Shown here in pieces: positions 1 to 64,000 of a stretch of DNA of 64,000 nucleotides; positions within the stretch are counted from its first letter, which is position 1, and each line of letters opens with the position of its first letter. This DNA comes from Candidatus Bathyarchaeota archaeon. Lineage in GTDB: Archaea > Thermoproteota > Bathyarchaeia > TCS64. The translations under genes were made by a program, and so were the position numbers. The notes under the pieces are model-generated. The model was not told the DNA's origin and made no database searches. It saw nothing but the letters and a program-made list of their open reading frames with translations. The stretch spans positions 736,001 to 800,000 of the forward strand of contig CAVYVF010000023.1 of assembly GCA_963771885.1 (NCBI GenBank). The letters run 5' to 3'.

Positions 1-172
1 TACGGAGCCCGATTATACGGAGAATGGGGGAGTAATTTCTTACCTTTAAATCTATGTATGTTTTTAAGGCGTATTTCGTGAGATGTTTCATACTTTTTTT
101 TCCTTCATTTATAAAAATAGTGGAAAAGCCGATACAGTTAGTTTCGGGAGTCTCTCGTAAGTGTATTAGATA

Positions 173-3076
173 TTGTTTTTATCTGACCCGACTGAAGGTC
201 TATCCGCCTTGGCCGAGGGAAACGTCTTCCAGCTGCTCTGCAGGCCCGTTCGGCGTCTCCTAGAGGAGCGTGGGTTCACTGAGCCGACTGAGCCGCAGAA
301 GAGGATGATACCGCTCATCCTCGAGGGGAAGAACGTGCTCCTCATCTCGGCGACGGCAACGGGAAAGACCGAGGCGGCGATGTTGCCCGTCATGGATCGG
401 TTCCTCATGTCGGGGCAGAGGAGGCCGGGGATAAGCATCCTCTACATAACGCCGCTCCGCGCCTTGAACCGGGACATACTCGACAGGATGACCTACTGGT
501 GCAACCGACTGGACATTAAGCTGGGGATACGCCACGGGGACACGGGCACTCAGGAGAGGAACCGGCAGAGATCGAGTCCCCCTGACATGCTCATCACGAC
601 CCCCGAGACGCTCCAGGCGATTCTCCTTGGCAGGACTCTCAAGCAATACCTGAAGAGCGTCCGTTGGATAGTCATCGACGAGATACACGAGCTTGCCGAC
701 AACAAGAGAGGGAGCCAGCTCGCCGTCGCTCTGGAGAGACTCAGGGAGCTCACCCTCCAGCCACCCCAGATGATCGGGCTGAGCGCGACGATTGGTAGCC
801 CAGAGAAGGTGGCGGCATTCCTAGCTGGCGCCAACAGGCCCGTGGAGACAGTCCAGGTCTCCGCCCTAAGGGAGACGAGGTTCGAGATAGTCTTCCCTGA
901 GCCGGAGGCAGAGGACTTCGAGACAGCGACGACACTCTTCACGCATCCCGAGGTCTCGGCTCGTCTACGCGCTATACGGCGACTCATCGAGGAGCACCAA
1001 ACTACCCTCGTCTTCACGAACACGCGCAGCACGAGCGAGATGCTTGCGAGCCGCTTCAACCTCTGGGACACGGATTTTCCAGTCAGCATCCACCACGGCT
1101 CCCTCGCCAAGTCAAGCAGGATAGCGGCGGAGCAGGGGCTCAAGGAGGGTAACCTGCGCACTGTCATCTGCACGAGCAGCCTCGAGCTTGGCATAGACAT
1201 CGGTAGCATCGACCTCGTCATCCAATACAACAGCCCGAGGCAAGTCACACGCCTACTCCAGCGTGTTGGGCGAAGCGGCCACCGCCTCGGCAGGGTCAGT
1301 AAGGGAGTCATAATCAGCCTGAACAGCGATGACGCCTTCGAGTCGATGGTCATTTGCCGGCGTGCCCTCGGGGAGATAATGGAGCCGCTACGCGTCCCCG
1401 AGAAGCCCTACGACGTAATGGTCAACCAGATGACGGCGGAGCTCATGGCGCGGGGTAGGCTCTACTTCCTGCAGGTCGCCAACCTCTTCAAGGGCGCCTA
1501 TCCATTCCGCGACGTCACAACCGAGGACGTGAAGTTCGTCGCGGGTTACATGCACAACCGGTTCCCCCGCCTCGCCTGGGTCAACCCCGAGGACGAGGTC
1601 ATCATCCGACCGCGCGGCAGCCGCAAGACCATCTACACCTACTTCTTCAACAACCTTAGCATGATTCCCGACGAGAAGGACTACCTCGTACTAGAGGCGA
1701 AGGACGAGTCCCCCGTGGGTGTGCTCCAGGAGGCTTTCGTCGCGGAGTATGGAAAGCCAGGTGTTAAGTTCACCCTCAGAGGTAGGGCGTGGAAGATACT
1801 CAACGTCCACAACGACAAGATATACGTCAAGGCGGAGGATGACCCAACGGGCGCCATCCCGAGCTGGATCGGGGAGGAGATACCAGTGCCGATGGAAGTC
1901 GCTCTCGAGGTCGGCAGAGTCAAGGCGCAGATCGAGGACAGGCTCAACACCGGCGAGACGCCAAAGACAATAGCCGCGAAACTCGCCGAGGTCTACCCCG
2001 CCTCGCAGTCCACGATGGAGCGCGCCATCAGGGAGCAGGTCGACCACCACAAAGCCGGGTTCCCCGCCCCCACAGACAAGCGCGTACTCCTCGAGGAGTG
2101 GGAGGACAACGTCCTTATACACGCCAACTTTGGCACACTCGTCAATCGTACACTCGCCCGGGTCATCGGTCACATCATAAGCGAGGAGACAGGCTACCCC
2201 GTCGGTGTCCAGCAGGAGACGTACATGATGGCGACGCAGACCGTCGGCGAGATAGATACCCGATACGTAGCCCGGATGCTCAAAACCCTCGCCAACAAGG
2301 ACGTAGAAAAGATCATCGAAGACGCCGTGACGAAGACGGGTCTATTCAAGAGGCGCCTCATCAACGTCGCCCGCAAAGCGGGGGCTCTCAGCAAGTTTGC
2401 CGACTTCAGCAACATCACCCTCGGCCGCCTGCTGAAGAGCTTCGAGAACTCGGCCGTATACGAGGAGGCGCTCAAGGACACGTACAGGCTCGACCTCGAC
2501 GTTGAGGGTACCGCCACCCTTCTCCGGAAGATGGCGGAGGGGGAGATTGAGGTGGTCGTACTCGACACGGAGGGGCAGCTGACGCCGCTTGGCAAGATGG
2601 CAGTCGAGGGCATCAGCATGAAGACCGACATAGTCCCCCCCGAGAAGATGGACAGGATCATCATGGAGTCGGCCAAGGCGCGCCTATACGCCGAGACGCG
2701 AGTACTCGCCTGCCAGGGCAAGCACGACTGGGTCGACCAGCAGCGGGTACGCGACCTCCCCGAGAAGCTCGTCTGCCCCACCTGTGGCTCGACGGAGATC
2801 GCCGTCTACGACCGCCCCATCGAGGAGGTCCAAGAGCTGCTCGCCCAGGACCGGAGCCGAAGCACGAAGGAGAAACCAAAGTGGTGGACGAGGGGAAAGG
2901 ACGTCTCCAAGCTCGTATCCATGTACGGGCGCAGAGCCGCCATCATAGGCTCGGCGAAGCGCGTCGACCTCACAGCCGCGTGGGACATACTCGCCCAGAC
3001 CGAGGGCGAAACCGACGAGTTCTTCACAAAGATCGTCGAGGCGGAGCGGGACGCGCTGAAGAAGCGCTTCGTCTAG
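173..3076 (+). CDS. lhr: Lhr-like SF2 DEAD/DEAH-box helicase
   Basis: Motif I ATATGKT, Ia PLRALNRD, DEIH, SAT, SSLELGIDIG, QRVGRSGH; C-terminal CPTC Zn site. The real start may be the in-frame TTG at 209. Confidence 0.92.
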   Translation: MFLSDPTEGLSALAEGNVFQLLCRPVRRLLEERGFTEPTEPQKRMIPLILEGKNVLLISATATGKTEAAMLPVMDRFLMSGQRRPGISILYITPLRALNRDILDRMTYWCNRLDIKLGIRHGDTGTQERNRQRSSPPDMLITTPETLQAILLGRTLKQYLKSVRWIVIDEIHELADNKRGSQLAVALERLRELTLQPPQMIGLSATIGSPEKVAAFLAGANRPVETVQVSALRETRFEIVFPEPEAEDFETATTLFTHPEVSARLRAIRRLIEEHQTTLVFTNTRSTSEMLASRFNLWDTDFPVSIHHGSLAKSSRIAAEQGLKEGNLRTVICTSSLELGIDIGSIDLVIQYNSPRQVTRLLQRVGRSGHRLGRVSKGVIISLNSDDAFESMVICRRALGEIMEPLRVPEKPYDVMVNQMTAELMARGRLYFLQVANLFKGAYPFRDVTTEDVKFVAGYMHNRFPRLAWVNPEDEVIIRPRGSRKTIYTYFFNNLSMIPDEKDYLVLEAKDESPVGVLQEAFVAEYGKPGVKFTLRGRAWKILNVHNDKIYVKAEDDPTGAIPSWIGEEIPVPMEVALEVGRVKAQIEDRLNTGETPKTIAAKLAEVYPASQSTMERAIREQVDHHKAGFPAPTDKRVLLEEWEDNVLIHANFGTLVNRTLARVIGHIISEETGYPVGVQQETYMMATQTVGEIDTRYVARMLKTLANKDVEKIIEDAVTKTGLFKRRLINVARKAGALSKFADFSNITLGRLLKSFENSAVYEEALKDTYRLDLDVEGTATLLRKMAEGEIEVVVLDTEGQLTPLGKMAVEGISMKTDIVPPEKMDRIIMESAKARLYAETRVLACQGKHDWVDQQRVRDLPEKLVCPTCGSTEIAVYDRPIEEVQELLAQDRSRSTKEKPKWWTRGKDVSKLVSMYGRRAAIIGSAKRVDLTAAWDILAQTEGETDEFFTKIVEAERDALKKRFV

Positions 3077-3465
3077 GGGCGAAGAGAAACCTTCCCCATA
3101 TAGAACGTCGGCGTGTAAGACACCCACGTCATGGAGTCCTTCACAAACACGAGCGAGTCCCCGTGTCTGTAGATTATCTTCGCCCCACTCTCCTCTATCG
3201 CGTGTACGAAGGCGGTCAGCGAGTCGACGGTTATCACCTCCGTGGGTGTCGGCTGCTTGGTGAATCGCATCTGAGGCATGAGGTTTGGGTCGTCGCCTCT
3301 GTCCGTGAAGATGGTCGCGCCTGTCTTCCCTACCCAGTTGGATATCTGCATCCAGCCCATCTGGACGTTTTCAATAGGCGGCGTGTTGTAGAACGCGAGC
3401 AGCCCCCAGATGGCGACGAGCAGCCCGATGATTATTATGTCCTTCCTCCCGATCATCGTCAGCAC
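3073..3465 (-). CDS. hypothetical protein with N-terminal transmembrane/signal segment
   Basis: 130-aa ORF, hydrophobic N-terminus, fills the gap between lhr and the AroM-family gene. Confidence 0.6.
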   Translation of the reverse strand: MLTMIGRKDIIIIGLLVAIWGLLAFYNTPPIENVQMGWMQISNWVGKTGATIFTDRGDDPNLMPQMRFTKQPTPTEVITVDSLTAFVHAIEESGAKIIYRHGDSLVFVKDSMTWVSYTPTFYMGKVSLRP

Positions 3466-3556
3466 CCTGTATTGTTTTCTCAGACCTAGAATTGAACCTA
3501 TTTGTTTTGGGCTGAGCGAAGATTTTAACCCAACTGGTCACCCCTCTCTTCTCGAC

Positions 3557-4222
3557 ATGAAGAAGATAGGGATGCTCACGATCGGGCAGTCGCCCCGCAC
3601 AGACATCCTCCCCGGACTCATGGAGATACTCGGGAAGGACATCGAGATAGTCGAGGCGGGTGCCCTCGACGGGAAGACGATGGAGGACGTCAAGAAGATA
3701 CCCCTCCGTGTCGAGGACTACATACTCGTCAGCAGGATGAGGGACGGCACAGAGATCAAGATCACGAAGAAGTACATCCTCCCCCTAATGCAGGAGAAAC
3801 TCGACTACCTAGAGAATCAGGGGATACGCCTCACAGTCGTCATGTGCACGGGCAACTTCCCACAGTTCAAGTCGAAGGGCCTCGTCATCACCCCGAAGGA
3901 GATCCTCAAGGGCGTTATGGAGGGTAGCATAAAGAAGGGACGCCTAGGAGTCGTCTACCCCACGGCAGAGCAGATGCCAATGGCTGAGGGAGAGTGGGGG
4001 AGACCAGGCGTCGAGATATACCCCGACACCGTCAGCCCATACGAGCCAAAGGACGTCGAGGGACTCTGCAAGCGCCTCGCCGCCGAGAAGCTAGACCTCG
4101 TCCTCTTAAACTGCTTCGGTTTCCCAACCGAGATAAAGAAGAAGATTCAGAAGGCGACCGGCAAACCGGTGGTCCAGGCGAACACGCTCGTAGCCCACGT
4201 ACTCGCCGAGTTCATCAACTAG
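3557..4222 (+). CDS. AroM family protein
   Basis: MKKIGMLTIGQSPRTD, CTG and LNCFGF motifs; ATG at 3557. Confidence 0.85.
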   Translation: MKKIGMLTIGQSPRTDILPGLMEILGKDIEIVEAGALDGKTMEDVKKIPLRVEDYILVSRMRDGTEIKITKKYILPLMQEKLDYLENQGIRLTVVMCTGNFPQFKSKGLVITPKEILKGVMEGSIKKGRLGVVYPTAEQMPMAEGEWGRPGVEIYPDTVSPYEPKDVEGLCKRLAAEKLDLVLLNCFGFPTEIKKKIQKATGKPVVQANTLVAHVLAEFIN

Positions 4223-4953
4223 GGCTTCTTCTTCCCGTACTCCTCGGGCTCCCCGTAGTCGGGGAGGTTCTCACCCGGCAGGGGCCCTACCTCCCTCTCG
4301 GGAGGCTCGGGTTCCTCGCCGGTGAGCGACGGGGGGAGAACCCTGTCCTTGCGTAGGTTCTTTGCGACGACGTATACCTCGGCGCTCCCCTTCCGGGAGG
4401 CCAACGGCTTGACGATGAAGACTTTCTCGAACATCGCCCGCATCTCCCTGATGTAGGCCTCGTGCTCCTTCCCCTGGAATATCTTGACAACCATCCAGCC
4501 ATCCGACCTGAGTAGCCTGTCGGCGATGCTGAGTGCCATGCGTGCGAGATGTATCTGGCGCAGGTCGTCCACCTCCCAGACACCCATAACGTTCTGCGCC
4601 ATGTCGCTCATGACTACATCCGCCTTCTCCCCCTCGAACCGGGAGAGGATGTCCGCCTGCACCTCCGGGTCCCTTACGTCGCCGACGATGGTCTCGACGT
4701 TCTCCATATAGAGGGACTCTATCTCCTTGAGATCGACGCCGAGAACGAGCCCGCCCTCTATCGACTCGCCGGCGACCTGGAGCCAGCCCCCGGGTGCAGC
4801 GCCGAGGTCCAACACCCTCTTCGCGCCCTCGAAGAAGTGGAACTCGTCGTCGAGCTGCTTGAGCTTGTAGCTCGCCCTACTTCGGTAGCCCTCGGCCTTG
4901 GCCTTGTTGTAGTAGTGCTCGGTTTTGCGCTCGTGTAGCCATCTGCTAGGCAT
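4219..4953 (-). CDS. rlmE: 23S rRNA (uridine-2'-O)-methyltransferase RlmE/FtsJ
   Basis: YRSRASYKL, DLGAAPGGW, SDMA, KPLASRKGSAE motifs. Confidence 0.95.
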   Translation of the reverse strand: MPSRWLHERKTEHYYNKAKAEGYRSRASYKLKQLDDEFHFFEGAKRVLDLGAAPGGWLQVAGESIEGGLVLGVDLKEIESLYMENVETIVGDVRDPEVQADILSRFEGEKADVVMSDMAQNVMGVWEVDDLRQIHLARMALSIADRLLRSDGWMVVKIFQGKEHEAYIREMRAMFEKVFIVKPLASRKGSAEVYVVAKNLRKDRVLPPSLTGEEPEPPEREVGPLPGENLPDYGEPEEYGKKKP

Positions 4954-4978
4954 GGGCTTTCGATCCCCTTCGCGGGGC

Positions 4979-6163
4979 TTATCCTTTAATAACGTTTGTT
5001 AAGTCGGCGGCGGTGGCGCTCGTCCTTATACCACGGGGGTCGAAGTGTGTCCGCGCCACTCTGAACCCAGCGGTGGAGAGCCTCTCGAGGACTACCGCCA
5101 TGTTGAGGCTCGACGTGCCCGCGCGCCTGCTGAACTCGTCGAGGTGAAAGTAGGTGGGTGGAAATCCGATCTCTCCCCTGATTGTCTCGACGAGATGGAT
5201 GAGGCGCGGCTCCCAGCCCCCGATCTTGACCGCCTTTTCAAGCATTTTCCCCGTGAAGGCGTCGTCTGCGAGGTCACTGAGCCACATGGGGCCGCCGACG
5301 ACCATCGGGCCGCCGCACGCGAGGCAGTTCCTCGACGCCTTGAGATAGGCACCTTTCACGGCCTCCCTATGCAGGCACCGGGGGCAGTGGACGATGTGGC
5401 CCATCTCGGTGAGTGCAGCGTCAGCGGGCTTCGCGCCGTGCTCAAGGGTGAGGTAGACGCGTATGTAGTGGTCGGCGTAGTAACTGAATAGGGGTCTTAC
5501 ACCCATCTCATGTATGGCTGCTGCCCGTACTGCTGCACCGACTAGGAGGCGGAGCGCTACCTCGTGGGTGTAGACCGTCCTCAGCGGCTTCCCTCCATAC
5601 TTGCGTAGGCATGCCGTTGGGCTCACCCCGCATAGGGGCGCCATGTCCGTCGCGGTGAGCGCGATGATCCCCCCGTCCCTCATGGCGCGTACCGTCGAGT
5701 CGAGGAACTCCGACGGCGAGCCGAAGGGGTCGATGTCAACGTAGTCGAGCCTATTCATCGGGCTGCTGTGGAGGTTGAGCATGAGGTTCGCGTCCATGAA
5801 GCGGACGATCACCCTGTCGGCGACGCCGTTACGCAGGGCGTTCTCCTCGGATATCTGCACGCCGCTCGGATTCAGATCCCCCATGAGGACCTTTCCCGCC
5901 TCTGCCTCGAGGACGAGACGCACGCCCCGTACCCCGACGCCGCACATCGGTTCACACGCCTCGACGGGGCGCCCAAGCCTCTCCCCGAGGACGATGGCGG
6001 CGAGGACCGCGGTGTCTCTGTTGAGCCTCATGAGGGGGTTGTAGAAGACGGCTGCCCTGCTTCTGGCGTGGTCGAGCGGCTCCCCCTCCCCTCTCGCGAT
6101 TGTTGGGACGAGGAGCTTCGCCGCGCCTTCCTGCGCCTCCTCGACGGGGAACCAGAAGCCCAT
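4979..6163 (-). CDS. trm1: tRNA (guanine26-N2)-dimethyltransferase
   Basis: VFYNPLMRLNRD, DIDPFGSP, TATD, CxxC..CxxC Zn finger, RTHF. Confidence 0.95.
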   Translation of the reverse strand: MGFWFPVEEAQEGAAKLLVPTIARGEGEPLDHARSRAAVFYNPLMRLNRDTAVLAAIVLGERLGRPVEACEPMCGVGVRGVRLVLEAEAGKVLMGDLNPSGVQISEENALRNGVADRVIVRFMDANLMLNLHSSPMNRLDYVDIDPFGSPSEFLDSTVRAMRDGGIIALTATDMAPLCGVSPTACLRKYGGKPLRTVYTHEVALRLLVGAAVRAAAIHEMGVRPLFSYYADHYIRVYLTLEHGAKPADAALTEMGHIVHCPRCLHREAVKGAYLKASRNCLACGGPMVVGGPMWLSDLADDAFTGKMLEKAVKIGGWEPRLIHLVETIRGEIGFPPTYFHLDEFSRRAGTSSLNMAVVLERLSTAGFRVARTHFDPRGIRTSATAADLTNVIKG

Positions 6164-6399
6164 GGCGGATGAGGTCGCGGGACCCCATTTAACCGTGTCC
6201 CCAACGCGAAGCCATAAACCCGCGGAGAACCGGACATTGCGCGCGCAGCAGTTGCCATCCTCGTAGTCGTAGCCGCAGCCATGATCATGCTCAACCGACC
6301 CGCTGCGCGCGCTCTACGACCAGGATGCACATCAGCCCTTCACGACGATGGGACTTTTCGGAAAAGACGACTCGACCTCCCCCACGTGGGAGGCGTGGC

Positions 6400-7443
6400 T
6401 CAAGCCTTGAGAGCGATCTTCTCGTCGAGGCCGAGCTCCCTGCTTATCCTCGTGATCTCCTTCCACGTATCCTCGGGGAGCTGTATACCGTCCTTGAGCC
6501 TCTGAGCCTTGCTTATCCTCTCCGGGTCACCGGGGACGAGTACCTGCTGCCCCTTCTCCGGCTTCCTGGACTTGACGATCTTGATGACCTCGCTCGACTT
6601 CTTCTTGAAGGCGTCGAGTCCGACGAATGCCTCGGGGTTTATGGCGATGCAGAAGACGCCGTTGGGGCTCGGTGGGTTCTGGCTGTCGTCCATGCTCGTC
6701 CTACTCCCCGTGAGGGCGGCGCCGAGTAGCTCCGATGCCATCTGTATACCGTAGCCCTTGTGCTCACCGAAGCCGACGAGGTAGCCGCCGTCGTAGAAGG
6801 CGTTCGGGTCGTCGGTGGGCTCCCCATTCTTGTCCCTTATCCAGTGATTGGGGACTTTAGCGTGCTTGGCTCGTGCGACGCTCAGTTTACCCGCGGCGGC
6901 GAGGCTCGTGGCGTAGTCCATCAGGAAGTTTTCACCCGTGGCGGTGGGGGTGCTTATGCTCGCCGGGTTTGTGCCGAATGTCCTGCCTGTCCCGTGGAAG
7001 GGAGACACAAGCGGGTTGCCCACGTTGGCGAACATCATACCCACCATGTCCTGCTCCGTAGCCCACGTCGTGTAGTAGCCGAGGCGGCCGATGTGGTTGA
7101 TGTTGAAGCCCCCGACGGCTGCGACCATGCTGGTCTTCGCCTTCTCGACGGCGACCTCGATCATCTTCTTCGCCACTATCTGGCCGAAGCCCCAGCGCCC
7201 GTCGACGTAGGCGGAGGCGGGCGTCTCATTAACAATCTTGGGATTCTCCTTCGGGTGGATGTGCCCCACCTTTATCCTGTCCCCATAGACGGGGAAGTAG
7301 AAGACACCGTGGCTGTCGTGCCCGCAGAGGTTGGCCTCGACGAGGGTCTCGGCGACGAACTCGGCCTTCGCCTTCGGCGCGCCGAGTGAGACGAATATCT
7401 GGGTCCCGAGCTCCCTGAGCCCTTGGGCCTCGGTTACAATCAT
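6400..7443 (-). CDS. Ldh_2 family (malate/L-lactate/sulfolactate dehydrogenase-like) oxidoreductase
   Basis: GHDSHG, NHIGRLGYY, GTNP, DYATS, HKGYG, VPGDPE. Confidence 0.9.
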   Translation of the reverse strand: MIVTEAQGLRELGTQIFVSLGAPKAKAEFVAETLVEANLCGHDSHGVFYFPVYGDRIKVGHIHPKENPKIVNETPASAYVDGRWGFGQIVAKKMIEVAVEKAKTSMVAAVGGFNINHIGRLGYYTTWATEQDMVGMMFANVGNPLVSPFHGTGRTFGTNPASISTPTATGENFLMDYATSLAAAGKLSVARAKHAKVPNHWIRDKNGEPTDDPNAFYDGGYLVGFGEHKGYGIQMASELLGAALTGSRTSMDDSQNPPSPNGVFCIAINPEAFVGLDAFKKKSSEVIKIVKSRKPEKGQQVLVPGDPERISKAQRLKDGIQLPEDTWKEITRISRELGLDEKIALKA

Positions 7444-7483
7444 AAAGAAGGATGCGGGCTGAGGTTGTAGAAAAGGGTTCGGC

Positions 7484-8512
7484 TCACTTGATCTGCTTGG
7501 CGAGGCCGTCTAGGAAGGCCTTGATATCCTCGCGCTCGATGCCGTAGTGGGTGCATAGGCGCGTGCCGCCGCCGTGGCCCTGGCTCTTCCAGCCCAGCTT
7601 CTTGGTAGCCTTGTCCCAGTCGGCGTCCTTCCACCCGATGGCCGTGTAGTCGATGTAGACCATGTTGGTCTGGACCTCGTTGTTGATCTTTATACCCATC
7701 TTCTTGAGTCCCTCGGCGAGGAGCTTGGCGTTATCGTGGTCGTCCTTGAGCCTGTCGACCATCTTCGTCATAGCGATGATGCCGGGGGCCGCGATTATAC
7801 CCGCCTGCCTCATGCCTCCGCCTAGCATCTTCCTGTATTTCCTCGCCTTCTTGATGACGTCGGCTGGGCCGACGACGACGCTGCCCACGGGGGCGGCGAG
7901 TCCCTTGCTGAGGCATATCTGGACGGTGTCGGAGTACTGTGTGAGCTCCTTGACGTCGACGCCTAGGGCGACCGACGCGTTGAAGACGCGGGCCCCGTCC
8001 ATGTGGACGGCGAGTTTGTGCTTCTTTGCCACGTCCCAGTCGGCCTTCATCTGCTTGGTCGTGAGTGCGATGCCGCCCGCAGAGTTATGGGTGTTCTCGA
8101 TGCAGACGAGGGTCGTCGGCGGGAAGTGGATATTGTCGGGCCTGATCGCCTTCTCTATGTCCTCGGGCTTCATCCAGCCCTTCTCGCCGGGGACGGTACG
8201 CGCCATGAGCTGCCCCATAACGGCGAGGCCGCCCACCTCGTTGTAGAAGATGTGGCTCCTCTGCTCGAGGATTATCTCGTCGCCGCGGTGCGTGTGGGCG
8301 AGCACCGCGACGGCGTTGCCCATGGTGCCGCTGGTGACGAAGAGCGCCGCCTCCTTACCCGTTATCTCAGCGGCGATCTTCTCAAGCTCGTTTACAGTGG
8401 GGTCGTCGCCGAATACGTCGTCCCCGACCTTCGCCTTGTAGGACGCCTCCCTCATCTCTGGGGAGGGCCATGTGACCGTGTCGCTCCTGAAGTCCAGGTT
8501 CTTCTCGACCAT
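7484..8512 (-). CDS. ltaE: low-specificity L-threonine aldolase
   Basis: DFRSDTVT, VGDDVFGDDPT, SGTMGN, ENTHN, DGAR, CLSKGL (PLP Lys), GGGMRQAG; start set at ATG 8512. Confidence 0.93.
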   Translation of the reverse strand: MVEKNLDFRSDTVTWPSPEMREASYKAKVGDDVFGDDPTVNELEKIAAEITGKEAALFVTSGTMGNAVAVLAHTHRGDEIILEQRSHIFYNEVGGLAVMGQLMARTVPGEKGWMKPEDIEKAIRPDNIHFPPTTLVCIENTHNSAGGIALTTKQMKADWDVAKKHKLAVHMDGARVFNASVALGVDVKELTQYSDTVQICLSKGLAAPVGSVVVGPADVIKKARKYRKMLGGGMRQAGIIAAPGIIAMTKMVDRLKDDHDNAKLLAEGLKKMGIKINNEVQTNMVYIDYTAIGWKDADWDKATKKLGWKSQGHGGGTRLCTHYGIEREDIKAFLDGLAKQIK

Positions 8513-8612
8513 ACGAAGTCGAGTACTAGGAACGCGTAACACGCTTAAGGAATTATGGGGCGATCTTGAATAAGCCTTAAAGGAGGGCAGATCCGGTAAG
8601 GTTTGAGAGCCA

Positions 8613-9494
8613 TTGCCGGAGAAACAGAGGAAATTCGGTAAAAAGACGATAGTCGCCGTGCTGTTCATACTTCTGTTCACGCTCAGCCTAGCCGTCGTCT
8701 TCTTCTACCCGTCGCCAGAGGAGGAGAACGTCGGATACGTTAATGTCAGCCGTAGCGAGGGCTACTGGGAGAACACCCTCGGCAACGTCAGCGACACCAG
8801 GTACCTCATCAACTACGGCGTATACGCCCTCTCCGACGCCCCCAAGGTAACAATTAAGGACAAGACCGACGCTGGACTTACCGAGATCCAGGTCACGCAG
8901 GACACTGACAACGTCAAGGTCAGCTACGACAAGGCGACTGGCGCTATTACCGTGGTCGTGACGGACATCCCAGCCGAGGGGAAGGTATTCGCGCAGCTCG
9001 CTTTCGTCATGGACCCCGTAGATATCTTCGCCCCCGGCGAGCAGCCGACGACGACAGTGATCCCCGAGAAGATCTACTGGGGGGACAAGACGGAGGTCGG
9101 CGTCGACATTGCTCCTTTCACGGTGACGAGGACGACAAACATGACGGAGGTCGGCGTATATGCGTGGCTCACAGACGCAGTGACCGAGATATCCAACGTC
9201 ACAACGGCGCCGCAGGCGGTCTGCGATCCTCCAATGTACCAGGCCATCTGGCAGTACAAGACCCCACAGGAGTACAGCTACACCAGACACAACGTCAACT
9301 ACACGGTAAGACTGCCAGTGACAAGCCAGAGCGGTGACGTCCTCCTCAGGACATGGGTCGAGGTGAGGTACTATTCGCCGCTGCGCATGATGGTGGACGG
9401 TACGATTTCAGGTGCTGACGGCTACTTCTTTAAAGTCGACTCATCGATAAGCTACCAGTATGAGAAGGGTATAAGCGCCAGCGTGCTCGGCTAG
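8613..9494 (+). CDS. membrane-anchored exported hypothetical protein (beta-rich)
   Basis: Basic N-terminus plus one TM helix, then a Thr/Val/Tyr-rich domain. Confidence 0.7.
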   Translation: MPEKQRKFGKKTIVAVLFILLFTLSLAVVFFYPSPEEENVGYVNVSRSEGYWENTLGNVSDTRYLINYGVYALSDAPKVTIKDKTDAGLTEIQVTQDTDNVKVSYDKATGAITVVVTDIPAEGKVFAQLAFVMDPVDIFAPGEQPTTTVIPEKIYWGDKTEVGVDIAPFTVTRTTNMTEVGVYAWLTDAVTEISNVTTAPQAVCDPPMYQAIWQYKTPQEYSYTRHNVNYTVRLPVTSQSGDVLLRTWVEVRYYSPLRMMVDGTISGADGYFFKVDSSISYQYEKGISASVLG

Positions 9495-10141
9495 GCGTAG
9501 AGCTCCGCATTCCTCAGGGCGAGCTTCAAGTTATCCTCGGCACCGCTTAGCACGGGGACGCCATGCCCCGAGAGCATTACGTCCACCCTAAGCTTTGCCA
9601 ACTTACGCAGCGACTCTATGAGCTGCTCAATACTGCCAGATTCCCCGTCGAAGCGGCCGAAGTAGCCGTCGGGGAACGCCGTGTCGCCTGAGAAGAGTAT
9701 CCGTTGCTCCCTCGCGTAGAGGCACATCCCGCCCTCAGTGTGGCCCGGCGTCCAGATGACCTCTAGCGGCCAAAGTTCAGTCTCGATGACGTCGCCTTCT
9801 TCTGCTTTGACAAGGGATTCGCCGAGGCTGGATGCTATGTATCCGGTATCCAGGGTCTGGACGTAAACCTTGGGGTGTGCCTTCTCCAGTATAAGGAAGG
9901 CCCCCATAGCGTGGTCGTGGTGGGCGTGGGTTAGGACGACCTTGTCGACGTTCTCCGGCTTCACGCCTATGGAGTCTAGCTGGGGCCAGACCGGGTTGAG
10001 CCTGTTACCGACGCCTGCGTCAATTATCGTTGCCTTCTCCCTGCCGACGACGTATATGTTGCTGCAGAGACCTTCACCGACAATCATGTGTACGCTGTGG
10101 AGGATAGTGGTGTCTTTTCCGAGGTCGATTACCAGAGGCAT
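9491..10141 (-). CDS. MBL-fold metallo-hydrolase
   Basis: THAHHDH, TPGHTEG, FSGD, GHG motifs. Confidence 0.9.
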   Translation of the reverse strand: MPLVIDLGKDTTILHSVHMIVGEGLCSNIYVVGREKATIIDAGVGNRLNPVWPQLDSIGVKPENVDKVVLTHAHHDHAMGAFLILEKAHPKVYVQTLDTGYIASSLGESLVKAEEGDVIETELWPLEVIWTPGHTEGGMCLYAREQRILFSGDTAFPDGYFGRFDGESGSIEQLIESLRKLAKLRVDVMLSGHGVPVLSGAEDNLKLALRNAELYA

Positions 10142-10181
10142 CGGGATCGCCTAGTCAAGGGTGCGCGTCTCTATAAGGATT

Positions 10182-10850
10182 CTAGGGTATGCGGACGAGG
10201 TGAAGGCGCAGAACCAGGTAGCCCTCCTCGTAGTCATAGTCGAGGCCCTCGAGATCGTGCCCCTCGGGTATCTTGTAGCTCTTGTCGAAGTTTTTGTCCG
10301 CCGTACTGTGCAGGTGGATGGAGGAGCCGGTTGACTCGACCATGATGGTTTTCTCGAGCTTCTTGGGGAGCTCGGCGGTGATAACGTATTCGACGTGCTC
10401 GAAATTGTCGCCACCGGTGAGGTTACCCTCCGTTATGGTGATGTCTTCGTCCTCCGATGGGGATGGTTTTTCCCTCGTGTGTATGTACCACGGGGCGAAG
10501 GAGGCAATAGATAGAGTGAGGAAGAAGAGTAGGCTGTAGAGGCCCGCGATCCAGGGGCTCACGTTACCAACTATGAATGGGAAGACGACGGTCACGTCCT
10601 CAGAGGGTATCCCCGCAACTATCCCCGCGGCAGCAGTTGAGAGCCCCACGATTATCATGAGGAGGCCGCCTGCTAGCATGAGCTTCTTCCGCCTCTCCTT
10701 GTTCGTGATGTCCTCCTCTATGCACTCAAGGCACCTGTGGGTGTCCTCATCGTAGCAGTCGCTGCAGACTAGGTGGCCACAGCCCGGGCATAAAATGTCG
10801 GCACCCTCGCCACCACAGACCCAGCAGTCCTTGCCCATGCCATTCACCAA
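10182..10850 (-). CDS. Zn-finger + two TM helices + small-HSP-like C-terminal domain protein
   Basis: Four CxxC pairs at the N-terminus, two hydrophobic segments, C-terminal FDKSYKIP...YEEGYLVLRL. Confidence 0.7.
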   Translation of the reverse strand: MVNGMGKDCWVCGGEGADILCPGCGHLVCSDCYDEDTHRCLECIEEDITNKERRKKLMLAGGLLMIIVGLSTAAAGIVAGIPSEDVTVVFPFIVGNVSPWIAGLYSLLFFLTLSIASFAPWYIHTREKPSPSEDEDITITEGNLTGGDNFEHVEYVITAELPKKLEKTIMVESTGSSIHLHSTADKNFDKSYKIPEGHDLEGLDYDYEEGYLVLRLHLVRIP

Positions 10851-11086
10851 GCTATCAGCCCTACGAAGCTCGCGGCGTAGAGGGCGAATGTGACGAGAAT
10901 CCCTACGATTATGAAGAGTTTGATAATGCGTCTGCTCTCGTTTGCCTTCGCGAACGGTTTGTTAAGGAACCCGAGGTGTCTCTTCTCGAGCTCGGCGGGT
11001 TCGGCGCGGAGGCTCATGTAGACCATTACGACGCCTAACCACGCGATTATGAAGCCTAGCCCGATTACCGCGATGGATGAGTCCAC
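10844..11086 (-). CDS. small two-TM membrane protein
   Basis: 80-aa ORF with two hydrophobic helices, overlapping the start of the next gene. Confidence 0.6.
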   Translation of the reverse strand: MDSSIAVIGLGFIIAWLGVVMVYMSLRAEPAELEKRHLGFLNKPFAKANESRRIIKLFIIVGILVTFALYAASFVGLIAW

Positions 11087-11179
11087 TTGAACCTCTCACA
11101 GATGGCTTGGCCGATTGTCTTAAACCTTTCTAGCGGCGATCCGGCTTTCCAATATACTCACCGCATCTCTATAGGTGCT

Positions 11180-11800
11180 CTAGGTGTTCCAGAGGCTCGC
11201 CTTACCCATATACTCGTTGACCTCCCACTCCCGTATCGAGACACTGTCCACGTCCACTACGTAAATCGCGTGGAGGCGGGCGTTGCGTATCTCCTCAACG
11301 CTGACGGGGGGGTTTGTGTAATAGAGGTCGCAGAGCTTCTTTATCGAGGCGATTTCCTCCTCGGTGCGGAACCGGGGAGGCTTTGTGAGGCTGGGAGGTA
11401 TCTGGAGGACGTAGTAGGGAGGCGTGGCGAGGACAAACTTGCTCGCGTAGCTGCTGTAGCGGACGATCTTGCTCGCGGCGCGTGCCCTGAGGTAGATGAG
11501 GGGGTCGACGGCGTTCTCGGGGGGCACGAATCCTGTTTCGGCCTCCACCATGAGGCTCCCAAGGCCCTTCTCGGCGTAGACGTCCGTGCTTATCCCATTG
11601 ACAGCGGTCTCGAGCTTGACGTCGAAGCCTGCCTCGACGAGGTGAGAGGCGCAGACGAGTTCCATAACGCTGTGGTTGATCTTTACCCTGTTCTGTTTGT
11701 GCATGCGCTCGAGGTCGTCACGCAGTTGCCGTATCTTGGGGTGGTAGGCTGGGTCTAGTTTATCGAATATCTTGGAGACGACGGAGTCTACGTCTCGCAT
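11180..11800 (-). CDS. hypothetical protein, possible PD-(D/E)XK nuclease-like fold
   Basis: H...E...DVYA..VEAETG pattern; start set at ATG 11800. Confidence 0.6.
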   Translation of the reverse strand: MRDVDSVVSKIFDKLDPAYHPKIRQLRDDLERMHKQNRVKINHSVMELVCASHLVEAGFDVKLETAVNGISTDVYAEKGLGSLMVEAETGFVPPENAVDPLIYLRARAASKIVRYSSYASKFVLATPPYYVLQIPPSLTKPPRFRTEEEIASIKKLCDLYYTNPPVSVEEIRNARLHAIYVVDVDSVSIREWEVNEYMGKASLWNT

Positions 11801-11940
11801 AAACTCCTCTGTAGACCCTTTTGCCCCCACTATCGGCACCGGTGCCCTTACCCTCACTCAGCGAAACTAACTATTAAAGTGTCCCGGTCAGCCCGGATGA
11901 TGATAAATATGCCCGTGTGGCACCTTATACGCGACCGATA

Positions 11941-12252
11941 ATGCCCGAGAAGAATGTTTGGGAGATATTCAGCACCGAGTGCCCTAGCGTCAGCGAGGCC
12001 TACATGAAGCTCAGCCAGGCGATCAGCGCCCACGGCGGGCTCGACGAGAAGACGAGGCTCCTCATCCTCGTCGGCATCCACTCTACAACCCGCGACCCGG
12101 TGGCTCTGCGCCACTTCGTAGGCCTCGCCCTCAAGGCAGGGATACCAAAGAAGCAGATAGAGTCCGCGGCGCTCCTCGCCTTCAACACCGGCGTCACAAA
12201 CGCCGAGCTCGCCATCCCGATCATCGAGGAGATGGCGAAGAAGGCAAAGTAG
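11941..12252 (+). CDS. carboxymuconolactone decarboxylase (CMD/AhpD-like) family protein
   Basis: GGLDEKTRLLI...ALKAGIPKKQI helical pattern; no CxxC. Confidence 0.8.
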   Translation: MPEKNVWEIFSTECPSVSEAYMKLSQAISAHGGLDEKTRLLILVGIHSTTRDPVALRHFVGLALKAGIPKKQIESAALLAFNTGVTNAELAIPIIEEMAKKAK

Positions 12253-12664
12253 ACAGGTCCACCTTCTTCAGACCCGTTTCTTTTATGAATCCGAATGACT
12301 TGACCCTGAAGAGGTGGCTCCCGCAGGAGCAGTCACTGCAGCCGAAGTGGGGGATGGCTTCTCCCTTCTCCGCGACCTTCTCGGCTATCTCGCACTCCAT
12401 CCTCACCGCCCAATCCGTAGCGTAGATCGCCTCGATCTCGACGCCGGGCTCGCGGAGCAGGTAGTCGATGTGCCAGTGGGTGACCTTTCCCTCCCCCCTC
12501 GCGGTGCGGAGGTGTCTCTCGAGGCGGGGGATGAGGCTGTTCAGGGCGGAGCCAACGTAGACGTAACGCCCCCGTGGGAAATCGATCTCACCCAGCGCGC
12601 CAACCTTGATCCTGCTGTCTCTGTCGACATTTATGCAGAGGCAGTAGCTCCCCCGGGTTACCAT
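12221..12664 (-). CDS. GIY-YIG nuclease family protein (DUF123/Uri-like)
   Basis: GSYCL...YVYVGSA, RLERH, HWHIDYL, FGCSDCSCGSHL. Confidence 0.85.
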   Translation of the reverse strand: MVTRGSYCLCINVDRDSRIKVGALGEIDFPRGRYVYVGSALNSLIPRLERHLRTARGEGKVTHWHIDYLLREPGVEIEAIYATDWAVRMECEIAEKVAEKGEAIPHFGCSDCSCGSHLFRVKSFGFIKETGLKKVDLSTLPSSPSPR

Positions 12665-12698
12665 GAGGGAAGAGCCACGCCTCCGTTTAAAAAAATGG

Positions 12699-14613
12699 TC
12701 ACTTGAGGTGCTGCGTTGAACCAGTCGACCATATCGTGTAGGCGTCGCTTCCTTATGGCGGGGCGTGCGAGGTTCCTGAACGTGTGGCTGCCCTCCGTGT
12801 AGAGGATGAGCTTCGTCTCGACGCCGAGGTACTTGAGCGCCGTGTACATCTGTATGCTCTGGTCCATCCAGCACCTGTTATCATTCATGCTGTGGATGAA
12901 CATCGTCGGCGTCTTGGCGTTCTTGGCATAGGTGAGGGGCGACTTCTCCTCGTATGCCTCGGGGTTGGTCCAAGGGTCTCCGCCGATCTGGTCGGGGCCG
13001 AAGTGGAAGCCTATGTCGGTTGTGCCGAAGAAGCTGGTCCAGTTGCAGATGCTGTTCTGGCTCAGGGCGCACCTGAAGCGGTTCGTATGGCCGATAACCC
13101 AGTTCGTCATGAATCCGCCATAGCTTAGCCCCGTGACGGCGATGCGCGTCTCGTCTATCCAGTCATATGCGCCGAGGACGTGATCTACGAACTCCATGAA
13201 GTCGCGGTAGTCCCGAGTCCCGTACTTGAATCGGATGTCGGCGAATTCCTGGTCGTAGCCGTCGCTGCCCCTGATGTTTGCGTAGACGACTACGTAGCCC
13301 TCCGAAGCGTATATCTGGTGCTCAAACATGGGGGCGTAACCATACTTGCTCCGAGGCCCGCCGTGGATGTCGAAGATGGCCGGGTACTCCTTTCCCATCT
13401 TCCACCCGTAGGGCTTGAGGAGCCACCCCTCGATGGTGGCGCCGTCGCTCGCCTCGAAGCTGAAGTGCTCCCCGTCGATCATCGGTGCCTCCGCAAGCGG
13501 GGCTTCCGATAGGCGGGTGATCTTCGCCTCATTCTTCCCATTCTTGACGTAGACCTCGGCGGGCTCCGCGATCCCGGTGCGAGTGTAGGCGACGACTCCA
13601 CCGCGGACGCTGAACTCCTCGACACAGAAGTCGCCCGAGGCGACCATGGCGACCTCACCGTCTTCCGGCTTAATACTGCGAAGCTCGTTCCTACCTCCGT
13701 CGCTCACGGGGAAGTATATCCTGTCGCCGTCCCAGACGGGGCTCGACGAGCCCGCGTACTGGCTACGGAGGTCGTTGTAGACGACGCGTCCGCTGCCCCT
13801 GTCGAGCTTTCCAGTGAGGTCTGTGGGCTCGCCGCCGATCGGGGGGATGACCCAGACCGTCGTGTGAGTCGGGTAGCCGTGGCTCAGGTCGTTCCCCGTG
13901 AAGAAGAGCAGCTCGTCATCGGGGGACCAGCCTATGCTCGCTATTGTATGCTTCTCTAGGAGCTTTAGGCACTCGCCCTTCTCCTCATCGAGTACGTAGA
14001 GAGTGGTCTCCCTTGGCGCCGACTCTGTCTCGGCGACGGCGTAGGCGACGCGCTTGCCTATGTTCGAAGGGGCGTGACAGGCGACGTCCACCTCACCCTT
14101 CGTGATCTGCCTCATACTGCCCGAGGCGACGTCGACGACGTGAAGGTGTTTCCTCCTGTAGTGGGTCCAGCCTACTCCGTCGTACCAGAAGGTGAGGTGC
14201 TCGATGACGCGTACGTCCTTAGGCTCCTCACCAACGTAGCCGAGGTAGTAGATGCGCTCTCCGTCGCCGCTCCAGACGGGCTGCTCGGCTCCCCCCGGCG
14301 CCCTGCAGACTAGGCGCGGCTCCCCCTGCGGGGTCGTCACCCATATCTCAGCGCCTTTCTCCCCCTCTTTTAGCCCCCTGTTGGAGACGAAGGCGAGCTG
14401 CGAGCCGTCGGGGCTCCACGTTGGGCTCCTCGCCTTCTCCCAGAACGTCTTCGGCGAGCCATTCTTCGGGTCGACGAGGTAGAGCGTAGATACGTATGCG
14501 TCTCCCTGCGCCCGGGTGATGACGTAGGCGAGGCTTCCCCCATCCGGCGAGAGCTGCGGGTGGGATGCAGCCACGAACTTTTCGAGGTCTTCTATCTCAA
14601 GCCTTCTCGGCAA
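12699..14613 (-). CDS. S9 family dipeptidyl/acylaminoacyl peptidase (apparent +1 frameshift near the C-terminus)
   Basis: SPDG/WSPD beta-propeller repeats, IHGGP, GLSYGG nucleophile, D..C and EGSH. Removing one base near 12716 gives ...DWFNQHLK-stop at 12699. Confidence 0.9.
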
Positions 14614-14710
14614 TGGAATCACTGGAATAGCATAGGGGTGATCCGGATTTAAGATTGGGCAGGTGGGGTTGCCTGCAAAGTTTTTTCGGCGTAAGGGGGT
14701 ATCTGTACAT

Positions 14711-15886
14711 ATGGTTCTCAAGCTGAGGGACGAGTGGCCCCTGCTCAAGGGTAAGATTCACTTCGATACGGCTACGACGGGCGCGATGCCAGCGTCGACG
14801 ATAAAGGTTCTCGGAGAGTACGTCGAGACAGTCCAGGCGATGTTCCGCGGAGACCTGCCCTGGCAGTCAGGCACGGGTGACTATGCAAACCGGCGCCTCA
14901 ACTCGAAGAAGCTCTTCGCCGAGGTCATCGGGGGGAAGGAGGAGGAGATTGCCTTCATCCCGAACGCGACAGCGGGCATCAACACTGCGATCAACATGAT
15001 CCCCGTCAAGAGGGGGCAGAATTTCGTCTGCACGAACCTCAGTTTCCCGATGGGGGCGACAATCGTCAATAAGCAGAGGGACCGCGGCGCCAAGCCCAAG
15101 TGGCTCAAGAATAAGAAGGGCATCGTCACCCTCGAGCAGTTCGAGAAGGCTGTGAACGACAAGACCGCAGCCGTTGTTGTGGACCAGCCGAGCTGGTTCA
15201 ACGGTTACCTGCACGACCTCAAGGCGCTTAGCGAGGTCTGCCACAAGCATGGGGCGAAGCTCGTTGTCGACGGCACCCAAAGTATAGGCAGCCTCGCGTG
15301 GGAGGCGGACAGGTGGGGGGTCGACTTCGCGGCGACGAGCACCTATAAGTGGCTCATGGGTGGTCACTATGGGCAGTCGGCGGGCTTCCTCTTCGTCTCG
15401 AAGTCCAACATAGACGCGACTCAACCCGTCTACGTCGGTGAGAAGACACTGGAGCCGAAGGTCGGGGAGCAGAACACGTTCGATGAGTTCACTCTCTACG
15501 ACTGGAAGCCCCGGAAGGGGCTGGAGCGGATCGAGGTCTTCGCCAGGCAGGAGATCAGCTACGTCGCCGTGGAGAACTCGATGAAGGTACTACTGGCCCA
15601 CGGCAAGAAGGCGGTTGAAAGGCAGGTTAGGGACGTGGACAACACGCTCGTTGAGGAACTTACGAAGAGGCACTTCAAGCTGCAGACGCCGAAGGAGGAG
15701 GAGAAGCGCATATACGTCAACGTGCAGGTCCCCGACTTCAAGGCGGTGGGCGAGAAGTTGATGGCGAGAAACGTACACGTCGCCGCGAGGATCGGCGGGC
15801 TCCGCATCAGCCCCCACTTCTACAACACGGAGGAGGAGGCGGTCGCACTCGTCAAGGTGCTCCGCGAGGTCACAAAGCCCCGGTAA
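14711..15886 (+). CDS. class V PLP-dependent aminotransferase (cysteine desulfurase/kynureninase-like)
   Basis: FDTATTG, PNATAG, DGTQ, STYKWL, RISPHFYN. Confidence 0.88.
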   Translation: MVLKLRDEWPLLKGKIHFDTATTGAMPASTIKVLGEYVETVQAMFRGDLPWQSGTGDYANRRLNSKKLFAEVIGGKEEEIAFIPNATAGINTAINMIPVKRGQNFVCTNLSFPMGATIVNKQRDRGAKPKWLKNKKGIVTLEQFEKAVNDKTAAVVVDQPSWFNGYLHDLKALSEVCHKHGAKLVVDGTQSIGSLAWEADRWGVDFAATSTYKWLMGGHYGQSAGFLFVSKSNIDATQPVYVGEKTLEPKVGEQNTFDEFTLYDWKPRKGLERIEVFARQEISYVAVENSMKVLLAHGKKAVERQVRDVDNTLVEELTKRHFKLQTPKEEEKRIYVNVQVPDFKAVGEKLMARNVHVAARIGGLRISPHFYNTEEEAVALVKVLREVTKPR

Positions 15887-15926
15887 ACGCTTTTACTCAA
15901 GCCTGGTACTTCTCAATCGATCCTGC

Positions 15927-17165
15927 ATGAAGGTGCTAGTCGTCGGCAACGGGGCGAGGGAGCACGCGATCGCCAAGAAGCTTTACGCCGACGGAGCCGA
16001 GCTTACCTCCGCGATGGCGAAGAGGAACCCTGGAATAGCCTCAATAAGCAAACGCATCGAACTAATCGACATAAACAAGCCCGGCGACTACGACCGCTTC
16101 TCGGGCTTTGACATCGCATTCATTGGCCCCGAGGCGCCACTCGCCGCCGGCATCGCCGACGTATTGGTCGCAAAGGGGATACCAACGGTCGGTCCTATCA
16201 AGAGCCTCGCCCGCCTCGAGTGGAGCAAGAGCTACGCCCGCATGGTCCTCGAGGAGGCCGGCATCCCTGGCAACCCCGCCTTCAAGATATGCAGGAGCCT
16301 CACCGAGGTCAGGCTCTTCCTCAGGGACCATCCCGACGTCGCAGTCAAACCCGACGTCCTCACCGGCGGCAAGGGCGTAAAGCTCACAGGCGAGCACCTC
16401 AGAACCCAGAAGGAGATCGAGGACTACTGCGCTGAGTGCATAAAGAACGACGGCCTCGTAGTTCTCGAGGAGAAGCTCCTCGGCAAGGAGTTCACGCTGC
16501 AGGCTTTCGTCGACGGTAAGCATGTTGAGGTGATGCCGCTCGTCCGCGACTTCAAGAGGGCGTATGACGGCGACAAGGGCCCCAACACGGGGAGCATGGG
16601 GAGCTACAGTTGCCCCGACCACGGCATGCCCGACCTCTCCGCTGACGTCGTTAAGACGGGCGCTGACATCATGAAGCAGACTATCGCGAGCCTCACCGAG
16701 TCAGTAGGCGAGTACCACGGCTTCCTCTATGGAGGCTTCATGAACACCTCCAACGGTGTCTACCTCATCGAGTACAACTCGCGCCTTGGCGACCCCGAGG
16801 CGATAAATGTCCTCGCCCTCCTCGACGACTCGCTCATCGACACCGGGTTCAAGATGGTCGAGGGCAAGCTCAGTAAATCCAACTTCCGGAAGGAGGCGAC
16901 GGTCTGCGTATACGTCGTCCCCGATGGCTACCCAGAGAACCCAAAGAAGGACCTGCCCATCACTATTGGGAAGCTCAAGCACTCGGAGCCCTACTATGCC
17001 TCGGTCTACGCGGAGGGAGGCGTCATAAGGACGACGACCAGCAGGGCGGTGGCGCTCCTCGCGAGGGGCAGGACCGTCGCCGAGGCACGCGAGCGCGTCT
17101 ACGCAGACGCCAGCGCCGTTAAGGGCGCAGTCTTCTACCGCCGCGACATAGCCGCTGGTGCCTAA
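15927..17165 (+). CDS. purD: phosphoribosylamine--glycine ligase
   Basis: GNGAREHA, GPEAPL, LEWSK, GGKGV, DFKRAYDGDKGPNTGSMG, EYNSRLGDPE, YRRDIA. Confidence 0.96.
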   Translation: MKVLVVGNGAREHAIAKKLYADGAELTSAMAKRNPGIASISKRIELIDINKPGDYDRFSGFDIAFIGPEAPLAAGIADVLVAKGIPTVGPIKSLARLEWSKSYARMVLEEAGIPGNPAFKICRSLTEVRLFLRDHPDVAVKPDVLTGGKGVKLTGEHLRTQKEIEDYCAECIKNDGLVVLEEKLLGKEFTLQAFVDGKHVEVMPLVRDFKRAYDGDKGPNTGSMGSYSCPDHGMPDLSADVVKTGADIMKQTIASLTESVGEYHGFLYGGFMNTSNGVYLIEYNSRLGDPEAINVLALLDDSLIDTGFKMVEGKLSKSNFRKEATVCVYVVPDGYPENPKKDLPITIGKLKHSEPYYASVYAEGGVIRTTTSRAVALLARGRTVAEARERVYADASAVKGAVFYRRDIAAGA

Positions 17166-17217
17166 TCCACACAAGTTATTAGGAAACGCCCCGAGGAATT
17201 AGTATTCAGGTGCTTCT

Positions 17218-17787
17218 ATGAGCAACAGGGATGACAGACTGGCGAGGCTTGAGGCCATCCTCTACGCCTCTGGTCGTCCCCTGAGCCTCGCCACCATAGT
17301 AGCTCATTTAAAGTTGGAGAACGAGGTGGAGGCGAAGCAGCTCACGTTGCGTCTTGGGGACATCTACGAGCAGGGCGGAAGTCCTCTTGAGGTCAGATAT
17401 CTCCCCGAGGACCGCGTAGTCATCCAGTTGAAGACTGACTACACGAAGGAGGCGCGCAAGTTCAGCATACGCCCCCTACTCACCGCGGGGCCACTCCGCA
17501 CCCTCAGTTACATCGCCTACAACCAGCCCATCGAGCAAAGGGAGGTCGCCATCGCGAGGGGTAGCCAGAGCTACCAGCATATTAAACAGCTCGTCCAGAT
17601 GGGGCTCGTTACAAAGGAGAAGGGTACTGGCAGGGCTAAGCTACTCAAGACGACGGACGACTTCGCGGACACCCTCGGACTCAGCAGGGATCGTGGCAAC
17701 ATGAAGCGCCAGCTTAGGAGCCTCTTCCACAAGTTGGAGACAGAGGACCTGCAGAACAAGCAGGCGAAGCAGTCGAAAGAGCAGTAG
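17218..17787 (+). CDS. scpB: SMC-Scp complex subunit ScpB
   Basis: LEAILYASGRP, LRTLSYIAYNQP, IARG, TTDDF. Confidence 0.9.
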   Translation: MSNRDDRLARLEAILYASGRPLSLATIVAHLKLENEVEAKQLTLRLGDIYEQGGSPLEVRYLPEDRVVIQLKTDYTKEARKFSIRPLLTAGPLRTLSYIAYNQPIEQREVAIARGSQSYQHIKQLVQMGLVTKEKGTGRAKLLKTTDDFADTLGLSRDRGNMKRQLRSLFHKLETEDLQNKQAKQSKEQ

Positions 17788-17914
17788 GCGACGGGCCCAC
17801 GCTGCGATAAAATGATTTATCCTCATGCACGCGCGTACGAGAAGTACATTCTCTACTAGACTCCGCCATCATAACCTTTTATAGCCACCAGCATGGGGCA
17901 ACCATAGAAGACCC

Positions 17915-18037
17915 ATGGATGAGACCCTGCTCATAATCGCCACGCTCGTCAGCCTCATACCAGGCGCCTACTTCGCATGGAAAGTCATAAAGGGCGCTAT
18001 TCTCGCCTTCCGACGGGGGAGCGACGACGATCTTTAG
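17915..18037 (+). CDS. 40-aa single-TM small protein
   Basis: MDETLLIIATLVSLIPGAYFAWKVIKGAILAFRRGSDDDL; TTTTATA box at 17877-17883; host-like GC3 codons. Confidence 0.55.
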   Translation: MDETLLIIATLVSLIPGAYFAWKVIKGAILAFRRGSDDDL

Positions 18038-18108
18038 CTATATAGACTACGTTTTCTACATCCCTGAAACCTATAAGAAAGCTCAGCAATATTGGGAATC
18101 GAAGCCCA

Positions 18109-18810
18109 ATGAAGTACGAGATAAAGTATGCACCGAGCTACTCGATGCTCGTCGTCAACCTAGAGCAGGGTGAGCAGATCACCGGCGAAGCCGGCGCCAT
18201 GACCTACATGAGCCCAACCATGGATGTCAGGACCCGGAAGAGGGAACAGAGCATACTGGGGACGCTCGCTACCGCCCTCATTGGCGGCCAGAGCTTCTTC
18301 GTCAACGACTACGCCGCCGCGCGAGGACCCGGCGAGATAGCCCTCGTCGCCGCTCCTGTCGGGGACATCACTAAACTCGATGTCCAGCCAAGCAAGGGCT
18401 ACATCATCCAGAAGGCGGGCTACCTCGCCTCCGGGCAGAACATCGACCTAGACATCCGCTGGGAGGGTTTCAGCAGGGGCCTTTTCGGTCAAGGTTTATT
18501 CATGATAAAGGTCACAGGGCAGGGTGACCTCTTCATAAACACCTTCGGCGCCATCGATAAGCACATCTTAGCGCCCGGAGAACAGTTGATCGTCGACAAC
18601 TTCCATCTAGTCGCCTTCAGCGACACCTGCGCCTACCAGGTCGAGAAGGTAGGAGGATGGAAGGAGACCATCTTCAGCGGCGAGGGTTTCCTCACCCGTA
18701 TAACCGGACCCGGCGAGGTTTACATCCAGACGAAGAACCTGCGAGAGTTCGCGGAGTGGATCTGGACCCTCATCGAGCCGATGGTCCAGGTCCGGGCTCG
18801 GGCGCGGTAG
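18109..18810 (+). CDS. TIGR00266/AIM24 family protein
   Basis: EAGAMTYMS, GGQSFFVN, VDNFHLVAF, SGEG, GPGEVYIQT. Confidence 0.9.
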   Translation: MKYEIKYAPSYSMLVVNLEQGEQITGEAGAMTYMSPTMDVRTRKREQSILGTLATALIGGQSFFVNDYAAARGPGEIALVAAPVGDITKLDVQPSKGYIIQKAGYLASGQNIDLDIRWEGFSRGLFGQGLFMIKVTGQGDLFINTFGAIDKHILAPGEQLIVDNFHLVAFSDTCAYQVEKVGGWKETIFSGEGFLTRITGPGEVYIQTKNLREFAEWIWTLIEPMVQVRARAR

Positions 18811-18811
18811 C

Positions 18812-19888
18812 CTAGTCGCTTGGCTCCGCGTCCCTCTCTAGGCTTCCGCAGGTGCAGTGGATGCTCCCGCTGTTACGGGGACGTACGAGGCTGCTGCACT
18901 CGACCTCGACGACGTCGACGCCTATGGACTCTAGCCACTTCGTGTTCTTAGGGTTGCCGACGGGGACCATGATCTTCATGGGTTCGAGGACGACGCCCGT
19001 GTTTGGCCCTATCTTGGCGCCGTGTGTATCCGTGTAGACGAGTTCGTCTGGGGGCGTGATGAACTTCCAGTTCATCGTCCTCTTCATCCATTCGACGAGG
19101 TGGGGCTCGAACCATTTGGGGTCGCCGACGCTTGTATGGCGGTCTATCATCGCGTAGTCGATCGTGCCCTTCGTGGAGCCGTAGCCGGGTTCGATCTTGA
19201 TGTCGACCTCAGGGTCCTGCGTCTTGATGATGCGGGCGAGCTGCTCGTGGCCCCAGTCGTTAGCCTTCGATACCGCGGGGTCAGCCGTGTTGCCCCTTGC
19301 GAAGTGGACCTCCACGAGTAGGTGCTTCTCGTCGAGCCAGCCGATGGAGCCCCCCTCTGCCATGCCATCGCCGACGATCATACCCACGACGGGGCATCCA
19401 GCCTCTGCGAGGGTCTGGTAGGTCGGCAGCTCCTCCCCCTTCCTGATCCAATCGTACATGCGGAGGATGACCTGCCCGTAGACGGCTGGGTGGCAGACAT
19501 CGTCGGTGAAGATCGCCTTCACCTGGTAGGGTGGGTCATGTGGGTCGGGCTTCCTGACGAGGACGCGTATCCCCTCGTCGTGGTACGCCTTGACGAGGTT
19601 CTCGTGGTGCTCAACCATCTCGTCGAGGTCCGGCTTGAAGGTCATGCGCCACGCTGCGAGGCTCGACTCGTGGGGGGGCCACGGCGTCTTATTACCCACG
19701 CTTAGGAACTCCTTCCCCGGACGATGGACGAGGACTGTCCTCAGCTTGCCGATGGTCGTATTCGCCTTCCACTTGCCGCCCCAGAACTTAGGCATGTCCT
19801 CCTCGAAGGTTGAGTGCACTTGCGGGTGGAGGCGGGTGTACATGTCGGTTAGCTGCTTGATGTTCTCCGCGCTGTTTGTCTGAGACAT
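18812..19888 (-). CDS. amidinotransferase/arginine deiminase superfamily protein (divergent)
   Basis: GKLRTVLVHRPG, EH..L, IFTDD, R.GE, AEGG, GSIHC. Confidence 0.8.
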   Translation of the reverse strand: MSQTNSAENIKQLTDMYTRLHPQVHSTFEEDMPKFWGGKWKANTTIGKLRTVLVHRPGKEFLSVGNKTPWPPHESSLAAWRMTFKPDLDEMVEHHENLVKAYHDEGIRVLVRKPDPHDPPYQVKAIFTDDVCHPAVYGQVILRMYDWIRKGEELPTYQTLAEAGCPVVGMIVGDGMAEGGSIGWLDEKHLLVEVHFARGNTADPAVSKANDWGHEQLARIIKTQDPEVDIKIEPGYGSTKGTIDYAMIDRHTSVGDPKWFEPHLVEWMKRTMNWKFITPPDELVYTDTHGAKIGPNTGVVLEPMKIMVPVGNPKNTKWLESIGVDVVEVECSSLVRPRNSGSIHCTCGSLERDAEPSD

Positions 19889-19928
19889 GGGTAAGGGGTA
19901 GCCGATCCCGGTAAAACAGTTGCCCCGG

Positions 19929-21131
19929 TTAGTGGTACTGGTCGTAGTAGGGGTCTTTGAGGTAGTAGCCCTGCCAGATAGTCTTGCCCGCGTCGACGAG
20001 CTGCTTGCCCTTAGCGTAGACCTTCTCGACGTGCAGCTCCTCCGGCTTGTCAGCGACGACGATGTCGGCGTCGTAGCCTTCGGCTATCCTGCCCTTCCTG
20101 TCGTCGATTCCGAGGCACTTGGCGGGGTTTGTCGTCACCATCCTGAGCGCCTCCTCGAATGGAAGGATGCTGTTGTGGACGATGTCCCTAATCTCGCGGC
20201 GAGTGAAGTCGACAGGAGCTATGTAGACCTTGACTTGCTTGCCCTTGGCGTCTCTTATTGCCATGGGACAGTTCGCGTCACTGCTGATCGTGATGTACTC
20301 GATAGGGCAGCCTGCGGCGAGCATCCGCTTCACAGCGAGGTCCGTCTTCAGACCCGTAAGGGTGCCTTCCTCCTTCCTCATCTGCGTCGTGAGGTCGACG
20401 TAGCCTCCCCTCTTCGCCCACTCCGTCGCCTGTGCCATAACGTCGGGCGTGAGGCGGTTCACATGCGTAGGCTGTATGAGCCTTGCTGGTAGTCCCGTGT
20501 TCTCTATGACCTCGAAGAGCATATCCATCCTCTGCGGGCGGCGACCTACATGGACATGGGTGACTGCGGTCTTCTTCACCGTCTCGGCGCCAAGCTCGAC
20601 CTCGCTCACTAGCTCAGCCATCTCCCTCCAAGTGTGATGGCTTGTCGTAGCGTCAGAGATCGCCGTCTTGAGGCCGCGTACCTTGTCGATGAGCACGACG
20701 TCGCCCCTAACAGAGCCGGTGATGGTCGGCGGTGGGATGTGGAAGCACCCCGTGTACATGTAGGTTGTTATTCCCAGCATGTCCAGCTCGATGGTCTTCC
20801 AGTAGAGTTGCTCGAGGGTGCGCACCGCGTACTCGCCCCCGAGCGTGCCTACGGCGGTCGTCACGCCGCTTTCGACGATGTCTTGGAAGGAGACGTCGTA
20901 TGTGTGCCCGAAGGGACCCTGGCTGTCGTCTGCGCCGGTGATGTGGATGTGTGGATCGACCCAGCCGGGGTAGACGATCTTACCCGTGGCGTCGATGGTC
21001 TCGCACTTGTATCCACCGGGAGCCTTGATGTCCTCCCCGACGGCGGCTATCTTGTCGCCGGCGATGAGGATATTCGCCTTACCGATCTTCTCGGGGGCGT
21101 AGACCTCCCCACCCTTAACGAGCTTAAACAT
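19929..21131 (-). CDS. isoaspartyl dipeptidase (IadA)-like amidohydrolase
   Basis: PGWVDPHIH, GVTT, KTAISD, HVG, PTHVNR, SSDAN, G.DAD. Confidence 0.85.
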   Translation of the reverse strand: MFKLVKGGEVYAPEKIGKANILIAGDKIAAVGEDIKAPGGYKCETIDATGKIVYPGWVDPHIHITGADDSQGPFGHTYDVSFQDIVESGVTTAVGTLGGEYAVRTLEQLYWKTIELDMLGITTYMYTGCFHIPPPTITGSVRGDVVLIDKVRGLKTAISDATTSHHTWREMAELVSEVELGAETVKKTAVTHVHVGRRPQRMDMLFEVIENTGLPARLIQPTHVNRLTPDVMAQATEWAKRGGYVDLTTQMRKEEGTLTGLKTDLAVKRMLAAGCPIEYITISSDANCPMAIRDAKGKQVKVYIAPVDFTRREIRDIVHNSILPFEEALRMVTTNPAKCLGIDDRKGRIAEGYDADIVVADKPEELHVEKVYAKGKQLVDAGKTIWQGYYLKDPYYDQYH

Positions 21132-21136
21132 GGCGC

Positions 21137-21601
21137 CTAGGTCCTGTGGTGGTCGTACTCCTGATCAGGAGTCTTAATGGGGATTACGGATAGTATGCGG
21201 TCGTTTATCGAGTAAACGCGCACCCCTGCGTAGCTGATCTTGTTGTCCTCAAGCAGCTTGATTGCCTTCTCCTCGCTGCCCGGCGGCACGTATAGGAAGA
21301 ATTTCTTCTCCTTCTCGCCTATGTGTGCTGCATCAGAGAGGATTTTCCACCTCTTGACCGAGGCCTGCTTCACCTCCTTAGCGAGCGCCACGTCGGCGAG
21401 CTCCTGTATCCTGCCATCGGACCTGCAGATGACTATGCTCGGGTAGACCGGAGCTTCCTCCGTGTCTATCCCCCTCCTCTTCACCTCGTCGTTGACTATC
21501 GTCACGTAGCCCTCACCCCAGTCCTCCTGGTCGACGAAGGGGAATCGGGTCGCAGCTATTATCCTGATTACGCGGTTCCTAGCAATCTCCTCGGATACCA
21601 T
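21137..21601 (-). CDS. hypothetical protein
   Basis: 154-aa ORF ending 5 bp upstream of the IadA-like gene, host-like codon usage. Confidence 0.7.
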   Translation of the reverse strand: MVSEEIARNRVIRIIAATRFPFVDQEDWGEGYVTIVNDEVKRRGIDTEEAPVYPSIVICRSDGRIQELADVALAKEVKQASVKRWKILSDAAHIGEKEKKFFLYVPPGSEEKAIKLLEDNKISYAGVRVYSINDRILSVIPIKTPDQEYDHHRT

Positions 21602-21656
21602 CTCGGGTCAGATACAAGGGTACATATTCGCCTTTTCAAACTTCATATGGCTAACC

Positions 21657-22376
21657 TTGATCGACACGATCCTATTCGATAACTGGAACACACTCGTGCA
21701 GGCGCCGGGGCTTATGAGGGGCGGCGCATCCGTCGAGATATTTCAGCGCAGCTTAAAGGAGCAGGGGTTCAACCCCAACACTGAGCAGTTCAGCGAGGTC
21801 TACCGCCCCATCGCCAGAAGGCAGGCGAAGGAGTCGGAGGCGGCCGGGTGGACCGAGATCGACTACATACAGCGACTACTGCTTACGCTCGAAGGTCTCG
21901 GCGTCAAGGAGCCACGACGGAGCCGCCTCGCGATAAGAGCCTGGGACGACTACCTAGCCGAGTGGCCTAAGCAGACGTGCTTCTACCCTGAGACGCCTGC
22001 GCTCCTCGAGAAACTGCGGGGGGAGTACAAGCTCGGCATCGTCACGAACTTCATGGATGGGCCTACGGCGAGGCGTGTCTTCGATAACCTAGGCTACGAG
22101 GCAGTGTTCGACAGCCTGATCGTCTCCGCCGAGGTGGGATACCTGAAGCCGTCGCCGGTGCTATTCAGGCAGGCGCTCGATGAGCTCGGCTCGATGCCCG
22201 AGAACGCGATCATGGTAGGCGACACATATGAGGCGGACGTCGTCGGGGCGCGTAAGGCGGGTATCCGTGGGGTCCTTGTGGACCTCTACGGTGCCACGCA
22301 GGAGCAGATCGGTGGCTCTGATGCCCTCATTAAAAACATAGGCGATCTCCCCCACGCCCTCAAAACACTGGTTTAA
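21657..22376 (+). CDS. HAD family hydrolase
   Basis: FDNWNTL, VTN, KPSP, VGDTYEAD. Confidence 0.85.
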   Translation: MIDTILFDNWNTLVQAPGLMRGGASVEIFQRSLKEQGFNPNTEQFSEVYRPIARRQAKESEAAGWTEIDYIQRLLLTLEGLGVKEPRRSRLAIRAWDDYLAEWPKQTCFYPETPALLEKLRGEYKLGIVTNFMDGPTARRVFDNLGYEAVFDSLIVSAEVGYLKPSPVLFRQALDELGSMPENAIMVGDTYEADVVGARKAGIRGVLVDLYGATQEQIGGSDALIKNIGDLPHALKTLV

Positions 22377-22435
22377 AGAGAGAATAACCAGCGACCCAAC
22401 GACGCGACACTGGAACGCTTTATTCAGAGGTTCAG

Positions 22436-23107
22436 CTAGAAGTTCTCAGCGATGCCGACGAGGTCGATGAGGTCGTCGACCATTCTCTTGCACCCGGCGT
22501 CGATGAGCCTCTTCCCCCACTCCTCATCCCTCTTGTAGCCGATGAAGGCGACGTTAGCAGCATTCGCTGTCTCAAGATCGGTTGAGGTGTCCCCGACGTA
22601 GAAGACATCTCCGGGTCCGGCGCTCAGGTGAGTGACGACGTCGAGGAGGTGACGGGGGTCAGGCTTCGGGTAGGGCACGTCGTCGCGTGCTAAACACTTG
22701 TCGACGTAGCTGTGGATGCCGGTAAGCCTCATGCTCTCGGCGGCGTATTCCCTGCAGCCGCGGGTGGCTATCCCGATACCAAGGCCGCGCTCCTTCAGCG
22801 CCTTCAGCGTCTCGCCAGCGTTTCTCATTGGTTTTGACAGGTGGGCGCCGTCTAGCTCAACTTGGTTCATGATGTGTTCCATCTCCCTAGCGATCCGCAT
22901 ACGATCAGCGTGCGCTACGCCCAGCTCGGTGAGGACCTTATCCCCGCCCCTGATAATCTGATATATTTTCCGCCTATCTGTAAGGCGCTCCTCGGGGACG
23001 CCGCCCTCAGATAGCACAACTCGTATCATCCCCGCCATGCGCTCGTAGTCGATCTTCGAGTCCACGAGAGTCCCGTCTAGGTCGAACACAACAGCCTTGA
23101 GCCGCAC
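22436..23107 (-). CDS. HAD family hydrolase (phosphoglycolate phosphatase-like)
   Basis: FDLDGTLVDS, KPDP, YVGDT. Confidence 0.88.
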   Translation of the reverse strand: MRLKAVVFDLDGTLVDSKIDYERMAGMIRVVLSEGGVPEERLTDRRKIYQIIRGGDKVLTELGVAHADRMRIAREMEHIMNQVELDGAHLSKPMRNAGETLKALKERGLGIGIATRGCREYAAESMRLTGIHSYVDKCLARDDVPYPKPDPRHLLDVVTHLSAGPGDVFYVGDTSTDLETANAANVAFIGYKRDEEWGKRLIDAGCKRMVDDLIDLVGIAENF

Positions 23108-23205
23108 GAAGAACCCTCCGGCGCATCAACTTATGAACCATGCGGCGGACCCACTTCAGCCTTCGGCACCAACCCCTTTTATCGCCAGATGGTGCCATCA
23201 GAGCC

Positions 23206-24240
23206 ATGGGGATCGAGAAGCGTCCCTTCGGCACCCTTCCAGGCAGGCGAAGTGCGGCCCTCTACACACTCAAGGCGAGTGGCGTCGAGGCGCAGATCAC
23301 AGACTACGGTGGCATAATCACGTCACTACGCGTCCCAGACGCGAGCGGTGTGTGGGGTGACGTCGTCCACGGCTTTGAGACTCTCGACGGCTACCTCGGC
23401 AAGCAGCCCTACTTCGGCTGCATAGTCGGCAGGTTCGCTAACCGGATTGGAGGCGCCAGGTTCAGGCTCGATGGTATCGAATACAAGTTGGCGAAGAACG
23501 ACGGCGCGAACAGCCTGCACGGCGGGCTGAGGGGATTCGACAAGGTTCTCTGGGACGCTGAGGCGATGGGGAACTCGCTGAGGTTGACATACCACAGCCC
23601 CGACGGGGAGGAGGGCTACCCCGGCAACCTCGACGCAACAGTCACCTACACGTTGCGAGGCGCCGAACTGACCATCGACTACGAAGCGGCAACCGACAAA
23701 CCCACCGTCGTCAACCTAACCAACCATACCTACTTCAACCTCGCATGTGGCGGCGACGTACTCTCCCACGAGTTGACACTCGACGCCGAGTACTACACGC
23801 CCGCGGGGATGGACCTCATACCAACTGGAAAGATCGAGAGCGTCGCCGGTACCCCACTCGACTTCAGGCAGCCTCACGTTATCGGGGAGCGGATCGAGGC
23901 GCACCACGACCAGATCAAATACGGCGGCGGCTACGACTGCAACTGGGTCATCGATGGCGAGGCGGGTAATCTCAGGAGAGCTGCGACCGTTCGGGAGCCG
24001 AGTAGTGGGCGATTCTTCGAGGTGCATACAACGCAGCCGGGTATACAGTTCTATACGGGCAACTTCCTCGACGGCACCCTGAGTGGCAAGGGGGGCGTCT
24101 ACGGCAGGCGGAGCGGGCTCTGCCTCGAGACGCAGCACTACCCCGACTCCCCCAACAAGCCGAACTTTCCATCGACTGTTCTCCGCCCCGGTGAGATGTA
24201 CCATGAGAAGACCGTGTTCCGGTTCGGTGTGACGAGATGA
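23206..24240 (+). CDS. galM: galactose mutarotase (aldose 1-epimerase)
   Basis: GRFANRI, LHGG, GYPG, NLTNHTYFNL, QFYTGN, CLETQ. Confidence 0.95.
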   Translation: MGIEKRPFGTLPGRRSAALYTLKASGVEAQITDYGGIITSLRVPDASGVWGDVVHGFETLDGYLGKQPYFGCIVGRFANRIGGARFRLDGIEYKLAKNDGANSLHGGLRGFDKVLWDAEAMGNSLRLTYHSPDGEEGYPGNLDATVTYTLRGAELTIDYEAATDKPTVVNLTNHTYFNLACGGDVLSHELTLDAEYYTPAGMDLIPTGKIESVAGTPLDFRQPHVIGERIEAHHDQIKYGGGYDCNWVIDGEAGNLRRAATVREPSSGRFFEVHTTQPGIQFYTGNFLDGTLSGKGGVYGRRSGLCLETQHYPDSPNKPNFPSTVLRPGEMYHEKTVFRFGVTR

Positions 24241-25377
24241 CGGACGAGGCGGAGATACTCAGCATCTTCGAAAGCCTCTACGGCGTCAGAGAGGGCGTGG
24301 TCGTCGCCAGCGCCCCGGGGAGGGTCAACATCATCGGTGAGCACACTGACTATAACGAGGGTTACGTACTGCCCACGCCGCTGGGCAGTCGCGTCTGGGT
24401 CGCCGCCCGCAAGCGAGCCGACGACGAGTTTAGGCTCAACGCCTACGACTACCATGAAAAATACGAGTTCACGTTAGGCAAGCAGAGGCTCAGCGAGAAG
24501 AATCGGTGGGCTAACTACGTCATGGGCGTTGTATCTGCTTTACAGAGTCGCGGGTATACACTCAGCGGGGCAGAGCTCGCCATCAAGGGGGACGTTCCGC
24601 AAGGCGCGGGGCTTAGCTCGAGCGCCGCACTCGAGGTCGCCACAGCACGCGCTTTTAAGCAGCTCTTCAGTCTCGACATCGCCCCCGTCGAGCTCGCCTA
24701 TGTGGGCAAGTCGGCTGAGAACGACTTCATCGGGCTGCAGAGCGGCATTATGGACCAGTTCTGCGCGAGTCTTGGCAGGCAGGGGCAGGCGCTGCTTATC
24801 GACTGCAGGGACAACGAGCATAGGAACGTCAAGCTGCCCTGGGGGACAACGCTCGTTGCCGTACACACAGGGGTGAAGAGGAAGCTTGACTCCTCAGCCT
24901 ATAACGAACGGGTGGCTCAGTGCAAGGAGGGCGTCGTCGCGCTTAGGCGGCTGAATCCCCGTATCGCGTCACTGAGGGATGTGACGATGGGTGATCTCGA
25001 GACGGTTAGGGAAATGGTTCCCGACCTCATATTCAGGCGGTGCCGCCACGTGGTCCATGAGAACTCGCGCGTTCTCTCTGCCGTGGAGGCGATGGAGCTA
25101 AACCTCGGGTCGAAACTTGGGGCGCTAATGTACGAGTCGCATATGAGCCTTCGGGAGGACTATGGCGTGAGCTGCCCCGAACTGGATTCCCTTGTGAAAG
25201 TGGCGATGGAAACCGGGTACGTGCTTGGGGCGCGCCTGACGGGGGCTGGTTTCGGCGGGTGCACGATAAACCTCCTCTCCAAGCATAACTTGAGTCAGTT
25301 CCTCGATGAGGTCCCGGCTCGGTTACTATAAGGCGACGGGGCTCAGGCCCGAGGTTTACCCAGTACTGCCCCAATAG
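24237..25377 (+). CDS. galK: galactokinase (apparent +1 frameshift at ~25323; annotated ORF stops at 25331)
   Basis: APGRVNIIGEHTDYN, GAGLSSSAA, GIMDQ, YNER, GARLTGAGFGG. Removing one T restores the YYKATGLRPEVY tail. Confidence 0.93.
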
Positions 25378-25411
25378 GTTAAAATCTGGATTCCATGCAG
25401 TGTATTCGGCT

Positions 25412-25487
25412 GGGCTGGTAGATCAGTGGTATGATCGCCTGACTTGCAATCAGGAAGTCGGGGGTTCAATTCCCCCCCAGTCCACCA
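25412..25487 (+). tRNA. tRNA-Ala (anticodon UGC), CCA encoded
   Basis: GGGCTGG/CCAGTCC acceptor with G3:U70, GATC/GATC D stem, CCTGA-CTTGCAA-TCAGG, GGGGG-TTCAATT-CCCCC; TTAAAA box ~30 nt upstream. Confidence 0.96.
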
Positions 25488-25810
25488 AATAATCACCTAA
25501 ACCGCTGAAGATAACCCGCATCGACGAGACCGAGTTCAAGGCAAAGGTCTCATCCAGATTATCCTCGAGCGAGCGCGCCGGTGGCGGTTCCCCCAGTGAC
25601 ACAGCCAGCGACAGTTGCGGCGCCGCACATACCGGCAGTATCAGCTCGAGTGGCCACTTGGCAGCACACTCCACAGGCGGAGGTCCCAGCTAGGGGGCTG
25701 CGAAGGGGTATCCCTAGGCTAGGTTTTGCCCAGACTGCGGCCAGCCTTCGGCTTGGATCGAGCAATATAAGCGCTGGTACTGCTACAGGTGCAAGAAGTA
25801 TCTGCCCTAA
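25488..25810 (+). pseudogene. decayed 3' end of a Pro/Ala-rich protein with C-terminal Zn ribbon
   Basis: FCPDCGQPSAWIEQYKRWYCYRCKKYLP-stop at 25724-25810, in-frame TAG at 25715, Pro/Ala-rich linker in another frame, no 5' part. Confidence 0.6.
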
Positions 25811-25861
25811 TCCCGTTTTTTGATATTTTTAAAATATTTACGTTAGTCCACTAGGCAATGT

Positions 25862-25869
25862 TTTAAATA
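25862..25869 (+). promoter_or_regulatory. candidate archaeal TATA box for the structured element
   Basis: TTTAAATA about 20-25 nt before the GGGGAG start of the structured block. Confidence 0.45.
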
Positions 25870-25884
25870 TTGACTATTTGAAGG

Positions 25885-26044
25885 AATGGGGAGTATCGCC
25901 GGCCCTGGAGAAAGGTTGCGACACCCGGGGGGCGGGACCTACCTGGCTAGGTTTTCGGTAGGGCGCGTGCAGGCGCCCTCCCCCTGCGATGATTTACCCG
26001 GCGTCCAGGATCCATACTCCATTAGGCCCCTGGCGCTCCCCATT
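25885..26044. ncRNA. candidate structured non-coding RNA of unknown family
   Basis: GC-rich block in AT-rich flanks; 9-bp terminal helix AATGGGGAG/CTCCCCATT plus at least five internal helices; no credible ORF. Confidence 0.6.
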
Positions 26045-26121
26045 TCTGTTCCTTTTCTCCTTGTCTTTGACTATTCTATTTTTTTAAAAAAGGGTGGATC
26101 GTTTTGTCTTAGCTAGTGGTC

Positions 26122-27471
26122 TTATGGCCCGATGGGCGTGTAGCCCAGGACATCCGGTTTGAAGACCGTGATCTGTGAGTCAGGGTCGTACTGCGCCATT
26201 ATGATGCTGACTGAAGCCTTCTCGGGGTTCGGACTACCAACGTTGGTACCAGGGAAGAAGCCCCAGACATCGTATGGAGGAGCGAACCTGTCGCCGAACG
26301 CATCCAGACGAGACCAGCCAGCAACACCGAACGTGTTAAGGCATATCGGAGCCTGCAGGTCGAGGACGTCCTTACCCGCCTGGCTCTGAGCCTGCATTAC
26401 TGAGGTTGCGAGAACCCAGCCGATGTCGTAGACGTACGCAGTGTATGTGCTGAACTGCTGAGCAGTCAGAGCCGTGTACCTTGTCTGAAGGTCGATGAAC
26501 CTCGAAGTCGCATCCTCGCGTGAGAGGAGGCTGTAGATGCCAATGTGGTTAACTTCCTCAGGGGCGTCATCCATACCACGCTGGCTCTTCGCAGTACCGT
26601 CGCTGCCCCACCAGTGGACGTTGTAGATGTTGTCGTATTCCTTAGCCTGCTTGACTATCACGGGGATCTCGTCGAACGAGAGTATCACCACGCCGACCCT
26701 CTGCCTCTCGCCGCCGTTCGCGGTGACCGCAGCGGCCACCGTCGCGTCGGCTAGGGTTAGGTAGTTGGAGAACTCTGTGGACTCAGCCGCGTACCTGATG
26801 ATGTCGCCAGCTACGTTACCGCCCTTCTGCGTCCAGATGGGCGTCAGGAGGTTGACGATGCCGTCTCCCCACGAGTCGCCGCGCTGGAAGATGACGATCG
26901 ACTTGACACCCGCCGCCCACATCACGTTAGCGAGCGCGGGAGCTAGGGCTGTATCGGCTGTGCACATGCGATACAGGTAGTCGTCGGCGATTGCGAGCGT
27001 CGGGGATGTGGAGGAGCTGCTCCACATGAGAATTTCGTTTGCGTTGCAGTAGCTGAGGGCTGCCTGCGCCTGGCTTGACCAGCCGCCACCCTCGAAGATG
27101 GTGACGCCGGAGGACTTGAAGCCCTGGACCTTTTCGAGGTGGACCTGGGCCTGACCTGTGGCGTCGTCGATGAGGTACTCGAACGTTACGTCATAACCTA
27201 TGAGGTCTGCGTATTCGTTGAGTCCTGGGGCGACGATCTGCTCGTGATATGGCTTGCCAGTCTCTAGGCCGGTTGTTGACGATGCGATGTATCCAAATTT
27301 GACCGTTGCACCCTTTAGGGGAGCCTCCTTTACAGTCGTGCCGCTTCCGGTGACCGTAACGGTTACGGATCCTCCTGGGGTCTGGGGTGCGGCGAAGTAA
27401 CCGATGCCTCCGCCTACGATCAATCCTGCGACCAATAGCACTATTGCTAGTGTCATTCCTTTATCTGCCAA
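26122..27471 (-). CDS. branched-chain amino acid-type ABC transporter substrate-binding protein
   Basis: N-terminal TM anchor and Thr-rich linker, SSTSPTLA, YRM, DSWG, SDG, YVYD; TTG start with GGAGTG SD. Confidence 0.88.
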   Translation of the reverse strand: MADKGMTLAIVLLVAGLIVGGGIGYFAAPQTPGGSVTVTVTGSGTTVKEAPLKGATVKFGYIASSTTGLETGKPYHEQIVAPGLNEYADLIGYDVTFEYLIDDATGQAQVHLEKVQGFKSSGVTIFEGGGWSSQAQAALSYCNANEILMWSSSSTSPTLAIADDYLYRMCTADTALAPALANVMWAAGVKSIVIFQRGDSWGDGIVNLLTPIWTQKGGNVAGDIIRYAAESTEFSNYLTLADATVAAAVTANGGERQRVGVVILSFDEIPVIVKQAKEYDNIYNVHWWGSDGTAKSQRGMDDAPEEVNHIGIYSLLSREDATSRFIDLQTRYTALTAQQFSTYTAYVYDIGWVLATSVMQAQSQAGKDVLDLQAPICLNTFGVAGWSRLDAFGDRFAPPYDVWGFFPGTNVGSPNPEKASVSIIMAQYDPDSQITVFKPDVLGYTPIGP

Positions 27472-27485
27472 GTTTTACACTCCTT

Positions 27486-27508
27486 GAATTGCAGAATAAC
27501 TGCAATTC
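27486..27508. promoter_or_regulatory. perfect 9-bp inverted repeat (operator or 5'-UTR hairpin) upstream of the SBP gene
   Basis: GAATTGCAG-aataa-CTGCAATTC between a minus-strand TTTTAAAT box (27528-27535) and the SD/start. Confidence 0.55.
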
Positions 27509-27933
27509 GTAAAAATTGTTTTTGCGGATTTAAAACTTGGGGGTAATAATACACATTTCTATATATTCCGATCGTCATTTCTAGGTACTAATAATCTAGT
27601 ACCATTGTTTTTTTCTAGGTTTTTTCGAATAATTTTTGGCTATTAGTTAATGTTATCAGAAGGCTGACGCTCCATATTCTGGATATATATACAATATATA
27701 CTGATATAATATTTACTGTAGATACTATTCGTCATCACTGCTTGATGTACTGTGTGGCTGCTTCGAGGAGTATTACTATCGGGGCTGCCTCTGTGTCCTT
27801 TACTCCGATGGTTCAGTCTCTCATTCACTCGGAGTGCCCCGCTTTGGACCTGAGTTGGATTGTATCTCGGGTTTCTGGTTTTCTGACTCATAAAAAACTT
27901 AAACAAGGGTGGGCATTCTCATACTCGATACGT

Positions 27934-28119
27934 ATGCCATCCAAACTCGATAAGGGTAAGAAGGTAGTCATCAGCCTCGACGAGGACATCGTCCGTAGCG
28001 ATGGATCAAGGATCAAGATGCGCGAGTTCGTAAAGGAGATGCTCGCCTATAATCCGATGTTCAAGATCGAGACGAGTCCCAAGGGCGAGACGTGGTACCT
28101 TCGCAAGAAGGAGAAGTAG
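27934..28119 (+). CDS. 61-aa basic hypothetical protein
   Basis: MPSKLDKGKKVV...WYLRKKEK; host-like codons; CTTAAA box ~35 nt upstream. Confidence 0.65.
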   Translation: MPSKLDKGKKVVISLDEDIVRSDGSRIKMREFVKEMLAYNPMFKIETSPKGETWYLRKKEK

Positions 28120-28206
28120 GCGCCTCAGTCTCCACGCGGTTGGCCCGTCGGATATAGTGGGTCGGTCGCGAAAACTTTTCTAGGGGTGGCATTGTTCAGA
28201 GTGTCG

Positions 28207-28896
28207 ATGAAGCACATCGCCTTCGTCCTCTACCCTGGGTTGACGCTGCTCGACCTAGTTGGGCCGCTTCAGGTGATGAACAGCATGTGTCTGAGGAGGC
28301 CCGAGTACTCGGTTGTCGTCGTTGCGAAGGAGGCGTGTGCCGTCGACGTCGATGTGCCGCTCAAGCTCACCGCCGGTGCCACCTTCAGCGACGTTCCTGA
28401 GCCCGCGGTCGTCGTCGTGCCCGGTGGCGAGGCGCAGACAATCAAGGCGATGGGAGACGACACACTCATCAACTACCTCACGGATGTAGCGCCGAAGGCT
28501 GAGTACGTCTGCTCGGTCTGCACGGGTTCACTCATACTCGGCGCTGCCGGCCTCCTAAACGGCCGCAGGGCGACGACCCACTGGGGATGCTACAAGATAC
28601 TGGAGGCGCTCGGTGCCAAGTACGAGAGGAAGCGCTGGGTGCAGGACGGCAAGTTCATCACCTCCGCCGGCGTCTCAGCGGGCATCGACATGGCCCTCTA
28701 CCTAGTCTCAAAGCTCACCGACGAGTCGACGGCGAGGAACGTGCAGCTCGGCCTCGAGTACGACCCCGAGCCACCCTTCGGCGGAATAGCGTGGGCGAGC
28801 GTCGACAGGGACCGCCTCACTCCCTACTTCAGGGACCTGATCAGGGAGTACCATAAGGACAGGCCGGAACTCGTCTCCAAGTTCAAGGACCTCTGA
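28207..28896 (+). CDS. DJ-1/PfpI family protein (isonitrile hydratase-like subgroup)
   Basis: LLDLVGP, VPGG, SVCTG, ATTHW, TSAGVSAGID, EYDPEPPF. Confidence 0.9.
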   Translation: MKHIAFVLYPGLTLLDLVGPLQVMNSMCLRRPEYSVVVVAKEACAVDVDVPLKLTAGATFSDVPEPAVVVVPGGEAQTIKAMGDDTLINYLTDVAPKAEYVCSVCTGSLILGAAGLLNGRRATTHWGCYKILEALGAKYERKRWVQDGKFITSAGVSAGIDMALYLVSKLTDESTARNVQLGLEYDPEPPFGGIAWASVDRDRLTPYFRDLIREYHKDRPELVSKFKDL

Positions 28897-28945
28897 CCCT
28901 GCGAATTGGTTAAAGCCAGCCCTCCACTCAACTTAGCCGATTGAG

Positions 28946-29428
28946 TTGGCGATCAGAGCCACCTACCCTCCCGGCGCTGCCCATGAGGCCGCTGAGATTT
29001 GCCTGAGGTGCGGCGTCTGCTGCAACGTTGCGCACAGCTGTCACGTCATGTACGACAGGAAGTACACGCCCACGTACACCTTCGTTTACGACTGCCTCGC
29101 GTCCGAGAAGGGGGCGTCGAACCCGAACATCTGGATGTGCGTGAGCTGCCACAAGTGTGAGGAGACGTGCCCGTACGAAGTCTCCCCTGTGCACTTCATT
29201 GAGGTTCTCAAGGGGCAGGCGCTGAGGGGCGGATGGGTGCACCCGACGATCCGCGCTGAGGTGGCGCAGGTGATCGCCACGGGGTTCGCCTTCCCGGTCT
29301 CTGGGGCGACCGAGAGGCAGAGACAGGCACTCAACCTAAAGCCGCTGCCAACGAAGCCTTTAGGAGACTTGGCGAAGATCGCCGAGAAGACGGGGCTCGC
29401 CGAGAGCCTGAAGGAGGGCTCGCAGTGA
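28946..29428 (+). CDS. hdrC: heterodisulfide reductase subunit C-like Fe-S protein
   Basis: IWMCVSCHKCEETCP, atypical N-terminal CLRCGVCC...C, HdrC-like C-terminus; overlaps the hdrB start. Confidence 0.8.
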   Translation: MAIRATYPPGAAHEAAEICLRCGVCCNVAHSCHVMYDRKYTPTYTFVYDCLASEKGASNPNIWMCVSCHKCEETCPYEVSPVHFIEVLKGQALRGGWVHPTIRAEVAQVIATGFAFPVSGATERQRQALNLKPLPTKPLGDLAKIAEKTGLAESLKEGSQ

Positions 29429-30312
29429 GTTACGCCCTTTTCCTCGGCTGCTTCATACCTGTTCGTCTCCCACAGATTGAGGCGGTGGCGCGTGACATAC
29501 TCCCCAGGCTCGGCATCGAGCTGGTTGACGTCGACGGCTTCACCTGCTGCCCCGAGCCAGTCGGCTTCCTTACGGATAGGATGACCGCCCTCTCAATCTC
29601 CGCGAGGAACATAGCGCTCGCTGAGGAGGCCGGTCTGGACATTCTGACTCTCTGCAACGGGTGCACCTATACGCTGAGGGCGGCGAACGCGGTGTTGAAG
29701 ACCGACCCCGTCCTCAGGGCGAGGGTGAACGAGGTCATCGCTGAGACGGGCCACCAGTACAAGGGCACTATCGAGGTGAGGCACTTCGCACAGGTCCTCT
29801 CAAAGCAGGTAGGGGTCGAGGCGATCAAGGCGCAGGTAAAGAAGCCGTTGACGGGTCTTCGAGTCGCGTGCCACCCCGGCTGCCACATAATCAGCCCACC
29901 CGTCGTCATGGATTACGATGACGCCCTCGACCCCCTCGTCCTCGACGGCATGGTCGCGGCGCTAGGCGCGGAGCCCGTTGACTGGGACAAGAAGACGGGT
30001 TGCTGCGGCTGGACGCTCACCAACTATGGCGAGAAGGAGGGGGCGAACAGGCTCCTCGGCGCCAAGCTCGCCGCGATGCACGAGGCGAGGGCGGACTGCA
30101 GCGCTGTCATCTGCCCACAGTGCTTCTATCAGTTAGACACGGGCCAGATGCTCGCCGGAAGGGAGCTGAAGCTCGACTACAAGATCCCCACGATCTACTA
30201 CCTGCAGCTCCTCGCCCTCGCCATGGGGAAGAGCATCGACGAGTCCGGCGTACGGCTACACAGGGTCAAGGACCCCGCGCTGGAGGAAAAGCTCGGGAGG
30301 CTCACGGCATGA
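29425..30312 (+). CDS. hdrB: heterodisulfide reductase subunit B
   Basis: Two CCG domains: FLGC/TCCPEP/LCNGC and HPGCH/GCCG/ICPQC. Confidence 0.92.
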   Translation: MSYALFLGCFIPVRLPQIEAVARDILPRLGIELVDVDGFTCCPEPVGFLTDRMTALSISARNIALAEEAGLDILTLCNGCTYTLRAANAVLKTDPVLRARVNEVIAETGHQYKGTIEVRHFAQVLSKQVGVEAIKAQVKKPLTGLRVACHPGCHIISPPVVMDYDDALDPLVLDGMVAALGAEPVDWDKKTGCCGWTLTNYGEKEGANRLLGAKLAAMHEARADCSAVICPQCFYQLDTGQMLAGRELKLDYKIPTIYYLQLLALAMGKSIDESGVRLHRVKDPALEEKLGRLTA

Positions 30313-32327
30313 ATGTGACGACGGTCTGCCCGTACTGCGGCGTCGGCTGCATGCTCTACCTACACGTCAGGGACGGCAAGGTCGTCGGCGTTCTCCCCCA
30401 TCCTAAGGGGCCGGGGGAAGGCCGCCTCTGCATAAAGGGGTGGAGCGCACACGAGTTCATCCACCACCCTGACCGCCTCAGGAAGCCGCTGATACGGGAA
30501 GGCTCAGGGTTCCGTGAGGCGGCTTGGGGTGAGGCGCTCGACCTCGTCGCGTCGAAGATGCTCGAGGCAAAGAGGCTGCATGGGCCGGACTCCGTCGCCT
30601 TCCTCGCCTCCGCCAAGGCGACGAACGAGGAGAACTACTTGATGCAGAAGCTCGCGCGTGCCGCCGTTGGCACAAACAACATCGACCACTGTGCCCGCCT
30701 CTGCCACAGCAGCACCGTCACGGGGATGAGCCGCGCCTTCGGCAGCGGCGCCATGACGAACAGCCAGGAGGACCTGGAGGACGCCGACGCCTTCCTAGTG
30801 ATCGGCTCGAACACGACGGAGCAGCACCCTCTCCTCGCTAGGCGGCTATTGAAGGCCGTGAAGCGCGGCGCCAAGCTTGTGCTCGCCGACCCACGAGACA
30901 TACCCCTCAAGGAGCACGCTGTCCTCCACCTCCGCCACAGGCCTGGGACGGATATCGCCCTCATCAACGCCATGATGAATGTCATCATAGCCGAGGGGCT
31001 TCAGGATGACGCCTTCATCGCGGCGAGGACCGAGGGCTACGAGGCCCTCAGGGAACATGTCGCCAAGTACACTCCCGAGTACGCCGAGGGGATAACCCAG
31101 GTCCCCGCCGACAAGATCAGGGATGCGGCGCGCATCTATGCCTCCGCCGAGAAGGCCGCCATACTCTTCAGCATGGGCATCACCCAGCACATCACTGGCG
31201 TAAACAACGTCCTAAGCACCGCGAACCTCGCCATGCTTACCGGCAACATAGGCAGGCGTGGCACCGGTGTCAACCCGCTGAGGGGGCAGAACAATGTCCA
31301 GGGCGCCTGCGATGTGGGGGCTCTCCCCGACCTCCTCCCCGGCTACCAGCGGGTGGCCGACCCCGAGGCGAGGAAGCGCATCGGCGAAGCGTGGGGCGCA
31401 GCGATGCCTACGGAGCCGGGGCTTACCCTCACCGAGAAGGTCAACGGCGCAGGTGACAAGGTCAGGGTCATGTTCGTCATGGGGGAGAACCCCCTCATGT
31501 CCGACCCCGACACAAACCACGTTAGGAAGCAGTTCGACAAGCTCGACTTCCTCGTCGTCTCCGAGTTATTCATGAGTGAGACGGCGGAGGTTGCAGACGT
31601 GGTGCTCCCCGCGGTAAGCTTCGCGGAGAAGGACGGCACATTCACGGCGACCGACCGACGTGTGCAGCTCCTCCACAAGGCCGTGGAACCCGAGGGGGAC
31701 GCGAAGCCGGACTGGTGGATACTGAGCCAGCTCTCCACGCGCCTTGGCTACCCGATGAGCTACGCCGGACCCTCCGCGATCATGGAGGAGGTCGCATCGG
31801 TCTCCGCCATCTACCGCGGCGTCAGCTACGATCGCCTTGAGGGCGAGGGGCTACGATGGCCTGTCCCCACAAAGGGTCATCCGGGGACTCCTATACTCCA
31901 CGTCGAAAAGTTCAGCAGAGGCCTCGGCAAGTTCCATGTAGTCGAGCACAGGCCCCCCGCCGAGGAGCCCGACGATGAGTACCCTCTTCTGCTGACGACA
32001 GGTCGGGTCCTCTGGCACTGGCACACTGGTACGATGACGAGGAGGAGCCCGACGCTCACTGACCAGATCAACGAGGCCTTCGTCGAGATAAACGAGCGCG
32101 ACGCGGAGAGGCTCGGCGTTGGTTACGGTGACGTGGTCAGGGTGGCGAGCAGGAGGGGCGAGATCACCCTCAAGGCGCGCGTAACCCCTGGGATTCTGGA
32201 GGGCGTCGTCTTCATACCCTTCCATTTCCACGAGGCGCCGGCTAACGTCCTCACAAACAATGCGGTGGACGCTGAGTCTAAGATACCCGAATACAAGGCC
32301 TGCGCCGTGCGCGTCACGAAGGCTTAG
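30309..32327 (+). CDS. fdhA: formate dehydrogenase alpha subunit (Mo/W-bisPGD, Cys-type)
   Basis: CPYCGVGC..LCIKG, DHCARLCH, GITQH, PLRGQNNVQG, EKDGT, TTGR, PFHF, IPEYK; ATG at 30309 overlaps the hdrB stop. Confidence 0.95.
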   Translation: MNVTTVCPYCGVGCMLYLHVRDGKVVGVLPHPKGPGEGRLCIKGWSAHEFIHHPDRLRKPLIREGSGFREAAWGEALDLVASKMLEAKRLHGPDSVAFLASAKATNEENYLMQKLARAAVGTNNIDHCARLCHSSTVTGMSRAFGSGAMTNSQEDLEDADAFLVIGSNTTEQHPLLARRLLKAVKRGAKLVLADPRDIPLKEHAVLHLRHRPGTDIALINAMMNVIIAEGLQDDAFIAARTEGYEALREHVAKYTPEYAEGITQVPADKIRDAARIYASAEKAAILFSMGITQHITGVNNVLSTANLAMLTGNIGRRGTGVNPLRGQNNVQGACDVGALPDLLPGYQRVADPEARKRIGEAWGAAMPTEPGLTLTEKVNGAGDKVRVMFVMGENPLMSDPDTNHVRKQFDKLDFLVVSELFMSETAEVADVVLPAVSFAEKDGTFTATDRRVQLLHKAVEPEGDAKPDWWILSQLSTRLGYPMSYAGPSAIMEEVASVSAIYRGVSYDRLEGEGLRWPVPTKGHPGTPILHVEKFSRGLGKFHVVEHRPPAEEPDDEYPLLLTTGRVLWHWHTGTMTRRSPTLTDQINEAFVEINERDAERLGVGYGDVVRVASRRGEITLKARVTPGILEGVVFIPFHFHEAPANVLTNNAVDAESKIPEYKACAVRVTKA

Positions 32328-32329
32328 TG

Positions 32330-34063
32330 TCACCAGCCGAGGGCGTAGCCGTCGCCCGTCCTCGGGCTCGCGCCCCCGTACTTCACCCCCGTGTGTGGGT
32401 CGAAGCGGATTGCGAGGCACCTGCCGTGGCTCCACGGCTTGTCCACGATGACCTTGTGCCCCCTCCCGCTGAGCCCCGCGAGGACGTCGTCTGGTACACC
32501 AGGCTCTGCCCTCAGCTCACCGGGGCGCACCATCTTCGGCCAGAAGGTACCTATGAAGTGATTCGTGTGGATGGTGGGCTTGTCGAGTGCGAGTTGGACG
32601 TCCATGCCGAAGTCGACATAGTTTATGAAGAACTGGCTCGTCCACTGATCCTGCCCGTCCCCACCCGGGGTGCCGTAGACCATGTAGGGCTCCCCCTCTT
32701 TCATTACGAGGCTAGGCGTCAGCGTGATGCGTGGCTTCTTCCCCGGCACAAGGCTGTTGGGGTGCCCCTCATCGAGGTTGAACTGCTGGCCGCGGGTGCC
32801 CATGGGGAAGCCGAGCCCGGGAACGAGTGGGCTCGTCCTTATCCAGCCCCCGCTCGGCGTCGCCGAGATCATGTTCCCCATCGGGTCGACTGCCTCGAGG
32901 TGCACCGTGTCGCCCTCGAATCCCCCCTTCAGCGTCGTCGCCACGAGCTCCACGGGTTCCGCCCTCCCCGGCCTCAGCAGCATGTTCGCCTCCTTTGGGT
33001 CGATGAGTTCCCTCCGCTCGTCGGCGTAGCTCTTTGAGAGAAGCATGTCGAGGGGCACGTCTGCGAAGTCCGGGTCCCCGTAGTAGTGCTCCCTGTCCGC
33101 GAAGGTGAGCTTCGCTGCCTCGGTCCACGTGTGCAGGTAGTCGACGGAGTTGTGCCCCATCTCAGCTAGGTCGAAGCCCTCCAGTAGGTTGTAGAGCTCC
33201 AGCTGGGCGGGGCCCTGCGTCCATGGGCCGCACTTGTAGACGTCGAGGCCGCGGTAGTTGCTGGTTATTGGCTTCTCGATGCGTGCCTCGTAGTCTGCGA
33301 AGTCCTCGAGGGTGATTAGGCCAGTGTTCTCCTTGCCGTAGACGTCGCGGCAGCGGAACGTGCTGGTGAAGCCGACTATCTTCTCGGCTATCGGCCCCCT
33401 GTAGAAGTGGTCGCGGCACGCTGTCAGCGCGGCGCTTCTTCCGACCCGCCGCTCACTCTTCTCGAGCTCGGCGACCTCCCTGAGAGTCCTCGCCCAGTCG
33501 GGGTTCCTGAAGACCTGCCCGACGACGGGTGGCTTCCCATCTGGGAGATAGATGGCTGCTGTCGTAGGCCACTCCCTGGCGAAGCGCTCCTGGGACGCGT
33601 TGATGCTCCTCACCATCGTTGGCTGGATTGGGTAGCCGTCCGCGGCGATGGCGATGCTGGGCTCCAGGCACTCGGCGAGGCTGAATGTGCCGTAGAGATC
33701 GAGTGCCATGAGCCATGCGTCGTATGCGCCGGGGACGACGGCGGGGGTGAAGCCGTCTTCGGGGATGAGGTCGTAGCCGTTGTCTCGGAACCAGCCTATC
33801 GAGGCGGCCTTCGGCGCGGGGCCGGAGCCGTTTATGGCGAGGACGGCCTCCTCATCTGCGAGGTAGATGAGGATAGGTACCTCGCCGGCGACGCCGACAA
33901 GGTCAGGCTTAGTCAGGGTAAGCGCGAACCACATGCTCACCGCGGCGTCGACGACGTTTCCGCCCCGCTTCAGGGCGTGGTGCCCTATCTCGGTGGCGAG
34001 GTAGTGGCTCGACGTGACCATCCCGTTCGTCCCCATGACGACGGGGCGGGTTGTGAAGGACAT
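32330..34063 (-). CDS. ggt: gamma-glutamyltransferase family protein
   Basis: GGNVVDAA, VPG, ADR..YYGDP, DTVH (Thr nucleophile), PGKKP, GTPGG.GQ. Confidence 0.9.
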   Translation of the reverse strand: MSFTTRPVVMGTNGMVTSSHYLATEIGHHALKRGGNVVDAAVSMWFALTLTKPDLVGVAGEVPILIYLADEEAVLAINGSGPAPKAASIGWFRDNGYDLIPEDGFTPAVVPGAYDAWLMALDLYGTFSLAECLEPSIAIAADGYPIQPTMVRSINASQERFAREWPTTAAIYLPDGKPPVVGQVFRNPDWARTLREVAELEKSERRVGRSAALTACRDHFYRGPIAEKIVGFTSTFRCRDVYGKENTGLITLEDFADYEARIEKPITSNYRGLDVYKCGPWTQGPAQLELYNLLEGFDLAEMGHNSVDYLHTWTEAAKLTFADREHYYGDPDFADVPLDMLLSKSYADERRELIDPKEANMLLRPGRAEPVELVATTLKGGFEGDTVHLEAVDPMGNMISATPSGGWIRTSPLVPGLGFPMGTRGQQFNLDEGHPNSLVPGKKPRITLTPSLVMKEGEPYMVYGTPGGDGQDQWTSQFFINYVDFGMDVQLALDKPTIHTNHFIGTFWPKMVRPGELRAEPGVPDDVLAGLSGRGHKVIVDKPWSHGRCLAIRFDPHTGVKYGGASPRTGDGYALGW

Positions 34064-34158
34064 GGTTGAATTATCCCCCCGAGGTATTTAGAATATCCAG
34101 TAGGGAGAGTTTTTATTCACCGTAATTCACTACCCCCGCCGATCGAAGGCGCGCGATT

Positions 34159-35367
34159 TTGGGATTACGGAGTAGGATAGCCGACAGGCTCTCGCCGACG
34201 AAGATGTCAGCAGTATACTGGGAGCTCATCGTCGTCGGCTTCGCAATCATGATGGGGATGAGCCTCCCCGCCAGCTTCCTTCCCATACTCGCGAACAGTC
34301 TCGACCCCTCGGGAGTCCTCGTCGGCCTCGTCGTCTCGGCATGGTTCCTCAGCAGGATATTCCTGGAGCTACCTGCGGGGATCATCAGCGACAGGCTAGG
34401 CAGGAGGAGACTACTCATCTTCGGCATAGGCCTGAGCTGCCTCGGCCCCATACTCTGCAGCCAGGCGAATAACATCTGGCTTCTGATAATTGGGAGGGGC
34501 ATCTGGGGTATGGGTACCGCGTTCTACTTCATGAGCAACACGGCGCTCCTCATGGACATCCTCCCCTCCAATACGCGTGGCCAGGCCCTCGGCCTCTTTC
34601 AGGGCATCGAGTTCGTTGGCAGCTTCATCGGTGCCCCAATCGGAGCTTTCCTCTCTATCTACATGAGCTTTAACCAGGTCTTCTACTTCACCCTCCTCCT
34701 CACCCTCGCCTCCCTCATTATCGCTTGGAAGTCGAGCGGCATGCGCGACTCCGATGTGAAAGAGGTGAAGAAGGAGCGGACCCCCCTCCGCGAGGTAGTT
34801 AAGATGATTGGCAACCGGGGCATACTCATCGTCTGCCTCAGCACCCTGCTCCGAATGTTCATCATGCAGGGCATATTCCAGACTATATTCCAGCTCTACC
34901 TCAACCAGAGCCTTGGCTTCGCCGTCTCCGTGATTGGGCTCATCCTCAGTGCTAGGATAGCGGGGCAGATAATCTCCCTCGTCTCCGCGGGGATACTCTC
35001 CGACAGGGTGGGGAGGATACCCGTCCTCATCGCCGGCTTCGTGATCACCGCCGTGACCCTTCTCGGCTTCACGCTGACGAATAACTTCGCCTTCCTCGTC
35101 ATCATAGGCTTCGTCGAGGGCTTGGGAGAGGGCTTTGGCATGACGACTCTCATCGCCTTGCTCACCGACATAACCCCGCCGCCCGTGAGGGGGGGTGTAG
35201 TCGGCCTCTATAGGACGTTCCAGGACATCGGCGGCTTCTCAGGGCCAATACTCTTCATGATATTCTACGGCACCCTGGGTCCCGCCTCCGCCTTCTACAT
35301 AGCGATCGTCGCGAATGTGGTGAATATCGCCCTACTCATGATGTTCAAGGCGCCCACGAAGAACTAG
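34159..35367 (+). CDS. MFS transporter
   Basis: About 12 TM segments, GIISDRLGRR and GILSDRVGR motif A copies. Confidence 0.92.
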   Translation: MGLRSRIADRLSPTKMSAVYWELIVVGFAIMMGMSLPASFLPILANSLDPSGVLVGLVVSAWFLSRIFLELPAGIISDRLGRRRLLIFGIGLSCLGPILCSQANNIWLLIIGRGIWGMGTAFYFMSNTALLMDILPSNTRGQALGLFQGIEFVGSFIGAPIGAFLSIYMSFNQVFYFTLLLTLASLIIAWKSSGMRDSDVKEVKKERTPLREVVKMIGNRGILIVCLSTLLRMFIMQGIFQTIFQLYLNQSLGFAVSVIGLILSARIAGQIISLVSAGILSDRVGRIPVLIAGFVITAVTLLGFTLTNNFAFLVIIGFVEGLGEGFGMTTLIALLTDITPPPVRGGVVGLYRTFQDIGGFSGPILFMIFYGTLGPASAFYIAIVANVVNIALLMMFKAPTKN

Positions 35368-35558
35368 CGTTGGAACTTGGGTATCCATGCTCTGACGAGT
35401 ACGACTATGGCCAGGCAAATCATGAAGACGGTGGCGATGTTTATGATGTGTAGAACCTCGGGCTGGACGTAGAAGGTGTCTATCTGTCGGCGTATGAGGA
35501 CCGTCATGGCGAAGGCGAAGAGGGCGATGGCGGTAGTTCTGAACCTGTCCGCGAGCAT
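35364..35558 (-). CDS. small two-TM membrane protein
   Basis: 64-aa ORF from ATG 35558 with two hydrophobic helices. Confidence 0.55.
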   Translation of the reverse strand: MLADRFRTTAIALFAFAMTVLIRRQIDTFYVQPEVLHIINIATVFMICLAIVVLVRAWIPKFQR

Positions 35559-35635
35559 AATGGGGGATTCACCCGCGCCGGGGTTTAACCGTTCCCCTCC
35601 CAAGCGTTAAAGGCTCCACGGGAGCTTGTATCTCC

Positions 35636-36139
35636 ATGGCGAAGACATACCACATGCGCCGCGCTGACAAGGAGATCAAGGATAAGGCTAAACTCGCGAG
35701 GATACTCAAGGAGACGAAGTTCGTCACCCTTGCCCTGGCGAACGGCAACGAGCCCTATATTGTGACCCTAAGCCACTACTACGACGAGAAGGCGGGCTGC
35801 CTATATTTCCACAGCGCCCCAGAGGGGAAGAAGCTCGACTACATGCGCGCCAACCCCATCGTCTGGGGGCAGGCGCTCATAGACTATGGCTACTACGAGG
35901 GGAAGTGCACCCACAAGTTCGTGACAGCTGTCTTCAGGGGTCACATTGAGTGGGTTGAGTCGCTTGACGAGAAGAAGCACGCTATGAGGGGTATGATAGA
36001 GCGGCTGGAGCCCGATCCCGCCCCACATGTGAAGAGACTGCTAGGGGTTGAGAACGATGACGCCCTCGCCAAGACCGTCATGGGCAAGATCGTTGTAGAG
36101 GAACTCGTCGGCAAGAAGCACTCCGATGTGACTTTCTAG
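35636..36139 (+). CDS. pyridoxamine 5'-phosphate oxidase-like (NimA/flavin-nucleotide-binding) protein
   Basis: MRRADKEI, PYIV, YFHSAPEGKK. Confidence 0.85.
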   Translation: MAKTYHMRRADKEIKDKAKLARILKETKFVTLALANGNEPYIVTLSHYYDEKAGCLYFHSAPEGKKLDYMRANPIVWGQALIDYGYYEGKCTHKFVTAVFRGHIEWVESLDEKKHAMRGMIERLEPDPAPHVKRLLGVENDDALAKTVMGKIVVEELVGKKHSDVTF

Positions 36140-36198
36140 CCTATTTAGGTAACATTATAAACCCGCCTACTTTTCTCAGGACTAAGGAGAATCACCGT

Positions 36199-36735
36199 AT
36201 GGCTAACTGTGTGAAGTGTGGTGCGGAGCTTCAGGAAGGTGCAGTGTTCTGCCAGAAGTGTGGTACACCCGTCGCCGCGGTCCCGACAGCGGCACCTATG
36301 GGCGAGAGGGTGATAAACCTCGCAGGGTGGGGCGATAGGATACTCGCCTACATAATCGACATGGTCCTCGCCGGGATAGTCCTCGGCATACTCAGGGCCA
36401 TAATCTTCCTACCCAGCTGGGCCTTGGGTGACATGATGGGCGTGCCAAACTACGTCCCATGGAGCAACTGGGGCTTCGATAACCTGTTCTGGTTCGCCTA
36501 CTTCCTCTTCATGGACCTCACATATGGGCAGAGCATCGGCAAGATGGTGATGAAGATCAGGGTGACGAATATGGACGGTGGTCCTATCGACATTACTCAG
36601 GCAGCCATCGAGGCCTTCGGCAAGGCATTCTTGCTACCCCTCGACGTGATTCTGGGCTGGATCTTCACGAACCAGAGGAGCCAGCGCATCTTCGCGTTCT
36701 TGGCTAAGACGCTTGTCGTGAAGAATAAGGAGTAG
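36199..36735 (+). CDS. zinc-ribbon + RDD family membrane protein
   Basis: CVKCG..FCQKCG, R..AYIID, GQSIGK, QR...KTLVV. Confidence 0.88.
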   Translation: MANCVKCGAELQEGAVFCQKCGTPVAAVPTAAPMGERVINLAGWGDRILAYIIDMVLAGIVLGILRAIIFLPSWALGDMMGVPNYVPWSNWGFDNLFWFAYFLFMDLTYGQSIGKMVMKIRVTNMDGGPIDITQAAIEAFGKAFLLPLDVILGWIFTNQRSQRIFAFLAKTLVVKNKE

Positions 36736-36816
36736 CCGCCATCAGGTCCCGAAGGGGCCTACCAGTTTCCTGATGAGCATCTTTATAATTCCCTCAACCT
36801 TCTAAAGATAATCTCG

Positions 36817-37629
36817 ATGTCCCGTAAACCGGGTGAGGTAGCGGAGGTCATCTGCTCCCTGTACGAGGGGAAGACTAGGATCCCCTTGGCTAAGGTGTTT
36901 GTTCTCGCCATCCTCGCGGGGGCGTATGTCGGCTTCGGCAGCTATCTATACATGCTGGTGACTAGCGATTCGTCCGCTTACGTCGGGCGGGGGCTCTCCA
37001 CGATGATCGGAGGAGTCGTATTCTCCCTCGGGCTCATACTCATCATCCTCGGCGGAGGTGAACTGTTCACGGGAAACGGGTTGATCACGACTGCCTGCCT
37101 CTCGGGGAAGGCGCGGGTTGTTGACCTCGTGAAGAATTGGGTCATCGTCTACTTGGGTAACTTTGTTGGCTCGATACTTCTCGCTGGCCTCATCTTCGCC
37201 GCGGGAAGCTACCTCGTCTTCGACGGTTCAGTTGCTGCCCGCACGCTACAGGTCGCAACGTCGAAGGCCAATCTCGGTTTCAGTGACGCCCTGTTTAGGG
37301 GGATACTCTGTAACTGGCTAGTCTGTCTGGCAGTGTGGATAGCCGCTTCGGCTGAGGATACGACGGGGAAGATACTCGCCATGATCTTCCCAGTATCTGC
37401 CTTCGTCGCCATGGGGTTCGAGCATAGCGTCGCGAACATGTTCATGATCCCCTTCGGCATGATGATAGGCGGCGACCCTGCCCTCGTTGCGAAGGCGGGA
37501 GTCGACATGGTGAACATGAATGTGGCGGGTTTAGTTGGTAACTTGATCCCTGTAACCATCGGAAACATAATCGGCGGCGCCTTCTTCGTCGCGACCGCAT
37601 ACTGGTACGTCTACCTCAGAAAGCAGTAG
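36817..37629 (+). CDS. fdhC: formate/nitrite transporter (FNT) family channel
   Basis: AILAGAY, GGELFTGN, VYLGNFVG, GILCNWLVCLAVW, FEHSVANM, VTIGNIIGG. Confidence 0.92.
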   Translation: MSRKPGEVAEVICSLYEGKTRIPLAKVFVLAILAGAYVGFGSYLYMLVTSDSSAYVGRGLSTMIGGVVFSLGLILIILGGGELFTGNGLITTACLSGKARVVDLVKNWVIVYLGNFVGSILLAGLIFAAGSYLVFDGSVAARTLQVATSKANLGFSDALFRGILCNWLVCLAVWIAASAEDTTGKILAMIFPVSAFVAMGFEHSVANMFMIPFGMMIGGDPALVAKAGVDMVNMNVAGLVGNLIPVTIGNIIGGAFFVATAYWYVYLRKQ

Positions 37630-37722
37630 CTGTTCATTTTTTATCTCAAAAATATTCCTATATCGAATCGCCTTATTCCCGGTACTAGAGACGTTTTTAT
37701 CTATGGGGCCTTCCCAACGGCT

Positions 37723-38355
37723 GTGCCTTCGCGGGAAAGTATCACAGAAGCCATCGTTAACATGGATGAGTCCGCGGCCTTGCGCCTAGTAGAGGAGAAA
37801 CTGGCGTCGGGCGCTGACCCAGTTGATGTCCTTGAGGAGTGCCGCCGGGGCATGTTCGCCGTCGGCGAGCGTTTCGAAAAGGGTGAGATGTACCTCTCCG
37901 AGTTATTCATGGCTTCGGAGATGTTCAACCAGATCACAGCGAGGGTGAAGCCGCTCCTAGGGAAGGCCGAGCTGAAGCGGGGCAAGATAGTGATTGGCAC
38001 GGTGGAGGGCGATGTCCACGACATCGGGAAGAACATCTTCACAAGCCTCCTCGAGGCTGAGGGATTCGAGGTCGTCGATCTAGGCGTCGACGTGCCCCCC
38101 TCACGATTCGTCGAGGCGATCCGCGAGCATTGCCCCGAGATAGTCGGCATGAGCAGCCTCCTCAGCACATCCCTCGACGCTGTGAAGAGGACAGTCGACG
38201 CCATTGAGGAGGCGGGGCTAAGGGGTAAGGTGAGAATCATAGTCGGCGGGGGTAGGATTGACGAGCAGGCCGCCGAGTACATAGTTCCTGACGCGTTCAC
38301 GGACAACGCCTCACAGGGTGTCAAGCGGTGCCGGGTGCTCATAGGGGAGGAATAA
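37723..38355 (+). CDS. corrinoid (B12-binding) protein, MtaC/MtbC-like
   Basis: Cap domain (VGERFE..YLSEL) plus DVHDIGKN, SSLL, VGGG. Confidence 0.92.
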   Translation: MPSRESITEAIVNMDESAALRLVEEKLASGADPVDVLEECRRGMFAVGERFEKGEMYLSELFMASEMFNQITARVKPLLGKAELKRGKIVIGTVEGDVHDIGKNIFTSLLEAEGFEVVDLGVDVPPSRFVEAIREHCPEIVGMSSLLSTSLDAVKRTVDAIEEAGLRGKVRIIVGGGRIDEQAAEYIVPDAFTDNASQGVKRCRVLIGEE

Positions 38356-38357
38356 AC

Positions 38358-39578
38358 GTGGACAATGCGGAGCTGTTCAAGCAGCGCAGGGAGCGCATGA
38401 GGCGCGCTATTGATCTGAAGGAGCCCGACAGGGTTCCGCTCATTGAGAGCCATGGCTACTTCGCCGCTCGCAACGCGGGGATAACGAGCCAGGAGTTCCT
38501 CTTCGACTACGCCAAAGCGGGGGCTGCCTCTGTGAAGGCTGCTGTAGACTATGGGTACGACACGGCGAGCGGCATGAACAGCCTCGGCGCGCTTCCCCTC
38601 ACTCTTGCCTTCGTCGGCGAGGGCGATGGGATCATGCCGGGGTGGATCAATGGCCCCGTACATGATATACTCGGGTGCCGGTACGCGAGGTTCCCCGGGA
38701 GGGAGCTCCCCGTCGACTCGCCCTTCCAGTTCATAGGCGAGGAGTACATGAAGGCTGAGGAGTACCCTGCACTCATCGACAACCCGAAGAAATACATCGC
38801 CGAGGTGCTCCTGCCCCGCTCCATGAGGGCACTTGAGAAGCCGGGCTCAGCCCATGCGATGGCTGCCCTGCACCGGTGGGGTGTCGAGTGCAGGAGGGGG
38901 GCCGAGGCGGGCGCCAAGCTGAGGGGTGAACTCAACGGGCTCGGGTTCCCAGGCTTCACCGAGGGCATGTCATACGCCCCACTCGACTTCATCGGCGACT
39001 TCGCCCGCGACATTAAGCACACACTCCTCGACTGCTACCGTAGGCCCGACGAGGTGAAGCAGGCGGCGGAGGCGCTCAAGGGGGTCATAATCGAGATGGG
39101 GCGGATAATGGCGAAGACCTCGTCGCCCGGCGCCGTCGTCTTCATCCCCCTACACCTAAACGAGTACTTCTCCCCCCAGCAGTACGCCGAGTTCTACTGG
39201 CCAACACTCAAGGCGGTCGTCGAGGACCTCGTTAGGCTCGGCTTCACCCCCGAGGTCTTCTACGAGGGGCAGCACGCGATGCACCTGGAGACAATCCTCG
39301 AGCTACCGAAGGGCAGGACGATCTCGCGCTTCGAGAAGACCGACCTCGTCAAGGCGAAGCGCATCATCGGCGACCACTCATGCATAGTGGGAGGCCCGCC
39401 CTCCTCCCTCTTCCTTACAACACCAGCGAAGGTCGACGCCTACGTGAAGGAGCTATTCGCCGAGGTTAAGCAGGGCGGAGGCTTCATGCTGAGCCCCGCC
39501 GTCCCCCTCCCCGCCGAGGCCCGCCCCGAGTGCGTCAAGGCGCTCATGGACGCCGTTAAAAGGTACGGCGCCTACTAG
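38358..39578 (+). CDS. uroporphyrinogen decarboxylase-superfamily (MtaA/CmuA-like) methyltransferase
   Basis: KEPDRVP, APLD, IPLH, FSPQQYAEFYWPTLK, GGGFML; context between corrinoid and activator genes. Confidence 0.8.
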   Translation: MDNAELFKQRRERMRRAIDLKEPDRVPLIESHGYFAARNAGITSQEFLFDYAKAGAASVKAAVDYGYDTASGMNSLGALPLTLAFVGEGDGIMPGWINGPVHDILGCRYARFPGRELPVDSPFQFIGEEYMKAEEYPALIDNPKKYIAEVLLPRSMRALEKPGSAHAMAALHRWGVECRRGAEAGAKLRGELNGLGFPGFTEGMSYAPLDFIGDFARDIKHTLLDCYRRPDEVKQAAEALKGVIIEMGRIMAKTSSPGAVVFIPLHLNEYFSPQQYAEFYWPTLKAVVEDLVRLGFTPEVFYEGQHAMHLETILELPKGRTISRFEKTDLVKAKRIIGDHSCIVGGPPSSLFLTTPAKVDAYVKELFAEVKQGGGFMLSPAVPLPAEARPECVKALMDAVKRYGAY

Positions 39579-39601
39579 GGCACAACGCCCCTCCCGACCG
39601 G

Positions 39602-41261
39602 GTGAATGTCTTGAGCCAATTTATCAGGGTCTTCTTTGAACCGCTCGGGCGGAGGGCAGAGGCAAACCCTGGCGAGAGCATACTCGAAGTGGCGCTCCGT
39701 TGCGGTGCTGGGATCCGCGCGGACTGCGGGGGCGCCTGCAGCTGTGGTAAATGTCGAGTCGTTATAGAGAACCAGAATGGACTATCAGCGCCCGACAGCT
39801 CGGAGGCGAGCCTACTAACCCCAGAAGAATTAGCCAGAGGCTACAGGCTCGCATGCACCACCAGGTTCCTAACCAGTGCCCGAAAGGTCACCGTGACCAT
39901 ACCACCTGAGAGCAGGCAGCGGGCGAGGCGATTCGCGGGGAAGGACGCTGAGCGGAGGGTGAAGCTCGACCCAGTCGTAGGACATATGGGCATAACTCAC
40001 ACGGGGCTTACACTCGGGCTTGCCGTCGACATCGGCACATCCAGGATCACGGCGCGCCTCATCGACCTCGTTAATGGAGTAAACATCGCCTCCGAGTCGA
40101 TCGAGAACCCGCAGATCGTCCACGGCGAGAATCTGATAACGCGCGCGTCATACGCTCAGGCGTCGGAACAGAACCTGCTGAGGCTCAGGGCTCTCCTAAT
40201 CGACGGCGTGAACACACTCATCGGGCGCCTAGTTGAGGGGAGAGCCATGCCGGAGGACGTACTCCAGGCTGTGGTCGTCGGTAACACCGTAATGCACCAC
40301 CTTTTCCTCGGCCTCGACACGAGCCGCCTCACGAGGGCTCCCTTCACGCCGATGACAAGGGAGACGGTTTGGCTCATGGGGATCGAGTCACGGCTCGACG
40401 TCAATCCCGCCGGGGTGGTCGTAGTTTTGCCCAACATCGACGCCTTCGTCGGGGCCGACGCGGTGGCGGACATCATCTCGAGCAACCTCCTGAGAAGAGC
40501 GGAGCCTACGCTTCTCGTCGACGTGGGTACAAACACCGAGATAATGCTGCGCGCCGGGGGAGAGACGCTTGCCTGCTCGTGCGCCTCGGGTCCCGCCTTC
40601 GAGGGGGAGCACATAGAATACGGCATGAAGGCCGTCGAGGGTGCCATTGAAAGAGTCAGGATCACCGGCAGCGCCGTCGAGTACAGGAGTCTCGGGGGCG
40701 GGAAGCCCGTGGGCATCTGCGGCTCAGGCATCGTCGACGCCGTCGCTGGGCTCCTCAGAAACAGGGCTCATAACCCCCGTCGGCAGGTTCACCGAGGACG
40801 CCGCTCCCCGGGTAATCCATGTCGGCAACCAGAGAAAATTCGTTATCGCTCCCCGGGCAGAGAGCGGCACCGGCGCTGACATCACCATCTCCGAGAGAGA
40901 CATAAACGAGGTCATACTCGCCAAGGCCGCCATAGCCTCCGCGACGGGTGTCCTCATGGCGATGAAGCGCGTCGAACCGAGCGACCTCAGGCGAGTCCTC
41001 GTCGCCGGCGCATTCGGCGGCCACCTCGACAAGGCGAACGCGAGGGCTATCGGGCTCATCCCCCCCGTAGAGGGCAGGCGCATCGCCTTCCTCGGGAACG
41101 CCGCTCTCGAAGGCGCATCGATGGCGCTCAAGTCGAGGCGCATCATCGACCTAGCCACGCGCATCTCGGTGGAGACGCGCTACGTGGAGCTAGCATCCAA
41201 CCCTGACTTCGACGCTGGCTTCAGGAAAGCCCTCCTACTCGCTGGCGCGAAACGATATTAG
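39602..41261 (+). CDS. reductive activator of corrinoid proteins (RACo/RamA-like, 2Fe-2S + ASKHA), apparent +1 frameshift at ~40757
   Basis: CGG.CSCGKC...RLAC, VDIGT, GNTVMHH, FVGAD, DVGTNTE, GPAFEG, GICGSG; second frame has AKAA, AGAFG, GNAALEGA, YVELA. Confidence 0.9.
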
Positions 41262-41297
41262 CCCCCGGGGCTAAGCAAGACAACTGGGGAGCACAAC

Positions 41298-42428
41298 TTG
41301 AATTCACGCGAGAGAGTCGAAGCTGCACTCGCACACAGGGAGCCCGATAGGCCCCCAGTCGACCTTGGCGGCACGGTCTCGGGCATACACAACGAGGCCT
41401 ACACGAAGCTGGTAGAGGCGCTCGGCCTCCGGCTCATGACTAGGGTCGACCCATGGGACGTGCAGCGGCTCGCAAAGCTCGATGAGGCAGTGCTCGAGAA
41501 GCTCGGCGTCGACTTCCGCCACATCTCCCTTAGGTCTGTGCCCGGCTCCGGCGGGTTAGAGCCGGATGCCTCCGGGAGGCCCTGCTTCGTAGACGAGTGG
41601 GGTATCAAGTGGGGGCGGAACCCGCACTACTATGACATGGTCGCCCATCCGCTGGCGAACGCGTCGATGGAGGACCTAGCGGACTACCCGTGGCCCGACC
41701 CCGGAGACCCGAGGAGGTTCGAGGGGCTCAGGGAAGAGGCGAAGCGTCTCCACCATGGCACCGACTTTGCGGTACAGGCAGATGCCTTCTTCGGAGGCAT
41801 ATATGAGTGCGCGTGGTGGATGAGAGGCTTCTCGGCTTTCACCGTCGACATGTATCGCCACCCTGAGTTCGCCAACCTGCTCCTCGACAAGATACAGGCC
41901 ATCTACCTCGACTTTTACACCCGATATTTAGACGTCGTAGGCCCATACGTGCAGGTCTTCGACTATAATGACGATATTGGGATGCAGACTGGGCCGCTGC
42001 TCTCTCCCGCAGTGTTCCGGCGCTATCTCAAGCCTCGCTACGCGGAGATATTTAGGCTGATTCACTCGAAGTCGAAGGCGAGGATATTCATGCACACATG
42101 CGGAGCCGTGCGCCAGCTCATCCCAGACCTAATCGAGATCGGGCTCGACGTTCTCAACCCTGTCCAGCCTCTCGCGTCGGGCATGGAGATCAGCGGGCTC
42201 AAACGCGACTTCGGCGATAATCTAACGTTCCATGGCGGCGTCGACATTCAGAGACTCTTACCCAATGGGTCGATTGGGGAGGTGGAGACGGAGGTGCGAC
42301 GCATCTGTGAGGTCGGTGGCGCAGGGGGAGGTCTCATACTCGCTGGCGCTCACAATATTCAGGCGGATGTTCCACCTGGAAACATTCTAGCGATGTTCAG
42401 AGCGGTGGGTAGTATGGGGGTTGAGTGA
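41298..42428 (+). CDS. uroporphyrinogen decarboxylase-superfamily methyltransferase
   Basis: REPDRPP, DEWG, DDIGMQ, HTCG, NPVQ, FHGG, HNIQ. Confidence 0.85.
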   Translation: MNSRERVEAALAHREPDRPPVDLGGTVSGIHNEAYTKLVEALGLRLMTRVDPWDVQRLAKLDEAVLEKLGVDFRHISLRSVPGSGGLEPDASGRPCFVDEWGIKWGRNPHYYDMVAHPLANASMEDLADYPWPDPGDPRRFEGLREEAKRLHHGTDFAVQADAFFGGIYECAWWMRGFSAFTVDMYRHPEFANLLLDKIQAIYLDFYTRYLDVVGPYVQVFDYNDDIGMQTGPLLSPAVFRRYLKPRYAEIFRLIHSKSKARIFMHTCGAVRQLIPDLIEIGLDVLNPVQPLASGMEISGLKRDFGDNLTFHGGVDIQRLLPNGSIGEVETEVRRICEVGGAGGGLILAGAHNIQADVPPGNILAMFRAVGSMGVE

Positions 42429-43077
42429 CCTGGACAAGGCACAGATTCTGGATGAGATCTCCCGAGCCGTCGTCGAGTTTGACGGGGGGAAGGCGGAGAA
42501 GCTCTGCGGCGAGGCTATAGCCATGGGCATCCCGCCCTACGAGGTCATCGTCAAGGGCATGGCCAAGGGTATGGAGCAGGTCAGCAGACTCTACGAGGCG
42601 GGCGACTTCTTCCTATCCGAGCTCGTCATGGCGGGGGAGACTATGAATCAGGCACTCGCCGTAATAGAGCCATGCCTCTCCCGTGAGGGCGGGAAGGCGC
42701 GGGGCACCGTCGTCATCGGTACCGTCCACGGCGACCTGCACGACATCGGCAAGACCATATTCGGGAACCTGCTCCGCGGCGCCGGCTTCAGAGTCGTCGA
42801 CCTCGGCTTCGATGTCTCGCCGAAGGCCTTCGCAGACGAGGTCGAGAAGACGCGCCCAGACATCCTCGGTATGTCAGCCCTCATCACGACGACGATGATC
42901 AGCATGGAGGAGACCATCAGGGAGCTGAGGCGAAGAGGGCTTATGGACGGAGTCAAGGTGATCATTGGCGGCGCCGCGGTTGACGCCGACTACGCTGCGA
43001 GGATAGGAGCAGACGCTGCAGCGAGGGATGCCATCGAGGGGGTCGCTATCTGCAGCGGCTGGACGAAGTCACGATGA
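42421..43077 (+). CDS. second corrinoid (B12-binding) protein
   Basis: FLSELVMAG, DLHDIGK, SALITTT, IGGAAV. Confidence 0.92.
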   Translation: MSDLDKAQILDEISRAVVEFDGGKAEKLCGEAIAMGIPPYEVIVKGMAKGMEQVSRLYEAGDFFLSELVMAGETMNQALAVIEPCLSREGGKARGTVVIGTVHGDLHDIGKTIFGNLLRGAGFRVVDLGFDVSPKAFADEVEKTRPDILGMSALITTTMISMEETIRELRRRGLMDGVKVIIGGAAVDADYAARIGADAAARDAIEGVAICSGWTKSR

Positions 43078-43980
43078 GCCGAGGAATCCGTCGGCCGCTG
43101 TCTTCATGTTAGCTAGGATTGGCTCGACGATTGCAGGCGGCGTGGGTGCGAACCCGCAGTCCGGGTGAATGTAGGCGATGGACTCCACGCCAACAAGTTC
43201 GGCTATCCTGCGGAGCCTGGCGAGCGCAACTTCCGGTTCCTCTAGGTAGGTGTTGGAGATGAAGCCGGCGCCTAGCCTCTTGCCCCCGGGGAGCCTTTTC
43301 TCAGCGATGGTCTCCAGGTTTCTCGCCTCCTGAGCCCTGCTAAAGCCGAAGCTAAGGACGTTGACGCTTAGCCCAATCAGGTCATCCCAGACCTTGCCTA
43401 CGTGGCCGCAGACGTGGAGGCTCACCTTCTCTCGGTCGATGGCGGAGTCGGGTAGCTGGGAGAGGAGCCTCTCCGTGTACTTGGGGGACTCGAACCTAGC
43501 AGATAATCCGGGCTCGTCTATCTGGAGGAGCGCCCCGACCTTAAGTGCCTCCTCGGCGAGGGGGGCTAGGGCGTCGGCGCAGTCGCCGTAGAGGGTGGGG
43601 TCGCGAAGCCCGGAGTAGCCGTTGATGCCCCCCATGGCGGCGGTCATGCCAAGTGTAACGGGGCCGGTGAGGGTTATCTTCGTCTTTACGCCGCCCCTGC
43701 CGGTTGAGGCTAGGTATGCCCTCATAGCAGAGTGGTCGACGAGCTTGTAGAAGCTGCGTGGATCATCCATCGGCTTAATCCTGCCAGATACCCTGAGGCC
43801 CCTGCTGCCCCTGTCAAAGCCTGTTATCTGCTCGAAGTAGGTGATCATGTCCGCCCTCTGCTCGCCGTCAGTGACGACCTCGACGCCGTGGCGTAGCTGC
43901 AGGTCCACAACGTCCCTTATGGCGACGTCGAGTGGCTTTTCACCCCGAGGGAAGCTGCCGATGGTGGTTCTCTCCAACAC
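43069..43980 (-). CDS. single-domain core methionine synthase (MetE C-terminal-like)
   Basis: TTIGSFPR, TDGEQR, TGPVTL, QIDEP, Zn ligands HVC and PDCG; no N-terminal folate-binding half. Confidence 0.85.
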   Translation of the reverse strand: MLERTTIGSFPRGEKPLDVAIRDVVDLQLRHGVEVVTDGEQRADMITYFEQITGFDRGSRGLRVSGRIKPMDDPRSFYKLVDHSAMRAYLASTGRGGVKTKITLTGPVTLGMTAAMGGINGYSGLRDPTLYGDCADALAPLAEEALKVGALLQIDEPGLSARFESPKYTERLLSQLPDSAIDREKVSLHVCGHVGKVWDDLIGLSVNVLSFGFSRAQEARNLETIAEKRLPGGKRLGAGFISNTYLEEPEVALARLRRIAELVGVESIAYIHPDCGFAPTPPAIVEPILANMKTAADGFLGSS

Positions 43981-44079
43981 TTTTCAGGGGATAGGGGGCG
44001 TTCCCCCTGTTTAAAATGCGCTCCGGGGTTATTCGTTTAATCTGAAGACTCCCGACCCTCCCACATGCGTGTGCGTCGC

Positions 44080-45155
44080 TCAGGTTAGCAGGTAGAATAG
44101 GATCACAGACGTCGGTATTAGATGGAACACGGCCGTGATTATTAGTGTCAGTCTCGGCGAGGCGGCCACTTTCTCAGCGGTCAGCCTGACTACCTTACTG
44201 AAGGGCACCAGCAGCGCCATGAAGATGGCTGCGCCGACGACGTTGATCGTCAGCTGGACGAGCCAGACCCCCATTGCCAGGGGGTTACCCGTCGCAAGGG
44301 CGGCTAGCAGGACGCTGAAGCATGTCCCGATGTTCGCCCCGAGGATGTAGGGGAGGATGTAGAAGTCGGCCAGGAGCACGCCGCTCGAGGCGAGGGGGAT
44401 TAGTAGCGACACCATGACAGTTGTGCTTGGGATGAGGAGGGTGAAGAGGAACCCAGCCGCGAAGGCCCTCAGGGGTTTTGAGAAGGTCGCCCTGATAAGG
44501 TTCCAGCTCCGGGGCATGTTGAATATCTCAGTCATGTACTTTTCTACGCCTGCGAGGGCGAGGAGGAGCATGCCGGCTCCGCCGATGAGGCCGCACCAAG
44601 CAGGGATGTATTGGAGCAGGAATGGTATCCACGGTGTCGCGGCGTCGAGTGTGTTCGGCACTGAGTTCAGCCACGAGGCGTCGACGAACATTGAGCTGCC
44701 TTGGTTCGCGATGTTTGTGAGGGTGCCGAAGAGTAGCTCAAGTGGGTAGAAGATTGCGAGGGTTCCGAGGTTGTAGAGGACGTGGGTTATGGTGACGTTG
44801 AACGTTGCCGTCTGGCGCTCCTTCCCCTGACCTGGTTAAGGACGGAGATGAGGAAGGGCGTTACCGTCGTCCCTATTTCGGCGCCTATAACGGTAGCGAC
44901 GGCGAGGCTGTAGGGCATTATACCGGAGGAGACGAAGGCGAGTACGATCGAGTCGAACCCCCCGCTGCTATGGAGGAGTGCTGCGCCTATCCAGCCCGCC
45001 GAGACGCCGCTCGTAACGTCCCTGATGAGGAGCACTATGCCCTCGGCGAGAAAGTCCCCGAGGCGCCCGGCGGAAGACTTAATCAGCACGATCGCGGAAA
45101 CGAAGAAATATAGCGATAGTAGCGACCCTGTGACGTGCCGTATTTTCGGGGGCAA
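44080..45155 (-). CDS. Na+/Pi cotransporter family protein (apparent -1 frameshift at ~44825)
   Basis: HSSG...IGAEIGTT in the first ORF, PSTT...LGANIGT in the second; one extra G joins them via RGKERQTATFNVT. Confidence 0.8.
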
Positions 45156-45308
45156 ACCACTCTTCTTAGTGCAATTGGGACGAGATTAAAACCTGAACTA
45201 TATAGACTATAGTGATTATATAGATGAAGCCGTTTTCCGGGGCGTGGGCTTAGCTTCTAAATCAATTTTGTTATAAACCTGTTCGATCACCCAGTACATA
45301 GATTACTT

Positions 45309-46124
45309 ATGATGACGAATTCACTGGTTGTGAATGTCCTTGTAGTGGCAGTCGCCCTGCTACTCGTGTTCGCAATATTTTACTCGTGGCAGCGGAGAAA
45401 GAAGCCTGCCGCATCTCCTCCCATGAAGCCTGTGCTCAAGAGTGCCGTGGTGGAGACGCCGAAACCAGAGCCGGTCCATCTATCTAAACCCGAGCCGGCT
45501 CCTCAACCAGAACCAGCGTCGGTTCCTCTACCTGAACCCGAGCCAGTCCCTCAACCAGAACCAGAGCCGGTAGCGGACGTAACGAAAGCGGAACCTGCCA
45601 AGATAATGTCTGAGGCCGTACCCCTAATCACAACAGTTGAAGCACAGGGAGTTGAAAACCCCGTTCTTGAGAAGGTGACAAAACCGAAGCCGCCGAAGCG
45701 TGCTACTGGTAAGAAGCAGGGTTTGAAGATCGCTGACATCGAGGGCATCGGTGAGAAGTACGCTGATACGCTTCACGCCGAAAACATTAGCTATACATCC
45801 GATCTACTCGCCGCCGGTGGGACCCCCCAGGGCAGACGAGAGTTATCCGAGAAGACCGGCATCTCGCATGACTTGATCCTTGAGTGGGTGAACCTCTCTG
45901 ACCTCTTCAGGATAAAGGGAATCGGTTCTGAGTATTCGGATCTCCTCGAGGAGGCGGGTGTTGACACAGTCGTCGAGCTGTCTCGCAGGAACGCTGAGAA
46001 CCTCCACGCGAAGATTCTGGAGGTGAATGAGGCGAAGAAGCTTGTAAGGCGCCCTCCGTCGCTCGCCGCGGTTCAGAGTTGGATAAGCGAGGCGAAGACG
46101 CTACCCCGCGCCGTAGAGTACTAG
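45309..46124 (+). CDS. membrane-anchored DUF4332 (helix-hairpin-helix) protein with Pro/Glu-rich linker
   Basis: N-terminal TM, PEP repeats, IEGIG and IKGIG HhH motifs, DLFRI, LLEEAGVDTV. Confidence 0.85.
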   Translation: MMTNSLVVNVLVVAVALLLVFAIFYSWQRRKKPAASPPMKPVLKSAVVETPKPEPVHLSKPEPAPQPEPASVPLPEPEPVPQPEPEPVADVTKAEPAKIMSEAVPLITTVEAQGVENPVLEKVTKPKPPKRATGKKQGLKIADIEGIGEKYADTLHAENISYTSDLLAAGGTPQGRRELSEKTGISHDLILEWVNLSDLFRIKGIGSEYSDLLEEAGVDTVVELSRRNAENLHAKILEVNEAKKLVRRPPSLAAVQSWISEAKTLPRAVEY

Positions 46125-47002
46125 TCTATCCCTGACTCTATTTTGTTTCCCGCCGCAGTGGCCCAGACCATGCGTGGCGTCGTGTGGCTGTGCCCCGTGT
46201 TGCCTCTGTTGTCGAGGGCGATCACTCCACCCGTTCCGGCGACGCGGTTCTTCATATAGGCAAGTGCATTGTCGGTTGCCTGCTGCACGGGTGTGCCCGC
46301 CTCGACGTAGTTGAGGACGAGCCGTGCGAGGTTGACCTTCATTATTGCCTCGCCGTGGCCTGTTGAGGAGGTGCCGCCGACTATATTGTCCGCGTAGCCG
46401 CCGCTGCCGATTATCGGGACGTCTCCGACCCTGCCAACGAGCTTGCCAGTCATGCCGCCCGTCGACGTGGCTGCGGCGATGTTGCCCTTGTGGTCGAGGG
46501 CGACGGCGCCGACGGTGTCGTGCCCCAATTTGGCCTTTTTCGCTGCAAGCCACTCTGTGAGCTCGCGGCGCGCCTCATCGGTGACAAGCTTTTCCTGGGG
46601 CAGCCTCTCGACGTGGTACTTTTCGGCGAGCCTGCGCGCCCCCTCGCCGATCATGAGTACGTGGGGCGTCCTCTCCATTACTAGGCGGGCGAGGTCGACG
46701 GGGTGCCGAACGTCGCGTAGCCCGGCGACGGAGCCTGCGCCGAGCGTCGCGCCGTCCATTATTAGGGCGTCCATCTCGACGGTGCCGTCCTCAGTGAGGA
46801 CTGAGCCTATGCCGGCGTCGAATGCGGGGTTGTCCTCGAGGGTGTTGACTGCGGCGACGACAGCGTCGAGGGCTGAGCCTCGCCCCTTGAGGGTGTTCCA
46901 ACCCTTACCGACGGCCTCCTCGACTCCGAGGATGTTCAGGTCGACTAGACGGTCGGGGATGTCCCATGCCCCGCCGTGGATGATGATTACAGGGTCGGTC
47001 AT
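46121..47002 (-). CDS. iaaA: isoaspartyl peptidase/L-asparaginase (Ntn hydrolase)
   Basis: IHGGA, FDAG.GS, EMDA, HDTVGAVA, ATSTGG, GRVGD, TGHGE. Confidence 0.93.
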   Translation of the reverse strand: MTDPVIIIHGGAWDIPDRLVDLNILGVEEAVGKGWNTLKGRGSALDAVVAAVNTLEDNPAFDAGIGSVLTEDGTVEMDALIMDGATLGAGSVAGLRDVRHPVDLARLVMERTPHVLMIGEGARRLAEKYHVERLPQEKLVTDEARRELTEWLAAKKAKLGHDTVGAVALDHKGNIAAATSTGGMTGKLVGRVGDVPIIGSGGYADNIVGGTSSTGHGEAIMKVNLARLVLNYVEAGTPVQQATDNALAYMKNRVAGTGGVIALDNRGNTGHSHTTPRMVWATAAGNKIESGID

Positions 47003-47047
47003 GTCTGAGTATCTAGAATGGGCTCGGGTAAAAATAGTATGGCGGGG

Positions 47048-48187
47048 CTACTTCGCCTTCTCCTTGAGGACGGAGTCAAGATCGCTGTACTCCATCTTCT
47101 GGCAGGCGGCGCCTTCCTTGTGGACGAACTTTCCGTCCACGATGTTCAGCCCCGTCCTCAGTACGTCGTTCTCCTTGACTGCCTTCGCCCACCCCTTGTT
47201 GGCGACGTCGCGCACGTACGGCAGGATGGCGTTTGACAGCGCCTGGGATGCGGTCCTCGGCACGGCGCCGGGGACGTTCGGTACGCCGTAGTGTATGATG
47301 CCGTCGATGGTTGTCGTCGGGTGGTCGTGGTGGGTCTCAACGCATGTCTCGATGGGGCCGTCGGGGTCGCAGCCGATGTCGACTATGACGGATCCCTTCT
47401 TCATCTTGGCGACAATCTCCTTCGTGACTATCCTCTTACGCGTCCTCAGTGGGTTGAAGAAGACGCCGTTGATGACGAGGTCGGCCTTGACGACTGACTC
47501 CTCTACGTTCCGCCTGTCGGAGACGAGCGTCGTGAGTTTGTTGCCGAACAAGTCGTTGAGTTCGTTGAGTCTGCGGACGTTGACGTCGAGGACAGTTACG
47601 TTTGCGCTGAGTCCGATCGCCGCCTTGATGGCGCCTGTGCCGACGGAGCCGCCGCCGATGATGACTACCTCGGCTGGCTTGCAGCCCGGCATTCTACCGA
47701 TCATGACCCCCTCGCCGCCGAGGTGGGTCTGGAGGTGGTAGGCACCCATTATGACGCCGTTGTGGCCCGCTATCTCGCTCATCGGGGCGAGCAGGGGTGT
47801 CAGGCCCCTCTCCTGGACGGTGTCGTAGCTGAATGCGGTGACCTTCGCCTTGATGAGTGCCTCGGCGAAGGCGCGCTTCGACCCGAGGAGCCCCTCTGTG
47901 AAGTGGAGGTAGGCCATGATGATGGTGCCCTCCTTGAGTAGGCTGTACTCCTTGGTTAGTACCTCCTTGACCTTGACGATGAGGTCGCAGCTGAATATCT
48001 TCTCGTGGCTAGCCTCAATCTCGGCTCCTGCTTGCTTGTATTCCTCATTGGAGTAGCCGCTGGCGACACCCGCGTCCTTCTCGACTACGACGCGGTGGCC
48101 GCCCTCCTTGAGTGCCTCAATTGCCTGTGGGGTGAGGGCCACGCGGTTCTCGCCCGACTTTACCTCGCTTGGGACTCCGATTATCAT
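47048..48187 (-). CDS. ald: alanine dehydrogenase (bacterial type)
   Basis: ENRV, KVKE, YLH, PLLAPMSEIAG, GGGSVG, HYGVPNVPGAVPRT. Confidence 0.88.
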   Translation of the reverse strand: MIIGVPSEVKSGENRVALTPQAIEALKEGGHRVVVEKDAGVASGYSNEEYKQAGAEIEASHEKIFSCDLIVKVKEVLTKEYSLLKEGTIIMAYLHFTEGLLGSKRAFAEALIKAKVTAFSYDTVQERGLTPLLAPMSEIAGHNGVIMGAYHLQTHLGGEGVMIGRMPGCKPAEVVIIGGGSVGTGAIKAAIGLSANVTVLDVNVRRLNELNDLFGNKLTTLVSDRRNVEESVVKADLVINGVFFNPLRTRKRIVTKEIVAKMKKGSVIVDIGCDPDGPIETCVETHHDHPTTTIDGIIHYGVPNVPGAVPRTASQALSNAILPYVRDVANKGWAKAVKENDVLRTGLNIVDGKFVHKEGAACQKMEYSDLDSVLKEKAK

Positions 48188-48279
48188 GGCTTGTCAGTAT
48201 GGTCGGCGCATTGATTGGTATATAACCGTCGCGTGGAGTAGGGAAGAAAAGGAAAATTCGGGGGTATGAATGGGCGTCT

Positions 48280-49561
48280 TTACCACTTGATGTGTGGTGT
48301 CCAGTCGTAGGGCTTCGCCTTGGGGTGCTCGTCTTCGACGCGTGTGAGGAAGTTTATGCCGTAGACGCGTTCCCCGTTTTTGGGGGGTCCCTGCTTGGTG
48401 GCGGGGCAGCTGTAGGCGACGGCGAAGTCGAAGATGGGGTCGTCTGTGCAGCCGCCGGCGCGGACGCTGGGGATGGCGACTATGCCGTGGCTCTTGGCGT
48501 ATTCAATGGCTTCCTTGCTCTCAGTCATCGTCCCCACCTGATTGGGTTTGAAGATGAACGCCTCGCAGACCTTCATCTTCGCAGCCTTCTTGAGCATCTC
48601 GATGTTCGTCACTGTCAGATCGTCGCCGACAATCATCGTCTTGTTAAGGATCTTGTTCGCTTTCTTCCAGCCGTCCCAGTCGTTCTCCTCGAGGGGGTCC
48701 TCGACGTAGAGGAAGTGGTACTTGGTCGTCAGCTCCTTGAGGTAGCCTAGGAGGGCGTCGGCGTCGATGTTCTCGCCCATGAAGTCGTATGTGCCTTTCT
48801 CCCGGTCGTAGAATTCGCTGGCGGCGACGTCGGTGGCGAAGGCGACCTTGTCCTCGATGCCGAGGCGTCTTGCGGCCTCGTACATTAGGTCGAATGCGAC
48901 CGTTGGGTCCTGGCTTGGGGACTGCCATCCGGTTAGGCTGCCCGCCTTCGGTGCCTCGCCGTGCATGTAGTCCTTGATGACCGTTGGCGTGAGGGCGAAC
49001 AGCTGATACATTATGTGCACCGCCTCCTTGATGGACTCGGCCTTGTAGGGGACGACGGTGATCTCCTGGAAGGGCATGGAGCCCTTCTGGTAGCTGCCGC
49101 CGCTGATGCAGTTGACTGTTGGGAAGGGGATGGTTTTGACGGGGGTGGGGTTGAGGTGGGTGTAGAGGGGGACGTTCTCGGTGTTTGCCGCGGCGCGTAT
49201 GCAGGCGAGTGAGACGCTGCAGAGGGTGTTGCCGCCGAGCTTGGACTTGTTTGGCGTGCCGTCTAGGTCGATCATCGTCCTGTCGATGGCTTTTTGGTCA
49301 TGCACGTCCATGCCTCTGAGCTTGGGGGCAATGGTTCTGTGGACGATTTCGGCGGCCTTGTAGACGCTGAGGCCGTCGTACCACTTTGGGTCGTTGTCGC
49401 GTAGGACGTATGCCTCGTGTTCGCCGGCTGAGACGCCGGAGGGGGCTGAGCCGCGGCCGAGGACTCCTGCCTCGGTGACGACGTCTACCTCCAGCATCGG
49501 CTTGCCTTTTGCGTCGAGGATTCTGTCTCGCCTTCACGGATTTTATGCTCGTGTTCGCCAT
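48280..49561 (-). CDS. divergent enolase-family protein (apparent +1 frameshift at ~49521)
   Basis: ARQILD (after correction), PSG.S.GEHEA, LDGTPNKSKLG, DVAASEF, EDP, VGDDL, KPNQVG; several catalytic motifs altered. Confidence 0.85.
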
Positions 49562-49582
49562 GGTTTGCGCCACTTTCGCGAA

Positions 49583-50980
49583 CTAATCTTTTCCGGGGAT
49601 ATATAAGACGTTGAAGTCGCAGAGGTTGGTGCCCGTGTTGCCTGTGTAGACGGTGCAGCCGAGCTTTTGTAGTGCCTCGTGTGTGGCGTGTCCGCGGAGT
49701 GCTTCTTGGAGGTCGATTCCCGCGGCTGCTGCCTGCTTGTAGGTCTCGGAGTCTGTGATGCCGCCTGCGACGTTCGTTGTGCCGTCTGTGCCCTCGGTGT
49801 CGATTGAGAGCATGCAGGCGCCTGGGACCTCCCTGGCGACGATGGCGAAGCCCGTCACGAGCTCCTGTGAGGGGCCGCCGTGGCCCCTGATCTCTCTGTT
49901 GTCGGGGATGCGTGTTGAGGTCTCTCCGGCGGAGAAGATTAGGCAGGGGGGCTGTATGGGGCGGTGGAAGCGCTGCGCCTCCTTGGCGACGGCAGCGTGG
50001 AACATGCCCGCGTCCCTGCTCTCGCCTTCGAGGCTCGTGGTGAGTATCGTGTGGCGGATGCCCATCTCCTCCGCGGCTTCGGCGGCGTACTTGCACGAGT
50101 CGGATAGGATGTTGAGCATGAAGTAGGTGGCGCGCTTGATTGCCTTGGGCGTCTCCTGTGCCTCGGTGCCGTTGAAGATGTAGTTCTCAACGCTTTTCGG
50201 TAGTTTTCCGACTAGGCCGTGCTCCCTGATTATCCTCTTGGCGTCGTCGAAGGTTGAGTAGTCTGGGCCGATTGGTGTGCCGCGCATGGTTACTGGTTCG
50301 CCGTAGTCTTCGATGGGGGGCCAGTCGAGGGCGTCCCAGATGTTAATGCCGATCATCTCGGCGCCCCTCGCCTCGATGCGTTGTCCGAGGCGTCCCCTGT
50401 TCATCTGTGAGATGTGGCCTCGGACCGTGTTGATGTCCATGACGCGGATGTTCGACTTGAGCATCGTGTCGGTCGCTGCCATCTTCTCCTCTAGCGTGAT
50501 GCCGTCGACTGGGTAGGCGAGGAGAGCCGTGCTGCCTCCGCTCATGCAGAAGATGAAGAGGTCCTCGGGGCTGGACGAGTCGACGATATCCAGCATCCTC
50601 CTGCTACCCTTGACGCCTTCGTGGTTTGGCAGGGGGTGGCCGCCGATGAAGACCTCCGTGTTGGCGTAGTGGTCAGTCTCCTCGACGATCTTGACGGTGG
50701 CGACGCCGCGGGTCAAGCGGTTGCCGAGAATCTCATCCATAGCCATCGCCATGTGGTTCGCCGCCTTCCCTGCTGAGAAGACGTAGACGTGGCGATTGCG
50801 GGACAGGTTCCATCGTCGGTTGCCGACGTGGAGGATATCACCGTCGAGGCGAATGAAGGTCTTGAGTCGCTCGTAGGCGTCCAGTTGACGTAGCACCCTT
50901 TCGGTTATATCCAGTACTACGCGACGGGAGTCAGCTACACCGTGGGCGAGGAGTTCGTCTCTGTTGCGAATCTTCAACAT
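49583..50980 (-). CDS. glycerate 2-kinase-like protein (DUF4147 + MOFRL)
   Basis: AGKAA, GHPLP, SGG..AL, GESRD, GET, G.GG..QE, GTDG, TGTNL.D. Confidence 0.85.
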   Translation of the reverse strand: MLKIRNRDELLAHGVADSRRVVLDITERVLRQLDAYERLKTFIRLDGDILHVGNRRWNLSRNRHVYVFSAGKAANHMAMAMDEILGNRLTRGVATVKIVEETDHYANTEVFIGGHPLPNHEGVKGSRRMLDIVDSSSPEDLFIFCMSGGSTALLAYPVDGITLEEKMAATDTMLKSNIRVMDINTVRGHISQMNRGRLGQRIEARGAEMIGINIWDALDWPPIEDYGEPVTMRGTPIGPDYSTFDDAKRIIREHGLVGKLPKSVENYIFNGTEAQETPKAIKRATYFMLNILSDSCKYAAEAAEEMGIRHTILTTSLEGESRDAGMFHAAVAKEAQRFHRPIQPPCLIFSAGETSTRIPDNREIRGHGGPSQELVTGFAIVAREVPGACMLSIDTEGTDGTTNVAGGITDSETYKQAAAAGIDLQEALRGHATHEALQKLGCTVYTGNTGTNLCDFNVLYIPGKD

Positions 50981-51092
50981 GCCTTCGCCCCCTTCGCCTC
51001 TCCCTGAGAGTACTCAATTATTAAACATGCGCGAAACCAACGCGGGGGCGGGGAGTCTTCTTTTCAAATAGGGGGGCGCCGCACAATACACG

Positions 51093-51932
51093 TTGTTCAG
51101 CCTGATGCTCGCTCCCATGGAGGGCTACACGGACGCCGCCCTCCGAACACTCTGCTATAGGCACGGCGCCGACCTGACTTTCACTGAGATGGTGCACGTG
51201 GGGAGCCTGCTGCGGGGCAACAAGCAGAGCCTGGGAAGGGTGGCTGCACACGACGCGACGCCTGTTCAGATTCAGTTGCTGGCGGTGAACGATGAGGAGC
51301 TGAAGGCATACGTCGAGGGCTTCACGCCGTTCCCCGGCTTCATGGGTTTCAACCTCAACATGAGCTGCCCGAGCCCCGACGTCATCCGCCAGGGGAAAGG
51401 CGCGGCGCTAGTCAAGAGGGCGGCGAAGGCTGGCAGGCTCGCCTCCATCATCAGGAGCCGCGGCTACCCGGTCTCGGTGAAGATGAGGCTCGGCATCAAC
51501 ACACGCGAGAAGGCGCTGAAGGTCTACCTGAACACCATCAAGAGCGTCGACGCCGACTTCTTCGTAGTCCACGCGAAGGCGGCGTCTCAGGGCTCCTCCG
51601 AGCCCGCCGACGACTCCGTCTACCCCGAATGCGTCGACGCAGCCGGCGGGAAGCCATTGATTGCGAACGGTGACATAGACTCCGCCGATGAGATTGAGCG
51701 GCTCCGCGGGGTGGGCGTCTCCGGCGTCATGCTGGGTAGGGCCGCGCTCAGAGAGCCATCCATCTTCGACGCGGTGAAAAACCAGCTCAATATCAACTCA
51801 CCGCCCAAACCTGTGCCCAGCCCAAGGGAGCTAATGGACGAGTACGATGAGCTATCGAATGCCCTCAGTGCCGATGGGTATCGGGCGGCATTCACCAAAG
51901 TGGTTGGTAGAGCTGGAAACGTCGTCTACTAG
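51093..51932 (+). CDS. tRNA-dihydrouridine synthase family protein
   Basis: LAPMEGYTD, TEMV, NLNMSCP, VSVKMR, IANGDI, GVMLGR; start possibly ATG 51105. Confidence 0.88.
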   Translation: MFSLMLAPMEGYTDAALRTLCYRHGADLTFTEMVHVGSLLRGNKQSLGRVAAHDATPVQIQLLAVNDEELKAYVEGFTPFPGFMGFNLNMSCPSPDVIRQGKGAALVKRAAKAGRLASIIRSRGYPVSVKMRLGINTREKALKVYLNTIKSVDADFFVVHAKAASQGSSEPADDSVYPECVDAAGGKPLIANGDIDSADEIERLRGVGVSGVMLGRAALREPSIFDAVKNQLNINSPPKPVPSPRELMDEYDELSNALSADGYRAAFTKVVGRAGNVVY

Positions 51933-52342
51933 AACCTGCGGGGCCTCGACCTGTAGTGCACGATCTCGGGCGGGGCCTTCTTCTTGACGACTGGCTCCTC
52001 CTCTTGCTCCACGGGGGCATCCTCTAGGCAGTGGTGAATGAGTGTCAGTATGTAGGGGGTGTTGTAGCCGAGCTCGCCCCTCATCTTCTGCTTCACACCG
52101 GCGACGCCGTCGACGTAGTCGTTGTAGAACTTCGCTAGCTTCTCGAACTCGGGGAATGTGATGGTCCTTATCCCCTTGATGCTCTTTCCCTCGATGAACA
52201 CCCTGTCTGAGACGCCGCGGGCGTAGAAGCTGCCCTCCCTTGGGGGTATAGCCCACGTCTCGAGCTCGATGGTCTTGCCCTTAAGCTCCGCCTGCAGCTT
52301 GTCCCAGCACTCTCTTATCTTCGTCTCTTGTAGGTGAATCAA
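51929..52342 (-). CDS. hypothetical protein
   Basis: 137-aa ORF with host-like codon usage, convergent 4-bp overlap with the Dus gene. Confidence 0.65.
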   Translation of the reverse strand: MIHLQETKIRECWDKLQAELKGKTIELETWAIPPREGSFYARGVSDRVFIEGKSIKGIRTITFPEFEKLAKFYNDYVDGVAGVKQKMRGELGYNTPYILTLIHHCLEDAPVEQEEEPVVKKKAPPEIVHYRSRPRRF

Positions 52343-52414
52343 ACGCTTAGTTAAGGGGAGTGGGGGTTAAAAACGTGTGCTTCCGCGCCGAATCAGCGGG
52401 GAGGCGCTGTCTGC

Positions 52415-52684
52415 CTAGTGCTTCTTCACGTAGGGCTCTATCTGGTTGTACTCCCCGCATTTGGGGCACTTGTAGACGGCCTGCGTGATCTGTCGGGGTT
52501 GGAGTGATCTCAGTATTACGTGGCCGCACTGCCCGCAGTTGTAGTCGAGGACGCCTTCGCCGACAACGAATGGCTCGAGCGCCGTATTGCCGGGCGAGCT
52601 CCCCTTGCTGAAGACGGTGACGTCGCTGGGTCTTGAGGGTAGAAGCCTCATCTTGAACGTGTTTTGAGTGTTCATAATCATCAT
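52415..52684 (-). CDS. small Zn-ribbon protein
   Basis: CGQCG...CPKCG. Confidence 0.65.
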   Translation of the reverse strand: MMIMNTQNTFKMRLLPSRPSDVTVFSKGSSPGNTALEPFVVGEGVLDYNCGQCGHVILRSLQPRQITQAVYKCPKCGEYNQIEPYVKKH

Positions 52685-53014
52685 TACTATAACCCGCTGG
52701 GGTTATTTTAACCATGTTAAAAATGGGTGGTTGAGTGAAAATAAATTTAATAATTTAGGCAAAAGTGAGGTGCACCTCCCCCGTGTCATTTGGGCATTAG
52801 CGTATCCTTAATAGAGTCGTCCCGTATCTAATGGAAAGCTAGTATGAGGTATTCTGTATGAGAAAGATTGTTTTGCCAAAGAGCGATAGGAAGAAGAGAA
52901 AGCACCCGAAGGTCTAGACCTTTAGGGTTTGGCGTTCTGCTTACCGTTGGCTTCTTCGGCGTGGGTAACGGTCTGTGGCGCGTCTGGGGTGTAGGCACCC
53001 CCGAAAAATCGATT

Positions 53015-53999
53015 CTATAATTCGTAGACTGTTCCCGGGACCTTGGGGAATGGCTGAGTTTCACCTATGTGGCTCGCTCCCGTTATCCAGCTCACTATGC
53101 GCTCGATGCCGATGCCCGCGCCGGCGGTTGGCTTTATCCTGCCTTCCTTCGCCAGCTTCAGGATGAGGGCGAAGTTCTCCTTCCTTACGTTCTCCTTCTC
53201 CATCTTCGCCAGCATCTTGGGGTACTCGCACTCCCTTCGGGAGCCGGAGAGGACCTCGCCGAAGCCCGGCATCATGAGGTCGTAGTTGTCCCACCTGCCT
53301 GTCTCGAAGTCTTCGAAGTCGTAGAACTCGCGGGGTAGGTTGATGACCCATGCGGGTTCCTTGATTTCGGTGATCAGCTTCGCCTCCCAGCCGGCGCCGT
53401 ACTTCTCTTCGAGCTTCGACTGCGTCGTAGGTGGCGAAGGGCTGCTTTGTGATCTTCAGCGCGTCGAGTCTGCCTAGGAGCTTGAGGTCTTCGGCTCTGT
53501 CTCTCTTCAGGCTCTCGACGAGGTCGGTGACGGCGCCTTCGACGAGCCTCATTATGTCGGAGGAGGAGGCGCCTCTCGCCTCGAAGTCGAGTTGGGTGAA
53601 CTCGTAGACGTGTTTGCCTGTCTTTGCCCTCTCAGCTTTCTCTATCCTGATGTTTGGGCTGAGGATGAAGAGCTTGGGGTAGGCGAGGCTGGAGGCGATG
53701 AGCTTGTGGACGATCATGCTTGACGTTGTGCGCACGGTCTCGCCGTAGATGTCGACCTCGATCCGTTTGTCGATGGATGCGCTCGGGTCGGGCCAGAGGG
53801 GGTCAGTTGACTTGGAGAGCGCCACGGGGAGGAGCCACTGGAACCCGTTGACTGTGAAGTAATTGGTCAGGTTGCTGAGCGTGTAGGTCATGACCCTGCC
53901 TATGCAGGACTTTCTGTCAAGCTCCTCTTCTGAGAGCCTGTCGAGTGGCTTGGGGATGTCATCTGCGATGCGGCCTTCTGTTGCTAGTTCAGTCTTCAA
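53015..53999 (-). CDS. asnA: archaeal asparagine synthetase A (AsnRS-like, no anticodon domain), apparent +1 frameshift at ~53420
   Basis: TDPLWPD, SMIVHK, SPNIRIE, H.YEFTQLDFE; second frame PREFYD, NYDL, GEVLSG..RE, AGAGIGIER, FPKVPG. Confidence 0.9.
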
Positions 54000-54317
54000 C
54001 GGTTCTTCCTCGATTCTGGGTGCGTTTTGACGCGTTTGTACTTGGCAACATGCGTAGACCTTGTTTATAAATTTATTATGAAAATAGTCATGATTATTAC
54101 GAAAAGTCTTTCCATTGATGTTATTAATCCGTAATTATCACCGTTTACCTGGTGATTTTCTGTAACGCTTAGTATCGTATGTATTAACGTTGGATTCGCC
54201 TTTCAGATTAAAGCTGGGTTTCGATGATAGTTGTAAAGAATTCTTTTCAAAAAGGGCTAAAAACATACGCTGGAAGGATCGTGTGAGCGCATCAGTTAGG
54301 AACCGGAGTGTGAGGGT

Positions 54318-55232
54318 GTGGGGTTGAAATCTAGTTACGTTGGGTTAGCATCCGCCTTCACCATCTACTTCGTCTTACTTGGTGTCTTGTTATCGAGTCC
54401 GGCTGAGCATGTTGAGCCGTTCACTCAAACCTATGTCAACGGGCCGACGAATGTGACTGGGTTCATACAGCCTATGTTGTTTCCCGGGAGGCAATTCGTT
54501 TCCGTGGAGGCAGCCCACGGGAAGCCCCTCTTCGCAGAAGACTACTACATGGCGGTAGTTTGTAACCTCACGGAGAACGCGAAGCCCTTCTTCCTCTTCG
54601 ACCCCGAACAAAACGGGACGATCTGGGAGACGATGATGGTCTGGCCCCGGAGTGGGAGTCACCTCGGTGGGTTGACCGGCTGGGACATCTACGGCGTGTA
54701 CACGAGCATGTGCACGGTGACGGTCAAGGGCGACGCCTTCACAGTGAACCGGGGGAACTGGACATACCAATGTATAGTCCCTCGAGTCATCGAGGTGCAT
54801 GACCGCGTCCACCTGCCTCTATTCATAGTGCAGTGGCGAATCTACGACAACGGCTTCCACGAAACGGGGCTTTACGGGAGTGGCACAAATTTCGCCGAGA
54901 ACCAGATATTCGTTGACCGTTCCGACTACGGGAACTCGACTGAGTTCTACCGAGTCACCCTAGTCAAGGGTGAATCTCTTAGGTTCTCGGCCGAACAACC
55001 AAAGCCATTCAACCTGCGCGTATATTCCTCCGTCGGCGGGAGCCCACCCGAATACCTGAGCGTCCTCGGTTCAACACTGTATGAGTTCGAAAACGTTACT
55101 ACTGTAAACCAGGAGTTCACTGCAGCCGAGAGCGGAGCATACAGCTTCGCATTCTATACGGACTACGAGGTAGACGGCCAGTTCACGGTCATCTTCAAGG
55201 CAGGAAGGGTAGAAGAGTCGAGCACGCCCTGA
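54318..55232 (+). CDS. exported/membrane-anchored hypothetical protein
   Basis: N-terminal hydrophobic segment; C-terminal beta-sandwich-like FTAAESGAYSFAF. Confidence 0.65.
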   Translation: MGLKSSYVGLASAFTIYFVLLGVLLSSPAEHVEPFTQTYVNGPTNVTGFIQPMLFPGRQFVSVEAAHGKPLFAEDYYMAVVCNLTENAKPFFLFDPEQNGTIWETMMVWPRSGSHLGGLTGWDIYGVYTSMCTVTVKGDAFTVNRGNWTYQCIVPRVIEVHDRVHLPLFIVQWRIYDNGFHETGLYGSGTNFAENQIFVDRSDYGNSTEFYRVTLVKGESLRFSAEQPKPFNLRVYSSVGGSPPEYLSVLGSTLYEFENVTTVNQEFTAAESGAYSFAFYTDYEVDGQFTVIFKAGRVEESSTP

Positions 55233-55234
55233 CG

Positions 55235-56476
55235 CTAGGGCTTGATTGACTTCGCTATTCTGGCGAGGAGTCCGTTGACGAACTCTTCTCGCTGCTCTCT
55301 CGGCGGGTTGTCGTTTCCCATCCTCGCCACGACGAGGTCGAGGCTTGGGACGACGTAGCAGTCGTTGATGTTGTGCCCCCTTGAGCCGAAGGTGTCCGCG
55401 GGGATGCCTTCCACGTCGTCTTTGATCCAGAAGGTGTAGCCGTAGTTTACAGGGGTGCTGCCGTCGGTGCGTTTGTATCGTGTCGTCGCCTGTTTTATCC
55501 ACTGCTCGGGGATGAGCTGCTTCCTCCCCCACTTGCCCCTGCGGAGCCAGAGGTAGCCGAGCCGTGCGAAGTCGCGGGCGCTGCACCTGAATGTGCTCCC
55601 GACGATTGTGTTGCATCCTATTGGGCTGCTGCCCCTGTCTGCGCCGTAGGCGTTGCAGCCCTCACCTCCGCCGAGGCCCCAACCGGGCACATCCGAGTAG
55701 TTGAGCTCCCGGTCGTCTGTGTAGGGTATATCAGTGTAGAAGTTCTCGCCGAGCTCAGCGGGCATCCCGATCTCCCTTAGGACCCTGTCCCACGCATAGC
55801 GCCCGACCTCGACGCCCGAGATGTTCCTCATCGCGAGGGCGAGCTGCTCGAGGCCGAAGTTGCTGTAGTTGAAGCCGGAGCCGGGATCGAAGAGGAGCCT
55901 GTGCTGGGAGGGAACGCCGTTGAAGCGCCACCAGCCGAAGCAGTACTCGTACATCTGGTAGGGACCGGCGTAGCCCGGGTAGCGGCGCCGCCTGCCGGGG
56001 GCGAGCCAGGGCTCGCGTGAGTCGTGCCCGGACGTCATCGACAGGACATGCTTGACGAGAATACGCATCTTGCGCTCGTCGGTTATGGGCTGCCCCCATA
56101 TCTGAGGTATCAGCGATTCTTTGCGGCTCTCGCCGACGAGGGGCGCGTCGAGGGTGACCCGGTTGCTGTATTCCTTCAGGAAGGCGCCGACGACGGTCCC
56201 GAAGATCGACTTTGTGGACGACTTGATGTCGTTGCAGGTTTTTCTGCTCCACGGCTGGGGGCCGCCCTGCTCGCCCGTGACGTAGTTCTCCGCGATGACG
56301 TGTCCCTTGTGGACGATGACGAGTGCTCCTCCGTAGCTCCGTGTGGCGGCGTGGCCGTTATGGTAGCTGACGGCCTGTTTTAGTTGCTCGGCATCAATAC
56401 TGAGCTTCGCGGGTTCTGTGATGCGCCAGCCCCCCTCTGCTTCGGGTGGGGGAGTGTAGTCGACGTCGGAAGGCAT
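55235..56476 (-). CDS. beta-lactamase-family serine hydrolase
   Basis: SxxK (SSTK), LSMTSG, YSN, ARDFARLG, YGYTFW. Confidence 0.88.
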   Translation of the reverse strand: MPSDVDYTPPPEAEGGWRITEPAKLSIDAEQLKQAVSYHNGHAATRSYGGALVIVHKGHVIAENYVTGEQGGPQPWSRKTCNDIKSSTKSIFGTVVGAFLKEYSNRVTLDAPLVGESRKESLIPQIWGQPITDERKMRILVKHVLSMTSGHDSREPWLAPGRRRRYPGYAGPYQMYEYCFGWWRFNGVPSQHRLLFDPGSGFNYSNFGLEQLALAMRNISGVEVGRYAWDRVLREIGMPAELGENFYTDIPYTDDRELNYSDVPGWGLGGGEGCNAYGADRGSSPIGCNTIVGSTFRCSARDFARLGYLWLRRGKWGRKQLIPEQWIKQATTRYKRTDGSTPVNYGYTFWIKDDVEGIPADTFGSRGHNINDCYVVPSLDLVVARMGNDNPPREQREEFVNGLLARIAKSIKP

Positions 56477-56530
56477 GTCGGTATCTGCGGTCTCTCGTTA
56501 TTTCTCACTTATCATCGCCGTGCGTGCACA

Positions 56531-57130
56531 CTATAGTGGCAGGTACTCGCGGAATAACTCGATGAAGATTCTGACAATCGTCGGCAAAATGATCAGTCCA
56601 GCGAGCTTGCCGATAAAGTCCATGTTGACCGGCCACTCTTGAGCGGTTTGCACATATTTTTCTTTCAGCTGCACCGCTTGAAGCCCTGCCATAATGACTA
56701 GGACCTGGTTTACTTCGCTTCCAACTGCCTTTGCCTTTTCAAGTTGTTGCAGGAGATTATCGGACTCTATTCTTAGTCTCTCCATTCTAACTCCCTTCAA
56801 CTTCACCAGCGCGTCGTGGATGCTGTATAGTGGGAGGACTACGATTGCCGCTCCAATAATTACGAAGAGTAGGTATGGTGAAAATACGACCTCGGTCCAA
56901 AAGACGGAGCTGTCCTTAATGAGTGGCATTGCTACGGCGATGCTGATTGTGATAAAGTAAAAGAGAGCATAGTTTAGTATCAATCTCATAAGTTCATGAA
57001 AGCCTTCACCTGCTCTGTCAAGTAGCTCAGGTCGGAGTTTTTGGCGTGATACAGTGACGATTAGATAAAATATTCCGAGGAACATCCAGACTCCGGTATC
57101 GAAGTTCGAAGAATAATGCCCAGGCTATGT
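56531..57130 (-). pseudogene. 5'-truncated multi-TM membrane protein
   Basis: 184-aa hydrophobic ORF; hydrophobic coding continues upstream in a shifted frame (GNIAWALFF) and then breaks; AT-richer codons. Confidence 0.5.
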
Positions 57131-57327
57131 TCCCGATCACTCGCGCGCGCATCCAAACCGCTGTTAACCATAGCGACGGGCTGTTAACCCCCGATCACTG
57201 CAGCCCATGGTCTGTAAAGAAAAGTAGCGCCCCATTCAGCGCGTAATGCTATCAGAATAGGCTCTAGTCCCTCATCCTCCAGTACACGCCGTACCATGCT
57301 AGGAGGTGTTTTCCAGGAAAATTCGAC

Positions 57328-57444
57328 TTAACACTTTTTACAGATTTAACACTACAACTAACACCCTTAACATGTTCATTTACACCACTTTACACGCTTA
57401 ACAGCGCTTAACAGAGGACTTGATACTACTTAACACCTTGAACA
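57328..57444 (+). repeat. array of 12 TTAACA/TTTACA-like motifs at 9-12 bp spacing
   Basis: Motif starts at 57328, 57337, 57346, 57358, 57367, 57379, 57389, 57398, 57408, 57420, 57430, 57439 (three copies degenerate). Confidence 0.8.
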
Positions 57445-57762
57445 TGTAATTTTCTAGCGCACCTACATACATCTATACTCGCGTATGCGCGCGGTTCCAC
57501 TAGGAAACATAGTTCAACCTGCCGCGATGAAAGGTCCCCCCTACTCGCGAGCGGGCCGACAAGTAACACCGTTTCTAGTAACGTGCGCGCTTCATGATGT
57601 ACCAAGTTAATGATCGCCTCTGATAACGTTCATAACAGTTCTCAAGCATCAATGCTGGAGGCTCAAGAGTCTATTTGGAAGGTGACCCTTCTGCTGGTGA
57701 CTCATTCGGCTTCATGATAGCTACCTGCGTGCGCGTAGTCTTCGCACGACAGGTTTTCCCAT

Positions 57763-58599
57763 TTATAGGGCTAAGAAAATGCTGAGTATTATCGGGATAT
57801 CCGTCCCGGCGTGAAAGAGGACCGATGCGAGCAGGCTGTCCGTCCTCTGCGCCACCCAACCCCACGCTAAGCCAAGGAAGAACGTTAGGACCACGAAGAG
57901 GTAAGGCTCAGGCGTGTAGGCTACGCTCAGGTGAATCGTGCAGAAGACGATCGCCTGCAACAAGTTGGCGGCCCTCGGCCCGAATAGCGCCTCGTACTTC
58001 TTCAGGAAGAGCCCGCGGTACATCGACTCCTCAAGCAGCCCGTTCGAGAGCACGAAGACCAATATCCACGGCGCCCATCCAATCACCCTCGAGTCCACGC
58101 TCTGTGCGCCGAACATGGATGTCGCCAACATCGGCGAGGCGACGGCGAAGAGCGCGAAAAGCGCCAACCCTATGAGGAGCCCCGTTCCTAGTTTGCCCCT
58201 TTTCACATATATTGACCCAAGATCGCCGCCGGAGAGCAGGGTAAACGCAGCTATTGGCGCAATCGTCAGGAGAGCTGCCAGCGCCTTCTCGAGGGCGACC
58301 GTCTCCACCGTCAACGGGTAGGATAAGAAGCCGAAGACAAGCCATTGGAGAAGGAACGCTGCCCCCCCGATGAAGTAGGCGAAGAAGACCCGCCAGTAGA
58401 GGCTGAACCGGCTGCTCCGGCGCATGTACAATGCGAGGATTAGGGAGACCAGCGGCACTGCGAACTTGTAGACCAGGCGGACATCCTCGCCGACCGGGAT
58501 GTTATTCCACTGCAGAGGACCCAACGCGAATACGCCGAATAGTGTGAGGATCAGAAAAGTCCCCAATTTAGCCAACTGGTTTTCTGGGGATGTCGACAT
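57763..58599 (-). CDS. CPBP (CAAX/Abi) family intramembrane metalloprotease
   Basis: EESMYRG, F...H, H.GTD motifs; multiple TM segments. Confidence 0.9.
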   Translation of the reverse strand: MSTSPENQLAKLGTFLILTLFGVFALGPLQWNNIPVGEDVRLVYKFAVPLVSLILALYMRRSSRFSLYWRVFFAYFIGGAAFLLQWLVFGFLSYPLTVETVALEKALAALLTIAPIAAFTLLSGGDLGSIYVKRGKLGTGLLIGLALFALFAVASPMLATSMFGAQSVDSRVIGWAPWILVFVLSNGLLEESMYRGLFLKKYEALFGPRAANLLQAIVFCTIHLSVAYTPEPYLFVVLTFFLGLAWGWVAQRTDSLLASVLFHAGTDIPIILSIFLAL

Positions 58600-58719
58600 T
58601 CTGTCCACCTGTGAACTCATTTTCCTCGAATACAATGTAAACCTACCTGTATGGAAATTTTTTTTAAATAGTTGTAGATGAGGGGTAGTTTTAGTGGATT
58701 TCTCAGGCTTGATGAATAA

Positions 58720-60229
58720 ATGAGTGACTCTGCACTACTATTGGAAAAGAAGATCGCCGGAGATCTTAGAAAAGCCCAGAACAACATGTTCAGCGGTAAA
58801 AATGATGACGCCTGGGGAATAATCGAGGCGGTGTCGTCGGATATTGAGCAGTTAAAAAGTATTAATCCCAACAGTCGCTCGATAGCCTCGTTTGAGCAAC
58901 AATTCAATCGCCTAAGACAAGACTTGGAGAAGAAGCTGAAGAAAGGCGCCGGCTCAGCTCCGCCAACCTTCACAGCTCCGACACCACCTAAAATTTCGTC
59001 AACCCCTGTCGCGGCTCAACCGTCGACTCAGGTGAAGCCTTCGAGTGAAGCCAAGTTACCCGGCGGAGTGACTAAACGTCTCGAAGAGATGGAGAAGCGG
59101 CTTCAGCAGGCTGAGGATTCTTTGAATCAGGCTGAGAGCCGAGTGTCGATTGATAGGGCTAAGCACCATTTGGAGTATGTGCGGGGCTCCTATGAGGAGT
59201 TGGAGAGAATGTATAAAGAGCATACGAATCACCCCGATGTTCAAACTATTAAGGGAAAACTCTCCGCTTTAACGAGTAAAATAGATGCAATTCAGGAGAA
59301 GCTTGAATCCGGAGCGGCGTCAGCCGAGGAAAACAAGTCGCGTGTAGAGAGCCGCTCGAAGGATTGGGTGGAGAAGATACAGCCATACCTGCCGGGCGGT
59401 GCCCGTGAGAAGCAACTCGAGCTCTCGCGAATAAGGGGGAAGCAGAGCCTCATAAACCAAAAAAACCTGTTGAACGAGGCGAAGAACCTACTAAAGGAAT
59501 TCGAGTCCTCGGATTGGTCAACCGGGAAGACTGAGGAACTTGAAAAAGCCGAAAAAGACCTCAAGCATAGAATAGATGAGGGACAAACGGCTCTTCGAGC
59601 AGAGCATCCAAAGCATTTTGGGTGACGCAGGGTCCATAATCGACGAAAAACTGGCGCAGTTCAAGAAGGATAGTGCCTGGCGTAAGGATGCGTCTCTCCG
59701 ACCAAACTGGCTACTAAGAGGAGACCGTCAGAGCATCGATGAGAAGATGGGTCTAGTCGATGAACTTGTTCCGGAGATACTCCCCAAAAATAACCCGGAG
59801 CTACTCGACCTGAAGAACAGGCTCACCGAACTAGAAGAGGAGAACCGTGGACGCCTAGCTGAGTTGCCGAAGAGAACCTTCATGGCACCCTCAAAATATT
59901 CGGGGGCAGACGCGGATACCCTGAGGGAGAAAGCGGCGCAGTTGGTCAAGGACATCGTTCCTGAAGCCACGATCCTGAAGGTACATCTGATTCGTGAGGA
60001 TTGGCGGGTGGAAGACGTTGTGGAGCATACCGACACCAGCAGAACGGCGATTCACCGCAGAGTAACATATCATATGCCAGCCCAGGTGGCGGCGCGTGTC
60101 GGTGACAAGGTACAACTGTATAATGCGCACGTCGCAAAAAACCAGCGCCCCGACGGTTCATTTGACCGCCTGTATGGAAACCTCGAGGAATACCCGAAGG
60201 AAATAGCGCCTGAAAACCTGCCGAAGTAA
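58720..60229 (+). CDS. large helical/coiled-coil hypothetical protein (apparent +1 frameshift at ~59590)
   Basis: Two overlapping ORFs (58720-59625, 59576-60229) that join by removing one base; Pro/Ser/Thr linker; AT-richer codons. Confidence 0.7.
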
Positions 60230-60287
60230 CACAATATCTCCCCGCGACAGAATAAATCATTAAAAAGCTCTGTTTAACGAAAAGATG

Positions 60288-60362
60288 TGGTGGACTGGAG
60301 GGGAATTGAACCCCTGACCTCCGCCATGCCAAGGCGGCGATATACGGCTAATCTACCAGCCC
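60288..60362 (-). tRNA. tRNA-Ala (anticodon GGC), CCA encoded, atypical D loop
   Basis: GGGCTGG/CCAGTCC with G3:U70, CCGCC-TTGGCAT-GGCGG, AGGGG-TTCAATT-CCCCT; TTTAAA box at 60391-60396. Confidence 0.92.
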
Positions 60363-60407
60363 AGCCAAAACAACACACCAGCACCAACCGTTTAAACATT
60401 ACCCCGA

Positions 60408-61682
60408 CTACGGAGAGGTCTCCTGAGTCGGGTCACTGATCAGCCCCGAGAACAGTATCGAACCCGAGCGGTCGTCCCTAATCACAAACATGTATGGACG
60501 GTCCACGATGAACTCGGTCCTAATCGGCGCACTCGTCAACCCGATGCCAACGTTCGTCGCCGCGGCGGCCTCGGTCCCCTCCTCATTCACCTCAACGACC
60601 GCCTTATGGTCCACGAAGGCGATGAAGAGGCGCTCAGGCGCCACGTCCGCTATCCCGCTAAAGTCAGCCGCGCTGCGGTCAAAGGCCAAGCCCATGCCCA
60701 GGCTCGTCAAGGCGTCCTTCAGGTCGACCTTCCCATACTCAAGCTTGAGCTTCGGCATACGGAGGTCAAGCTCCCTCTCCGACACATTGGTGATGTAGGA
60801 CTCCAGTTCCTCGCCCGTGAGCCCAGAGGTGAACTCCTCGAGAGAGCTGCCCTCCGCTGGGAGGAAGACGTACATAGCGACCTTGTCCCTCCCATAGGGG
60901 AGGCGGGCAATCTGCACCTCGTCGTCGCCGTAGTAGGCGTAGTCCCCCACCCTGCTCATCATGTCGACCTGGACGGTTGATCCATCCACCGTCTTGAAGT
61001 CGGCGGCCCTCGTAAGGGCGGCGTCGAACTTGTCCACCCACGCCCCCTTGAAGTAGATTGCGTTGATGAGGAACATCACAATCTCCGCGTCGATGTCGTC
61101 GACCATCTTTGTGATCTTGCCGTTCGTCTCATCTTCTATCCAAGAGTTGACATCGGTGACGGTCGAGCCGTCGAAGGGCCTGACGTAGACCTCGCTCATG
61201 AAGTACTCCGAGAGTGCATCCGTGAACGTGGGCTTCACCCTGTCGGCGAAGCTCGACCTGATCCAGACCGAGTCCCCGATGTTGAGGCTCACATCCTTGT
61301 CCGCGTTCTCCAGGCTCTCGATGAGCGTCTTGAAGCCGGCGTTGACCTCCTCATCGCTCATCCACCCGAAGCCGAGTGCCTCGGCCATCGCCTGCTTCGT
61401 CGTAGTGTTCGCCCCGTTGTAAGCCATGCTCAGGGCAACGCTGACGCTGAGCGGCGAGATGAAGACGTTGCCCCCGCCCTGCGACCTCTGGAGCTGCCAC
61501 AGCAGCCTGACGGCGAAGTCAGTGTTAGCGGCGACCAACGAAGCATCGACATCCGCGGCTTTAGCATCCGAGTCGGCGTAGGCGAGCCCCGCAGAGAGGA
61601 AGTTGAGCAGGACGCCCACCCCACCCATGATCAGGAGCAATACGACTCCAACGAGTAAGCGACGCCTTGAAGGATTCATCAA
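60408..61682 (-). CDS. membrane-anchored serpin
   Basis: NVFISPLS, GA...T, VNSWI..TNGKI, NAIYFKGAW, EEGTEAAAAT hinge, DRPYMF. Confidence 0.95.
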   Translation of the reverse strand: MMNPSRRRLLVGVVLLLIMGGVGVLLNFLSAGLAYADSDAKAADVDASLVAANTDFAVRLLWQLQRSQGGGNVFISPLSVSVALSMAYNGANTTTKQAMAEALGFGWMSDEEVNAGFKTLIESLENADKDVSLNIGDSVWIRSSFADRVKPTFTDALSEYFMSEVYVRPFDGSTVTDVNSWIEDETNGKITKMVDDIDAEIVMFLINAIYFKGAWVDKFDAALTRAADFKTVDGSTVQVDMMSRVGDYAYYGDDEVQIARLPYGRDKVAMYVFLPAEGSSLEEFTSGLTGEELESYITNVSERELDLRMPKLKLEYGKVDLKDALTSLGMGLAFDRSAADFSGIADVAPERLFIAFVDHKAVVEVNEEGTEAAAATNVGIGLTSAPIRTEFIVDRPYMFVIRDDRSGSILFSGLISDPTQETSP

Positions 61683-61832
61683 CCATCTATTCGAAGCGGA
61701 CGAATATTATTCTAGGGATTAGAACACCCTGCCTCACCACGAACTCCCGTTCGAATACGCAGCTTCGCCGAGGCAATCACGAACCCACCCAAAGTACTAT
61801 ATCGCGAATATGCCCATCTCCCATGAACCGAC

Positions 61833-62583
61833 GTGAACGCCGTCAAGGACATGTTGAAGGCGGGTAAGACCGCCGTTGGAACGACCGGTGGGCCGACGAG
61901 CCCCGCAGACTGGCTAGCCGAATCGGGCTTCGACTTCATCCTATTCGACACCCAGCACTCCCCCGTGGAGATCAAGGAGCTGAAGGGGGCGGTCGAGGCG
62001 ATGAAGGGCAAAAAAGCCATCCCCGTAATCAGGGTCGGGGAGAACAACCAGGCCCTCATCTGCTACGCCCTCGACATCGGCGCCAAGGGCATCATCGTGC
62101 CGATGGTCGACACAAGGAAGATGGCGGAGGACATGGTCAAGTGGTGCAAGTACCCGCCCGAGGGCGTGAGGAGCTCCGCAGGCGTCAGGGGCGAGTGGGG
62201 CAAGTACGACAAGTACCGCGACTACATGGACGCCTTCAACAGGGAGATACTCATCATCCCCATGATCGAGACCATCGAGTCGATGAACAACATCGACGAG
62301 ATACTCTCCGTACCCGGAATCGACGTCCTCCTCGTCGGCCCCTCGGACCTCTCCATTAACCTAGGGATAACCCTCGACTACGGTAACCCGAAGTACGCTG
62401 AGGCGCTCCAGAAAATCGCCGACGCCTGCAAGAGACACAACGTCACGGCGGGCATGTACTTCATACCCCCCGGATGGGAGCCCGAACAGGCTCGTCGACA
62501 TGGGCTTCAAGCTCTTCACGCTGCCCTGGAACAGCTGGGCGACCAACGGAGTGGCGAAGGGACTAGAAGCCATTAAGAGGTAA
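61833..62583 (+). CDS. HpcH/HpaI aldolase family protein (apparent +1 frameshift at ~62482)
   Basis: GFDF..FDTQH, LDIGA.GIIVPMV, YPPEG.R, MIET, VGPSDL; corrected tail NRLVDMGFKLF...KR-stop. Confidence 0.88.
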
Positions 62584-62655
62584 AAACCGCGCCATCGGGG
62601 GAACGATTCCTTCTCAGAACGACCCCGAATTCACGATTGATTCTGCAAATGTTTT

Positions 62656-63432
62656 CTACTTCATAAAGTGTCCGCCATCAACGAGCAGAGTCTGGCCGTG
62701 AACATAGCTTGCCTCATCAGAGGCCATGAAGACGATCACGTTCGCGATGTCCCCAGGGGTCCCCAGTCGCTTAGCGGGAACCGAGTCGATGAACTCCGCG
62801 TAATCGGCCTCTTCCTCCCGTGTCATGCCCCGTGAGTTGGCACCTCTACCTTTTCCTGTGTACACCAACCCCGGAGCGATGCAGTTGACGTTAATATTCT
62901 GTCCCGCGAGCTCCAGCGCAAGTTGTCTGGTTAAACCCCCGAGGCCGGCCTTCGAAGCAGCGTATGCATGAATTCCAGTCCTACTATAGACAACACCGGC
63001 ACCAGAACCAACGTTCACGATCTTTCCATACTTCTGTCTCCTCATATATGGAGTCGCGAATCTGATGCAGTTGAATTGGCCGGTAAGATTAACATCGAGA
63101 ACTCTGTCCCAGTCCTCCTTTTTCACATCTTCAACGTTCTGATGCTTTGGAACGTCCCACCAGCCGGCGTTATTGATCAGAATATCCAGCCTACCGAACC
63201 TTGCCGCCGTCTCTTCGACCATATTCTTCACCGCGTCGACGTCCGTGACATCGGCTATGAAGTATGTTGCTTTCCCGCCGGATGCGGCTATTTCTTCGGC
63301 AACATGTTTGCACGAGTCAGACTGGGAGTTACAGACTACTATGGCTCCTCTTTCCGCCAATAACTTTGCAGCGGCTTCACCGATACCATGGCCGGCTCCA
63401 GTTACTATCGCTACTTTATCCTTGAAAGACAA
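62656..63432 (-). CDS. short-chain dehydrogenase/reductase (FabG-like)
   Basis: TGAGHGIG, NNAG, YAASK, NCIAPG, VDGG. Confidence 0.93.
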   Translation of the reverse strand: MSFKDKVAIVTGAGHGIGEAAAKLLAERGAIVVCNSQSDSCKHVAEEIAASGGKATYFIADVTDVDAVKNMVEETAARFGRLDILINNAGWWDVPKHQNVEDVKKEDWDRVLDVNLTGQFNCIRFATPYMRRQKYGKIVNVGSGAGVVYSRTGIHAYAASKAGLGGLTRQLALELAGQNINVNCIAPGLVYTGKGRGANSRGMTREEEADYAEFIDSVPAKRLGTPGDIANVIVFMASDEASYVHGQTLLVDGGHFMK

Positions 63433-63536
63433 ATTATTCTAAGCTTTAGAAATATACTATTTAAGACCTCATGAGTGCGCGCGCCAACGTTCTTTAAGCC
63501 GGATCGGTTTACTGACTCCACGAATGGTGAAAGTGT

Positions 63537-63998
63537 ATGGCGAACATTGACGCAATAAAGGAATTCGCGGAACTAGGCTTCACGAGGCTAGACGGCTCAC
63601 TGAAGGACCTCACCGAGGAACAACTCGACTGGACGAGCTGCTCACACGCAAACACGATCAGGAACATTCTGACGCACCTCATCAGCGAGTGGTATGGATT
63701 TGTTCCCAAAGTCATCGCTGGGGATAAGGACGCGAAGGTCAAGGGCGTAGCCGAGGGATACGTCGGAAACAAGGAGCTGAGCCTCGCGAAGATAATGACT
63801 GACCTTAAGGAGGGCAAGGAGCACCTCCGCTCGGAGCTTGGCAAGGTTAAGCAGGAGGATCTGGCTAAGGAGATGGATTGGTTCATGGGCAAGAAGCCCA
63901 GGGGCTTTTATCTCATGCTGGGGGTCAGCGAGATAATACATCACGAAGGCCAGATCGCCGCGATTCGGGGAGTCGAGAAGCGAATCAAGGGGCTCTAA
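63537..63998 (+). CDS. DinB family protein
   Basis: LTEEQLDW, NTI..ILTHL, HHEGQI. Confidence 0.85.
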   Translation: MANIDAIKEFAELGFTRLDGSLKDLTEEQLDWTSCSHANTIRNILTHLISEWYGFVPKVIAGDKDAKVKGVAEGYVGNKELSLAKIMTDLKEGKEHLRSELGKVKQEDLAKEMDWFMGKKPRGFYLMLGVSEIIHHEGQIAAIRGVEKRIKGL

Positions 63999-64000
63999 GA

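Follow-up and report, generated by a model that had tools for sequence, protein, structure and literature searches.

Three overlapping genes in the genome of a Bathyarchaeia relative (92% complete) plausibly encode a soluble, flavin-free formate:disulfide oxidoreductase which does not bifurcate electrons, in which FdhA would be docked on HdrC-HdrB and the disulfide is likely not CoM-S-S-CoB. A probability of about 0.7 is assigned to this reading. The initial annotation had proposed it, and it is supported, as far as sequences and structural models go, by the conservation of the trio, a predicted FdhA-HdrC interface, natural HdrC::FdhA fusions, an altered HdrB pocket and the failure to find mcrA, comA or comD. 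The relevant features of the window, i.e. the whole stretch of 64,000 nucleotides analysed, are the following:

28910..28915, + strand, putative archaeal TATA-like box (TTAAAG), 31-36 nt upstream of the hdrC start
28946-29428, + strand, hdrC-like gene, 160 aa, start TTG
29425-30312, + strand, hdrB, 295 aa, start GTG
30309-32327, + strand, fdhA, 672 aa, start ATG
36817..37629, + strand, formate/nitrite (FNT) channel gene, over the TIGR00790 cut-off

The overlaps described in the initial annotation are real, both measuring 4 bases: GTGA at 29425-28 for hdrC/hdrB, ATGA at 30309-12 for hdrB/fdhA. Overlapping junctions, read by eye, recur at each joint in 25 of 26 loci, and the arrangement is thus not due to chance. 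The TTAAAG box likely represents the promoter of the trio, and an AT-rich box is found by eye at equal distance upstream in most of the 26 orthologous loci. A 775-aa fdhA reading frame starting at 30000 was discarded as a false start, because orthologues start at the ATG (30309). The unit does end, as had been noted, at a convergent gene, encoding gamma-glutamyltranspeptidase (ggt, 32330-34063). Glutathione was considered as a substrate, with ggt and a DJ-1 gene as clues, and rejected, since these genes adjoin the trio only in the closest relatives (five loci each). The FNT channel gene, 4.5 kb downstream of the trio, is a loose association outside the operon; FNT genes are also found near hdrC in loci L072, L082, L102, L125 and L166. 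In one metatranscriptome 8% of the words were present, and short contigs of depth 2-4 fell on hdrC, hdrB and fdhA; these were set aside as evidence of expression, since DNA carry-over is possible and no contig was seen bridging two genes.

The gene order hdrC-hdrB-fdhA is conserved. Outside the source genome, it was found in 31 of the best 40 loci from 401 genomes of the class, spread over four families; the other nine comprise three loci cut by contig ends, one broken by a run of N, two fusions and three loci with a non-orthologous HdrC. Among metagenome loci 50 of 80 hold the trio, 28 are cut by contig ends and two are exceptions. Flanking genes differ between loci. Outside Bathyarchaeia the trio was not found among 401 genomes of the phylum in a search with HdrB, the 17 next-best loci lacking fdhA, and the named homologues are all from Bathyarchaeia or metagenome entries. 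A literature search retrieved no published description of the trio. In relatives, a NAD-type nuoE-nuoF-nuoG::fdhA operon replaces the trio at identical chromosomal sites. Trio-type (33) and NuoG-type (20) genomes have no member in common against 8.4 expected; a Fisher p was set aside, since kin are not independent.

By its sequence, FdhA is a cytoplasmic Mo/W-bisPGD formate dehydrogenase with a cysteine ligand and one [4Fe-4S] cluster. It passes the TIGR01591 cut-off (886.5 bits, cut-off 666.25), and is the sole family-passing FdhA seen in the source genome. Its domains are Fe4S4, Molybdopterin and Molydop_binding only. The minimal form claimed at first inspection is borne out by an N-terminus which is the cluster motif itself, with no signal peptide, by Cys132-His133 and Arg325, and by the lack of further domains. 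Residues C132, H133, R325, K43 and C7/10/14/41 are present in 49 of 49 trio FdhA proteins. Selenocysteine was excluded as ligand, cysteine being found in 27 of 27 aligned FdhA; the tungsten marker WtpA gave no match, and the metal is Mo or W.

The HdrC-like protein has two [4Fe-4S] cluster sites (C19/22/25/75 and C65/68/71/32) and falls far below the family cut-off (61 vs 160 bits). Trio HdrC proteins form a separate subfamily with a remodelled loop and Tyr77. A complex of FdhA and HdrC was predicted with a score of 0.82, the best control scoring 0.00, in a control set which contained no canonical HdrC; the score may in part mirror the resemblance to solved contacts between FdhA and ferredoxin domains. 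The mark adopted is reached by 116 of 157 solved pairs and by 2 of 215 mismatched ones. At least 96% of the contacts are shared between runs, and the partners have pLDDT of at least 82. In the model FdhA residues 39-46, which include ligand C41, face HdrC 20-24 and 74-78, which include ligands C22 and C75, and the FdhA [4Fe-4S] cluster is therein predicted to abut the HdrC cluster bound by C19/C22/C25/C75. Residues of the interface are specific to the subfamily: HdrC Y77 occurs in 101 of 103 trio-type proteins vs 1 of 17 other HdrC, FdhA W45 in 49 of 49 trio proteins vs 0 of 9 NuoG-fused ones. In two genomes (G108 and G183) an HdrC dicluster domain is fused in frame to FdhA, and in trees the fusion FdhA is sister to the trio FdhA of its genus (support 99). 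An AlphaFold2 model of a natural fusion was discarded as evidence of contact, since residues 1-133 have pLDDT <50.

HdrB has two CCG domains and retains all ten cysteines of the non-cubane clusters, conserved in 73 of 73 proteins at the positions counted and all invariant in an alignment (A6). The model (pLDDT 91.7) superposes on 5ODC_B with a TM of 0.93. Yet HdrB scores below the cut-off for CoB-CoM HdrB (TIGR03288; 262 vs 345 bits). The pocket was compared with the 5ODR residues R14, R201, R240, G46, G198 and F233 (PMC13261682). R14 is retained in 69 of 73 proteins and is the only one left of this set; R201 and the Gly-rich loop are replaced, F233 is Q in 70 of 73, R240 is absent in 72 of 73, and two of the three arginines binding coenzyme B are thus missing. 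The loss of R240 is by itself not diagnostic, because Val is found at this position in M. marburgensis HdrB. The same altered pocket is shared by a second HdrA-free module, nuoEF-nuoG/hdrC-hdrB, and in several loci this module and the trio lie back-to-back. Searches for mcrA, comA and comD gave no match in the source genome (92% complete); of the 79 genomes of the order, 3 have a comD match above the cut-off. Pocket and gene content sustain the early suspicion that the disulfide of the trio may be other than CoM-S-S-CoB.

In methanogens, formate reaches HdrBC via FdhAB, MvhD and the flavin-bifurcating HdrA. The closest PDB matches of FdhA, HdrB and HdrC are subunits of the methanogen FdhAB-MvhD-HdrABC complex (7BKB, 9T1S). 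By analogy with this complex of hydrogenotrophic methanogens, the trio would deliver formate electrons to a disulfide at HdrB. In contrast, FdhB, MvhD and HdrA genes are missing from the operon, and with no flavin-binding subunit in the unit neither flavin nor bifurcation is expected; the pocket is altered, and the host lacks an mcrA match. In thiol:fumarate reductase TfrAB, HdrC/HdrB-like domains are also joined to another catalytic subunit without HdrA, but the partner is a fumarate-reducing flavoprotein, thiols are oxidised, and the C and B domains are fused. A weak match to NCBIfam NF004898 (thiol:fumarate reductase) was seen.

PMC9723716 describes Drh, Ehd, Ehe and Ehg, HdrB-linked group 4 hydrogenases of methanogenic and non-methanogenic archaea, inferred from genomes only, for which direct electron delivery from a donor module to HdrB(C) has been proposed. 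The trio resembles them, as portrayed there, in this direct feeding, and differs in having a minimal FdhA as donor, with neither hydrogenase nor membrane arm. Ehg has FdhF, but alongside HdrA and MvhD, both missing in the trio. No group 4 [NiFe] hydrogenase subunit is found in the trio unit in the window, or as a conserved neighbour of the trio. According to PMC5296606, M. acetivorans HdrB2C2 is a stable HdrBC unit, can be produced in E. coli, and reduces a disulfide without HdrA if its HdrC is given low-potential electrons; unlike the trio, it acts on CoM-S-S-CoB, has no FdhA partner and is six times faster with HdrA2 in trans (3.6 vs 0.62 per min when ferredoxin-fed without HdrA2). The NuoEFG-type or HylABC-FdhF2 formate dehydrogenase, which occupies the same sites in relatives, likewise has a dicluster domain adjoining FdhA; its FdhA is a lineage apart, and an FMN site passes its electrons to NAD (and ferredoxin) as acceptor (PMC5861303).

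The remark that hdrA, mvhD and fdhB are missing holds near the trio in the window, and fails for the genome, where several hdrA/mvhD genes occur elsewhere, as does a single FrhB/FpoF-like gene standing alone. Since hdrA is present in the source genome and nearly universal in the order (78 of 79 genomes), its absence is useless as a test, and independence from HdrA is not demonstrable in this way. The trio might hence be incomplete by itself and form a bifurcating Fdh-Hdr complex whose other half, an HdrA-MvhD fusion and perhaps the FrhB/FpoF-like protein, is encoded elsewhere and joins in trans, so that formate would reduce both a disulfide and ferredoxin. Two hdrA-mvhD fusions accompanied by mvhAG, and not by hdrBC, on contig C2 fit such a scheme, as does the precedent of M. 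acetivorans hdrA2, acting in trans with a distant hdrB2C2 (PMC5296606). In one of 81 complete trios (L148), moreover, gltD-like, mvhD and hdrA genes directly follow fdhA in the same direction. Still, the trio HdrC differs from hdrA-linked HdrC in the face with which it is predicted to contact FdhA, HdrC is directly fused to FdhA in nature, the FrhB-like gene is standalone, away from fdh/hdr genes, with an N-terminal ferredoxin in an FpoF-like layout, and the genome holds three other hdrBC sets, two within hdrA clusters. On balance this alternative looks unlikely.

Co-regulated genes could also encode separate proteins, FdhA passing electrons to free ferredoxin, and this in turn to HdrBC and other sinks. 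Ferredoxin can feed HdrB2C2 directly (PMC5296606), and the fusions in G108 and G183 occur without HdrB, so that FdhA-HdrC can serve another acceptor. The conserved 4-nt overlaps, the predicted cluster-to-cluster interface and the fusions themselves point to FdhA-HdrC contact, and make the free-ferredoxin route quite improbable. Least probable is operation in reverse or a role in carbon fixation, with CO2 reduction supplying formate to Fhs and the reductive glycine pathway: this pathway has been proposed for the group (PMC10321748), Fhs, GcvH and GcvP are present, pyruvate formate-lyase was not found, and the trio takes the place of a NuoEFG-type enzyme, a kind reversible in clostridia, but electrons would move uphill by 140-290 mV from thiol to CO2 in a unit without flavin or ferredoxin-input subunit, and the FNT channel often near the trio fits formate uptake.

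According to the non-bifurcating reading, formate would be oxidised at the Mo/W site of FdhA, and two electrons would flow from the FdhA cluster to HdrC cluster 1, HdrC cluster 2 and the two non-cubane HdrB clusters, which would cleave the disulfide. The potential would drop from -430 mV to between -140 and about -290 mV, equivalent to about -27 to -56 kJ/mol; formate oxidation is the expected direction, because energy is released without conservation. The waste of energy which a bifurcating enzyme would keep argues against this reading. The thiol may be recycled by other thiol-linked enzymes, such as nuoEF-nuoG/hdrC-hdrB where present, HdrA complexes, Lpd-like or CoA-disulfide-reductase-like flavoproteins, and glycine cleavage.

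Granted a non-bifurcating enzyme, lipoyl-GcvH is the leading, if tentative, candidate substrate; CoA or another small thiol or persulfide ranks second, some other compound third, and CoM-S-S-CoB is improbable. All but one of the 79 genomes of the order encode GcvH, as do 4 of 4 distant trio genomes; in the flanks retrieved, gcvH accompanies a single trio locus (L185), and lpd adjoins one (L081). The loss of lpd was abandoned as a lipoyl marker, Lpd-like genes being found in 69 of 79 genomes, with two in the source genome. The HdrB substrate of Drh, Ehd, Ehe and Ehg is called unknown, and lipoyl-GcvH is proposed, in PMC9723716. One may speculate, with some doubt, on a flavin-free thiol redox bus, the trio loading formate electrons on lipoyl-GcvH or similar, and NuoEF-NuoG/HdrC-HdrB, which shares the HdrB pocket, exchanging them with NAD and ferredoxin. 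If so, the two modules would amount to a NAD-linked formate dehydrogenase in two halves with a disulfide shuttle in between, and the direct drive of formate on reductive glycine synthesis would exceed that of NADH by about 20 kJ/mol.

HdrB also occurs widely in archaea and bacteria making no methane, and its real substrate there, a question of long standing, is called unknown in PMC9723716. The trio, three soluble proteins with formate as an easy donor, no flavin bifurcation and no membrane, seems the simplest handle on it, and formate would join the donors wired to HdrBC without HdrA. If the non-bifurcating reading is true, it would be an error, in a large sediment lineage, to label hdrBC with fdhA a bifurcating complex of methanogen type.

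FdhD is the usual, not universal, maturase of Mo/W formate dehydrogenases. No fdhD (PF02634) match was found in the source genome, 92% complete, and within its genus the 11 genomes bearing the trio or a fusion all lack a match, which counts against the main reading; the gene is present in 3 of 17 other genomes of the genus and, across the order, in 52 of 79. Some organisms expressing formate dehydrogenases lack fdhD (PMC10609526). Prismane matches were also seen, which may correspond to CODH or HCP.

The hdrC-hdrB-fdhA trio is a real, conserved operon, and its reading frames, 4-nt overlaps and convergent ggt are all present as the initial annotation had them:

28910-28915, TATA-like box
28946-29428 (+), hdrC
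29425-30312 (+), hdrB
30309-32327 (+), fdhA

GGAGG-type sites were seen by eye ahead of hdrB and fdhA in most orthologues. FdhA has the minimal form claimed for it, lacking a signal peptide and any additional Fe-S domain; it passes TIGR01591 (886.5 vs 666), and its top PDB match is the F420-type methanogen FdhA 9T1S_L (779 bits). HdrB carries both CCG domains and its model matches 5ODC_B (TM 0.93), while HdrC keeps the eight cluster cysteines, the first motif having an unusual, longer loop. When HdrC was used as query against 401 genomes of the class, some HdrC was found in 249, and a clear orthologous group stands apart. The order hdrC-hdrB-fdhA occurs in 31 of the 40 best loci fetched from other genomes (families f1, f3, f16 and f23), the remaining nine being three contig-end cuts, one break at an N-run, two fusions and three ordinary HdrC (31-32% identity). 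Among 144 confirmed metagenome relatives, the best 80 comprise 50 full trios, 28 contig-end cuts and two exceptions (L142, L176). These counts are lower bounds, because many contigs are short. Flanking genes differ between genera; an FNT channel lies near the trio in six loci, the window included, and fdhD in two. Directly behind this channel a methyltransferase system adjoins the formate genes of the window (37723-42428: corrinoid protein, two URO-D-family methyltransferase-like genes, RACo activator). In one metatranscriptome, contig depth, which is not a measure of expression, is 50-170 for the upstream ABC-type substrate-binding gene (26122-27471) and 0-4 for the trio.

The proposed complex implies a contact between FdhA and HdrC. 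Alignments of 27 rows each gave a complex score of 0.82 (runs 0.83, 0.79, 0.82) against 0.00 for the best control, canonical HdrC not being among the controls; contacts agree by at least 96% between runs, with partner pLDDT of at least 82. Of 157 solved pairs 116 reach the pass mark, as do 2 of 215 mismatched ones, figures that apply only roughly to the alignments used here, and the pass may stem from likeness to known solved FdhA-ferredoxin-domain contacts. FdhA 39-46, including the cluster ligand C41, is predicted to face two stretches of HdrC, 20-24 with C22 and 74-78 with C75. Since ligand-bearing residues are in predicted contact, the cluster-to-cluster distance is probably short. The HdrC cluster involved is presumably the entry cluster, by homology with SdhB. 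As HdrC is described as passing electrons from HdrA to HdrB (PMC5861303), FdhA would take the place of HdrA. Interface residues V24 (90/103) and Y77 (101/103) of HdrC mark the trio subfamily, 17 other HdrC having mostly T and Q; W45 (49/49), R178 (48) and Q586 (46) of trio-type FdhA are all missing from nine FdhA joined to NuoG in the nuoEFG-fdhA operons of relatives. Part of this pattern could be explained by common descent alone. In two genomes (G108, G183) the HdrC dicluster domain, its eight cysteines all intact, is fused in frame to FdhA and hdrB is missing; a quick tree places the FdhA of these fusions as sister to their genus's trio FdhA (support 99). Residue fixation and fusions agree with the predicted contact. 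Both fusion loci, L099:5886-8321 (-) and L100:1-2427 (-), have lost hdrB, and upstream of each lies a gene for a C_GCAxxG_C_C redox protein that might be a new acceptor.

We favour, with a probability of about 70%, a direct, non-bifurcating enzyme. The absence of hdrA holds for the operon but not for the organism. The genome (2.46 Mb, 92% complete, 6.7% contamination) has several hdrA genes and six FlpD/MvhD matches, among which two hdrA-mvhD fusions behind mvhGA on contig C2, and two hdrCBA clusters on contig C23, one of them with gcvH and lplA behind it. The hdr/mvh cluster that ends in gcvH and lplA (C23:981680-999077, L029) contains many split ORFs, apparent frameshifts that are perhaps assembly errors; nearby (C23:970932-976955, L028) hdrC-hdrB-sdhB-like-sdhA/tfrA-like-hdrA::mvhD form a soluble fumarate-reductase-like unit. 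HdrA supplied in trans, for which PMC5296606 offers a precedent, could complete the trio, and one locus of 81 (L148), in which gltD-like, mvhD and hdrA genes follow fdhA directly and co-directionally, favours bifurcation. The same source reports that HdrBC turns over without HdrA if HdrC receives low-potential electrons (0.62 per min, against 3.6 with HdrA). hdrA near the trio in L083, L093 and L168 comes with its own hdrBC. We regard the in trans alternative as unlikely. That the three proteins work separately is less plausible still, given the predicted contact. The potential of lipoamide is about -290 mV. Formate is listed at -430 mV and CoM-S-S-CoB at -140 mV (PMC5861303) or, alternatively, -281 mV (PMC12054007). 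Electron flow from formate to either disulfide would be downhill by 27-56 kJ/mol, energy that would not be kept because the unit has no flavin; operation as a CO2 reductase is the least probable alternative. The direct enzyme would be one more route beside Drh and Ehd, HdrA-independent donor-plus-HdrBC systems known from genomes, barely from biochemistry; the trio is a new example of such systems. The literature searched yielded no account of an hdrC-hdrB-fdhA unit that lacks hdrA, though supplementary gene tables of Bathyarchaeia papers could list the cluster.

FdhA was found in 54 of the 79 genomes of the order, of which 33 are trio-type (including the two fusions; G252 and G088 were assigned by identity only, and G198 from a cut contig) and 20 NuoG-fused (ten checked in context, all nuoG::fdhA and most with nuoEF, ten by identity and length). 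Both types occur in the window's genus and in a second one; no genome has both, against 8.4 expected if independent, which kin are not. As matched by eye, one nuoEFG-fdhA operon (L220) sits behind the four genes that also precede the trio in L077, L080, L081, L083 and L084, and two (L218, L223) are followed by the genes that come after the trio in L085, L092-L094 and L174. The two kinds of FdhA form distinct lineages, so that one operon has displaced the other at these sites. This suggests that the trio stands in for an NAD-linked formate dehydrogenase, working by a different route. Two genomes (G144, G198) have additional FdhA of other kinds, and G141 only an mvhD/fdhB-linked one; elsewhere FdhA lies with sulfhydrogenase beta/gamma-like subunits (L229:3923-7864) or with mvhD (L228:3982-7291; L230:2092-4594, also with an fdhB-like gene). 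The window's genome has six molybdopterin matches, the trio FdhA being the sole one matched by the FdhA query at E 1e-100; three others, when scanned, fell far below the FdhA cut-off. It encodes Fhs, GcvP, three GcvH, two Lpd-like proteins and one standalone FrhB/FpoF-like protein; PFL, FdhD and WtpA had no match at 92% completeness. fdhD was found in none of the 11 genomes of the window's genus that carry a trio or a fusion, but in 30 of 32 genomes of the second genus.

A related module lies elsewhere in the genome:

contig C7, 75591-79671 (L030:5591-9671), nuoE-nuoF-[nuoG N-part::HdrC tail]-hdrB, no hdrA, behind a group 4 hydrogenase-like cluster

Seven of the 79 genomes carry this module, six of them trio-type; the trio, four to five times as common, is thus independent of it. 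nuoE-nuoF lie back-to-back with a trio-type hdrC in L163, L172, L174, L182 and L176, the module being complete only in L176, whose trio is broken. In a FastTree of 40 rows, which omits most trio rows, module HdrB joins trio HdrB (support 99) and is separate from hdrA-linked HdrB; it has the trio residues R14, E44, W196, Y201 and Q232 in 7/7. Judged from these sequences, both HdrB may act on a common substrate. In another class of the phylum, a standalone hdrB without hdrC or hdrA (L244, L254, L255, L256), whose product is the sister group of trio HdrB in the tree, is divergent, by eye, from an aldehyde:ferredoxin-oxidoreductase-like gene and a ferredoxin subunit.

The suspicion that the disulfide may not be CoM-S-S-CoB gained ground. 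In 5ODR, as described in PMC13261682, CoB is bound by R14, R201 and R240, CoM by the G46 and G198 backbone, and F233 lines the tunnel. Only R14 of these pocket residues stays in 73 distinct trio HdrB, where F233 is Q in 70 and GWTLTNY, one residue shorter, replaces the loop GAGGGVR. Since R240 is also Val in M. marburgensis HdrB, it is R201, the altered loop and the lack of CoM genes that carry the argument: ComA and ComD had no match in the 92% complete genome, nor did McrA, which extends to the genome the absence of mcr noticed in the window. Lipoyl-GcvH, proposed as a non-methanogen HdrB substrate (PMC9723716), is one candidate; GcvH is universal here, yet linked to one trio locus only, and gcvH more often follows hdrA-linked hdrB, which has a different loop. 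In six loci the trio is followed by CoA-disulfide-reductase-like genes, which score under the cut-off.
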